Below, piece after piece: positions 1 to 64,000 of a stretch of 64,000 nucleotides of DNA. The notes beneath the pieces are model-generated. The model searched no databases. It had not been told where the DNA came from and saw nothing but the letters and a program-made list of their open reading frames with translations. Numbering within the stretch: the stretch's first letter is position 1; the number at the start of each line of letters is the position of its first letter. The position numbers and the translations under genes were made by a program. The stretch comes from Euprymna scolopes (Eukaryota): NCBI GenBank assembly GCA_053919585.1, contig JBSSHM010000070.1; one strand, 5' to 3'.

Positions 1-288
1 ATGAACTTCATGCTGAATTCAATATAAATTTTTACGTAGTGTCAATTTTTACGGAAAAAACCTACAACTTAGGAAAGTGTAACAAGCGGATGGGGCCATG
101 AAACATAACTTGACGTGTGGAATTTGATAGAAAAAGTGAATTTATATAGTAACTGTATTCATGTCTGTTTCTACTTTAGATGTATCATTTGGTGGCACGG
201 TACATGTACACATGTATATATGTATATGTCTATATTTGTGTGAGTTTGTATGTATAAGTGTATTTTATGTGTGCATGTATGTTTGTAT

Positions 289-336
<48 letters not shown>

Positions 337-1488
337 ATCTATATATTTGTGTGTATGCTTGTATGTGGATGTATCTCTGTGTCTATTGTATGTAGATGTA
401 TGTATATACATGTATATTTCTGAACTAATAGAATAGGCTGCCTCGTATAGAATTGTTGTAACAATATAGATTACAAAAAGGTATGGNNNNNNNNNNNNNN
501 NNNNNNNNNNNNNNNNNNNNNNNNNNNNNNNNNNNNNNNNNNNNNNNNNNNNNNNNNNNNNNNNNNNNNNNNNNNNNNNNNNNNNNNNNNNNNNNNNNNN
601 NNNNNNNNNNNNNNNNNNNNNNNNNNNNNNNNNNNNNNNNNNNNNNNNNNNNNNNNNAGCATAATATTGCATATACGAAGAGGTTACCACGCTACGTAAG
701 TAAAGAAAAATACTATTATTTGTCTCTGTATGTCTGTAATGTGTGTGCGTATATATGCGCGGGTGTAGATAAATGTAGACATTTATAAGTGTATTGATAC
801 ACGCATATAGGTACATGTAGGGTTTAGATAACTTTCGGGTTTTATATTTATTCATATTTTGTTGGTTTATTTGTTTTAATTTAATTTTATTTTTATTCTT
901 ATTTATTTATTTTTATTTTTTTTTGTTTTGTTTATTTACCTTAATCTAATTTTTACTTTATTTCTACGTAGTTTCAGAATTATTGTCTAGTTTCAGTAAA
1001 TAAAACAAAGAGCGTTCAGCATGGATTCGCTTTTGAATATATGTATTAATGTGTGTATGTGTGTGTTGGCGGTGTCTGTCTATGTGTGTAATATAAGTAT
1101 AATGCATGTATGTGTGAGTGGAGGTAGATTAAAAGGCACCGGTCAGTACTTGGTTGACCATAGCTAAGGTTATTAACTTACAGACTCTAAGACAAGAAAA
1201 CTAAACTCTCATGTACCCTATGCCATAAAAACAAAAGTTAGGTTGGATGGGGGAAGGGGAAAAGAAAAAAGATGTTTATTATCTTCAAAGACCTCACTCA
1301 TCCTTTTACCGTTTTTTTTTTACTCCCACCCAGGTTGTATTTTAAATTGATAAACGAATAAGAAAAATGCATTTGGTGGAAATATCACTTTTGACGGTAA
1401 TTCTTGGCCTAAAGACGTAATCCCCCAACGTGGGTGATTACAGAAACATGTATGCACATATGTAGCCATTAATGTTTGTATAAATAAA

Positions 1489-1555
<67 letters not shown>

Positions 1556-2355
1556 CAGGGAAATTCAAATGGTTCACGTATATGTTTAATCTTTTATGAA
1601 GGACTCTTCAATGCAAGCTGAACATGTTAATTGTGTTTCTTTTGTGTAACTAGAAGGATTTCGATGCCACTGTCGTTCAGTCATATGAATAAACCCTCTA
1701 TAATGATTGAGGATTACAAAAATGTCAGTGCATTTAAAAGGAAATAATGAGAATACACAATCCCTAATCCATTTGTCGACATATAACAGTATCTTTAATT
1801 CCAAGCACCTCTCTTTTGTTATGCTCTTCCAACAAATACATTAAGAAAACCAACGTATTTGAAGTAAACGTAGATTTTTACACCCTATTACTTACGAAAG
1901 AACTTACATAGATAGACCGCTTTTATATTGTTTTTTTTTATATTAGATTGAGTTCGCTTAATTGTCTTTTCCGAACATGAGAAGATGTGTTCAGCTGAAT
2001 TAAACGTGCTATTATAAAGATTTTAAGAATATACAGACCGAAAACACAGCCTGTGTCATATGTTAAGTGAATTTTATATTATATTAAATTGACGGTTTCT
2101 AGGAACCATTAAAAAGTGCTATTCTTGTATATATGCTTCGTATAATACATTTTATATAGTATGTATTCTATAGAGATCGTCTCCATGCGTATCTCTATTT
2201 TATATTATATTTCAAAGAGAGTAAAAATAATTGTGTACGTGCATAGGTTGTTGAAAAATTCAAGATAAACCCATATTTTTCCAACCGCAAAAACTACAAG
2301 AACATACGTAGTAATTATTACATATGCCCAAAATATCTATTTGACATACTAATAT

Positions 2356-2419
<64 letters not shown>

Positions 2420-2876
2420 GATGTGATATGATCGTGCACATGTAGTATATAATAAAGACAAATTTACTGCCACACTTTAGATTGATTTTGTAATACCCAC
2501 GAACACATCACGCTAGGACCACCCGTGTATATCTTTCTTAATCTAAAGTTACCTAAAATTTAGGACCTATGAGCTATGATAACAATATTCTTACATAATG
2601 AACACTTATGTGCGGGCAACTCCATACAGACTCAGAAATATAAAACCAGCAACCTCTACGGGAGCGTATTAATCATTCATCTACCAAATCTCGCCTTATT
2701 ACTTATGCCTGTTTGTATATACTACTTTTATTTTATTTAATAACTATATATGTGTATATCAATATATATCTGTGTGTTATGTGCGTATAAATGTATGTGT
2801 TTATATATATGTATATATATGTTTATATGCATTAATATATACATACATATAAACACATGCATATATATGTGTTTAT

Positions 2877-2884
<8 letters not shown>

Positions 2885-2939
<55 letters not shown>

Positions 2940-3019
2940 TCATGATATCTGTATTTATGCAATTATTAAATCCACGTCTATGTATTATATGATTTACCCT
3001 GTTCGGGTCGGGCCGAATG

Positions 3020-3101
<82 letters not shown>
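2885..3101. repeat. (TA)n microsatellites, representative of many such tracts across the window
   Basis: Long perfect TATATA tracts. They explain the IYIYIY ORFs in the track. Confidence 0.95.
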
Positions 3102-3104
<3 letters not shown>

Positions 3105-3218
3105 ACAATGCTTGTGTAGATGGGATAACTTATAGAATATTGCTGCCAGTAATATTTTGTAAACCTACAATCCTACGTTTACATAACCACTGATTGTCAA
3201 ATAAAAAACTATTCCGAA

Positions 3219-3310
<92 letters not shown>

Positions 3311-4743
3311 TAAAATTACAATTAAATTTACCAAAATGATCTAAGCTTGTAAAATTAAAGTATATTATAAATTTGACAGGATTAATATTTATGAAATCAT
3401 CTCAGTCAGATTTGAAAGCTCGTAAAACCAAATAGGAGATAGCGCTTATAATACGAGCAAACAGTAATTAAAACATGTTAAAAACCCTTTGAAATGAGTT
3501 AAGAACGTATTTAATCTGTAAATGAAACACGAGATAAGTTCATAGTCCTTAATCCGGGGAGTTTCGAAGTAATTCTTTCCTCCTCATTAGAGGGCAAGAA
3601 TTAGCAAAATGCGTGATCGGATTTTGCATGCAAAAGTATTTGATGAAACACCGAGTAAGTCAAAGATCTTACTTGAAAAAAAAAAAGGGAAGCAGAGGGA
3701 ATATGGTGAAGAAAACGGTGATTACATATGAATGTGTATTCTGATGGAAGATAAATAATCCAGTGACGGTAAAATCGAACTATATAACTTCAAGAAAGTT
3801 TATTGAATTTCGATTTACAGAAGAAAACTCCAAAAATCCCGTAATTGGAAGAAGATGATCAGTAATAATCTAAAGGTAATAATGGAAAAATACACAAAAA
3901 TGTGCACAATGAAAAATTAAAAGCATTCCAGTAATATTAATAAATGAAAAATAAGATATGCTTTTCATTCTGCTGCCGGGATATAAATATAAATAAGAAA
4001 GATCAATGAAGAAAAAGAGGAGAAAAATGGTGATAGAGATAAATATAAATAGAGAAAGAAAAGAAAAAATGATCCAAACAAGTAATGTTAAAGGCGCGAA
4101 AAAGTATATAGGGCAGGAAATTGAAGTGCATCATCTGAAGAACAGCTACTACACTTCGATCTTGACCGGAAGGCCGTGAAAAGTAGGCAACAATGTTCTT
4201 TCTCTCCTTATCTTTCTTTTCTTTTTCAATTCTTTCACCTCTATGCTTGGTGAGGAAAGAAATTATTTCACGGAAACAACTTGACTGTCACTGAGCGAGC
4301 TGAGGGGGGTGAAATATGAGAGATTGGATATGTAACGATACTTAGCTTTTTTGTGGGAATTTATCCCTTGACGCGCGCATTTCGATGACCTAATAATGTC
4401 CTCAGTTTTTTTATCACTTTTCTTTCTTCGTCATCTTCGATATGCGGTTTGTCCTGAAAAAGTTATCGGGTAGAATGGCTCTCGTTAAATTATGTTGACC
4501 AAGGTGATGCCACGTTGGGGTAAATGCCCCTGTTTGGTCTCAGGGCCGTCCGCCAAGTTGAGTTGAGCAGCGCAATTGTTGGTTACAATGCGTCGTAAAC
4601 GCGAGTGCATATTCCTGCTTTTTGGGGAGCAGAAAATATTGTCGTCGTTTCCCAACGGCTGTCAACACGAAACTAAACTTTTTCGCGCGTTTTCTTTCCA
4701 TGCTTGACGTTACGATCACCTGATGTCGGTTTTCATGGTTACC

Positions 4744-4782
4744 TTTTTTTTTACACAGTGATCACCCTTATCAAGGCCCGGA
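4744..4782 (-). mobile_element. Severely 5'-truncated 3' tail of the CR1-group LINE at 51.7-54.4 kb
   Basis: The reverse complement reads ttccgggccttgataagggtgatcactgtgtaaaaaaaa, nearly identical to the tail at ~54381-54420. Confidence 0.75.
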
Positions 4783-5119
4783 ACAGTTTCGTAAGTATGG
4801 GATCAAGTTATGGTTGAAGCTTTTTTAAACACTATAATTGGGATGCAATCATGGCCAGTTGCTTTACTGGAATCTAGGTTCTTTATTAGCTTAGCGAACT
4901 CATGCACGTATATACATTTTTTTTGCGTGGGTGTTTGACAGCCGCTTATAGTTGATCAGTTATTGAAAGACGCTTGTGTTGTTCGATTGTTTGCTGTTCA
5001 ACTTAGGAAGGGGAGGTCTGCTGCTTGACTTGGAAGGAGGGAAGGGGGAAGGAGAGGTATGTCTTGCTAATATCGATATATCCATTATGATACAAGGAGA
5101 GTTATATATGTTTCTCCTT

Positions 5120-5171
<52 letters not shown>

Positions 5172-5499
5172 TAGATATATGTGTGTATGTGTGTGAGTGT
5201 AATGCTCGCTCTCTTAAGTTGCGAAGTTGGGAAGTTTATATAAATTAACATTAGCATATGAAGCAATGCCGTTTCTGTAAACAAATTGTCCTGAGGTATT
5301 TGGACAATATCAAATTATTCTTAATTAACTGCCCTCATATTAGCAGCAATATAGCGCAACAGTATGACGCTCGAATTTTCGGGTAGGCGAACGAGCGAGG
5401 TTCGATCCTGACTTTGGGGAGTTGCTTGTCTAGCCGCACTGATTAGCTGTGAAACATGGAAAAAAGGGCACAGTATTTGTGCAGATTACTCTCTGTATA

Positions 5500-5573
<74 letters not shown>

Positions 5574-5775
5574 TACTCTAAGACAATCTGTATAGAAAAA
5601 TGCTCATATCTTTTGTTATATAAAACTGAGCTACATGACATTTTTAGGCTCTTTGTAATCCACAACAATAATATAACTTTTCTTGCGATTTGCTAAACAA
5701 AACAAAACATTAATCTTAAACCAATAAACTATGCCAACATTTGCCTATACTTGTGTGTATATATATATATATATA

Positions 5776-5843
<68 letters not shown>

Positions 5844-6107
5844 CGCGCTTGCTTTAGTTTTGCTGCTTTTGNNNNNNNNNNNNNNNNNNNNNNNNNNNNN
5901 NNNNNNNNNNNNNNNNNNNNNNNNNNNNNNNNNNNNNNNNNNNNNNNNNNNNNNNNNNNNNNNNNNNNNNNNNNNNNNNNNNNNNNNNNNNNNNNNNNNN
6001 NNNNNNNNNNNNNNNNNNNNNNNNNNNNNNNNNNNNNNNNNNNNNNNNNNNNNNNNNNNNNNNNNNTATGTTAATATATATGAACGGTATTTATGTATAT
6101 ATATAAT

Positions 6108-6167
<60 letters not shown>

Positions 6168-6834
6168 AGTAAACAATACAAATTCATACACAAAAATTCA
6201 AACTCATATTTAATTCAATGCGCATGACGATAATATCTCTATTGAAACCGCACGTTATTAATGCTGAGACAGACACTCAATCCTTCTATGCCATATTTAC
6301 TTCGAAAATTTACTAAGAAATACCAAATTTATTTCTATATAGATGACATTTTAGATTCTGTAACTATTTTTTATTTGATTTTCCATGAACTGCATCATTT
6401 ACCGGATTCAATCAAATCATGCCTTATGTCAAGGCATGATATTTCATATATTATTGCCGAGTATTATTAAATTAAATGCTTATTGTTTTCTGTTTTCTTT
6501 GTAAATAAACAGAGAGCATTATAAGTCGTATTAATAGCATGGCAATATTTCTTGTGCTGTATTTTTTTTCTGTATCGTTTTACTATCAGATGAATGTGTA
6601 CATACAAATATGTTTTAAGTATGTTTATATATAAGGACACAATACTAAACTTTTAGTTAGAAGTTTATTGTTATTCTCTCAAAAATATTTGTTTCTTACT
6701 GATTCACTTTAGTCTTTTCGAAGTGTTTTTTAAAATTATCATTATCGGTTAATATAATGTCTTGTTAATAATTTTTTACCAGAGGTTTATTATAGTGTAT
6801 TCTATAAATATATTTTTCACTTCTTGTATGTTAA

Positions 6835-6885
<51 letters not shown>

Positions 6886-8868
6886 AGTTATAAAATATAT
6901 ATATAGCGATTTAGTTACACCGAATATTCTGCGTTTAATCAACTCTAGTACTCTTCAGGCTTATGCGCGAATTCTGTGGCTGTTTATCGTTGTTATATGC
7001 ACGTCGTCTATTGATATTTCAATTTCCTTAATAACATATCCTTCAAAAACTAATACACAGACGTGCACCAAAATAGCCGATTCATTTATCGGCAATGGGG
7101 CATGTAACGAAGACATTTGTTTACAATATCTTCATATACAATTGACTTATTTTATTTTGTTCACAATATTTTTGTAACAGTTTAGAACATACTCCTTGCG
7201 CTGAATCTAAAGATAAGTTAAGACGTAGTTATAAGGCTTCCAAAAACAAGCATATACACTAAATGTCGGAATAACCCATGACACCAATTCATAAAATAAA
7301 TATTAAGTCTAATCGATTAACACGAATTTCGATTTACCATTATGTCTAATTGAGTTCTCATGATTTCTAATTTCTTGCTGAAGTTTTCAATGTTTTGTCC
7401 AACGGAGTTTATTTCTCTACTTGTCAGCTCATCAATGAAACTAAATGTGTAGTTTTTTAGATGAATACAGGCATTTTTAATATATGTAAATTAGTTCACT
7501 CTGCTAATTAATTTTAAATTCATATTAATGCCTCTAAAGCTAATATATGCCTCAACGTCAGTATATTTTTTAATACTTTAGTTTATTGGTTTGTTATATT
7601 TAGTTTATATATTTCGGCTAAAAAAGTGTATAAAATATTGAGGGGTTATCTTTTTTAAAAAATATGTCAGTTTAGTTTTGTATTGTGTACACTTTTTTGT
7701 GCTATTATTGTTTGAACTGTAGATAATATGTGACGATTTTTTCTGAAATCCATTAACTGGATACGCTGTTAAGATTCATGGAATTTCAATGGAATAAATT
7801 CTTACGGCATGCATCATTTCACTTATATAAAAAAGAATTGCTCTAAAGTTTCATTATTCTGACAACATATTCTATTCAAATTTTAAGAACTATGAAATAG
7901 TTCGATTTATTGGAATGAGAATAATTGTTAGGAGACTGCGAATTAATATTTTTTTCCGATACTTATAAAAGATAATCATAGTTTTCTCAGTTTTCAAGAA
8001 GAGATGGGTTATTTTTGTTGCTGGCTAAAATTTTTTCAGAGGTTAGCCAAAGGAGGTTCACACACAGTTATACATTTCCAACATAAGATAGTAATTATTC
8101 TTTGTATTTTTAAATAAACATTTATATGTAACTATATATTGAAGAGCATGTTCTGGTTAAACAATTTCAAGTGACAAAAGAAATTTGACGACGAAGAATG
8201 TTATATGATATGGTTAATTACTATTGATAGCGGCATACCTATTTGAACTGGTTTCTGGCGATTCATATTGTGGGTGATTACAAATTAAACACGGTGAACA
8301 GGGGGAACATAATGGTTTTATTTTATTTTTCATTGTATCCTGAATTCCTTAAGCCATTATTATTTGATTAACGGTGTTTTGTCGGTAGAAAGAGTAGTTT
8401 GGATTTTATAATTGAGTTAGGGTGGTGAGAAGATTTTTGGACGTATAAAAGCGTACGGTAGGGTTTATTATATAGGCTATACATCTAATAATTTTAATAT
8501 TAAGTGTAATGTCTAGAAAATGTCACGTGTTTTGTTTGGTTCGATAATTCTAGAAAGGCCAGACAAGTTCCAAAATGTATGTAATCTTTTACTTGTTTTA
8601 TTATACTGTATTGGTATGGCTGTTCTAGGGGATAGAGCATCGAGCCTATCAATGCCACTGGGGATATATTTAAAATGGTATTTGAGTTCTTCCAGTAAGA
8701 TTAGTCATATAAACACCGTAACCAAAAGGAGCTATTATGATGTCATAATTATTTGGTTTCATCGAGCTTTTATATCTAATAGAGTTACTTTATAAATATA
8801 AACTCTTTAGTATTTATAATATCCCCTGTGATTTGGAGTATCTTTGTAAACTTAATTGTAGTTTTTAT

Positions 8869-8930
<62 letters not shown>

Positions 8931-11900
8931 CAGCCTGACCCAAAAAACGGGCCCCGACTCTAATTAGCCCCATTTTTTAGTGTTTAGTCCCAATAAAATT
9001 AAACTTTGGTCATAACTAGTTCATTATATTCAAAACATCACACCAAAACACTAGGTATTTTGCCATTTGTCTCATTTGCCTGTACAATGTTCAGAAAAAT
9101 CATTGAATGGCCACTGTTTTTNNNNNNNNNNNNNNNNNNNNNNNNNNNNNNNNNNNNNNNNNNNNNNNNNNNNNNNNNNNNNNNNNNNNNNNNNNNNNNN
9201 NNNNNNNNNNNNNNNNNNNNNNNNNNNNNNNNNNNNNNNNNNNNNNNNNNNNNNNNNNNNNNNNNNAGAATTTTTTTTCCTGAAATTTCTACGTTGGAAT
9301 TATCAGCTATTATTTAGAAAATACATGCGGAATGGGGAGTGTTTTTCTTATTCTTTGCAAAGTACAGGATAATTAGAAAACACCACCCATTCTTACACGT
9401 TAAAATATATAACGTAAAACTAGAATTTAATTTAATAATGTGTCTTGAAGATTTAATCCTCCACATACACACAAAGGAAAAGACTACTTGGACAACACAT
9501 GGAAAAGCCAGGACGGCTTTTTACTTTGTGTTTTATATTGAGGATAAATGCCCTAAATATTGACCGTCATCAAAATTTACTTAAGCTACTTTTAAGGAAA
9601 ATGCTTGCAGTATATCGAGAAAAGCATCGGTAAAAAGTAGTTACCAACAATGATGTAGATTACGCTAAATGTTACAATACTGTAAGAACTGTAACTGATA
9701 AAACCTCCATTTTCAACTAATATGGTTTTTCTTATACCCTTTGTTTCGTATTCTTTGGAAGTTATACTGATTTAGGCATGAAAAATAGGGGTGCACTAAT
9801 GTGTTCCCCTTAAATGTATTTTTTTTGTTAGAATCTGCTAGTACCATCAGATTATCCCCTTCAACCAGCACTAATATTCAGTAACAAACAGTGTTGATAC
9901 TCATAGAACTTTCTTTCCACAAGCTGGCACATGGAAACAAAGCTTTACATGGGAAGCAACATTATGTGATCAGGGCCCCCTAGTGTCTGCAAATTTAAAG
10001 GGACTGATGTTGCTACCATAACAATAGTATATATTATCCGTGGTTTTTGTGTCTTTTCATTTCATGGATGCAATGTTTCCGCATATATTTCGCAAAATAT
10101 ACTAAAATATAAAGCTTGATATACGTACCACGTATATTTGTCAATACCATTTTTTCCGAAATTGTATACTCGGTGTTCGTATAACTTATTGGCAACTGCT
10201 AAAAATCTAGTGTTTGCTTAGCGTTCTAAGAGGATCTACTCATTGAGTCGGACGCATTTGATAAGTTTACGTATTATCAGAAACGTTTATGGGAATATTT
10301 GATTTAGCTACAAATATTCCTGCATAATTATTTGCATTTCGTAAAAAAAGGTTTTAGATTAGAGTGTTTATGATAAGTATAGAAGGCATTTTCTGGCATA
10401 AATGATGGCCTCTTAGTAAAATGTCGACGTAAGGCGTTAAAGAAATCTAGATTATTCATGAATGTAAAACAGAATTACGCATTCTTCCTGGGTCCAGTGA
10501 AATCGAAAATTTTGTGACGTTTATATGCATATATTGAATTAAAGAAACCATTAACTCTGCATGTTATTGTATGAGACACCATTGCAAGGTAAGCATATAT
10601 AATATATATTTGCCATAGTGTGGTTCTGTGACAAATTATAACTTACTTTATTACTGTAATGATGTTATTGCAGACACTTTCGCATCTTAGTGGGGGCACA
10701 ATATACAATTGAATCAAATTACATGCATATTACAACTAGCAATAATGTTACAGCTAGCATTGATAGTGGACATTCGATTCATTTATTTTCCATGAATCCC
10801 GTACAAGAAAAAATAAGACGATACTTGACCATGAGTCTGGCGTCAGTAAAACACATAAGTTGCGAAACAAGTAAAATATTATAGGCAATGACGTTTTGTA
10901 AATTACGATCTGATATAAATATAAAAAATATGAATGTAAATAAGAAAAAATGATATGCTATCCAAAAAAGTCTATAAATGAACTAGGTAGAAGGATTGCG
11001 TTTTGTTTCATTAACGCATCCTCACGGAAACAACTTTCGTTCTCTCGCTGGCCATGACATACTTTCTATTGCTTTGTATCAAATCACGTGTTCTAATAGG
11101 CTCTAATTATAGTATATAAATCTTTAACAAAAAGCTTATAAAGTAGTATTTGTACGCGATAGTCTGTCTCAGAATAAAATGTGATGGTTACCAAATTAAT
11201 TAACTTGCCTTTCATAGTTACACAGACACATCTACGTTCATAGTATAGAGCTTTTCACAATCGCATTCGCTACCGCGTTTCAGGAACGCCTCCTTAATAA
11301 AAAAGCGAAAGTTTCCAATTAAGATTTCTTTCTAACCCGCAGTCTCTTATAATTTTGTACAGAAACCAAACCCCACTAGGGAATTCTAATCATTCTGTGA
11401 TACGTGTTCAAATGACATTAAACAATTAACTTCAAGTTTAAGTTTCATTTTCAGTCTGCATGTCGGTCCCTCACTTAAGATTTTCTATTTTGGCCACACA
11501 ATAAATTTTCTTAAGATCAATCCCAATTAATATATTTAAATATGCATTTTAATTCCTACTTTACTTTATTAACATCCTTTACTAGATTTTAAATACAATA
11601 AAAATGTTGTTTTATGCTTATACTTACGAGTGCATATGTTTTATGACACTTATGTTCCCTTTTTTATATTTCTTACAATTTTTCCGGTTGCATATTTATT
11701 ATTGTATATGCTACTTTTATGTTATCTTCACGTTTCCCTATCGTATACACTTTTGTATATGTTTAACTTGTTTCTTAAATTTATTTATTATTTTATGATT
11801 TATTATTTTCTCATTCATAATTATTGTCTTTAAGTTTAATATACTTTTTAAAATTTAATTAATTTCATGAATGCTATCAATGTTATTATTATCATCATTG

Positions 11901-12909
11901 TTATTATTATTCTTATTATTATTCTTATTATTGTTAATAGTATTATTGTCAATATTATTTTAATACTTATTATTATTGTTATTGCATTGTTATTAGTATC
12001 ATCGGGGCTGTGATCAGTCTTCTTCTTAATATTATTGTAGCTTTTGGGGTTATTATTGTTCTTCTTCTTCGTCTTCGTCTTCTTCTTCTTATTATTATTA
12101 TTATTATTATTTGTGTTTTTGTNNNNNNNNNNNNNNNNNNNNNNNNNNNNNNNNNNNNNNNNNNNNNNNNNNNNNNNNNNNNNNNNNNNNNNNNNNNNNN
12201 NNNNNNNNNNNNNNNNNNNNNNNNNNNNNNNNNNNNNNNNNNNNNNNNNNNNNNNNNNNNNAATATTACTAGCAGCAATATTATTATTGCTATTTTTTTA
12301 TTGTTAATATTATTTTTATTCATACTACCTTTTATAGTATCGCGTGCATTTTTATGATTATTACATTTTTGCAAATTGTATTCATTTATTTTATAGATAT
12401 TATTATTAATATAATTAGTATTCTATTTTTCGTACTTTTATAAAATGATTTACGTTGTTAATAGAGATGGATAAAAGTAAATCTAAATCGAATTTCCCAT
12501 CTGAGTTGTATTCATATCTATATAATTAAACATGTAGTTTTAAAAATGTATACTGCATTATATATGCATGGAAAGTGTCTCTTTACACTTGTATAATAAT
12601 TTATTTGAGCTTTAATAATTAGTTAACTGTTTCTATGTTGCACGTCTTTTATAATCTTGCATGCCAGATTTCTTATCGGTCTTTTTTTCGGCATTGAATA
12701 TATTAAAAAATCCGTCGCACGGAATTATAATTCAAATCACGACCACCGAGAAAAAAGGTTTGTGTACTAAAAAAAATGACGTCAACCACAATAAGAAAAT
12801 CTGTCAATCTATCAGACTAATGATAATCGACGAGAGCTTTTTTTTTTAAAAACAACATTAGAACATTAAAATAGAAAAAAAATAATTCGATTAATACTGC
12901 ACCTGAACT

Positions 12910-12912
<3 letters not shown>

Positions 12913-12958
<46 letters not shown>

Positions 12959-13820
12959 AAATCGAAAATGTATGTAGGTATGTGTATATGGGTGTATGTT
13001 TGTGTGTCAGCTAAAACTTTCGACAGACAGAAAAAAAACATTCTCAAATTTTGTCTCCTATGAAAGCCCTATCCTCCCCCCGAAAAATATCGAAAAACTG
13101 GCCAAAAACGTTATTTTTTTCACCCTGAATCAAAATTTTTCTGGAGGGGGTCAGCAAAAACCGTCTTCTCATGGCGAGATCAGTTCTACGCATGCGTCAG
13201 ACGACGTCATGACCTGATTTAGTTTAAATATTTGAAGAACTGACATAGTTTCCTATACGTCGTGTTAGCTCAGTTTGTAAGAGCGTTGGAGCATTATATA
13301 AACGTTCTGGGTTCGAATCCTTCTATGATATTTTTTCTTTTAAATTTTAATATTGGGGCAGTGTTATTTAAGCCATTTTCACGTAACGTTCGTTTTTCTT
13401 TTTTTTTTTTTACTTCGCTTATTCTTAGGTTTCCATAAACACTGCCACATCCGACCGACCACACACACACAAAACACCCGGGTACCCGCCTATTTTTTAA
13501 ATTTTTATATCGAAACAGGCTTATTTAAGGAATTTTCACGCGTTTTTGGTTTTGTTTTAGATTTAACATTCGTTTTTGCTTTCTTATTTGTGTTCTTTTT
13601 TCGATTTTAACATTAAACATCGTTCGTATGCATTACGTAAGATTTGTTTGTGTTTTTTTCCATGTTTTGATTACCGCGGGTACACCCCGCTTAAGTTTTA
13701 ACGTTCGTTTTTCTGTTTTCTTTTTTTACTTCGCTTATTCTTAGGTTTTCATTAACACCCCACCCCTCCTGACCACAATCACGTCCAAACACCCGGGAAT
13801 CGCCGGGTAACCCCCGCTAG
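12913..13820 (+). mobile_element. Non-autonomous Helitron
   Basis: It starts A|TC, followed by (TA)n and a GTAT/GTGT-rich tract. It ends with the hairpin ACCCGG-gaatcg-CCGGGT (13791-13808), 8 nt, then CTAG|T (13817-13821). This is the canonical Helitron terminus and A|T target. Confidence 0.8.
13258..13325 (+). pseudogene. tRNA-derived segment (pseudo-tRNA or SINE head) inside the Helitron
   Basis: A-box/D-arm TAGCTCAGTTTGTAAGAGC and B-box/T-arm GGTTCGAATCC at tRNA-like spacing. The acceptor and anticodon stems are degenerate. Confidence 0.6.
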
Positions 13821-14187
13821 TTCAATAGAAAATATAAAGATTATATGTGCGAATATTGTAGTCGTGTAATAACTATTACTTTTAATACATAAATCATATT
13901 AAACATTTTGGTTTTGTGTTCTTTTATACCCACTTTTTGTCCCATGCTTTTATACAAAATGTGTAGAGCATTTAAATCACTAACATGTTTAGAAATCATA
14001 TCCTCCGTTATACTTTTTCATTTTGATATCAGTGCAGAATACGTGAGCACGAAAACGAAATTTACATAATTAAATATATAATCACAAATAAATAACCCCG
14101 CCATATCTTGAAACTTCGTTAAAACTAAAAACGTATAGTAATCATGTATGATATTAAATCAGATTGGTGTTTAGTTTGGGATGGAAG

Positions 14188-14189
<2 letters not shown>

Positions 14190-14241
<52 letters not shown>
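14190..14241. repeat. (ATT)n microsatellite
   Basis: Perfect trinucleotide run. Confidence 0.95.
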
Positions 14242-14242
<1 letters not shown>

Positions 14243-14607
14243 CCCTAACTAGTAGTTGTAACACAAGTCATGATCAGTGGTCGATTACTTGAACTCACCA
14301 GTGTTGTTCCTTTGAGACTGTGACAAACAATTCTCCCCAGATTTCCATTATTCTTCACCTCTTGAATACTCGTGCAAATGATCGCACGTTATCGAAACAG
14401 CCGTACGCAATTGATTTCTGGTTTGCATAGTCCACTAATGTTTCCGTAGGTAAGAATGCCCCTCAATATACCAGATTTCCCTGCATACTGTCAATCGAGA
14501 TTTGTATTATACTCATTCGCCTCGTTCCTTCCATCCTCCTTACGCTTCACAAGTTTGTGTGGTGCCAGTGTATGCCATCTACACAAGTATATTATTATTA
14601 TTATTGC

Positions 14608-14608
<1 letters not shown>

Positions 14609-14673
<65 letters not shown>
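14609..14673. repeat. (AAT)n microsatellite
   Basis: Perfect trinucleotide run. It explains the poly-I and poly-N ORFs. Confidence 0.95.
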
Positions 14674-14674
<1 letters not shown>

Positions 14675-15748
14675 GTGCTTGTTCAGTATACACATCGTAC
14701 TATATTTTAGATATTGTTTGCAAGTCAAATACTTATGTTATGTTTTTTTTCATTACATACTTGGTGAAAATGCAGAATAGTGTGAAAGACTCCAACGTTA
14801 TTAACGTCATTTTAAATAATAACGAAGTTATTACAACATGGTGCATTACCAAAATAATAACAAAAGCAATATTTATGAGATACAACACGAGAAATACGTT
14901 TACTAAAATTTTATGTACTCTTAATTTTTAGTACACAAAAACTTTAAGTTAAACTGATTAGTAAATGAATTTTTAAGATTGGTTTCTGTGTCTCAAGAGA
15001 GTATATTTTCTATTTCATTTTCTATTTCTGTCATGTAAATCATTTACAGTAAAAGTGTTATAAACAAAAAAATATAATCTGTAACAGTTTTTAAAATATT
15101 TCTAAAATAAGAAAGTGCGGCTGGTGCTAAAATACTGAATTCATCCGTCGTTTTAGTTAAAATAAAACACCAACACAAAATGAACTATTAAAAAATACTT
15201 CTAACGTTTAGTAGTTGAATAAAAATGCTGTACATATTATTTGAACACCGGGCTGGAAAATATTATGATATAAAATTATTTTATTTTGCAGTTTATAAAT
15301 AAATAACCTTCAAAAACAAGTTACATTACTGTCATATCTGTTTAGATTAAAAGCATATCTCCGATTTTGCAATTATACTAATTACAAATACATAATTACT
15401 CAATTTTATATTGGTCCCTCTCTTTCGGAGAAGAAAATAAACGAACATTTAAACTAACCTCGAAAAATGTCCAACGCCAAACTCTAAGGCAACAGAAAGT
15501 ATTTTTTATGCCTACTAGCATAATCACGAGGTTAGGCACCCTTTACCTACTCCTCGCTTTAGCAATGACGTTACGCTGACATGTACGCTTGCTTCTCTTC
15601 TATATGTTGGTAACTGTGATACACCTCCTTTTTAACGTTGTTGTTTAATGATTTCTCAGTACCCGTCTAGTGAATGTTATTAGCTTCCTAATCTTCTTTT
15701 CTATATTTTCTTTTTTCATTTTTCTTTCTTTTTTCTCCTGCCCTCCTT

Positions 15749-16023
15749 CGGTCCTGGATATGTCCTTAAACTATATCCGATGGTAAGGCCCCCAGCTTGA
15801 AGGCATTAGGGAGTGTGGATCCACCCTTTTATTGCCATTGATCCCAGGTCCACTCGGACCCGGAGTGGCAGCACCTGTTAGGATCCAAACTATGGTTTAA
15901 ATAGAATACGAATTAAAAAACAAATACACTATATTAAAAAATCGTTCTTCAAAATCACCAGATTCGGCATTAAATAACCTGAAAAGGGTTGATATGCCGT
16001 AAAACAAAACAACCAACCAAACA
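15749..16023 (+). mobile_element. SINE-like retroposed insert with an (AACC)n-type tail and a 13-bp TSD
   Basis: TCCTGCCCTCCTT occurs at both 15736-15748 and 16024-16036. The insert ends in aaaacaaaacaaccaaccaaaca and has no ORF. Confidence 0.8.
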
Positions 16024-16368
16024 TCCTGCCCTCCTTTGTATGTTTGCGGTATATTTGTTACATGACCTCTTCCTGTTGCTTCTTCTAATTTCCTTATATT
16101 TTATAAATTCAATTATTTCTTGCTTCTTTATTTAAAATTGGTTTCTTCTGTAGTTTTAAATCCCTTGACGAGGATACTTGAAGTAAACCATTACGATCCA
16201 TCTTAAACATAAGCATTCTAGTGCCGCGAGATTGCTAATGTGTTCCTATGAATGGCATATGTAATGCTTTACTTTTAATGAGTTCTTCTAATAACATGAA
16301 AAATGAATTAGTTATCACATTTAATACCACCTACATAATATATGAAGTAATATCTACCTATCTATCCA

Positions 16369-16423
<55 letters not shown>

Positions 16424-17127
16424 TAAGAGCCCACAGCAACTGATTGCCCTTTTCAAATTTAATGTACTGTTAATAATATGAATAATTATGAATGATGACC
16501 TCTGGGTACTATCACTTGAGTTAATTTTAAACGTGTTTGTAAATTATTGAGATATGAGGGAAATATGTTTTAGTTATTTTAGTCATTATATTTTTACGCA
16601 GATTATTAAAATATTCGAAGTACAAGTTTGGTGACTATTTCGGAATGTAAAGCGCTGTACGTGTTCCCGCTTATCTCGGCATTGTTTGCAGACGTCCCGA
16701 ACCTCCAGTTGAAACTGGTATTCAACAACGTCGGTATTCATAGTCTGTCAAGAGTGGAGAAAGCGTCCNNNNNNNNNNNNNNNNNNNNNNNNNNNNNNNN
16801 NNNNNNNNNNNNNNNNNNNNNNNNNNNNNNNNNNNNNNNNNNNNNNNNNNNNNNNNNNNNNNNNNNNNNNNNNNNNNNNNNNNNNNNNNNNNNNNNNNNN
16901 NNNNNNNNNNNNNNNNNNNNNNNNNNNNNNGTGATGTGAAATAGCCAATTTATAGTTTGAATCTCATTACCTTATTTATAGGGCAGGCACCTTGGACTTT
17001 ACCGCGCAATTTGGAACTAAACCTTTATATCATTTTTTTCAATTTCCCCTGGTGTGTGACTTCTATTTAATCAATTTTTGATTATAATTTCCCATGTCTA
17101 ACTGACTTTAGCAAAAAGGGTGACTAC

Positions 17128-17175
17128 CATTCTCTGAAGAGATGGTAGGCATCGAAACCTTATAGGATAAGGAGA
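17128..17175 (+). ncRNA. Degenerate minimal hammerhead ribozyme candidate
   Basis: ttct-CTGAAGA-GATG(gtagg)CATC-GAAA-CCT(tat)AGG-ATA-agga. The core and stem II are perfect, but stem III is out of register by 1 nt. Confidence 0.45.
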
Positions 17176-19181
17176 TAGAATTTCTAAAATATTCTTTGAC
17201 TTACTAATAAATAAAAAAATCATAATTCGAATAAATATTTTTNNNNNNNNNNNNNNNNNNNNNNNNNNNNNNNNNNNNNNNNNNNNNNNNNNNNNNNNNN
17301 NNNNNNNNNNNNNNNNNNNNNNNNNNNNNNNNNNNNNNNNNNNNNNNNNNNNNNNNNNNNNNNNNNNNNNNNNNNNNNNNNNNNNNNNNNNNNNNNNNNN
17401 NNNNNNNNNNNNNNNNNNNNNNNNNNNNNNNNNNNNNNNNNNNNNNNNNNNNNNNNNNNNNNNNNNNNNNNNNNNNNNNNNNNNNNNNNNNNNNNNNNNN
17501 NNNNNNNNNNNNNGGTGGTCGCTGTTCATCATAAATTTTGCATTTTGTATTTTTGGTACGTGCTTATTTTTTAATTGGTTTGCAAACGTTAGCTTTCCGG
17601 TACGAAAGGTTTTTGCGCATATTGTGGTTCATTTGAGTTGTTTTTTTTGGTATCAGGTGTTGTTATCAGTACTAAAATATGTGCACATTTATTTTGGTTC
17701 TTATAATAAGCTGTGCTGGTAATCTAATATCAAGAAACGCATATTATATTCAGATCTATCGCTGCAAATCCGTGCTTACATTTTATTATCCACTTCTTTA
17801 CTATGTGATAATGCTCAACTGGGGCGTTAAAAATCAACAAGAGGCAACCTTACCCATTGGTCATACTTTATAATTAATGTATTTGTTGTTTTGAATTTTT
17901 ATTTATTTTATTTTATGAGTTGTACTATCTAAATGAAAAAAAGAACGAATTATTTTTTTATACGGATGTTTCTTTCGGGGCGTTATATATATATGTATTT
18001 TCTTTCATTTTAAAAAACTATATTTGATTTACTGGCATTGTTGTTTCTGTGTGCGAGTTTTCTTCTCTGCTTTCTATAACGATTTAGCATAAGAAACTAC
18101 AACATAGAGAAATTGCCATGATAAAAATGTCGGCTGTATATAAGTTATAAAGTTGCGTATACTATAAAAAACATACCGCTGTTTCTTAGAAAATATTGTA
18201 CGACCGATCTATATTGAAATGTATTCGATTACAAATGTAAAAATAAAATTATGAATGCCGTTTTAAAAGCGAAGAGCGATTTTAGTACTCATATAATAAG
18301 TGTTGATGCCTCAATTTTTATTATTAGATGTACAATAAACAGTAGTTTTTATTTTCATATTTTCCTATGAGCTTGTTCAGAATTTGCAAAAAATGGCAAA
18401 AACATGTTTTATGTATCAAACTAATAAAATCAATTGGTGTGCGTCTTTTAATAAATGTGCTTTAAGATATGAACATATAAATGCTATCATAAACTGATCT
18501 CTTTTTTATTATATTAAGTGTGTATTCTGTTAATGTATGAAATAAAATAAGTTCTTTTTTATAGAGATGAGCTCATTATAGTTACTGCAATGCTCCATAC
18601 CATTTATTTTAAAGTTTGTAATACACTGTTAAAAGTGCTAAGATAAACATCAGAGCGATAACGTGGCACATTAGGAACATCGATATGCTGGCTTATCTAA
18701 GCGATATTGATGTAACAAATGCGCAATGTTTACTCCCTAGTTTTGTGGTGTGTACTATATTCCATGCAAAAGTAGACTAGAACCTATTAACATCTTTCTG
18801 ATCTAGTTTGTTGAAGAAATAACATTACCCTGATTTACTTAAACATAGAGTGACGATATAATGATGCAGATATGGTTATAATTAATTGATAATTATGTCA
18901 TTCCTATGAATGTGTTCTTCATAAACATAAAATCTAAAACGAAAATAAAACATCAGAAAACTATTGTTTCTATCATATCTGGCTAAATTAATAACCTATA
19001 AGCTTATATCAGTTCTAGCAAAAAATTCCAGGTTAACTTGTAATTTTAATTGAACAAAGAACAGAGGATGGAATATGTGCGTTTACAAAGGGGTTTATGA
19101 AAACTCCATATCTTGCAATATTATTGTTCGGATTGACATAGTTACATGTGAAAATCTTCTTAAACGAATATTAGTTTAATA

Positions 19182-19231
<50 letters not shown>

Positions 19232-20906
19232 TTAATGTGTTTACCAATCTTCATATATTACATATATGAAAGCATTATAAATAAAACATGTAAAAATAAA
19301 AGAATATGTAAGGTCGATGTTTACATTAAAATGCACAAATGCGTCTATAGAAAGACATTTTACGCATTAATTAACCTAAATAGCAACATGTAATTAGCTT
19401 TTTGATCAGTGAGAAACGTTATCAAATTTCTTTAGAATTTTTTTGTGTTTTAGAGCTACATAAATTCTTTTAAAATACAAGACTTTCAATTAATACACCA
19501 ATGAGGCCTAGTTGACTCGAGTCTACGACTCCTCATTCTGTGCAATAATCTCTGAGGTGCAATTTCCTTCTATCACACGCGAAAATTAATCCAAAAAATG
19601 ATATATTGAAGAACATAATCTGGCTAGCAATTAATTTTATTCATTGATGTATTGTAATCTTTTCACTGACGCTTATTACAATACGAAATTTACCAAAAAT
19701 TAACTCTTTAGAACAACTTTCAATAATTTACGAGCAACATCCACTAACTGGGGTTGCCAGGTGAAAGGTAAAGTGATGTTATTCTTGTATGGTTGCTGTT
19801 ATTGCTACTGCTGCTTCCCACCCCCAACACCTCGTCAAGTGTGTAACGGCTTTCCGAATAGACACTCCTAACTCCTCATGATTATACCGGCTATCGGATT
19901 TAAAGACTCGGTGGATAGAGGTAATGTTGTAAGGATATTCAGTAACATCAAACCGTAAAAAATAAATAAAAACCATCTGTGATTGGAACAAGAAGATAAA
20001 TGGAACAAGTATGCAACCCGGGTCGAAAGGGGTGACAATAAAAATTAAAATAAGACTTAATTAATTTAACAATTAAAGTTGTGCTAATAGTGTCTGCTTA
20101 CTTACCGGTTCCAGCGACTAAAAATAGCTCGTCTCAATTTTTATTAAGAAGAATAATGTATTAAGGAAGGAAAAGTTAGAATCCTATCCACAAATCGCGG
20201 TATTTATCATTTATAACGTCTGTCATTTATTACTGCAACAATTGGTTTACATTATGTAGCGTATCACCGCAAGAATAATAACACTAAAATTTAAAATACC
20301 AACACATCTCAAAACAAACAAAACAAAAAAAAAAACAAGCAAAGAACAATCAAGTTTTTTTTCGTTTCGTTTGGATAATCAAAAAAGGAAAATAAACTGT
20401 CAGGATCAGATAATAAAAAAAAGAGAAAAATTGAACAAACAGTTTAAGTAATGCGTATTTATCGCAATCACACATGAAAAAAATAAACACGAAGATAAAT
20501 AACAGGGGAAATTATGACACGAACGACAAAATCACACAAACAAATTGTGTAAATGTTCAAACAAATCAATTCGTTGGATGGACCGAACGTAAAACCCATA
20601 GGTTCAAACGCGAATTCGGTATCCATTGTTCCACGTAGCCGTCATCGAAATAAGTCATCATTTGTGTAATTCTCTTTTAACAAATAACACTAGCCGCGCA
20701 TGAGTGATTGTTGAAAGGAACGATTCTTTGCGACCCCCTCTTACCTCGTTGTGTTTTAAAAAAGGAAAACAATTAAACACGTTATAATACATCTAGAAAA
20801 AAAACCCATCGAAAATGAAAACTCTTTCAGTAAGTGATTCGCGAACGTTCATGCAATTCCCTAACCCACCACTACATTCCCAATTTAACACTTTTAACGT
20901 TAGATG

Positions 20907-21691
20907 TGTAACCTAATCCCTTATTGAGGAGCGTTAGAACAACGCTGAGGTAGCTTTTGTATTCCCGGTTACGCCAGATTACTGAAGGATTTAAGATAGA
21001 GAAGATTAATATACATATTTTATTGCATGTCAAAATAGATATTGTTTGAAAACTAGAGAAATATATTTGTACGGCAAACATTTGACGACAGGAAATTCCA
21101 CTTAGAAGTTTTCTGGCCTTAAATGAATCCAGGTTGGGATGACAGAGTTGACATTTGTCCTTGAAAATGGTGAGAGAATTTCAGGTGTTGGAATGGTGCC
21201 TACCCAAGGGCCTGGGGCTTAGGATTTCGTTGAGATTTCGTGTCGAAATCTTATTGGCTGGGGAGAATTACTACCCAATCCACACAGTTTACTATATATA
21301 TACGACTGTCGGGCGAAAATTAGCCAGAGTTTCAGATCAGATTAAGTGGAGAGTTTCAGATCAGAGTAGAGTTCAGTCGCAGAGTAGAGCAGAGACGTGC
21401 CCCCTCTCCACCTCATCCATCTGTCGGTCGCTGTCTGTGAAGAAAGTTGAGACTTTGAAAAGAACTTACAAAATCTGAATGAGAATTGTAAAATCATTTT
21501 GTACATAATTTAAGAGAATTAAGCTTTTGTAGATATACTACAATCGTTTGTCTTTCTTCCAGCCTGCCGCTTCGATATTTGCTTCCAGCATACCAGATTT
21601 TATGTAACAGCCTCAGAGGAGTCTAGACGACACGTGCCGAGAATCCAGAATAATAAGAGCCGTTAACCACCTCCTCGAAGGAGGTGTTACA
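20907..21691 (+). mobile_element. Solo LTR, probably Gypsy-type
   Basis: It begins TGTAAC and ends GTTACA. A 4-bp TSD GATG lies at 20903-20906 and 21692-21695. A TATA-like tract near 21293 suggests + orientation. No gag/pol sequence is adjacent. Confidence 0.85.
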
Positions 21692-22158
21692 GATGCAATA
21701 TCCATGAATATTGACTTTCATCTACAGGGCTTAGTTTTTAGTTATCATCAAATTGCACACATTCTTTGTGGCCATAACCGAGAAATGGCTTGCCGAAATA
21801 ATTGTCTTGGTGATGGTCACAAGTAACTTGTTTAATTTAATAGAACTTTATTATTGTAAACATACACCGCCGGCAAAAATCATGAAAAATGTTTACTCTC
21901 TAATGGAGGTTACATAAACCTGATTAACATTAAAAATATTTAATCTCTAAGGTAGGTTACATAAACTTTATTTACGTCTAAATTGTGTAAAAAAGAGTAG
22001 GTTGTGGGATCAATGTATTATAAAAGAGGTATAGCTTATATATTTTGTGGAGATATGTGTTCTTTATTTCATAATTTTGTTTTGTTTATTGTATGAGAAT
22101 TAATTGCATTTTTCTAACATTTTATTAAAAATGATAAGGATAAAATGTAGTCGAGGAG

Positions 22159-22250
<92 letters not shown>

Positions 22251-23451
22251 TACTCGGACCTGTGGAGATACCGCATGAGCACATGAACTATGTAATATAT
22301 TGCTGGTGTGCATTCTGTAGACATTTAGCACGTATGGAATCGCCATTTTATTTCAGCCCTTTTGTTATAACTGTATAAACATAACAACTTGGATATATTG
22401 TCTGGGCTGATTATTTAGTTACAAACACATTAATAAAATAACTCACATTTACATGTTTTCCAAAATTCTTGGATATGTTCCAAATTTCGACAAACACTTT
22501 TGATAATTTTAACCCATATAACTATCCATAATTACTGAATTAGAAATTAATTCATGGATTAAAATTTCTAACGCTCGTATGTGTCATTAATTACTTTTCT
22601 CCACGGTACATATCTGCGCGACCGAAATATAACTTTCAGAGATTAAATTCAATAATTGTAAACATAACAATGCAATTCGAATTCCTTTTGATTGGCTGTA
22701 CAATATAAGCAGGTTTTGTCCACGGTGGTTTTAAACTCTTACGAGATGCATCTGTTTTCTTAATATTACACCAATTTTCTGCGGTCGTCTACTTTAATCC
22801 TCGATTTCACATTGACGTAAGCTAATTCATCGTTTTCTGAAAGACTATTACATTATAAACGAATACACACTGAGTTTTTTATGATTTACAAAAAGCTGGA
22901 GTAGCTTCTAATTGTAAACATATTTTCTATATTCAGTGATTTTAGCAGGTGTGGCTCTCATATTTAATTGATATTTAGTTTTAAAAAAGACCGATGCATA
23001 ATCATAATGTGCTGGTAACTGATAACTTCATCTCGTCTGCTACGCCCATAAATTTTCTTTTACTATTCGCCTAAACGGGTTTATTGGATTTCTGGTGATT
23101 TGCAGGAAAAATATCGAGTGCTGTGACGTGTGTTGTAAGAATAATGTGTGCAGCACTATTGTGATTCATCCAACGAGATATGTGGCACAGCAACACTGTA
23201 CTATTTCTCATCACTCTATTATTTACATCATAAATGCCTTGCTTGCTTAGAATCTGAATGTAACACTGTAAACACAAAGGTTGCTTAGAGTGTTCTCATT
23301 TATTTTAGAAGATACAATAATATCTAAATATATACATGTCTCTAAAATTACTTGACTAATTCCTAGATAGTATTCCCATCATTACAACTGCTAGTGCATT
23401 AAAAAACATAGTGTATTTTCATAAATTATATATATATATACATATATATGA

Positions 23452-23495
<44 letters not shown>

Positions 23496-23497
<2 letters not shown>

Positions 23498-24285
23498 CGT
23501 GGGCCTCATCTCTAATGAAGGCCAAGTGGCCACTCTAGGATAATGGGTAAAGAGCGCACAGTAGAAATTGGACAATATAGTAATCGACATTAATAGAAAT
23601 TCGGTAAATTTGGTAACTTATATCGAACGGCTCATCAAAAATTTGTTTACGTAAGACTTGAAGACTACCATATTGTAGTCAGCTGGAAAGCAGGAAAATG
23701 GAAGACAATTCCATAGCCGTGCAGTTCTAAGAAAGAAGCTTTGCTCATGGCATCTACGTTTAGGTTTTGTTACAGTTAAAGAGTAAGGGAAATAGTGATA
23801 GTCTTTTTTGTTAGACAGGTATTCCTTGTGAAAGTTTAGGAAGAGGGGATCCACAGATTGAAGTTAAGTTGACCACTCACAATGAAAATAAAGATAAGGC
23901 AGAGACAAACTCGCTACATCTCTTCGGTGAGAAAGAAGTTGCAGGGGAGAAAAATGGGCATCCCCTATGAGGCTACGAATTCTATTTTGAACTCTCTCAA
24001 TGCAGGATAAGTCATTTCTAGCAGCTCCTACCCAAATGTGGCAACAACACTCCATCTTCTGACGGACTTGGTGTTTTTATAGATAGGGAATAGCATCAGC
24101 AATGAGATATCTACTGGACCGATAGAAGGACCCCACCATTTTCCCAGCAGCCTTGTCAACGGATTTAATGTATGTGTTCCATTTATTATTTGGAGCAACT
24201 GTAAAGCCAAGAAGCTTGTCAAAATATAATGTCTTCCCAAGACGAGACCAATTCATTTCAATTGATACAATTTGGAGATCAAAGC
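23496..24285 (-). mobile_element. CR1-group LINE 3' fragment (decayed ORF2 C-terminus and 3' UTR)
   Basis: Frameshifted pieces MECCCHIWVGA..IERVQNR..LSHRRDVASL and SFFLRTARLWNCLP. Homologous to 53600-54410. Confidence 0.9.
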
Positions 24286-24311
24286 GTTAATTATATAGAG
24301 ATAAAAGCTTG

Positions 24312-24368
<57 letters not shown>

Positions 24369-24449
24369 CTATATATACATAGGCATATATATACATACAT
24401 ATGTTTGAATATGCATGCATGCGTATATTTATATGCATACAACCCCCCC

Positions 24450-24538
<89 letters not shown>

Positions 24539-24675
24539 TATGGGCTTGTCTTATGACGCATTCACAATGATTTTTAAAACGATAACTTTTAAAAAGCGAG
24601 TTTTTTTTTTTTAATAGAATAATTAATATAATTATACGTATATTGTTTAGAATAATATACATTAGTAGTATATAT

Positions 24676-25940
24676 TTTTTAAATTCAATTTTCACCCCAA
24701 ACAAGGCACAGTGCCACTTTGAAGCAGGGGCTACTATTAGGGAATTAATTAGCGGGGTCATTATGAGGGGATAAGAGTAGAAAGATGTGTGTTAACATTA
24801 CACTTGAACTTCTGCATATCATTGCAGTTGGGAAAGCAGAATCCCGGAAGGGAGTTCCAAAGACCCGCAGTTCTGGGGAATAAACTATTGGAGTAAAAGG
24901 TTTTCTTGCACCTAGGGATCTCCACTGTAAAGAGATGAGACTTAGTAGCTTGTCGGGTTTGTCGGGGGTAGTTACTTCGGGAGGTACAAGTGTTTGCAGT
25001 TCGTCAGAGCATTCACCATTATTTGTAGAACAGGCAGAGGGATTCAAAATCTCGTCGATGGGACAGAGGTTGAAGCCTAGATGACAGTTCAGGACCTATC
25101 AGGTTGGCGACTCTTTTTTGGACCCTGTCCAGGAGCGAGAGACAAGCAGCAGATGCGCCAGCCCAGATGTGACAACAGTACTCCATACATGGGCGAATGG
25201 TTGCCTTATAGAGGTATAGGATATTGTCAGGCATAAGTAGTTTTCTAGCACGGTAGAGGGAGCCAACCTTCCTTGCAGCAGCCTTGGCAATGCTCTCAAT
25301 GTATATATTCCAGTTCATATTCCCTGTAAACGTTAGGCCGAGGAGTTTAAAAAAAGTACTTTCAGGCAATGTGTTCTTGGACATTGCTATTGGTGATAGA
25401 GAAGGTTTCTTGTAGTTATTGAAGGAAACAAGCTTAATCTAAGCAGCATTGAATGTGACCAACCATTTTTGTCCCCATTTCACTACGGATTGGAGGTCGT
25501 CCTCTTGTGTTTCTGCCATTTCCTTGGATATGTGTTCATTTGTTTTCCCCTCATATCTGTTATAGAGAGTGGTGTCATCGGCAAATATACCCATCTCCGA
25601 AACAATATTATCAGGGAAGTCGTTTATGAATATCAGGAATAATAGAGGTCCAAGGATAGACCCCTGAGGTATTCCCGCATTTATGTCATATTGTTTGGAT
25701 GTATGTCCGTCGAGGACAGCTTTGATTTTTCTATTACTTAAGAAGGATTTAATTACATTATGAATTCTTCCAGTGATTCCATATGATCTAATTTTCCTTA
25801 GAAGACCATCGTGCCATACCCTGTCAAAAGCCTTAGATATATCAAGGGCAACCGCTCTACCCTCCACTGTTTTATCCAATGAACGGTATATACGTTCAGA
25901 AACTACAGTTAAGATATCTGCTGTTGAACGGGCTTGCCTG
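24676..25940 (-). mobile_element. CR1-group LINE, 5'-truncated, with reverse transcriptase pseudogene
   Basis: RT motifs ALDISKAFDRVWH, GIPQGSILGPLLF and FADDT. C-terminal MEYCCHIWAG. Stops and frameshifts are present. Confidence 0.93.
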
Positions 25941-28390
25941 AATAAATATGTTTGGATTATGTGTAGGTTAGAATAATTTTACGTGCCGGATAATTATATT
26001 TTAAATGTAAAAGTATATACAAAATATAGATTTTTACGTAGGCAAGTCATTACCATCCGAAATAAATTCATGTACGAACCGGCTGCATTTTTTCTTATAA
26101 TGGTGAGCAAAAGTTGATAGACGAACATTTGGCTATGTTTATCTCTTATATTGATGTTTCCTGTAAAACATTTGTACATAAATATACGCTTTACAAACCC
26201 ATTTTTTTTTAAATAGTTGAGGTTTACTAATTTTTTTTAGTTGAACATATCATAACATAAATTCTAATTTACGTTAAGATGTTGCCGCTTTTTAATATTA
26301 TAAAAAATTATATCATCTGCTCTAAAATAGATTGGGATCTATTTTATTGACGATTGTCTGATCAAAATTGATCTGTAAAGTATTGTTTAAATAATTCATT
26401 GACGGAAAATGTATAAAGCGGTAGACTCAAGGCGTATTGCATTTCTTACAGAATACTGCGCTATTTAATAATAACGTATGACTTTAAAAGTTGGCTATAA
26501 ATAAAGTATATAAACATTCTTATAATTAATACCTATTTTCGCACATCTTATTTGCGCTGTCCCTATGTGATCTTGCGAGTGGCCCACGTTACTTTCTAAG
26601 ATTATATTAAGAAGAAACGTTAATAAAAAGGATGTGTTAATTACTCATATCCAACGACTTGTCACACAGTTATCTGGGACAGATTATCATAGCAAAATTC
26701 TTAAGTAATATCGACATATCATTAATATATAATTTGGCTAAACCTGTTCATTGTATAATTATTTAAACAAATGTTTTGTTAATACTTACATAAATCTAAA
26801 GCCAACTGCTATTTTCTTTTAAACGCTTTATAATATTTAAAACACCAAAGAGTTTTTTTGTTTATATTGTTTTGATTGTTTTTCACTATTGTTCTTCTTC
26901 TCCTTGTGTTTTTTCACAATGTATCGTCTGATGGAACATCTGACCAGGTTAAGTGTTTCCGCTCTATGTTTTTTATGAATGGTGAAAAAATATTCGTATT
27001 GTCTTTCCCCAAGGAAAAAATACATTAGAAATTGCAAACACAAATAGCGTTCAGTTTATTTCCTTTCTATAAAATTATCCTTCGGTTTTTTGGAATTGTA
27101 GTTGGTATATTAATATAAAAATTCGTTTGACTGAAATTGTATAAATAGGATTATAATAACAAAACCAACATATTTACAAATAAGAACTATTATTCTCATT
27201 GTTGAAATTTACCATCTTCTTTATTTGTCGTTTATTTCCGTATAAACAAAGCAAAAGTAGTTTTCTAATACTAATGCGATGCAACTTGGCGCCATACTGA
27301 CTAATATAAAAAAAGACAGTTATTTTAAAGAATCAACGACAAACAAAAAAACCCACTTCTATTATTCTTCTGATTCTTGATGTGTAGTCATATGCATTTT
27401 TTTGAAATTATCCGCAATCTAATCGCTTGTTAATAAGTTTATTCCTGAGAATTACGTCCGGCAATTTGCTTTTAATTATGTATTTGATTTAATCATTAAT
27501 TATTTTAGATTTTGTTTTTTACTCAAACGCACATGCATATATTGTATATATTAATTATTTTACCTTTGCATTTCACAAATTATCGCAAAATATCTTACAC
27601 CTAATATCGATTATCTCTTCTCCATCACCGCAATTTTACACATGCATCGTAATTATATATTTATTTGTTCTGGATGTAAAAGTATCTGCTGACTGTATTA
27701 TCGATTTATTTGACCTAATGATATTTTTAAATAAGCATTTATGCTTTGCCCTTTTTGATCTTTTTCTGATAAATAAATATGTTGTAGTTTCTTTAATTTC
27801 TTTATAGATTTAATTGCTTTTATTAAAGATATACACGCTGTTTTCAATAAGAATGTAAATATGTATGTTCGTAGCAAAAGTTATAATCATTAACGTTTCC
27901 TAATTTTGTGATGAGGATTTTTTGTTTGTATTATTATTCATCGGAATACTGTTCATATTTGAGTGTGATTTTCACAAAGTTTCAGTCGATATAACCTCTG
28001 ACTTTCTTAAGTTGAACCTGCCCGAACTTGTGACTTTTTGCGTCGAACTCGGAACTTTGGTGGAATTTCGACTGGGAGTAGAGTGCTTTTCTTCCGTCAG
28101 CAATGCCTGGGTAGATGTACTAAGTAATTTGCAAATGTACTTTTCTGTCGCCCACAATAAGGATTGAACGTTCAGCCTTCAGGAGAATATCACTTTTAAA
28201 ATTGATTTTTCCCATTACTCTAACTACTGAGCCACGGGTCCTTCGGACAATTCTATTATAAATTTTATGAGCCTTAGACCTGTTTTATTTCTAGTTGTAA
28301 ATATCACTATTTATTACTATTTTTTATACGTATTAATGCATATCTATCTCTATACTTATTGCTTGTATATATTAATGTTTTTACTTATTA

Positions 28391-28431
<41 letters not shown>

Positions 28432-28489
28432 CCTATAATTACTGGTTCCTATATTCTATTGAATTTTATATTATGTATATTAGCAGTTA

Positions 28490-29490
28490 GTTAATCACCA
28501 CATATGTTCTGCTTCTTGCAGTCTTCTTACTATACACCGTTCCTCTCTGACTATAAGTTTTGCTTCATCCTCTAATGATAGATTGCTTTCCTTTTCTTTC
28601 CAGATATGGTCTACTATAACATACTTTTCATTTTCTTCACGAACTACAACGGACGACACGTTTCCCCACTGTATAGTTTTTAACATTTACATGGGAATTC
28701 ATATACACAGTTCTTAGTCATGATGTTTTCTGTTGGACTCTCACAAGTTGTTCCGGAGAGATCAATCATTCCTGAATACTGTCCTGGGATCATGTTAGTT
28801 ACATATTAGTTTATGTATTTCATTCAAGCCCATCCTATATGGTATACAAACTGTGGAGAGTTTCTGCGCTGTGTCCTTTTCTGTTTGGTCCATATTTACA
28901 GGAGGTTATTTCATGATCTTTGAATAGGCGTAAAAGGGAGGTTTTCTCGGAAACTGTCCATACCCTCTTGATATGCACTGACGTTACGACATATTAATTT
29001 TGCTCGATGTTGCAGGCAGCGGACGATTCCTTTCTTTGTGTTATAGTAATGGTGGGATTTGTAGTTTAGATACTGTCCAGTGGAAATTTGCTTTCAGTAC
29101 ACAGATAACATAAATCCCGTACCTGTTCCAGCAATCAGCACATCTAGGAAGGACACTTTATTGTAATTTCCTTTTTCAATAGTGCACCGTATAGGTAGAC
29201 GGAGTGAGTTCACATGATCTAGCAACGTTTGACCATCGTCCGGATAGTGGCAGAGTGTGAGTGTGCCATCTACATATCACAACCACACTGTCGGTTTTAG
29301 TGATGAGGATCTTAATGACATTTCCATAATGTATTCCATGTACGCATGTACCAGTACTGGGGGCAATAGTGATCCCACCACCAGACCTTCCTCTTGCAGA
29401 TATATATCAGGTCCCATTACAAAGTATGTAGATTCTACACAGAGGACAACATCTCCGTTATGTTGTCAATTGGAATGCAAGTGTCTTATT
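28490..29490 (-). mobile_element. Decayed Penelope-like element (RT and GIY-YIG remnants)
   Basis: Manual minus-strand translation gives LCVESTYF..YLQEEGLVVGSLLPPVLVHAYMEY..KPTVWL*YVDG..VSFLDVLI, then CVYEFPC and IVDHIW typical of the PLE endonuclease. Confidence 0.8.
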
Positions 29491-29522
29491 TAAGTGAATA
29501 ATAATTATAAAGATAGATATAA

Positions 29523-29592
<70 letters not shown>

Positions 29593-29764
29593 ATTATATA
29601 CTATATAATACAAATTATTAATAACCGTATATCTATCTGATACACCTGTAATAAAAACGCTTATTTTTCAGCATTATTCAACCACACAGAACCCCATACA
29701 GACACACACGCATACACACATACCCACACATATATATGCATAAATTTATCTATCTATCTATCTA

Positions 29765-29818
<54 letters not shown>

Positions 29819-30721
29819 CATTGCAACCAAACTATTTTATCAGTGTCTTTTGAGACGTAACATCATTTTCTAATTGTGGTCAAGATATCTTGTCAATAAA
29901 ATATAATAAACTGTGAGAAGTATGCCATCTAATCTAATCTAATCTAATATGTATTATACCAATTACCAAACTATAACAATTTCAGACGTCGTAGGTTTAC
30001 GGTAAAAATTGGTAAAAACAAGGATATGATTAGACATTAAATGCCATCTGTCATGCCAATATCGATTGAGGGCCGTTCTACTCAGGAAAGTTTGGATTTA
30101 ATTTGCCGTTTCCACAACACGTCTTATACCTTTGCATCCGTAGGTGAAAAAAAGTAGAAAAATGTAATGAGGCACAGAGAAGACAACTGAAAGATCATGG
30201 CATATCGGTTGTAAAAAGGAAAATGGAAATATTTCCTTCAGTTGGATTTTATGATAGTCGCACGTCATTTCTTTAATAATGTCTCAAAATAATCGGAAAA
30301 GTAACAGAGGCACAAAAAGCCCATCAATGGATCAACAATACAAGGTTCGACTATAAACTATAAATGTGCATAATACTGGAGTTCAGGTTGGTATTTTAGA
30401 CGGAAGAAATAGCAGATAGTGTTGCTAGTTCGGATGTTTGGGCAAATGGTTGGGTTGCTGAAAAACTTAATGCTCGATTGCGATTCAGATGAAAGTAAAG
30501 GTAGGGGGAAATTATACTTTGGCAAAGATCGTGAAAAGAGAATGTCGACTTATGACACGCGCTGAACGAGGCTCACACTAAAAGGAGTATAAAAGTCCTG
30601 GACAAAATCTGAAGATATTCGAAGGTTTACCAGTCACCTGCGACGTAAAATCTCAATGAAAACTGGATGTCCTTCATTAAGAATTTGTTATAATATGAAA
30701 TATTGAAATTAGTGAAATTAC

Positions 30722-30768
<47 letters not shown>

Positions 30769-30822
30769 TATAAAAAATACCTGCATTTGTTTAGTTTTAC
30801 AAATAAAATTTTTCATTTGAAT

Positions 30823-30888
<66 letters not shown>

Positions 30889-31074
30889 CATTAATAGAAG
30901 AGAGGGAATTTATTTTTACAAAATAGAAACATGTAGCACTATGCTACTGTTGCATTACTACGTACTGTTAGAAGTTTACGGAAGGATAAGCATAAAACTA
31001 AGTATAAAGTATAACCCAAAATGGGGCAAACATTTGAGGATTAATGTGAACATAATAATTATACGGTCTTATAC

Positions 31075-33260
31075 AGCCTACTGCGTGCAGTTTACGGACC
31101 ACACAGATAACCTTTCACTCCTTTGCGCTCGAGGGACGGTGGGGATCTTCGAGACCCTACTGACATTCTCCATAAACGGAGAGAGCATTTCGATTATCTC
31201 CTGGTCATCGAAATGCACTCTCCGTTTATGCAGAATGTCGGTAGGAAGAGGCCTTCTTACGTTGATTAGGAGTTTGTTAGGTCGATTCCTTGCAATTCGG
31301 TCAAGGATATCTTGGCAGAGGTTCCTTCTCTCCGGGAGGTATAAGCAGTTGTCTGTCAGCTGAACAATCGTCTGCATGCAGAGATCTTAAAATGTGCTGG
31401 ACCTAAGATGATGCAACGCTTAGCGGACTTGTGTAAGACTGCTTGGCGGAAGGAGGGTGTTCCGCAGAATTGGCGGGATGCAGAGATGATGGTGCTATAC
31501 AAGTGGAAGGGTACCAGAGATGAATGTGGAAACTATCGTGGTATCTCTTTATAGTCAGTACTTGGTAATGTACTCTGTAGGATCATGCTATACAGAATGC
31601 TGGAGCACATTACTGGCCAGGTTTTGTATGAGTCGCAATGTGGTTTTAGACGATGTTGAGTGGCAGAGGATATAAATTTTACAGCCAGGCAAGTACGAGA
31701 GATGTGAATAGAACAGCAAAAGCGTATGTAGCAGGGGTCATGGATTGATAAAGCCAAGAGAGATGCTTTGTAGGAGATTCTAAAAAAAAGCTTGGCTGTT
31801 CTGATATGTTTCTAACCATTTAAATCCTTCCCACGATGATATGAAGGCTGTGATAAACGTTGAGGGAAAGCTGGCGAATCCTATCTCAGTATAAAATGGT
31901 CTGGAGCAGGGAGACTGCCAGCACCCACATTCTTTGCGTTATATTTAACCAGGGTCTGATGACATTTGGCAATTGCTCTGATGGTGTCTATAGTTACCGA
32001 ACTAATGGGGGGTGTTCAACATTAGGCGCTTCAATGCAAATACGAATGTACTCACCATAACGATCCGTGACTTTTCAATGCCGATGTCTGTGATCTGGTG
32101 GCTCATACGGTGACTAATATGCAGTATGTTATTGACGACTTTGCAGTTGCTGTAGCGAATTGAGCCTGCCTATCAATCTAAAATATAATCTTAATGTATA
32201 AGCCAGCGCCAGGCATGTCATTCTATGAACCATCAGTTTCTTTCTGTGGGTCAACGATAGCGATTGCCAGTAAATTTTAATATGTGGGTAAAGTACTAAG
32301 TATGTCCGGAACCCTGGGTGTTGAGGTATCGTTACGTATCAGCAGGACAAGTAATGCCTTTGGAAAGTTTGGAAGGCGTTTGTAGACCTGTCAGGGGATC
32401 TCGCTGCCAACAAAAAATAAGGTTTATGTCGCATGCGTTCTCTCTGCTTCACTATGCATTAGACACGTCTCGAGCATGTCCACCAGAGGTGCATACGGCG
32501 GATCTTGGGATAGTTGGGACATGTATGTCAGCGATGTGCTTGAACGGATCCAATGTCTAAGGCTTACATTATTAAACACAGACTGAGGTGGAGTGGGCAT
32601 GTGATTAGGATGGTAGAGAATGGCCTCCCCAAAAAAATCCTTTATGGCAGGCTCGCCCATGGAAGACGCCTGTCTCAAAAGACTAAAATGAGATTGCATG
32701 ATTGTTTGAGGTTCACTTTAAAAAATGTGAGATAGATAAAATAACCTGGGGAGTGTTTTGCTTTGGATCAGGGAGAGTGGAGAAGGACCTTGCAGAAAGC
32801 TGTGGCCAAGTTTGATGCAGATAGACCCCAGTATGACCAGCTGAAGCGTAATATCCGGAAAAAGGAGAATAAAAGGACAGTGGATGGGTGGGGGCGCCTG
32901 ATCGGTCTGAAGTGTGAGGTGTGCGCAAGATTATGTTTGAGCAGAGCTGGGTCGAAAATCCACCAGACAACTCATCAGCGCAGTGTGCCACAATGCAGTC
33001 TCGTGTTCCCAGATCTAACTGCGGGCGGACGTAAAAAACAGCAGGTTGTTTGAAGCGGCATTTGATAATACATAGGAGTGACCACGAAAAACGTGCTGTT
33101 AGTTGCGCACATGTCCGCACAATGTGTGCCAACGAATGCCTGGGTTTGGCAGGGCTTAAAATCTACCTTCGTGCGGCCCAATACTGGTGTGTTTTCGTGT
33201 TTCTGTATATTTTTGTGCTATATCAAGTAATGGCAATGTGCGAAAACGAATTTGCTGCCA
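31075..33260 (+). mobile_element. Decayed 5'-truncated RTE-clade LINE
   Basis: Fragments AEILKCAG, PQNWRDA..LYKWKG..CGNYRGISL and RLRWSGHVIRMVENGLPKKILYG. C-terminal CEVC..H..H finger. It ends at a (CA)n/(TA)n tract. Confidence 0.88.
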
Positions 33261-33261
33261 T

Positions 33262-33313
<52 letters not shown>

Positions 33314-33667
33314 GTTTTATTTGGCAAAACTTACTAGAAGTAAATATTGTTTGGTTATGAAAGCTTTGTGTAGTTATTTATTTCAAAGCTACATTGCCTT
33401 CATTATCAGAAGAGAACGAATTTACTTTACAAAATAGCGAAATGTGGTACTATGCTTATAGGGCATGACTACGTTATGTTAGAAGTTTACAACAGGATTA
33501 TCATAAAACAAAGTAGGAAATATAAACAAAATAGGACGGATATTTTAAGATAAATATGAGCATATAAATAAATGAATAATTTTACTGACTATAATATTAA
33601 TAAAAAAAGAAAAACTTTTTTTTTTTAATACAGATATTTTAATATGTGCAATAATGTAAAAAAATAA

Positions 33668-36154
33668 CAGTGGTCAACAAATTTTTATTTTTTTCTTTGG
33701 CAGACCATCTAGGAGTGTTTTCTGGGGTTTTGAAGGTCGCTGATTACGAATATTACATTGGTTTTCTAGATTGGCTCTAGTTTAGAAGATACTGATAGCC
33801 CCAAATAAGCCTAAACTGCTAAAATTCTCCCTGAAATTCTTCAATATAGAAGCAGTAAATAATAATTGTCTGATATTATTGAATCATTATAATGATTATA
33901 TATATATTCAAGTATTTCAGGGAGAATTTTTATACAATTATTTATATAAGGAGAATGTTTATATAAGTATATACTGTAATTACTTAATAACATGTTCATA
34001 AATATAGTTGCAGTATAAATTAAACAGTAATTAAGAATTTTCTTTTTAATTCCACAGTTGAAAATGAGTTCCGGAGAGAAAATGAGTTCTTCTAGAAGAT
34101 GTTGCAGATATGAACAGGATGTCTTTTGTTACATCTGTGGACAGTATATGATGGCACAGCAAAAGAGGAATATTACAGACTTTGTCAAGAGGGCGTACAA
34201 AGCATACTTCGATATGATACTTGGTGGCCAAGACAAGTTTTGGGCCCCACATATGGTGTGCAAAACCTGTGTAGAACGGTAAGCTGAAGTTGAAGTTTGC
34301 TGTACCAATGCTGTGGAGAGAGCCCAACAATCATTTTGATGACTGCTACTTCTGTCTCAATGACATGACGGGGTTTAACAAGCACAAGAAAGCAAATTGG
34401 CAGTATCCGAGCCTTAATTCTGTTATCCGTCCTGTTGCGCACTCTGAGGATCTACCTGTGCCTGTTTTCACCAGTTTGCCTGAAATCGATGAAACCGAAG
34501 AGATTCCAGCTGATCTTTCAATATCAAGTGATGATAGCTGTAGTGACTATGTAGAACCCTCAAATGGCCCTCAGATTTTCAATCAATCTGAACTTAATGA
34601 CCTAGTGCGAGACCTTTGTTTGTCACAGGAGCAGTCTGAAGTTCTTGCATCACGACTCCAAGAGAAAAACATTCTTGATTCTGGCACAAAAGTAACATAC
34701 TATAGGACAAGGGAAGGCAGCTTGCTTCGTTTCTTTTCTAAAGAAGACGACCTGGACTTTTGTAATGACGTTTCTGCACTTCTTAACTGCATGGGGATCT
34801 CATCATATGACCAAGCAGATTGGCGTCTCTTCATAGATAGCTCGAAAGCAAGTCTAAAAATTGTACTTTTGCACAATGGACATAAGTTTGCTCCTGTACC
34901 AATTGGCCATTCTACCAAGATGAAAGAAGAGTATGATGCTATCAAATTTGTTCTTGGAAAGCTGAATTACAACACTCATAAATGGCTGATTTGTGTGGAC
35001 TTGAAAATGGTGAATTCTCTGCTTGGTCAGCAAAGTGGGTACACAAAGTATCCCCGCTTTCTTTGTTTGTGGGATAGCAGAGCAAGAATCCAGCACTGGA
35101 GAAGGGAGAACTGGCCAAGTCAGGAAAATCTCGAAGTCGGCATAGCCAACGTCATCAATGAGCCTTTGGTACCCAGGGATAGAATCATCTTCCCTCCATT
35201 GCACATAAAACTAGGGCTCATGAGGCAGTTTGTTAAGGCGTTGAACAAGGATGGGGATTGCTTCAAGTACATATGCAGGCAATTCCCAGGTCTTTCCATC
35301 GAAAAAGCTAAAGGTGCCATCTTCGATGGACCTCAGATTCGAACGCTCATGAGGGATTCTGACTTCACTAATCATATAAACACGGTTGAGTTAAATGCTT
35401 GGGTGTCCTTCACAGATGTAGTGACACACTTTTTGGGAAATCACAAAGCTGACAATTACAAGCAATTGGTCCGTAAGATGCTTACTGCATACGGAGAATT
35501 AGGGGCAAATATGAGCATTAAAGTTCATTTCTTGTTTACCCACCTCGACAGATTTCCTGTCAATCTTGGTGATTACAGTGAGGAGCAGGGAGAGAGATTC
35601 CATCAAGACATCAAAACAATGGAAGATAGGTACCAAGGCAAATGGGATGAGCACATGATGGCAGACTACTGCTGGAACCTTTTGAGAGACTGCCCAAAAG
35701 TTGCTCACAAGCGAAAATCGTATAAACTTCAATTTTAGTTTTGTGAATAAAATATTGTTTGTGTGTTCATTGTAACTAAGAATCTAGTGTATAATGTTTT
35801 GCATTAATTTATGATATATAACTTATTATGTAAATGTTTTTTTTCACTTGGAGAATTAAAATTCAACAAATTTGTAACAAATTGTTTGTATATCCTCGAA
35901 ATCTATGAAAAGGATAAATGAAATGATGTTATATCTAACTTAACTTGTTAGATTGAGATTTTACACTGCCTTTGTGGTTTCAGATTATCATAAAAATCAA
36001 CATCTGACATTTATGCACTATTTAGCCGTCTTTTTGTACGTTTAGCTATGGACGCGAATGGGTGATTTCAGACAAACGACCTCCCTGTAATATCTCAAAA
36101 ACTAGAGCCAATTTGAAAAAAATAATGTCAGATTCGGATTCAGCGCCCTTAAAA
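33668..36154 (+). mobile_element. Chapaev3-like (CMC superfamily) DNA transposon; right terminus not found
   Basis: The left end is TAA|CAGTGGTCAACAA. There is an imperfect subterminal inverted repeat, 33733-33791 versus 36091-36150 (ATTGGCTCTAGTTT / AAACTAGAGCCAAT). It encloses a transposase. The family call is from recalled motifs. Confidence 0.75.
34064..35738 (+). pseudogene. DDE transposase, Chapaev3-type, with one frameshift near 34278
   Basis: N-terminal FCYICG..WAPHMVCKTC (ORF 34058-34282) continues in a shifted frame as the 482-aa ORF. That ORF contains NHFDDCYFC, RLFIDSS, ICVDLK, PLHIKLG and SEEQGERFHQ. A splice-acceptor-like ttttaattccacag lies just before the ATG. Confidence 0.88.
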
Positions 36155-36964
36155 TGTATTTTTTGTCTCAAAACAAAATACAATGTTTTTTTCCAATGCC
36201 CAAGTTTCTTACACTTAAAAGCTGAAGGGATTTAGTCAGAAAATGTTCTAAGGATTTTAGTACAAATTGCAAATGCTAACTCCTTACACTTTTACATTTA
36301 CGAAATGAAATTTTCGCTCTAAAACCCGATTAAAAACCTCGGCACATGTCTAATTACACGTTATGTATAATTTCAAAATCTTAAACGAGACATTTACTCA
36401 TTAGTTTGTTCGAAAGCGCAAATGTCTACCCTTTTAAACTGACCGTTTTCCAGATAAAATTATCAGCTAACACTGATTGAAAAGTTTGCGCTCCGCTGAC
36501 TATATTCAATGTAAAATTTCAAATGTTTAGACCGGAAGTCGACTTTGTTATTGGATAGAGACGACAGAGGTCATACAAAATATCAACAATTGTAACACCT
36601 TTACTGTCATTGTTTTAATCTTGAATCAACTTAAACAGTTTGACATATATCCACCTAACCTACATTAAAAAGTTCAAGCGTTTGAATCAAATTGGCCAAG
36701 GAGTTTGGTAGAGCTTTCTTTAGTAAATACATTTGATCTTGACTGCTGGGCACCTACATTTTCTAAATCTTATTACACCTTATGTAAAATCTCGAGTATT
36801 TCCTTCGGGAGAAAAATGTACCCAAATACACAACAACATAGACAATTTAACATTATATGTATATATGTTCAAGTCCAACGTGAACAAGTTTCTGATGAGC
36901 CGTTCCACTTAAGTTAACAAATTTACCGAACATACATTACTATAGATTACTATATTGTCATTTT

Positions 36965-37033
36965 GACTACTCTACACTCTTTAACCCTTATCCTTGAGTG
37001 GCCTATCGGCCTTGATAAGTGATCATACCTATG

Positions 37034-37037
<4 letters not shown>
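36965..37037 (+). mobile_element. Short CR1-group LINE 3' tail
   Basis: ttaacccttatccttgagtggcctatcggccttgataagtgatca resembles the tails at 54360-54410 and 23496-23550. It ends in (TA)n. Confidence 0.6.
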
Positions 37038-37082
<45 letters not shown>

Positions 37083-39604
37083 CGGAAGTTTAAATAAAAC
37101 GATTACAAGAGATTCGGAAAGAGAAGATTATAACTTAAGNNNNNNNNNNNNNNNNNNNNNNNNNNNNNNNNNNNNNNNNNNNNNNNNNNNNNNNNNNNNN
37201 NNNNNNNNNNNNNNNNNNNNNNNNNNNNNNNNNNNNNNNNNNNNNNNNNNNNNNNNNNNNNNNNNNNNNNNNNNNTTACGAATTATGGGCCCTGGATATG
37301 ACCTAAAACAAAAAGCAAAAATCGCCCCATATATAAAACACAAATATCCAAATTACTACATTGTGTTTGCTGGTACTTCATTATAATCCACCGTTAAATG
37401 CAATGCATCGCTAATATGAGCCTACATCTAATAATTCATATCGTGTTACAAGCAAATAACATTCATCCAAATCAGCTTCTTAGTAATTTCAGCCATATTA
37501 ACCTCCATATTATCGTATAAAGATCTCTTAATTTTTAGTCCCTTGAATAATCGTCTCGCTTCGTTATATCTCTGGTGTCAGCTTCCTAATTTCCTTAGAA
37601 ATCCCTATTAAATCTAGTATCATGTAAATCAACTCCTTTATTTTATACCGACAAATTCTATCGATAATATCAAAGACTACGTTTAATTATTGGACTCATG
37701 AAAGGCACCATCAATTTTTTAGATAATTAAAATTTCACCTCCCCCAGCAATGTTAAACACTTGGAAATCTCATTTAAGATAACTCTTCTAATTGCACACT
37801 CGTTACTAACACCTTTTTAGCCTATGCAAAATAAAATACATAGTTTAACTTACCCAATATTTTTGTATTGTTGTACCTTTTAAAAACTTTAAACTGCGTA
37901 ACATTTGTGTTCTCATAAATATGCTCACTTCTTCTTTATCTTTAATTAATATACCTCTGAACCGACTAAATTCTTTGACACTCCTGCGTACAAAATAATT
38001 TTCCTGCGAAATCCCCGTATGTTTTTAATCTCACATTCTAAAACTATGGAATTTAAATATTTAATCTCCAATAAACCTTACCTTTCTTAATTATAGGCCC
38101 TCAAGATTTCTAAATACTTAAAAGATTGCATTAAACTAAGAAATCATAGCAAAAACAAAATATATATAATATGCAGTATAATAAATACGATCTACTGAAC
38201 TTTTAAACATGTCAACGCTTCCCAACCGAACATTGCTAGGTGGGTCTGGTGAATTGCATATGACGAATGCTGAAATGAGATCAGCCAGGCATGAATCAAA
38301 ATTGACCATGAGGACACTTTCTCCGTCATAAAATTCCCAAACTTACCGGCATGAGTTTTGTTGAAGCGACTTCATTATTCCAATTACATAGCGCCGCCCA
38401 TGCACTTTTCTACTCAGACCTACTTGGTGCAAGACGCAAGTATGCACTCTTCCATACCTTTTTTTTATCTTTTAATCCCGCCTTTCTTTCTAACAGTTGT
38501 ATCTTTTTCATACAAGTGCGCTTTCCATTCTCTTGTTTTCTTGATATTGTCACGTTACCCTCGAAGAGACATATTAGATTCCCTTTTCATTCGAGTTTCA
38601 CGATCTTCAGACGCAAACAAGACTTTAAGCCGAAACAATTGTAATTGACTAAGTATAAATCTGCGGTTGTGGGCATTAAAAAATAAACATATGCAGCTCT
38701 ATCAAAGTCCTGAGCAATTTTGTTGGTGTTTTTACAANNNNNNNNNNNNNNNNNNNNNNNNNNNNNNNNNNNNNNNNNNNNNNNNNNNNNNNNNNNNNNN
38801 NNNNNNNNNNNNNNNNNNNNNNNNNNNNNNNNNNNNNNNNNNNNNNNNNNNNNNNNNNNNNNNNNNNNNNNNNNNNNNNNNNNNNNNNNNNNNNNNNNNN
38901 NNNNNNNNNTGCCATTAAGCTTCACTGAATATTCCGCGTTTCATCCACTCTATGACTCTTGCGGCTTATGCGCGTATTTTGTGGTTGTCTGTTGTTTTTA
39001 TATACGCAACTTCTGTTGAGATTTTAGCTGTCTCGTATCCACCGCAACGTTCCTGTCAATCAATAAACATGCACTTATCGGACAAAGGTCTATTTGATCA
39101 CTGGTTGACCTGTTCCTTTCTGTGTGCTCTATTTAGCCTGGGTATCTAGTTTCTTCACCTGTTTTAAATCTAAATNNNNNNNNNNNNNNNNNNNNNNNNN
39201 NNNNNNNNNNNNNNNNNNNNNNNNNNNNNNNNNNNNNNNNNNNNNNNNNNNNNNNNNNNNNNNNNNNNNNNNNNNNNNNNNNNNNNNNNNNNNNNNNNNN
39301 NNNNNNGTATATTCATGATTATTTAATTTATCTATTTGTTTATTATCTATTGTTTTTGTTAGTTTAAAACTATTTTGTATCGCTATTCTAAAGTAAACTT
39401 TATATTGTGAACACAGTTGTTCGCTATTTCTCTTCTACAGCTTAATAGACGTTGGGGTTCTTCAAAGTACAGGATAGCAATTTTTTATTGAAGGCATAAT
39501 CTACATGGGTCGTCTAGGTCTCTACACGTGGTAACTTGTCTTATTATTTTTCATTTGACTACCGGCGAATGTCAGCTTTCTTTGATTTTCCATTATTTTT
39601 TTGC

Positions 39605-40178
39605 TAGCGTTGTTTTCATACGGTGTTTTTTTTATTGTTGAAACCCCGTATGAAAAACGCTAAGTAGTTTGCTAGAAACAGCGAAGGTCAACTCTTTTTA
39701 ACTTTGATTATTTCGTTGCTCAACATTTTCGGCTTAAATCGATTAAAAAGTATGTCCTATCTCATCATACCTGGTATGAAAAAAGTAAATTCTAAGACAA
39801 CAAATTTATTGAGTAATTTCGTAGAAATCCCAGATATCAATTTTTCTATAACTTTGACACCAATTAAGTACTCTTAACCATTTATTTTTGGTGGTCAAAT
39901 CAAATGAAAACGTTAGATCTATGTCCAACGAACCTACATTAAAAATCTCATGTGCTTACACCTTAAAATTGGTGGAACAGTTTGATAGAGTTCTCAAGGA
40001 TCAATCGTTGAACTTTTACCTCTTTGCAGCCAAGTTTTTGGCCGAAAACCGATGAAAAAGATTTCCTTAACCTCAATACTTTTCTTTTTCATATGTTCAG
40101 TCGGTGGACCGAAAATTGACAGTTGTTTGATAGGGAAAAGTGCAGACAGATAGACACACAGACACACACCCATTTTCA

Positions 40179-40255
<77 letters not shown>
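39605..40255 (-). mobile_element. Probable non-autonomous Helitron-like repeat
   Basis: The right side reads GACAGATAGACACACAGACACAC..ttttcactta(TA)n, the reverse complement of a typical Helitron-N 5' end. An inverted repeat lies at 39605-39662. Positions 39920-39995 are homologous to 36645-36720. Confidence 0.4.
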
Positions 40256-40257
<2 letters not shown>

Positions 40258-41007
40258 CATTAAATCAACCGATATGAGTCCATGTTTCATCACCGTTCGA
40301 TAATAGTAATAGTAATCCATGGCAGCAAGCATTCTGATTGGATAAATAACATAACTGAGCATTAATTCTACAAAAGAAAATCTCATAATATTAGTCCCGT
40401 GAATTTGTATCTGAATATTTCCTACTGAGATATTACACTGACATCTCGGGTTAGCTAAATTTATATACATTTCTAGCACTAATATATATATGCAATTGCT
40501 TGTTATTTCTTTTATTTTTCCCCTTCATCCTCACGTTTCGTCAATATTATGTTTAAAACCTTTATTTTTTATAAGGTGTGTTTCACAAAATTTGATTAAC
40601 GTTAATTACCTAAGTAGCGGTTTTCATTAACGTTTCCTGATAAAATATACCTGAGGTATTTTTTGCTTTTTGCAAAGACAGATACGTGGCATGTTTATTA
40701 ACAAGTAATGAGCATATTACGTGATATTATGGCAGTTTAGGGGAAAACTCGGTTAATAATTGTTTTAAAAAATCACGTTTTTTATAAAAGATTACTACGT
40801 ACACTTTCAACCAGAATATTTGATGCTGTATAATGTACAAAGGAGATTTCTGTAAAAAAACAACCTTCATTAAATATCGATTTCCGTCCACATGTTAATT
40901 AATACGATAAAAAAACAATTATTGCACTGAGATAGAAAACGTAATAATTTAATATTAAAAAATAATGTTATAGAATGTTATAGGGATAGAAGCGCTCACA
41001 CACACAG

Positions 41008-41077
<70 letters not shown>

Positions 41078-41299
41078 CAGAATATCCCACCAAAAGCAAT
41101 TGTTATCACTGTTTTAACTCCAACATTATAACGGGCAAATGAATGCTAGCAAAAAGTATATGATGAGAGAGAGAGAGAGGGGGGAAGAGAGAGAGAGAGG
41201 GCGAGAGAGAATTGGTTGAGAGAAATATGTATATTCAAATGAGAAATGTCACCAACAATTGGTATGTATTTTTTAACATAATTTTATTATTCCGTCTTT

Positions 41300-42690
41300 G
41301 GATTTTTTATTTATAAAATCTAGCATCATTTAATAATGTTTTTCAAACATTGAAATAGTTTTTTTTTACGCATCTCAGACGTTCTGTTAAGCATCCTCTT
41401 CAGAAAGTATTCAAAGTGTAAAATATAAAAAAAAAATATTTAAAATTTGTTCAGAATGTATAAAAGCGTTTTCGCATTCCATATTTATGAGATGTTTCCG
41501 AGCGTTGAACATCTCTATAAATGAGTCTAAATGTCTTCCCGGGCGTATTGCACCCCTACCGTTGCTTATTGGTATTGCTGTCTTTTGCCTTTCTCCCAGT
41601 TTTCTTGTTTATCCTTTTTCTTCTTTATTTATTTTCATTACTTGGGTGGAAATGAGGATCACGTGGGTATTTGGTCAAATGAGGGCATAGGGGAATGTTG
41701 GTGCATGTGTGACTGGGTCTGTGTGTGTCTGTGTTCGTGTGTTTCCTTGTACTGGTTTGTAGAATGTGTGCTATATGTCTAATAATTTTGAAACATTATA
41801 ACTTTGCTTGTCTAAGAATGCGAATGTGATACACGTTGGTTTTTTTATGTGGGGAAAACCAGCCAAAGGTAATTGGTAGCGATATTTTCATTTAATTTTT
41901 AATTTTTTTTTTAGTTTCTTTTCTGGTGATATTTGTTTTAATCTTAATCAGTTGGCTAATTCATACTATTATGTTTGTTTAAATAAAAAGGCTCATTTAT
42001 AAATAGGCGTAGGAGATTTTCTATTTATTGTCTCCTTATGGGGGTGGGGCCAGAATCATGATAGTTTTTTTTAGTGTGGGGAAGATCTCGCCCCCCAGAA
42101 GCGAGGAAGCACCTTGAACAACACAAGTCTAAGAATGAGAATTATCTCCGTCATGAAGGATATCTCTTAAACTGACCGATGGTAGGAGGGGTGCATGCAG
42201 TGTTGGAACAGATACTACACTGTGGTTTTAACCATTTTTATTATTGTATGTTACGAGGTAAGGTTAGTATTGTTTAATGCGGTATACTTAAGAAAGGGGG
42301 GTTCCAGGATCCGGTTGTATGCGTGTGTGTGTTTTAATGCATCGATTCTGACGTATGTGTGGTGTTTACATGTAGATGAACGGGCGTGTTAGTGTGATTT
42401 GCATTTCATTTGCTTGTGTGATATTAAGCTCTGTTTTATTCGGGGGTGAATCTTGTAATGACATATTTTCATGTGTAAGTAAATAAAAATAATTGTCTGT
42501 CTGGAAGATTGGCATTAATTTGAAGCTATTTTCACTGCATGCATGCTCGTGTTTTGAAACATAGATGTGTCTTTTATCTCCAATTTTAATGTTGCTCTCA
42601 TATACTGCCATCTATTGCAGAAGTTTTTGGTGGTGACTATGTAAGAGTTGTCATATGCTGTGCATTATTAAATTCGAAAGAGTTACTTTT
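41300..42690 (-). mobile_element. Penelope-like element 3' fragment (GIY-YIG end and 3' terminal region)
   Basis: ORF 42366-42611 (..HACSENSFKLMPIFQTDNYFYLLTHE..) aligns by eye with 59960-60240. The downstream region is collinear with 58900-59900. Confidence 0.8.
41352..41412 (-). ncRNA. Degenerate PLE-type hammerhead ribozyme
   Basis: Minus strand: ttt-CTGAAGA-GGATG(cttaacagaa)CGTCT-GAGATGC-GTA-aaa. GAAA is mutated to GAGA. It sits at the same position as the 58932-58992 copy. Confidence 0.55.
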
Positions 42691-43676
42691 AAGAATTATA
42701 TAACTTGGAATAATTTTCGCTGTATACCACTATCAGCCGGTCAGTGAGGTGTGACAGACAGACGTGTTATAGTAAATGTCTTAAAGCGGTCTCATGAAGA
42801 TATGAAGATGGACCAGTAATTAGAGCCTGTGTAGCAAGAAAAAAATCATACCTGAGATGTTGGATCTGGGTGTGGCTCCTTTCTTTTCTCAAGATGATCT
42901 CTTCACCCTGGTGGCATTCTGGTGGGAATCTTCCTCTCTTTGTCCTCAGGGCCGCCTTTCGACTTCAGACATTTATGAAGGCATTCATGGCAGACACAAG
43001 AAAAACGACATGCGACACAATTGTAATATACATAAGGTATAACTAACTATTTTATTTTACAAAATATATGTTACAATAGATATTACAATTGATTTTACAA
43101 TTAAAACTGGACAATATGCTTTTCAAAGCTAACTGCCCTAACTAGTGTTGAGGGAGGGGGTGCCCCCCTCATTTACGGAGAGACAGAATATGCCTCCTCG
43201 CATCATGGTGGTCGTGCAGGAAAGAGACAGAAAATAGCTAGGGAATTATGGGAAGGGGGGTTCTTTGTATCTCTACGCTCATGACCAAATTACCTCTGGT
43301 CCATGCTGCAGAGTGTGTTAGAAACAGTGGCACAAAGAAATAGTGCCACATCCCTCCCTATGCAATCCGAAATTTATGAGTATTCATAAATTTCAGAAGT
43401 CCCTAATTTTCCGTGACTGGTGCGTCAACCGGTCGTCAGCAATCAATGTCTCCATGCTCTACGTTCCATCAGAGCCTCAGTAAAGCAAGTTATTTTTCAA
43501 CCAGGCTCCTGGTAGACTGGTATACTGCTTCAAATACCAGAGAGGGTAATCATCCTCGCCATCCATCGAGGCAATGACCTCATAATTTCAGTTACTGGAT
43601 TTACACTTTCTTAAGCAACCAGTATAATATTTTTTAACAAAGACGGATTTTACGTGACGTATATGTATTTCGTTAA

Positions 43677-45378
43677 GTCGCATTTTACGTGAGTTTATCA
43701 CGCCGACCTATACGTATTTGACTAAGCCGGATTCTACGTGGGTTTATCACGCCGACCTATATGTATTTGATTAATCGGATTCTACGTGAGTTTATCACGC
43801 CGACCTATACGTATGTGACTAAGTCGGATTCTACGTGAGTTGATCACGCCGACCTATATGTATTTGATTACATCGGATTCTACGTGAGTATATCACGCCG
43901 ACCTATATGTATTTCATTAAGTCGGATTTTACGTGAGTTTATCATGCCGACCTATACGTATTTGACTAAGCCGGATTCTACGTGAGTTTATCACGCCGAC
44001 CTATATGTATTTGATTAAGTCGGATTTTACGTGAGTTTATCATGCCGACCTATACGTATTTGACTAAGCCGGATTCTACGTGAGTTTATCACGCCGACCT
44101 ATACGTATTTGATTAAGTCGGATTCTACGTGAGTTTATCATGCCGACCTATACGTATTTGATTAAGTCGGATTTTACGTGAGTTTATCATGCCGACCTAT
44201 ACGTATTTGATTAAGTCGGATTTTACGTGAGTTTATCATGCCGACCTATACGTATTTGATTAAGCCGGATTCTACGTGAGTTTATCACGCCGACCTATAT
44301 GTATTTGATTAAGTCGGATTTTACGTGAGTTTATCATGCCGACCTATACGTATTTGACTAAGCCGGATTCTACGTGAGTTTATCACGCCGACCTATATGT
44401 ATTTGATTAAGTCGGATTCTACGTGAGTTTATCATGCCGACCTATACGTATTTGATTAAGCCGGATTCTACGTGAGTTTATCACGCCGACCTATATGTAT
44501 TTGATTAAGTCGGATTTTACGTGAGTTTATCATGCCGACCTATACGTATTTGACTAAGCCGGATTCTACGTGAGTTTATCACGCCGACCTATACGTATTT
44601 GATTAAGCCGGATTCTACGTGAGTTTATCACGCCGACCTATATGTATTTGACTAAGTCGGATTCTACGTGAGTTTATCATGCCGACCTATACGTATTTGA
44701 CCAAGCCGGATTCCACGTGAGTTTAGCACGCCGACCTATACGTATTTGATTAAGCCGGATTCTACGTGAGTTTGTCACGTCGACCTATACGTATTTGATT
44801 AAGTCGGATTCTACGTGAGTGTATCATGCCGACCTATACGTATTTGATTAAGCCGGAGTCTACGTGGGTTTATCACGCCGACCTATATATATTTGATTAA
44901 GTCGGATTCTACGTGAGTTTATCACGCCGACCTATATGTATTTGATTAAGTCGGATTGTACGTGAGTTTATCATGCCGACCTATACGCATTTGATTAAGC
45001 CGGATTCTAACTGAGTTTATCACGCCGGCATATATGTATTGTACTAAGCCGGATTCTACGTGAGTTTATCACGCCGACCTATATGCATTTCATTAAGTCG
45101 GATTCTACGTGTGTTTATCATGCCGACCTATACGTATTTGACTAAGCCGAATTCTACGTGAGTTTATCACGCCGACCTATATGTATTTGATTAAATCGGA
45201 TTCTACGTGAGTTTATCACACCGACCTATATGTATTTGACTAAGCCGGATTCTACGTGAGTTTATCACGCCGACCTATATGTATTTGATTAAGTCGGATT
45301 CTACCTGAGTTTATCACGTCGACCTATACGTATTTGACTAAGCCGGATTCTACGTGAGTTGATCACGGCGACATATAC
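43677..45378. repeat. Minisatellite of about 35 copies of a 49-bp unit with an internal bulged hairpin
   Basis: Consensus GYCGGATTYTACGTGAGTTTATCAYGCCGACCTATAYGTATTTGAYTAA. Degenerate related units extend from ~43588 to ~45610. There are no unique spacers. Confidence 0.97.
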
Positions 45379-47236
45379 TTTTTTTTTTAAAGTTTGCATA
45401 ACATTATATCCGTAACTGGATTTACGCTCCCTTCAGCAACCAGTATAATGTATTTTAACCAAGTCGGATTTACGTTACGTAATCACGCCGACCTATATGT
45501 TTTTTTTAAGTTAATACTTCAGTTACTGGACTTACGCTCTTTTCATCAACCGGTATAATGTATTTTAAATAAGTCCGGGTTACGTGACCTCATCACGCCG
45601 ACCTATATGGATTTAGTAAAACCTTGGTCTTCAGAGGTTCTGATCCAATTAAATTCTGTTAGAGCAAGGAGTCTGCCGCCGAGCGACCAATAAAAACTAT
45701 CCACCACGGACTATTTATTAATTCTATAAAGAATTAATTAAGAAGGGCACTCAGCCTTCATGAGTTAGAATACTCAATTAGGGGGGGATTAAAAAAATAA
45801 GTAATTCAGGAACCTGGTATACATTAAATCAATAAAATAGGGTGTTAACATTTTTTCTTAAAGAAAACATTTTCAAAAAATCATTTCAGAGCACCTCGGT
45901 AACAATTAGAATTTGTTTACACAATGCAAACGAATTTCAGTTATCACATTCATAATTAACTTTTTCCCAAATTTCAGGGTACATTTAAAAAGTATGTATT
46001 TTTTCAAAACTTGATTTACAAAAGATCATTAAAATTTAATTCCAAAATTCAAAAATTATTCCAAGCATTTGGTTCATTAATAAAATTAATCTTCCTAAAA
46101 GATCATAGAAAATTCATTTTGAATCAATTTACCCTTCACAATGAGATTCAGAGACATCCCAAAACTTTTTCATTTCGTAATTATTATTTTTAAAATTCAG
46201 TGTACATTTAAAGTTATTTAATTGATTCTTTACAATCATTTCTTCTTATAGACCATGATCAAGGTCATTTCGAATTCAGACAATTTTCACGTTAATTAAC
46301 TATTTTTTTTCAAAGTAATTATTTTATTATTTAAAAGCAACACTTTTCCTAAAGTCACTCACAAGGAGTATTTCGAATTAATAAACTCCCGCCACACCTG
46401 GGAGTCACATTAGTTAACTACCAGTTTTGTATAGTTAACAACTCGAAAAAATTAAAGTTTCAATTAAAGAGAGATCTTTCTAGGCTGAGGAAATATTGTT
46501 TCTTCTTAAGAATTAAGGCAATTTTACGTATATACTCCTCAGTCAATATTTCAGGGACCCCTATCATACGGTCCAATTTAAAAAAAAAAACCTTGATTAA
46601 AGAATTCGCTCGTATAATTCTTCCTTTAAAATCATCTAGAATTCAGGAAATTTCTTTCGTTAGTCAAAAAATATTTCCTTAGAAATTATAAATAATTCAG
46701 AGAATATTCGAAATGCGTAATTTAAAAAAAACTATGAATATTTCAGAGAACTCTTAAAACCTTCACGTAATCATGTAACAGTTGGCTTTTGCAAACACTC
46801 GAAGATTTCAAAAAAGTACTTCAAGTTCTATTTGAATAATTGTTTTCATTTTTATTTTTACTAAAAACCAATTGAAGACATCATTTAATGTAATTTAACG
46901 AAGCATAAATAATTTTGTTCTTTAAACTTGGTAGAAAAATTAAAAAACTCCAAGTTAATTCGTTATTATATGCCCTCCTTTAATCAGCCATAGAGGTTTA
47001 GCTATACAATTATTAAAACGCAAGAGTGGAGATAGATAATGAGGGGGAAAAGAAGGGAATAGAGACAGAGCGATGCCATTACACACCCCACCACCCTCAT
47101 AACATCATTACGTAATAACAAACAAATATTCGACAATTTTAAAAGTCACTCTCTCGTCCTCACAGACTCTAACAGGTAAGGGAATGAGCGAGAGGTCCAT
47201 AGGTATACCTGGACCCATCCTCGTTCTAAATAAGTT

Positions 47237-49950
47237 AATTTGATTGATTACATTATTTCCAGGAAGGCAGCTTTGCGGGACTTCTGTAGTGTGCGTGTTA
47301 TGCGTGGAGCTGAATCCGGCCCAGATCAGTTTCTGGTACACGGAAAGTTGAAAATCTGTATAAGAAGGAAGTGTAGGTTGGGTGGTGTTGCGATTCCCAG
47401 GCGGGTTAATGTTTCATGGCTCGATGATCAAAGTGTACGTGAAAAGCTTATGTAGTTGATTTTGATTATTTTGCTGGGGCATGGCCGAATTTTAAAAAAA
47501 AACAATCTATGAAATAAGCGTAGATGTTCTTGTCTCCCGCAAATCCAAACATCAGTATTCGTTTGATGATAATGATTCTGAAATTACTCAACTCTTAATT
47601 GCTAAAATGAGTTGCACCATAAAATGTTGCCTGTCTTTCATTGAGGTCGAGAGTCCCTCCAATAGTCACTTAAAGCAAACAAGGGTATTCTCCAAAAGCG
47701 ACTCCGACAAATGAAGAATACGTGGTGGGCTAAACTTGCCAACCAAATCCAGATGGTTATTGATTGTAAAGACCTCAGACGCATGTAGCACTTGCTTCAA
47801 AAAGCTTTTGTTCCTCAAACACTATCTATATCTCCCCTACTCTCAAGTGATGGGATTGCCCTTATAAAGGATCCTAAAAACGATTCTTCTTTTGTTGGGC
47901 CGAGCATTATAATGATCTCTTTAACCACCCCTATAATGTTGATGAGGATGACATCAATGAACTTTTAACAGGGCAGGAACTTATCCATGAAATGTCTGTG
48001 TTTCCATCTGAGAATGAAATTAGAGATAGAATCAAGAAAGTGAACGTTGGGAGGGATCGAGAGTTTGATAGTATTCCTGTGGAAGTCCTCTTACATGAGG
48101 GTGATAAACTTCTTCATGAAATTCTTCATGTTATGACTGATGCCTGGAAGGGTGTTCCCGTCCATCAGGATAAAGTTGATGCAATTCTTATATCACTGTA
48201 CAAGCGAAATGGGCACAGGACCGACTGTGAAAGTTATCGTGGGATAAGTTTGTTGGAAGCAGTTTACAAAGTATTTTCCAGAGTTCTACTCAATAGATTG
48301 TTAAAGCATATTTGCCCATCCGTCATTCCAGAAAGCACAAGTGGCTTTCGTCCTGGCAGAGGAACCACGAACATGATCTTCTCTGCTCGGTAGTTGCAGG
48401 AGCGATGTACTGAACACCATGTTCTGCTTTATCAGGTTTTGTGTATTTGATTAAGTCTTTTGATACGGTGAACAGAAGTGTCCTATGGATAATTCTGGGG
48501 AAGTTGTGATGGTCACCTCAGTTTCTACGATTACTCAGGGAGCTACACACCGGAATCCTATCGGAACCAATTCGGTTGACAATGGTGTGAAGTAAGGTTG
48601 TATCCCATCACCTCCACTTTTTCAATGTATTTTGCAACTATGCTATCGTATGCTTTTATGGAATGTTCTCTAGGTGTTTATCTGCGTTTCAGAACCACAG
48701 GTAGGGTTTTTGATCTTCGTCGTTTTCATGCTTCTACAAGGGCATTTCAGCACCTTGTTCGTGAATTGCTTCATGCCGATGACGCCGATTTTGTGGTCCA
48801 TAATGCGAGAGATATGCAGGGTATCATGGATCTGTTTCTGGGCGTATGCCCGTCTTTTGGACTTACTATTAATCTTTAGAAGACTAAGGTCATGTTCACA
48901 CTTCCGTCCGGTAGTTTGTATGTGAAACCAAATATTTTTGTCAACAACCAGAGACTTCCCGTGGTTGACACATTTGTGTCACTTGGGTAGTACTCTCGCC
49001 AGAGATAGAACCCTGGATGCTGAGGTCAACTATAGGATACAGCGTGGCACTAAGGCTTTTGGTGGCTTAGAGAATGTGTGTGGTCTGATAGGTGTATAAC
49101 TATTCATACAAAGATCAGTGTCTATCAATCTTGTATTTTACCATCCCTGCTTTACGCTTCTGAGGTATGGGCAACTTATAGTAGACACAAATAAGTCAGG
49201 GAGAGAGTGCACCAGAAATCTCTGAGACACATTCTGAGCTACAGGTGGAGCACTTGTATAACTGGTATTGATGTTCCCATGCGAGATGACGTACCTAGTA
49301 CCTAGATTATACGCAACCAGGTGAGGTAGACTTGACATCTGGCAAGGATTGACAACGATAGATTGCCAAAGCGTCTGTTCTATCGTGAAATTACACAAGG
49401 AAAGCGTCCACAACATAAACCGAGGAAACGCTTTAAAGAAAAATTCAAAGATAATTTTAAAGCTCTTGGTATTGACTTATTCAGTGTGGAAAGTGATTCC
49501 AATGATCGTAAAAAGTGGCGCTTATTGGTCTACAATGGCTGTGATATTTTTGAGAAGAAAAATATGAGCATGCAAAAATGAAGCGTGATATCCGGACGAA
49601 AAATCTGTCAATATATCAGGTCTGTCGGAGAATTTCATTCAGAGCCACACCTGTGATTTATGCGATAAAATGACTTATCCCGAGCTGGCCTAGCAAGTCA
49701 CAAGCGTTCACATGGATATCAATCTTTCTTTGATGGGGAAAACACTGCAGGGCACAGATGTTCTGTAAATCGAGTTTAGGCCTGAAGCGTCATATGAACG
49801 CCCACAGTAGAGCAGCACCAGTTGGCATCCCTCAATCTCACCTTAAGTATGACCTTTGCAACAGACTCCGTAAGAGCAGGGCTAGTCTTAAAAACCACCG
49901 TAGTTCACTCAGAAAATAGGAATTGGTGCATCTTGATCACATCTCAACAT
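47237..49950 (+). mobile_element. Decayed RTE-clade LINE (end of APE endonuclease, RT, C-terminal zinc fingers)
   Basis: LIDYIISRK..DQFLV (end of EN), CESYRGISLL, GFRPGRGTTNMIFSAR, RELLHADD and RLPKRLFYREITQGKRP. Many stops and frameshifts. Confidence 0.92.
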
Positions 49951-50099
49951 GTATATATGTATGGGTGTGTAATTGTATTTGTGTATATATAATATATCAA
50001 AAATATTTCAAAAATACATGAAAATGAATGAGTAATCACCAATAAAGCCAAGGAAAGATAGTCTTTTTCTTTCAAGAAGTGACAATCACAGTTATATGT

Positions 50100-50405
50100 A
50101 TTTTTTATTATATGTTCACACAAACAAGGCATATTGCCACTTTGTTGTAGGGGACTACTATCAGGGGAACGGACATCAGTAGTACTGTGTAGGGAGTTGG
50201 GCAGCAAGATGTTGCTTCACGTTGCACTTGAACTTATGCATGCCAGTACAGTTGGGGAAGCAGCAACTCGACAGACAATTCCAAAGTTTAGCCTTCTTGG
50301 GGAAGAAACTACTCTAGTAGAAGGCTCTCTTACATCTAGGGATCTCTACTGTGAAGGGGTGGGATTTAGCTTTGAGTTTTCTTTGAGACATACTCGGTTT
50401 TGAGA
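50100..50405 (-). mobile_element. CR1-group LINE 3' fragment
   Basis: Collinear similarity to 24695-24950 (aaacaaggca..tgccacttt..ggggactact; cacttgaactt..cagttggg.aagcag; ctagggatctc.actgt). Confidence 0.8.
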
Positions 50406-51699
50406 AATAATCCCGCTAATGTTCTATTTAATGAGAAAAAAACTTAAAAATTAAAACAAAGTCGAGGTCAGTAAATGCTTATTTATTGTGTTCTTGATTA
50501 CATATAATTAAATATAATAATTGTATTTCTGAATACCAAGTTTACTTTGTTGGCCAAAAATTACTTTTCGGATGTTTGCCATTACAATATTGCATCAAGT
50601 TTCTTAAAAGTTCATAAATACACCATTTCATTCAAACATTCTTCCCATAGGTGTGGTCTGTCGTTTATTCTCGTGTCTAAGATTATTGCCATAATGAATT
50701 TATTTTTTTGTTAAAAATGATTATTTTTATGTTTTCTATTTAAATTGTATGAATTATTCATACGCTTTTCTAATACTTTTCCTTTGTTGTGTTGTTTGAT
50801 ATCTTTTTAAAGTTATATTTGTTATAAGGTTAATGAATTATTTTCAATCTTACTTAAAGGAATTAATTTTAAACAACGAAATACATCCTCAGAATCAAAT
50901 ATCGGTTTATATAAAATCCCAAGAGGCTTATATAAAGTTTAGCAAACGTGTGGCAGTAAAGTCAGACAGAATACAGAACTATATGTAGAAGATAGTGTAA
51001 TGTATGCAGAAAACAAATTAGTTAAATTGACATGTATTCGGATTCTGTCGAGAATGTCTCAGAGATATGGGTGTGAAGATTGCTATAATCAGTTATTAAC
51101 CGCAAAATCTTTAAGTGGATTATGTAAAAGCCCAATCAAGCCTAAAATAAAAGTTCCCGCTTGATGTGTGCAATGTTTATAAAGACGGAACTGTGGAGAT
51201 TTGTCAGCTGTGACGGCATTTCCATGTTTAAGCTGTAATTGTAGCAAGATACGAAAATAGATATACTGAGAGAAGAAAATAAGAAAACACAATTATATAA
51301 ATAAAAAAAGGAAAAGTATTAGGCGTGTCAATAGATAGTACTACTATAGCAGATAAAGAAACACATAAAAGACTTGCAACACGGATTAGGAAAACGCCCG
51401 TTTGTACGAACCCCAGCGAAACAAAGAACATCAAAAGTGCCCTGAATTGTTAATATAGCACCGGACTTACTACTTAGATATAAATAAGTCACTTGTACCC
51501 ATTCCCCTCCTCCCCCTTCTTTTAATTTTCAAATGGAGAGTATATAATACAGTGGATGTGTTATCGGCAGCACCAGTAACTCTTGCTTCTCCAATTTTGT
51601 CATTTAGTCCTCATTCAATGTGTGATTTTTCTGACAAAGGGTGAAGAAAAAGCTGCTTAAGCTCGGTAGTACTTGGTGACCAGTAGTCTGAGAGTTCGG

Positions 51700-54438
51700 A
51701 AATTTCCCGTGTGGCAGAGATATCTCTAGAGAAGATCCTAATTTACCCTATATATGCTTCCGGGTTGCACTTGCTAACACCACTGCATTTATATTTGCCT
51801 TCTATAGGCCCCACAACACCGGAGTTACTATCTTTAAGAGCATATCTGAGAAAATAGACCATATACTGTCTTCACATCACTCGGTTAAAATCCACATCTG
51901 TGGTGACTTCAACGTCCATGACGTAGAATGGCTGACCCGTACAAAAAAGACGGATGATGGGGGGAAGTGTTGTCATGATTTTGTCCTTGCTTATGACCTC
52001 ACTCAGATTGTTCGCGAGCCCACCCGTGTGCCCGATACACCGGGTCAATATGCTAGCCTCCTAGACCTATTTCTCTCAACTTCCCCTGAGCTATGTTAAT
52101 GTTCCGTTCATTCTCCTCTAGGATCCTCCGACCACTCCGTTTTATCAGTTAAGATAAAAACGAAATATAAGAATCCCCCACACGTACCCCTCCACCGTAA
52201 TGTATACCGATACTTTATGGCTGACTGGGATAGCTTCCGTACATTCATATCTGATTTACCTCTGCACTCCATGTTTAAAAAGGAAGTGTTCTCTATAGTA
52301 TCAGATCTGACCGAATGGTTAAGTGTAGTCATAGACCAATTCATACCATCAAAAAAATTCCAACACACACCTAACAGCCAGCCATGGTTCTCCCCAGAAT
52401 GTGCTGCTGCTATCGCGCACAGAAATCACTTTTTCCATAGCTACCAACGTAATAGATGCACTGAGACTAAAGCTGCTTTCAGGACTGCAGGCAACCACTG
52501 TAAAAGAGTAATAAAAATGCAAGAAAGTTATATGTCCAGTCTGTTAAATCCAAGGTAGCTGATCAGCGGCTTGGTTCCCACCAGTTTTGGCAAATAGGAA
52601 ATAGGATCCTGAACAGAAGTGTGCGTTCTATCCCCAACATTATCAATGGACCAGAGGTCATTTCGTCAGCGTCAGACAAGGCCAAACTATTTGCAAAGAA
52701 ATTTGCAGCTAATTCTACCCTATACGACGAAGGCCATCAACTCCCCATATTTCCTCCTATAACATAGAACAAACAAGGAAACATACAAATATCCATTCAG
52801 GAGGTCGCCAAGCTAAGCAAGAACCTAGATTCCAGTAAAGCAACTGCCCCTGATGGCATCCCAATTATAGTGTTAAAAAGCATCAAACAGAATTTGCTAC
52901 TATACTTACGAAGCTACTAAAGCGCTGCCTTAAAGAGAAGTGCTTTTCGACTCTCTGGATGAAATCATCTGTTTGCCCTGTATTTAAGAATTCAGGTGAT
53001 AAGTCATCTCCCTCTCAGTACAGACCAATAAGTCTCTTGTGTATTATGAGTAAGTTGCTAGAATCCATATTAAATAGAGAAATAGTCAACCACCTCAACA
53101 AGAATAACTTTCTTAGTGACACACAATATGGTTTCCGCTCTGCAAGATCTACCACAGATGTGCTAACGGTTATACCACACAGGATTAGTGAATCTCTTAA
53201 CAAAGGCTTCCTTTCTAGGGCAATTGCTCTTGACATATCAAAGGCCTTCGACAAGGTATGGCATAAGGGTCTACTTCACAAGATTTCCAGCTCCGGTACA
53301 ACTGGAAATGTTTTCTCAGTCATTTAATCATTTCGCTCCGATAGGCTCATAAGAGTAGTTGTAGATGGACGAATATCGGAGGCCTGCAATATAAATGCTG
53401 GAGACCCTCAAGGGTCAATCCTATGCCAAACTCTCTTCCTCATCTACACCAATGACCTCCCTAAACACATACTTAAATCATTCTTTGATATCTATGCTGA
53501 GGACACGACCATCTACGGCAAAACATCAAAGGTTGTAAATGACATAGTTCTCTCTGATTCTCTCTCCTCTGATCTCGAGCGCGTGTTTCAGTGGGGGAAG
53601 ATATGGCTGGTTACGGTTAATGCATCAAAAACCAAACTCCTATCCTTACATCATCAACGCTCTGATCCTCCTCTGGCATCAATTGTGATGGATGGCTCTC
53701 GTCTGGATGAGGCCCCGTGTTTTGACAAGCTTCTGGGTTTGACCTTTACTCCTGATCTGAAATGCAACACGTAAATCAAGTATGTTGCCAAGGTCGCTGG
53801 AAAGATGGTGGGATCCTTCTACCGCTCCGGAAGATATCGCACTACTGATGCAATTCGCTATCTATATAAAAGCCAAGTACGTCCAAGGATTGAATACTGT
53901 TGCCATATCTGGGCAGGAGCTGCAAAAAAACACCTCTCCTGCCTTGACAGAGTACAAAATAGACTTTGTTGCTTAGTGGTTGATGTTCTTTTCTCTACCC
54001 TGCAACCTTTCTCCCACAGAAGAGACATTCTTGTTTTATCGTTATTTCCATGGCAGGTGCTCATCTGAACTCCATTCTCTGGTCCCCCCTCGCCAATTTT
54101 TCACGAAAAACACCCGTCTAGCTGAACCCACTGTGAAAAATTTCCCCCACTCTATATCTGTGCCTAAATCAAAACGCGGATTCTATGAACAAAGCTTCTT
54201 TCTTAGAACTGCACGTCTGTGGAACTCTGTTCCGTTTGCCTGCTTCCCACTGGACTACAACTTGGATGTGTTCAAGTCCAATGTTAACAAATTCCTAATG
54301 AACCGCCCCCTTTAGTAAACACTTCATCAAATCTCCACACTAACGTAATGTACTTTCAATAACCTTTATCCCTGAGTGGCTTCCGGGCCTTGATAAGTGG
54401 TGATCACTGTGTAAAAAAGAAAAAAAAAAGAAAAAAAG
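51700..54438 (+). mobile_element. CR1-group LINE with near-complete decayed ORF2 (APE endonuclease and RT) and a poly(A) tail
   Basis: FYRP..ICGDFNVH..LGSSDH (EN), PWFSPEC, QYRPISLL, QYGFRSARST, ALDISKAFDKVWH, IEYCCHIWAG and SFFLRTARLWN. A-rich tail at 54412-54438. Confidence 0.95.
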
Positions 54439-57400
54439 ATTATCGATTCCGTTAGTGACGTAGCAACTCCCGTTTAACTTTAAATTCATGAATAAGACTT
54501 AGTGGATACGGAGCAGAATCTTCTTAAACACAAAGCAGCGTTTGCAACGCACTTAGGCAGGGACTTGAATTAAATGAGAAATAATAAATTTAATGACAAT
54601 ATAGTTGGATCCCTGTAGTGAAGATGGTTATCCACGATTAAGTGTAAGAGAAGGCAAGCGCACTTATACTTCGTTGATGTGAAGATAATAAACAGATGTA
54701 TATTACTAAACACTCATTGCCTTTTGCCAGCCGGGGTGATAAACCACATCGCTCCATGAGCATAAGTATCGGAAGTGGATACATACCGTTACAGCAAAGA
54801 TCGTATGTATGCATCAATAAGACTAGTGGAGAAAATTACATTACAACACCAGCGTCTTAATACATACAGGATTCCTGTATGTTTAATAATTAATCAATAA
54901 TCATATATGGCATCGAGCAACTCCGAAGTAAACTTTTTAGTTATGTGTGTGAAATACTAGTGGCTAATGCGGTTGTAAAAATGGCGTGTCTGCTGCTCAT
55001 AACAAATACAATCTATATAGATATTATTATTTAATTAAAATAGAGTGTAAAATAGATAGATAAATTACGGCTGGTCGAATTAAGAAAATAAAAAAAATAT
55101 AATGGAATTGCCAAACGTATTATGAAAACAGAAACTAGTTTAAGGAAAAAAAAAAACGCAGGCAAATCCCTGTTCACGAAATGGAATATTACTAAACCCT
55201 AGAAATATATTGAGGTGTCATACAATCTATTTTCTGTTCTTGTATTATATTATGGAACTATTGAAGAGCGGCTGCTTTTTGTGCAGTAAATTGTTGTGAC
55301 AACAGTTATTGTATTTCTTTTTCATGCATGTTGCTGTAGTATAATTCCCTATAATTGTAGAAGAAAGAATTGAGAGTCCTAAATGAATGATAAATAGGAA
55401 ATGAACAACACTGGAAAATATCGGATCTGAGCAAAACCAGCTGTAAATCGTATTGATGACTTATGTCGTCAACCTTATATATCTACTAAGAAATTTAGAT
55501 TTTAAAACACAGGGAGAAATATTAAAACTGTCTTTGATTGCTAAAAGTTTAATGCAAAAGATCAATTGAAATTGAAATTGTAATATCAAAATAATCGAAC
55601 AAAAATATACGGACGGCGTGTGGGCGTGATCTGAATATATGCCATCAATAAATGCCGACACTTAGACAGAAGAGCGACAGCAAGATAGAAACCAAACCAC
55701 AGACTTCTATTGTGGTCACACCGACAACTACACACCACACTTCCACTTCCATGAACTCTCTGGTTTCATTGTAATGTAAAGATAATGTGGATTTAACACG
55801 TAATCCGTGGGTTACAAATACCCTGCTATCAGCGGGAACGTACTAGTGGTAAGGATTTACAAACAAGCAGGACTATAAATTGTATTAGCTACAACATTAC
55901 AAATGTACCTGATTTTTATGCATCTATCCTTCCCGGGTAACTTAAATAGCTGGCCAATATCTATGCAAAACGGGTGCTTGATTGTTGCAATTCTAAATTT
56001 GTAAAACCTACTAGTTCTCTAAGTTCCTATCTTAAGGGATTATCCACACATGATATAAAAAAGACCGTACCGTCAATGATATTATCGTTCAGAAACAAGC
56101 TGCCCAAATCACTCTATTTTCGAAGTTATTTTGCAAAAAATACATTTCTGATTTCATAAAATATTATTTTCCATTTGCTTACTTCATGCAGAACAGTAAT
56201 GCCTCTGATAAATGTATGTTTTCTTTGGATATTTGTTGTCTATTTATTGATTTTCCTTCTTGCAGGTTACCAATATACTGACATTGCAAATATTATGTAG
56301 CTCCTATTACACATTGACATAATTATCTAAATAAAAATATCTAAATATTACGGATCGTTATCATAATATAAAAAAATCGTACAATACAAAATTTTCGGCA
56401 AATAAAAAATAGTTAAATGTAAGTTATGCTAGTGTTTTTCTTTTAGCGTTTCTTAAGTGTTTAAGTATTGTTCCATACTAATTTAATTCCGATATTTCAA
56501 ATGAGTAACTTTCGTATTTAAGGTTGTGTCTTTTTTTTCAGGAAATATTTGATTTATATTAGTACTATAATATTATATGTAATTGTTTTTTTTTTTCTAA
56601 AACTGTAACAAGACACAGATTATTGGTTACTGTTGTGAACCTTATTCCCAGTTAGAAATTTTCGGGTGGATAGAATATCACATTTTTAACAACGTTTAAA
56701 AAGTGCAAGCAGGCAAATCCTTTCAAAAAGTAAAAAGAACAATGACATTTACAGTACACCTCCACCATGGAAAACAGACCTTCGAAGAAAAAAAGTATAG
56801 GAAGGGCCTTCAAAGCTCGCTACCTTTATTTAGGAACGATTAAAAAATAAACATATTAGTTCAAACTGTGATTACAATACGGGAAAAGGGTTAAAAAGAC
56901 AGAAAGAATTCATACTTTTTCAGACTATTTACAACAAGTACCATCAACGGCTGAAATTTGCAAAAAAAAACAAAAAAAACACACGAAAACACCTGAGTAT
57001 TAAGCCAAACATGTTTTGTCTGTCGAATTGGTTAACGATATTCATGAATAGCTGATGAAACATATTAAACCACCTGTAATGTTCAAAACCGAATATCAGT
57101 TGCCATAAAGGCAAAACGATCAGACTCACAATGTTTGGAGGGATTGAGTATATTTTTGAATATTTATTCCACGTCGTCGATCTTTCCCATTTCATACGAA
57201 AAGAATGTGCTTTTTTTTTTAAATGAAACTGACACTTCTGGTATTTTCTTTTGCATATTTAAAAATAATATTTACTTGGAAATAAAATTAATCTGCATAT
57301 TTTTTTTGTCGAGTAAATGTCAGTTTAAAACAAAAGGTTTTGATTTTCTCTAAATTTAACTTAGGCTTATTTATGGATGTAATTACGGATTTTAAATAAT

Positions 57401-57617
57401 ACACCCTTCCTATCTGATATGCAATACTTCTTTTTGCTATAACCACTTATGCAAATAGGTTATTTAATATTTTACCATTTCAATTATGCTTCATAATAAC
57501 ATTTTATCAGTATACTATGCTGTATTCTTTATTCTGCTGAGATTCCACAGTTTTAAATTAAGTTTTCTTCGTCGGATTATAACATGTCTGTGTCTTCCCT
57601 TATATGAACATTTTTCT

Positions 57618-57693
<76 letters not shown>

Positions 57694-58564
57694 GGGGGGT
57701 GTTTATATGTATGTGATGTTTCGTGTGCTGAGTGCGTATGGTGTTGGGTTACGATTTTTATTATTACGAACAGAGCATTTATTTTTTTAATCGTCGATAT
57801 ACTATGACTAATCCGGCTAACACTTTATGTGCGCGCATCGTGTTTGTTTACTGTACGCCATAAATAGATATCCAAGATAAATTGACAGAAAATGCAATAA
57901 AACCATTCATTTCATACAAAAAGCCTAAAAACAAATGATGGAAACAATACTTACATGTTCACATATTTTTGCATTTGACTTTAGATTAAGTGATATGTGT
58001 CGTGGAAACAATGCTAAAATAAGTCATTCTATTCCTCGCGTTTATATCGCCGGATATTTCCCAATTGTTGTTATGTCTTCAAATATACAATGCAGGAATC
58101 GCAAGCGGATATTTATATAATTTTGTGCATAATATCAGAGTTCTTTATAGCNNNNNNNNNNNNNNNNNNNNNNNNNNNNNNNNNNNNNNNNNNNNNNNNN
58201 NNNNNNNNNNNNNNNNNNNNNNNNNNNNNNNNNNNNNNNNNNNNNNNNNNNNNNNNNNNNNNNNNNNNNNNNNNNNNNNNNNCCTTATATAAAACAAGGT
58301 TTAAAGTATATTGTATACCAATGAGAATTAGAATATTTAAACAAAAACGTGATTTTAAAACGCAATTAAGACCATGAACAAATGCCAGGATCGATATCTA
58401 AATAATTGTTTTCGTTTTAATAAACCCTCATTACCGATTAGGTTAGGTCAATTATTGGATTCTTATTTTGGACAAAATATGCCTTGCAACAGACTTATTC
58501 ATTATAAATTAATATATCGAACAAGTAAAAATTACTTATTAGATTATATCATAATAAATGCTTA

Positions 58565-58628
<64 letters not shown>

Positions 58629-58745
58629 ATTTATAAATTACTATCTAGCTCTACCTACGTATTGAGCACTTTTGTAGTAAATACTTAAAGTTTACGCATA
58701 AATCTATACTTTCTTATATTAAATGTATGTAAATAAATGAAGTAG

Positions 58746-58788
<43 letters not shown>

Positions 58789-58829
58789 TATATATATATA
58801 TATATATATATATTTAAATTAGGGAGTAG

Positions 58830-61800
58830 TCACCAACAATGTGTAATTTCTAACATTATTTCATTATGCCGTGTCTTGGTTTTTCATTGGGAATAATGTT
58901 TGGATAATTGTAATAATGTTTTTAAGTCATTGAAATCGTTTTTACGCGCGTTTCACAGCTTCTGTGATGCTTCCTCGTCAGAAATTATTTTCAAATGTGT
59001 TGGAGATGTAAAAATGGCGATTTTCGTAGTTAATTTGAAGTTTTCCAAGGAGTGGAGGCTTGCAAGTGTTTATTATTCATTGGCATGCTCCATTTATTAT
59101 TACTCTGTTATTGCTCTTTAATTGGGCTTGTCGAGGGAGACCGTTGACCTGGCTATCTATTTCTGCTAATGTTTTTTTTCTTTTCCTTAAGGGTGGGGTA
59201 AGAGTTGTGTGTATGTGTGTGTATGATCGTGTGTGTGCGCGTGTGTGTGCGTATGTGTGTTTGCTTTTGTTGGTTTGGGAATGTGTATATTGTTTTATAG
59301 TATTTTCGCGTTATTTACTTCCTTAGGAAGGCGACTGGGTTCCGAGGTGAGGTCGTTACTCATGTGTATGTGTGGGGAGAGGGGACTAGCTCTTCTGAAA
59401 TGAGGGTAGGGGTGCTTTCATTCTATTTTGATATTTATTTTTTGGATTCGTGGATTTTAGTATTCTGATTTTTCGTTTTAGTCTTTTCTGGTATTCCTTA
59501 TATTATGTTTGTTTGGAAAGAGGGGTGTATTTAAAATATGTATAGGGGATTTTTTAATGTTTCTATTTATTTGTCTTTCCATGTGGTTATGACCAGATCC
59601 AGGATCGGTTCCTAGTGTGGGGAAGATTTTGTTCCCCAGAGGAGGCCATTGGAGTGGGTATAGGTATGGGGGATGATAGAAGGGATGATAGTTGTTTCAC
59701 TCATGAGGGGGTTCTCCTCCACTGATTGAGGAGGGAGCGAGGTGTTAGAACAGATATTATACTATGGTTCTAGGTGTTTCCTAGTGGTGTTGGTTTCGAG
59801 GTTAAGTAGGGTGGGTATTGTTCAGTGTGTTGTATTAGAGATAGGGGTGGTATGTCTGAGTGTGGTTGTATGGGCGCACGTGTGTGTTTTTATGTGCCGG
59901 TTCTAATAAAGGTGCGGGTGTGTTTATGTGTATGGATGTGCATGCGAGCGTACCTTGCATTTAATGTTTTTGTGTGAGGATATTAGGCTCTTTTCAGTTC
60001 AGGAGTGAATCTGGTGATGACATTTTTTCCTGTGTAAGTAAATGAAAATAACTGTCAGTTTGGAAGATTGGTATTATTTTGAAGCTATTTTCACTGCATG
60101 TGTGTACGGGTTTTGAAACAAAGAGGTGTCTGATATGTTTTTGATGTTGCTCTTATGTAAGGCCACTCTATTGCTGAAATGTTTATTGGCGCCTATGTAG
60201 GGTCTGTTGCATGTTGTGCATCTTAGTGCATATACTACATTTCTGGAGGTGCAATTTAGATCCTTTTTATTTTGAATATTTGTGCTGGGTTTTGAATGTG
60301 TATGTGTTACCTTCTAGTATTATGTCACATACTCCACGTCGCGGTTTGTTGCATTTTGTAAGTCCTTTTGTAGTATTGGGACAAGTTTTGAGGAAGTTAG
60401 CATGTGTTTTATGTTTTTGGGTTGGCGTTTGCTTTTTATTATTTTTGTTGTTTTTAGTATGTTGTTTAGTTTGTCGTTCTGATTGAGGAGGATGTGTTTT
60501 TTTTGTTATCTGTGTGAATAGTTCTGGGTGATTTGTCTCGTGTGTAGAGACCTATGCGAGAGTTTGTTCTTTGCTGTGCACTTTTGGGGTTCTTCGTTTG
60601 TCTATTGGTATGTTTTCAGCCAGTTCAATATCTTTCTGTATTAGTGGTAGTGGATATGCTCTTTTCCGCAGTGTTATTTGTAGTTCATTCAGTCTTGTTG
60701 AACGGAGGTGTCTGTCTGTTACTATTGTGCAGACTCTACGTGTTAGGGAGTAGGGTATTGATTTTAGACAGTTTTTAGGATACTGGCTTTGGAAGTGGAG
60801 GTATTATTGAGTGTCTGTGGGTTTGTGGTAGATGTCTGTGATTATGTTGTTGTTTTTTATTGTTACTAGGATGTCTACGAAAGGTAGTTCTGTGGGGCTT
60901 TGTTCTAGTGTGAAGTTTTTTTGGGGGTGTAGATTTTGTAGCAAAGTGTGACATTCATTGATACCCCCCATGATGTTCTCCAGAGGATAAAGCAGTCGTC
61001 TAGGTATCTTTTCCAAGATTTTATGAAGAATGTTTTTGTATTGTGCCCGTATTTTGCTCTATTCTTTCAGAAAGGGGCTCTTCTAGGAAGGCGAGTGTAA
61101 GGGTGGCATATGTCGGTGCCATTTTGGTACCCATTGATGTGCCTAGTATATGAATGTAGTTGGCTTTATTGAATTGGAAGGAGTTGTTATTGAGGATTAT
61201 GTAGATGCTATCAATCACGAATTGTTTATTGAATCTGGGGTGTAAAATCTGTCTATGTTTGTCAATCCAATATGCGATAGCTTCTTTACGAGGTTGTGTG
61301 GGATATTTCTATATATGGTGCTAACATCGAATATGGCTAGTATAGTCCCATCGTCCACTGTTTGTGGTAGGGAGCTAAGGAAGTGTGTTATCTCTTACAA
61401 AATTTCTGACAAGATTGGTGAAAGGTTGTAATAGTATATCTGTTAGGTTGCAAAGTCTGCTTGTTGGGTATGGTTGTCCTGCTACTCTGTGTCTGAATGT
61501 GAGGTCGTTGGGGTTTGAGGTGCTTATGTATTCCGACTTTTGTATGTTGATGACATGTCTTACCTGGTTAGATTAGTGTATTTTGGGTAGCCCATGGAAG
61601 ATTTTTTTTTGTTGTGAAGTTTGTAAGGAAGTCTTTTTTCTTTTTTAGTTAATATACTATTGTATGTTGTGTAGAGTTTTGTTATTTTAGATATGATTGT
61701 GTCGTCTATGTTGGAGTTTATTGGTTTGTAATAATTTTCGTTTCCTAGTGATTCTAAAATTTTCGTTTTATAGAAGTTCTTATTCATTATTACTACTGCA

Positions 61801-63440
61801 CTACCTTTGTCTGCTTCCTTTATTACTAAGTTGTAATTGTGTTGGATTTTTTTAAGTGCTTGATTTTGTTTTCGTGCTAGATTACTGGTGGAGTATTCTT
61901 TTTGTTGGGGGTTGAGGTTCCAGAGTGTTTCAAAAAAGGTATTTTGTTATTTTGTGTTGTTATGTTTTTTGGGGAAGTATGTTCATTTGTTTTTCACTAG
62001 AGAGTCGTCCGTTTTGTTATGACTGCCGTTAAGTATATCTATGAGTCTAAATTTTCGTTCAAATTCTTTGAGGTCTTTCTTTAACTCTTTTACTTCTGGG
62101 AGTTGGGCAGAATTTGAGGTCTAGTTTTAGTACCTCAATTTCGTCCTTTGTAAGTGTCTCTGTAGATAGGTTGATGACTTTGGGTGTTTTGCTGTCTAGT
62201 CCGGTGTTGTCATTTTGTGAGGGATTCCTAAAAATGATTGTGAGGGTCGTCAGTTTCGTTGATTCGGCTGGGAGATTGGTTGTGTCGTTTTGTGGGTATG
62301 TATGGATTATGATGGTACCTGGGGTATTCGGATCGGTTGTGTTTGTGTGCGGGTATTTTTGGGGTTGGTTTTGTAGTGTGGGGTACTTGGGGTGGGTGTT
62401 GTAAAGATTGTTTTGTGTTGTGTGGTATCTATAGGGGGGTTTAGTTCCATTGGGCTGTTACGGTGGGGGTTCTTAAGTAGGGGGATTTTTTTTTTGTCTG
62501 GGAGGGGTGGGGAAAGAAATAGTGGGTTCTTGGCTGAGTTGGGTTACGTGGTTGGTAGTGACTATTTTCGTATTGTTGTGGGAGGTTGTATCTTTTAGTG
62601 TTGTCATGTGGTACTGGGTTTTCGGTTGTTGATATGTTGTTTTTTGGAGTATTTTGGTCGTAGTATTTGTGTTTGTATGGTGTATGTGTTTTTGTGTGGG
62701 TGTGTGGTGTTCTAGGTTGGAGTTTTTGTTGAGTTTGTTGGTGGGGATGAGTATAGGGTAGTAATATGTTCCAGTCGTTTCGTTGTGTGTTTTTGGGTCT
62801 GTTGTGTGGGTATGTTTGAGAGTGATGTGTGTCTCGTTTCTTACCTTTGTTTTTGGAAACTCTCCAGCTGTTGAAATCGGGTATGATTCGGTTTTTGGTA
62901 GTTTTGACTGGTCATGTTCTTTTTTTCTTTTTCTGGAAGAGTCTTTATCCAGCTTATCTTCCTTTCAATAATTCTTTTGGAGTTTTCCTCCTCCTCTCTG
63001 CATTAAAAGTCCCACATTCCAATAAGGAAATGGTTGGTCTCCTTTGGGCATAGTTTTCTGATGTCGTTTAGTATTTTATCGTCGATGTTGGTGTATTCTT
63101 CTGTGAGGTGTATCTTTCTGTTCTCGTGTATGTCGATTTCAGCTTGTAGTTTTGATATGTTTAGGGTTTTTTTTCTGCTCCTCTGTGTCTTCTGGTGTGA
63201 CTTTTTCTCGGAATTTGTTTGGGATAAACTATTCTTCCATGGTTAAAAATATCCTGTAGGTTAAGGCGGTGTCGCCCGATTTGACTGAACGGTAGTAGGC
63301 CATTTTTCATTTTCTCTATTAATAAGAGTTTTCTATGTTTGGAGGGTTTTTTTTCTTTTGTTTTCAGCGCTTCATTCCGGATATGTGGCCCCTTTAGATG
63401 TTCTAAATGTTCTTGTTGTTTTTTAGGAGTTCTATAATTC
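58830..63440 (-). mobile_element. Near full-length decayed Penelope-like element (Neptune/Naiad-like)
   Basis: RT pieces IKEADKGSAVVIMNK, GTSMGTKMAPTYATL and ELPFVDI..TDIYHKPTDTQ. Cys linker KCNKPRRGVCD. GIY-YIG pieces DLNCTSRNVVYALRCTTC and TYIG..R...H. Confidence 0.9.
58932..58992 (-). ncRNA. Minimal type I hammerhead ribozyme of the Penelope-like element
   Basis: Minus strand: gaaaataattt-CTGACGA-ggaagcatcacagaagctgt-GAAAC-GCGC-GTA-aaaacgatttc. The core is intact, loop III is palindromic and the cleavage triplet is GUA. Stems I and II are partly decayed. Confidence 0.68.
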
Positions 63441-63442
63441 CC

Positions 63443-63493
<51 letters not shown>

Positions 63494-64000
63494 TATATAT
63501 ATATATATATATTATAATATAATGCTGTATTGCTGTGTGGATGTGTGTGTGTGTGGTCACGAATATGCTACTATATTGTTGACTATTTTAGAAAACTGAT
63601 TACATATAATGATATAAGGTGTATCGAGACACAGGAATGGGTATGTTTGATCCTGCAGAACGATGGTTCCTAAAAATTGTGTGGTATGCGTTCGCACCTG
63701 GTCCAAAAATTATGGGAATGAACAAAAAATTAAATATTGTTTTGATATAGATGTGCATAAGAATACTTTGATGAGTGTCTTTTTACTTAAATAGGGATGA
63801 TATAATAAAATTGTGGGGCCTGCGTTCGCGCCTGGCCTCTATAGAATGAAAATAGGCACACAATTTATTAAATATTTTCATAGCACTCGGCGTAAGTATA
63901 TTTTGATAATTATGTTTGAAGACATATGCAATCATAAAATCATGGGGTGGAAATATGTCACAAAGTTTAAGAAGGTTTTTTTAATATAGATCCACATAAT

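What the first reader, a model, noticed from the sequence alone, without database searches (positions are those of the whole stretch)
43588..45610. Array of ~35 structured 49-bp units with compensatory stem changes in flanking paralogous units
Seen: each unit (A) forms a bulged hairpin, GTCGG-attcta-CGTGA-gttta-TCACG-CCGAC, followed by an AT-rich linker. Three related units (B, with stems at 43594-43623, 45415-45444 and 45525-45554) keep an ATTTAC-like segment and the AT-rich linker. In B the outer stem is swapped to ACTGG/CCAGT (CCGGT in the third, a T-G wobble). The overall layout is B-A(x~35)-B-A-B-A, so a ~110-bp B-A dimer appears to have had one A subunit expand. Inference: paired substitutions suggest selection on an RNA or ssDNA fold. 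Options include multimeric protein-binding hairpins, a small-RNA precursor array, or replication-origin repeats analogous to viral homologous regions. There are no spacers, so it is not CRISPR. The functional strand is unresolved because different variants give G-U pairs on opposite strands.
Basis: partly seen in the sequence, partly recalled or inferred. Interest (0 to 1): 0.75.

Follow-up and report, generated by a model that had tools for sequence, protein, structure and literature searches.

The report
Expanded minisatellite inside a dead retrotransposon
The 35-unit array of 49-bp hairpin-forming repeats is a locally expanded copy of a variable tandem repeat that sits in the non-coding tail of an abundant, gene-less LTR retrotransposon, so it is a known kind of jumping-gene feature and not a new RNA gene or replication origin.

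Summary
There are 35 in-phase 49-bp units at 43677-45390, three B units at the stated stems, and the layout B-A(n)-B-A-B-A.

The context changes the reading. The array lies about 300 bp from the 3' LTR (42723-43350) of a roughly 5-kb non-coding LTR retrotransposon. The element has 4-bp target duplications, a polypurine tract and a 19-nt tRNA-His primer site. It runs on the window's minus strand and has hundreds to about 2000 copies in this 5.9-Gb genome.

In 38 other copies the A unit is repeated 1-12 times (median 8). Ten of 11 full copies have 99-100% identical LTRs, so the family is young. The window copy is old (about 9% diverged) and truncated at 47194. Its 35 units carry variants found only here and in one 98%-identical duplicate, so the expansion happened in place.

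Variation within the array is not compensatory. Across the family's unit types, however, the outer helix pairs in 55 of 55 cells on the element's sense strand, with three pairs changed on both sides between A and B. A maintained RNA hairpin is therefore plausible for the family but not proven. Neither an RNA test nor a search for an autonomous partner could be run.

The parts
42719..42722 (.). Flanking GCTG, the presumed target-site duplication half at the 3' end of the element. The partner is lost with the truncated 5' part.
   Evidence: Full copies have 4-bp duplications directly outside TATACC...GCCACA. The window flank was read.
42723..43350 (-). 3' LTR of the element, about 630 bp. The plus strand reads TATACC...GCCACA, so the sense strand starts TG.
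   Evidence: In 11 full copies this stretch occurs twice in direct orientation, about 4.4 kb apart. The two LTRs within a copy are 99-100% identical in 10 of 11.
43351..43359 (-). Polypurine tract: AGGGAGGGA on the minus strand, abutting the LTR.
   Evidence: Sequence read.
43360..43593 (-). Unique non-coding stretch between the polypurine tract and the first B unit.
   Evidence: Collinear with all sister copies.
43594..43642 (-). B1 unit, with outer stem at 43594-98 and 43619-23.
43643..43676 (-). Internally deleted first A unit (34 nt).
   Evidence: window row of the head alignment.
43677..45390 (-). 35 A units of 49 bp. This is the expanded minisatellite, with a weak 98-bp higher-order pattern.
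   Evidence: The private unit type occurs only here and in the C11 duplicate.
45391..45414 (-). Spacer between the array and B2, conserved in the family.
   Evidence: A 32-mer that runs from this spacer into B2 has 416 genome matches at up to 2 mismatches.
45415..45620 (-). B2 (45415-45462), A' (stem 45463-45492), spacer, B3 (45525-45572), A'' (stem 45573-45602). Together these are two B-A dimers of about 108 bp.
45621..47194 (-). Rest of the non-coding internal region. Homology to full copies stops at a (GA)n microsatellite. The upstream 1.1-1.3 kb, the primer-binding site and the 5' LTR are missing.

Best explanation
**What it is.** The array is a variable-number tandem repeat in the 3' non-coding region of a non-autonomous LTR retrotransposon primed by tRNA-His. 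The element lies on the window's minus strand. The window holds an old, 5'-truncated copy.

**Ancestral module.** The family carries three B-A dimers (B1-A, B2-A', B3-A''), and the first A is repeated.

**How the copy number changes.**
1. Between insertions the number differs (1-12) even among copies whose two LTRs are still identical. It therefore changes at or between rounds of retrotransposition. The most likely cause is reverse-transcriptase template switching or mis-aligned strand transfer among the repeats; this step is inferred.
2. After insertion, this copy gained private point mutations, some of them CpG to TpG. A pair of neighbouring units was then amplified in place to 35 units, by replication slippage or unequal exchange. 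The order of events is shown by the private variants; the molecular route is inferred.

**Function.** The array at this locus has no function of its own.

**The hairpin.** It is a property of the family's sense-strand RNA. Its helices are kept across the six paralogous unit types while the loops and linkers differ. I give about 40% that this reflects selection on a cis-acting RNA element in active elements. The remainder goes to a mutational origin (template switching that copies one arm from the other) or to chance.
For: **Dispersed family**
- The 241-bp B-A-B-A tail has at least 939 first-look candidates; the 38 scored full-length hits outside this locus are 91-92% identical.
- A spacer-plus-B2 32-mer has 416 matches.
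- The 5' region has 2177 candidates at 96-100% identity.

**LTR retrotransposon anatomy**
- Direct repeats of about 630 bp lie about 4.4 kb apart in 11 copies.
- 4-bp target duplications are seen in 5 copies.
- The polypurine tract abuts one LTR.
- Two bases inside the other LTR there is a 19-nt match to the 3' end plus CCA of this genome's tRNA-His(GTG) gene.
- No internal ORF of 100 aa or more exists, and no Pfam hit passes its threshold.

**Age**
- LTR pairs are 99-100% identical in 10 of 11 copies.
- The window copy is about 9% diverged and stops at a (GA)n.

**Copy number**
- 1-12 units, median 8, in 38 other copies, against 35 here.
- Whole-dimer deletions and block duplications occur in other copies.

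**In-place expansion**
- The GTCGG...CATG unit type is found only in C203 and its 98%-identical C11 duplicate.
- Lag-2 identity exceeds lag-1 identity.

**No satellite elsewhere**
- The family core has 2638 matches, in small clusters in the places listed.

**Hairpin**
- It is the minimum-free-energy fold. For the family-type unit on the sense strand, dG is -12.8 kcal/mol and z is -3.0.
- The outer helix is paired in 55 of 55 cells, with 3 pairs changed on both sides and G-U intermediates on the sense strand.

**Precedent**
- Hypervariable 3' UTR tandem repeats of plant Ogre/Tat elements are ascribed to aberrant strand transfers during element replication (PMC7004042).
Against: **What is missing**
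- The autonomous partner was not found, so the superfamily is unknown.
- The RT template-switching step is inferred only from copy-number differences among young copies. Slippage in master copies would look the same.

**Weaknesses of the hairpin claim**
- The covariation comes from essentially one A/B split among paralogues, not from independent lineages.
- B hairpins alone are not more stable than shuffled sequence (z from -1.5 to +0.4).
- The 241-nt tail gives z of only -1.6 on the sense strand.
- A test of lineage-shared against rare variants in stems and non-stems is not significant (1 and 12 against 9 and 35).
- One family-level variant, in the last array unit, keeps its pair only on the antisense strand.
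Confidence: 0.85

Rival explanations
1. The hairpin modules are functional cis-acting RNA elements of the retrotransposon family. An example would be multimerised binding sites for a packaging (Gag) or nuclear-export factor in the 3' part of the genomic RNA. A gene-less parasite that must be mobilised in trans would gain from carrying more of them. This does not contradict the best explanation. It adds a function to the family module, not to the dead window array.
For: - The helices are invariant or covarying while the apical loop, most of the internal loop and the linker differ among A, A', A'' and B1-3.
- The outer helix is paired in 55 of 55 cells, with AU/GC/GU, CG/UG/UA and UA/CG states. 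RNAalifold recovers it.
- A short unpaired block next to the outer helix (sense GUAA...UCC) is the most conserved part of the unit.
- Four G-U states occur on the sense strand (pair table). In B1 a C-to-U change in the inner helix also keeps a G-U there (my reading).
- The module sits just upstream of the 3' LTR and is kept in a non-coding element.
Against: - There is effectively one evolutionary contrast (A against B).
- Thermodynamic z-scores are modest.
- Lineage-level variants give no significant stem protection.
- Young copies with only 1-3 A units exist, so a high copy number is not required.
- No expression, partner element or protein-binding data are available.
Confidence: 0.35
2. The palindromic arms are a mutational by-product. 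Intrastrand template switching during DNA replication or reverse transcription copies one arm from the other. This creates and restores perfect inverted repeats, including clustered 'compensatory' changes, without any selection on a fold. The repeat is otherwise neutral cargo.
For: - The mechanism is documented as a source of hairpins and apparent compensatory substitutions (PMC8794818).
- The three A/B double changes are adjacent (outer-helix pairs 1-3), as a single templated event would give.
- The region is visibly recombinogenic: copy-number changes, dimer deletions and block duplications.
- There is no significant stem protection in the shared-against-rare variant test.
Against: G-U intermediates at two outer pairs (UG in array A, GU in one B3 subfamily) suggest stepwise single changes, not one templated conversion. 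Helices are conserved alongside divergent loops in A against A'/A''.
Confidence: 0.3
3. The units act at the DNA level as arrayed protein-binding sites, that is, an enhancer or insulator carried by the transposon. Each A unit holds two inverted RCGTG cores (TACGTGA and, on the other strand, GGCGTGA), which resemble bHLH-PAS type sites. This resemblance is from memory and was not tested.
For: - The blocks TTACGTGA and ATCACGCCGACCTATA are invariant among A, A' and A'', including positions outside the helices.
- From general knowledge, not checked here: tandem binding sites in non-coding parts of LTR elements are known, for example the Su(Hw) sites of Drosophila gypsy.
Against: B units keep the outer inverted repeat with a different sequence and lack the CGTG cores. 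A dimeric DNA-binding protein would not tolerate that, whereas a nucleic-acid fold would. No motif scan or chromatin data are available.
Confidence: 0.1
4. The window array is itself a functional locus: a small-RNA or structured-RNA precursor array, or an origin-like repeat.
For: Only the regular hairpin potential of each unit.
Against: - It lies in a truncated copy about 9% diverged from the family.
- Stem and non-stem columns vary equally within the array, 0.064 against 0.057.
- The frequent variants weaken pairs on one strand or the other.
- No Rfam family matches it at E up to 1 on either strand.
- Helices of 10 bp in total are too short for a miRNA-type precursor (general knowledge).
Confidence: 0.04

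Closest known systems
Hypervariable 3' UTR tandem repeats of plant Tat/Ogre LTR retrotransposons (Macas et al. 2009, as summarised in PMC7004042)
   Same: - Short tandem repeats lie between the internal region and the 3' LTR.
- Monomer number varies among copies.
- The proposed origin is aberrant strand transfer or recombination during element replication.
- Occasional in-genome expansion moves towards satellite-like arrays.
   Different: - The host here is an animal, probably a mollusc.
- The element is non-coding and non-autonomous, with a tRNA-His primer site.
- The unit is a B-A dimer with a conserved hairpin.
- The expansion seen is modest (35 units), and no large satellite was seen in the places the tools listed.
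Non-autonomous LTR retrotransposons (LARD / TRIM class)
   Same: LTRs, target duplication, primer-binding site and polypurine tract are present. There is no gag or pol, the copy number is high, and insertions are young.
   Different: At about 5 kb with 630-bp LTRs it is larger than a TRIM and near the lower range of LARDs (class sizes from general knowledge). The helper element is unidentified.
Other structured tandem repeats inside transposons of this same genome (scan notes s1-279847, s1-275125, s1-295498)
   Same: A hairpin-rich, non-coding module occurs in variable tandem number at a fixed spot of an LTR retrotransposon.
   Different: Those are 383-nt GC-rich units inside a copia LTR. This one is a 49-nt AT-rich unit in the internal 3' region of a different, non-coding family. 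I did not re-test those notes.
Retroviral 3' cis-acting RNA elements (for example the constitutive transport element of simian type-D retroviruses, or the direct repeats of avian sarcoma virus). Resemblance recalled from memory.
   Same: A repeated stem with internal-loop motifs lies just upstream of the 3' LTR, on the sense RNA.
   Different: There is no sequence or Rfam match, and no evidence of factor binding or export or packaging activity. This is an analogy of position and shape only.

Membership tests
LTR retrotransposon | Two long terminal direct repeats flanking an internal region | tested here: met
   11 sister copies carry window 42723-43350 twice in direct orientation, with element lengths of 4.8-5.3 kb. 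The window copy itself keeps only one LTR.
LTR retrotransposon | Short target-site duplication directly outside the LTRs | tested here: met
   4-bp duplications in L023 (AATG), L024 (AAAA), L026 (ATGG), L027 (CAGA) and L028 (CTGC).
LTR retrotransposon | Primer-binding site complementary to a tRNA 3' end, next to the 5' LTR | tested here: met
   A 19-nt match to the 3' end plus CCA of tRNA-His(GTG) genes of this genome, 2 nt inside the LTR.
LTR retrotransposon | Polypurine tract abutting the 3' LTR | tested here: met
   AGGGAGGGA on the minus strand at 43351-43359.
Non-autonomous (LARD/TRIM-like) subclass | No gag or pol coding capacity | tested here: met
   No ORF of 100 aa or more lies within two full copies. 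Nine ORFs of 50-84 aa have no Pfam hit near threshold.
Non-autonomous (LARD/TRIM-like) subclass | An autonomous helper sharing LTR or cis sequences | not tested
Hypervariable 3' UTR tandem repeat of LTR elements | Tandem repeat located between the internal region and the 3' LTR, with copy number varying among element copies | tested here: met
   The repeat region (B1) starts about 240 bp from the polypurine tract and the first full A unit about 320 bp from it. Copy number is 1-12 in 38 copies and 35 here.
Satellite DNA derived from the repeat | Long arrays independent of the element | tested here: not met
   The family core has 2638 matches, in small clusters in the places listed. The window array is still inside the element.
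CRISPR array | Repeats separated by unique spacers | tested here: not met
   Units are head-to-tail with no spacers, in a eukaryotic genome of 5.9 Gb.
Any described RNA family (Rfam 15) | Covariance-model match | tested here: not met
   No match in 40000-49000 at E up to 1, apart from (TA)n look-alikes of miRNA models at 41003-41082.
Conserved structured RNA element | Base pairs kept through compensatory change in independent lineages | tested here: inconclusive
   The outer helix is paired in 55 of 55 cells, with 3 pairs changed on both sides. This comes from one A/B paralogue split only, and the lineage-variant test is not significant.
Conserved structured RNA element | Transcription of the folded strand | not testable with these tools

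The most novel reading that the evidence does not exclude
The B-A hairpins are multimerised cis-acting RNA signals, for packaging or export, with a conserved internal loop between covarying helices. A gene-less LTR retrotransposon amplifies them to compete for its helper's proteins. The variable array would then be an adaptive 'decoy dosage' trait of a parasite of a parasite.
Probability: 0.25. Interest if true: 0.6.

Novelty: new member of a known kind. Interest (0 to 1): 0.3.

Why it matters
- **For annotation.** The region should be masked as transposon-internal minisatellite, not flagged as an RNA gene.
- **For repeat biology.** It is an animal (probably molluscan) example of the 'hypervariable 3' tandem repeat' so far described mainly for plant Ogre/Tat elements. 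It shows both stages: copy-number change among very young insertions, and a later in-place expansion that is the first step towards a satellite.
- **If the hairpin is functional.** It would point to a cis-acting RNA signal in a recently active non-autonomous retrotransposon, which could be tested experimentally.

Tried and rejected
1. **Rfam.** A scan of 40-49 kb at E up to 1 found nothing but (TA)n artefacts.
4. **Stem against non-stem variation.**
   - Inside the window array there is no difference (0.064 against 0.057).
   - Among units of the other (sister) copies, stems look more conserved (0.007 against 0.061). That mostly reflects inherited differences among unit positions.
   - The cleaner shared-against-rare variant test has no power.
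5. **An older subfamily with the window's A' type.** None exists: 4 genome matches, of which 2 are this locus and its duplicate.
6. **The missing 5' part of the element elsewhere in the window.** It is absent.
7. **Inverted-repeat search for terminal inverted repeats.** It was swamped by (TA)n, and a DNA-transposon reading was dropped once the LTRs, primer site and polypurine tract were found.
8. **Coding reading.** The period of 49 is not a multiple of 3, and no ORF of 90 aa or more crosses the array.
Full report
**1. Observation**

The region reads as described. Tandem Repeats Finder gives one array at 43656-45378 with period 49, 35.2 copies and 89% matches. An in-phase scan gives 35 units from 43677 to 45390, preceded by a 34-nt internally deleted unit.

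Single A units fold into the stated bulged hairpin as their minimum-free-energy structure. The array shows a weak 98-bp alternation of two unit types: identity is 92.3% at lag 2 against 89.9% at lag 1.

**2. Context**

The window belongs to a 5.9-Gb, 925-contig eukaryotic assembly (contig C203). It is AT-rich and full of (TA)n. Earlier notes of this scan call it a mollusc, probably a cephalopod. About 46 contigs of 70-200 Mb fit that, but I did not test it.

The 241-bp B-A-B-A tail is not unique. It has at least 939 first-look candidates. Apart from this locus and its C11 duplicate, the 38 scored full-length hits are 91-92% identical.

Local BLAST of twelve 10-kb sister loci against the window shows a sharp common boundary at 42721-42723. 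It also shows that window 42723-43350 occurs twice in direct orientation in the 11 copies measured, about 4.4 kb apart.

The features of an LTR retrotransposon are all present:
- Five copies have clean 4-bp target-site duplications directly outside these repeats.
- Immediately inside the left repeat the plus strand reads a pyrimidine run. On the minus strand this is a polypurine tract, AGGGAGGGA.
- Two bases inside the other repeat the minus strand reads 19 nt complementary to the 3' end plus CCA of tRNA-His(GTG). The gene was found in clusters in this genome and confirmed by ARAGORN.
- Full copies are 4.8-5.3 kb. They have no ORF of 100 aa or more, and no Pfam hit passes its threshold.

This is therefore a non-autonomous LTR retrotransposon primed by tRNA-His, lying on the window's minus strand. 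The array sits in its 3' non-coding part, about 300 bp upstream of the 3' LTR.

**3. The family and this copy**

The two LTRs of a copy are 99-100% identical in 10 of 11 full copies. The 5' region has 2177 candidates at 96-100% identity. The family is young and abundant.

The window copy differs from these by about 9%. It loses homology at an internal (GA)n at 47194 and lacks the 5' 1.1-1.3 kb, the primer site and the 5' LTR. A second locus on C11 is about 98% identical over more than 7.7 kb, including the non-transposon flank and the long array. It is either a haplotig or a recent segmental duplicate.

**4. The repeat across the family**

Every copy examined has the same plan: B1, then n A units, a 24-nt spacer, B2-A', a spacer, and B3-A''. 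The last two dimers are detected as a period-108 repeat.

In 38 other copies n runs from 1 to 12, with a median of 8. The window has 35. Copies whose LTRs are still identical have n of 1, 6, 8, 9 and 10. The number therefore changes fast, at or between transposition cycles. Other copies show a whole-dimer deletion (L041, L049) or a duplication of the whole block (L052, L056, L057).

The window's frequent variants are absent from 130 array units of 18 other copies. These variants are T at unit position 2, T at position 25 and T at position 37. The GTCGG...CATG unit type occurs only in C203 and the C11 duplicate. The 35-unit array is thus an in-place expansion of mutated units in a dead copy. 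Genome-wide the family core has 2638 matches, all in small clusters in the places listed, so no satellite has formed.

**5. Is the hairpin under selection?**

*Inside the window array: no.* Stem and non-stem columns vary equally (0.064 against 0.057). The frequent variants hit different pairs and do not compensate each other.

*At family level the picture is more interesting.* All family array units read GCCGG at the 5' arm. On the plus strand this leaves a C-A mismatch. On the minus strand, the element's sense RNA, it gives a U-G wobble. That strand folds to -12.8 kcal/mol with z of -3.0, against z of -0.6 for the plus strand.

I aligned the stem-to-stem parts of the six paralogous unit types from two subfamilies on the sense strand. 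The results for the outer helix are:
- It is paired in 55 of 55 cells.
- Three pairs are changed on both sides between A-type and B-type units.
- G-U intermediates occur (AU/GC/GU, CG/UG/UA, UA/CG). From the same table, 51 of 55 cells would pair on the plus strand.
- RNAalifold predicts the same helix.

The inner helices of A and B have unrelated sequences but both can pair. A short unpaired block next to the outer helix is the most conserved part of the unit.

*Several points weaken this.*
- The contrast is essentially one A/B split among paralogues.
- B hairpins alone are no more stable than shuffles (z from -1.5 to +0.4).
- The 241-nt tail has z of -1.6 on the sense strand and -0.3 on the antisense strand.
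- A test of lineage-shared against rare variants in stem and non-stem columns is not significant (1 and 12 against 9 and 35).
- One family variant favours the other strand.
- Clustered 'compensatory' changes in inverted repeats can also arise in one step by template switching (PMC8794818).

I therefore rate a selected sense-strand RNA hairpin at about 40%.

**6. Mechanism**

*Shown:* the element's anatomy, its orientation, the family-wide variation in copy number, the private variants, and the local expansion.

*Inferred:* copy number changes during reverse transcription by template switching among repeats, as proposed for the 3' UTR repeats of plant Ogre/Tat elements (PMC7004042). The local expansion is inferred to have come from slippage or unequal exchange.

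**7. Comparison and verdict**

The closest known kind is the hypervariable 3' tandem repeat of LTR retrotransposons, here in a non-autonomous animal element. It parallels other transposon-internal structured repeats already noted by this scan in the same genome. It is not CRISPR and it matches no Rfam family. Nothing supports an origin-like repeat or a stand-alone RNA gene. I class it as a new member of a known kind, of modest interest. The possibility of a cis-acting RNA hairpin in the active family remains open.

Noticed in passing
L023:5520-5567 and L028:5436-5483 (next to the 5' LTR, read on the minus strand): Two young copies with 99.8-100% identical LTRs carry a different sequence at the primer-binding site. 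It keeps the first five bases (TGGTK) but then departs from the tRNA-His complement by several changes and insertions, and it is too long for a canonical tRNA 3' end. The primer used by this subfamily is unclear.
   Followed up: partly
window 51704-54440: A separate, very abundant repeat with 37824 first-look candidates. It has one fixed end near 54420-54440 and variable starts at the other end. This pattern is typical of 5'-truncated LINE copies.
   Followed up: no
window 41786-51391 against G000:C11:132766500-132776499 (L039): C203 and C11 share about 98% identity across the element and its flanks. C11 has about 425 bp extra at window position about 42665. C203 may be a haplotig or a recent segmental duplicate.
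   Followed up: partly
G000:C40:48029735-48044491 and C3:12677202-12988621: The tRNA-His 3' end pattern has about 2000 genome matches. They include a dense same-strand array on C40 with spacings of about 283 bp and 566 bp, and a looser cluster on C3. This looks like a large tandem tRNA-His gene array or a tRNA-derived repeat.
   Followed up: no
L052, L056, L057 (after B3); L041, L049 (between A' and A''): Three copies duplicate the whole block from the pre-B1 region to B3. Two copies have lost exactly one B-A dimer. The region therefore recombines at several repeat levels.
   Followed up: partly
G000:C8:36115735 and C8:36120092: Two same-strand matches of the family spacer lie 4357 bp apart. 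They could be two elements in tandem sharing an LTR. The DNA could not be fetched.
   Followed up: no
L027:5667-5978 (minus strand): The flank of one sister copy encodes a reverse-transcriptase-like ORF of LINE type, so that copy inserted into another retroelement.
   Followed up: no
window 41003-41082: A (TA)n microsatellite gives weak, sub-threshold Rfam hits to the mir-1277 and mir-297 models. These are artefacts of simple sequence.
   Followed up: yes
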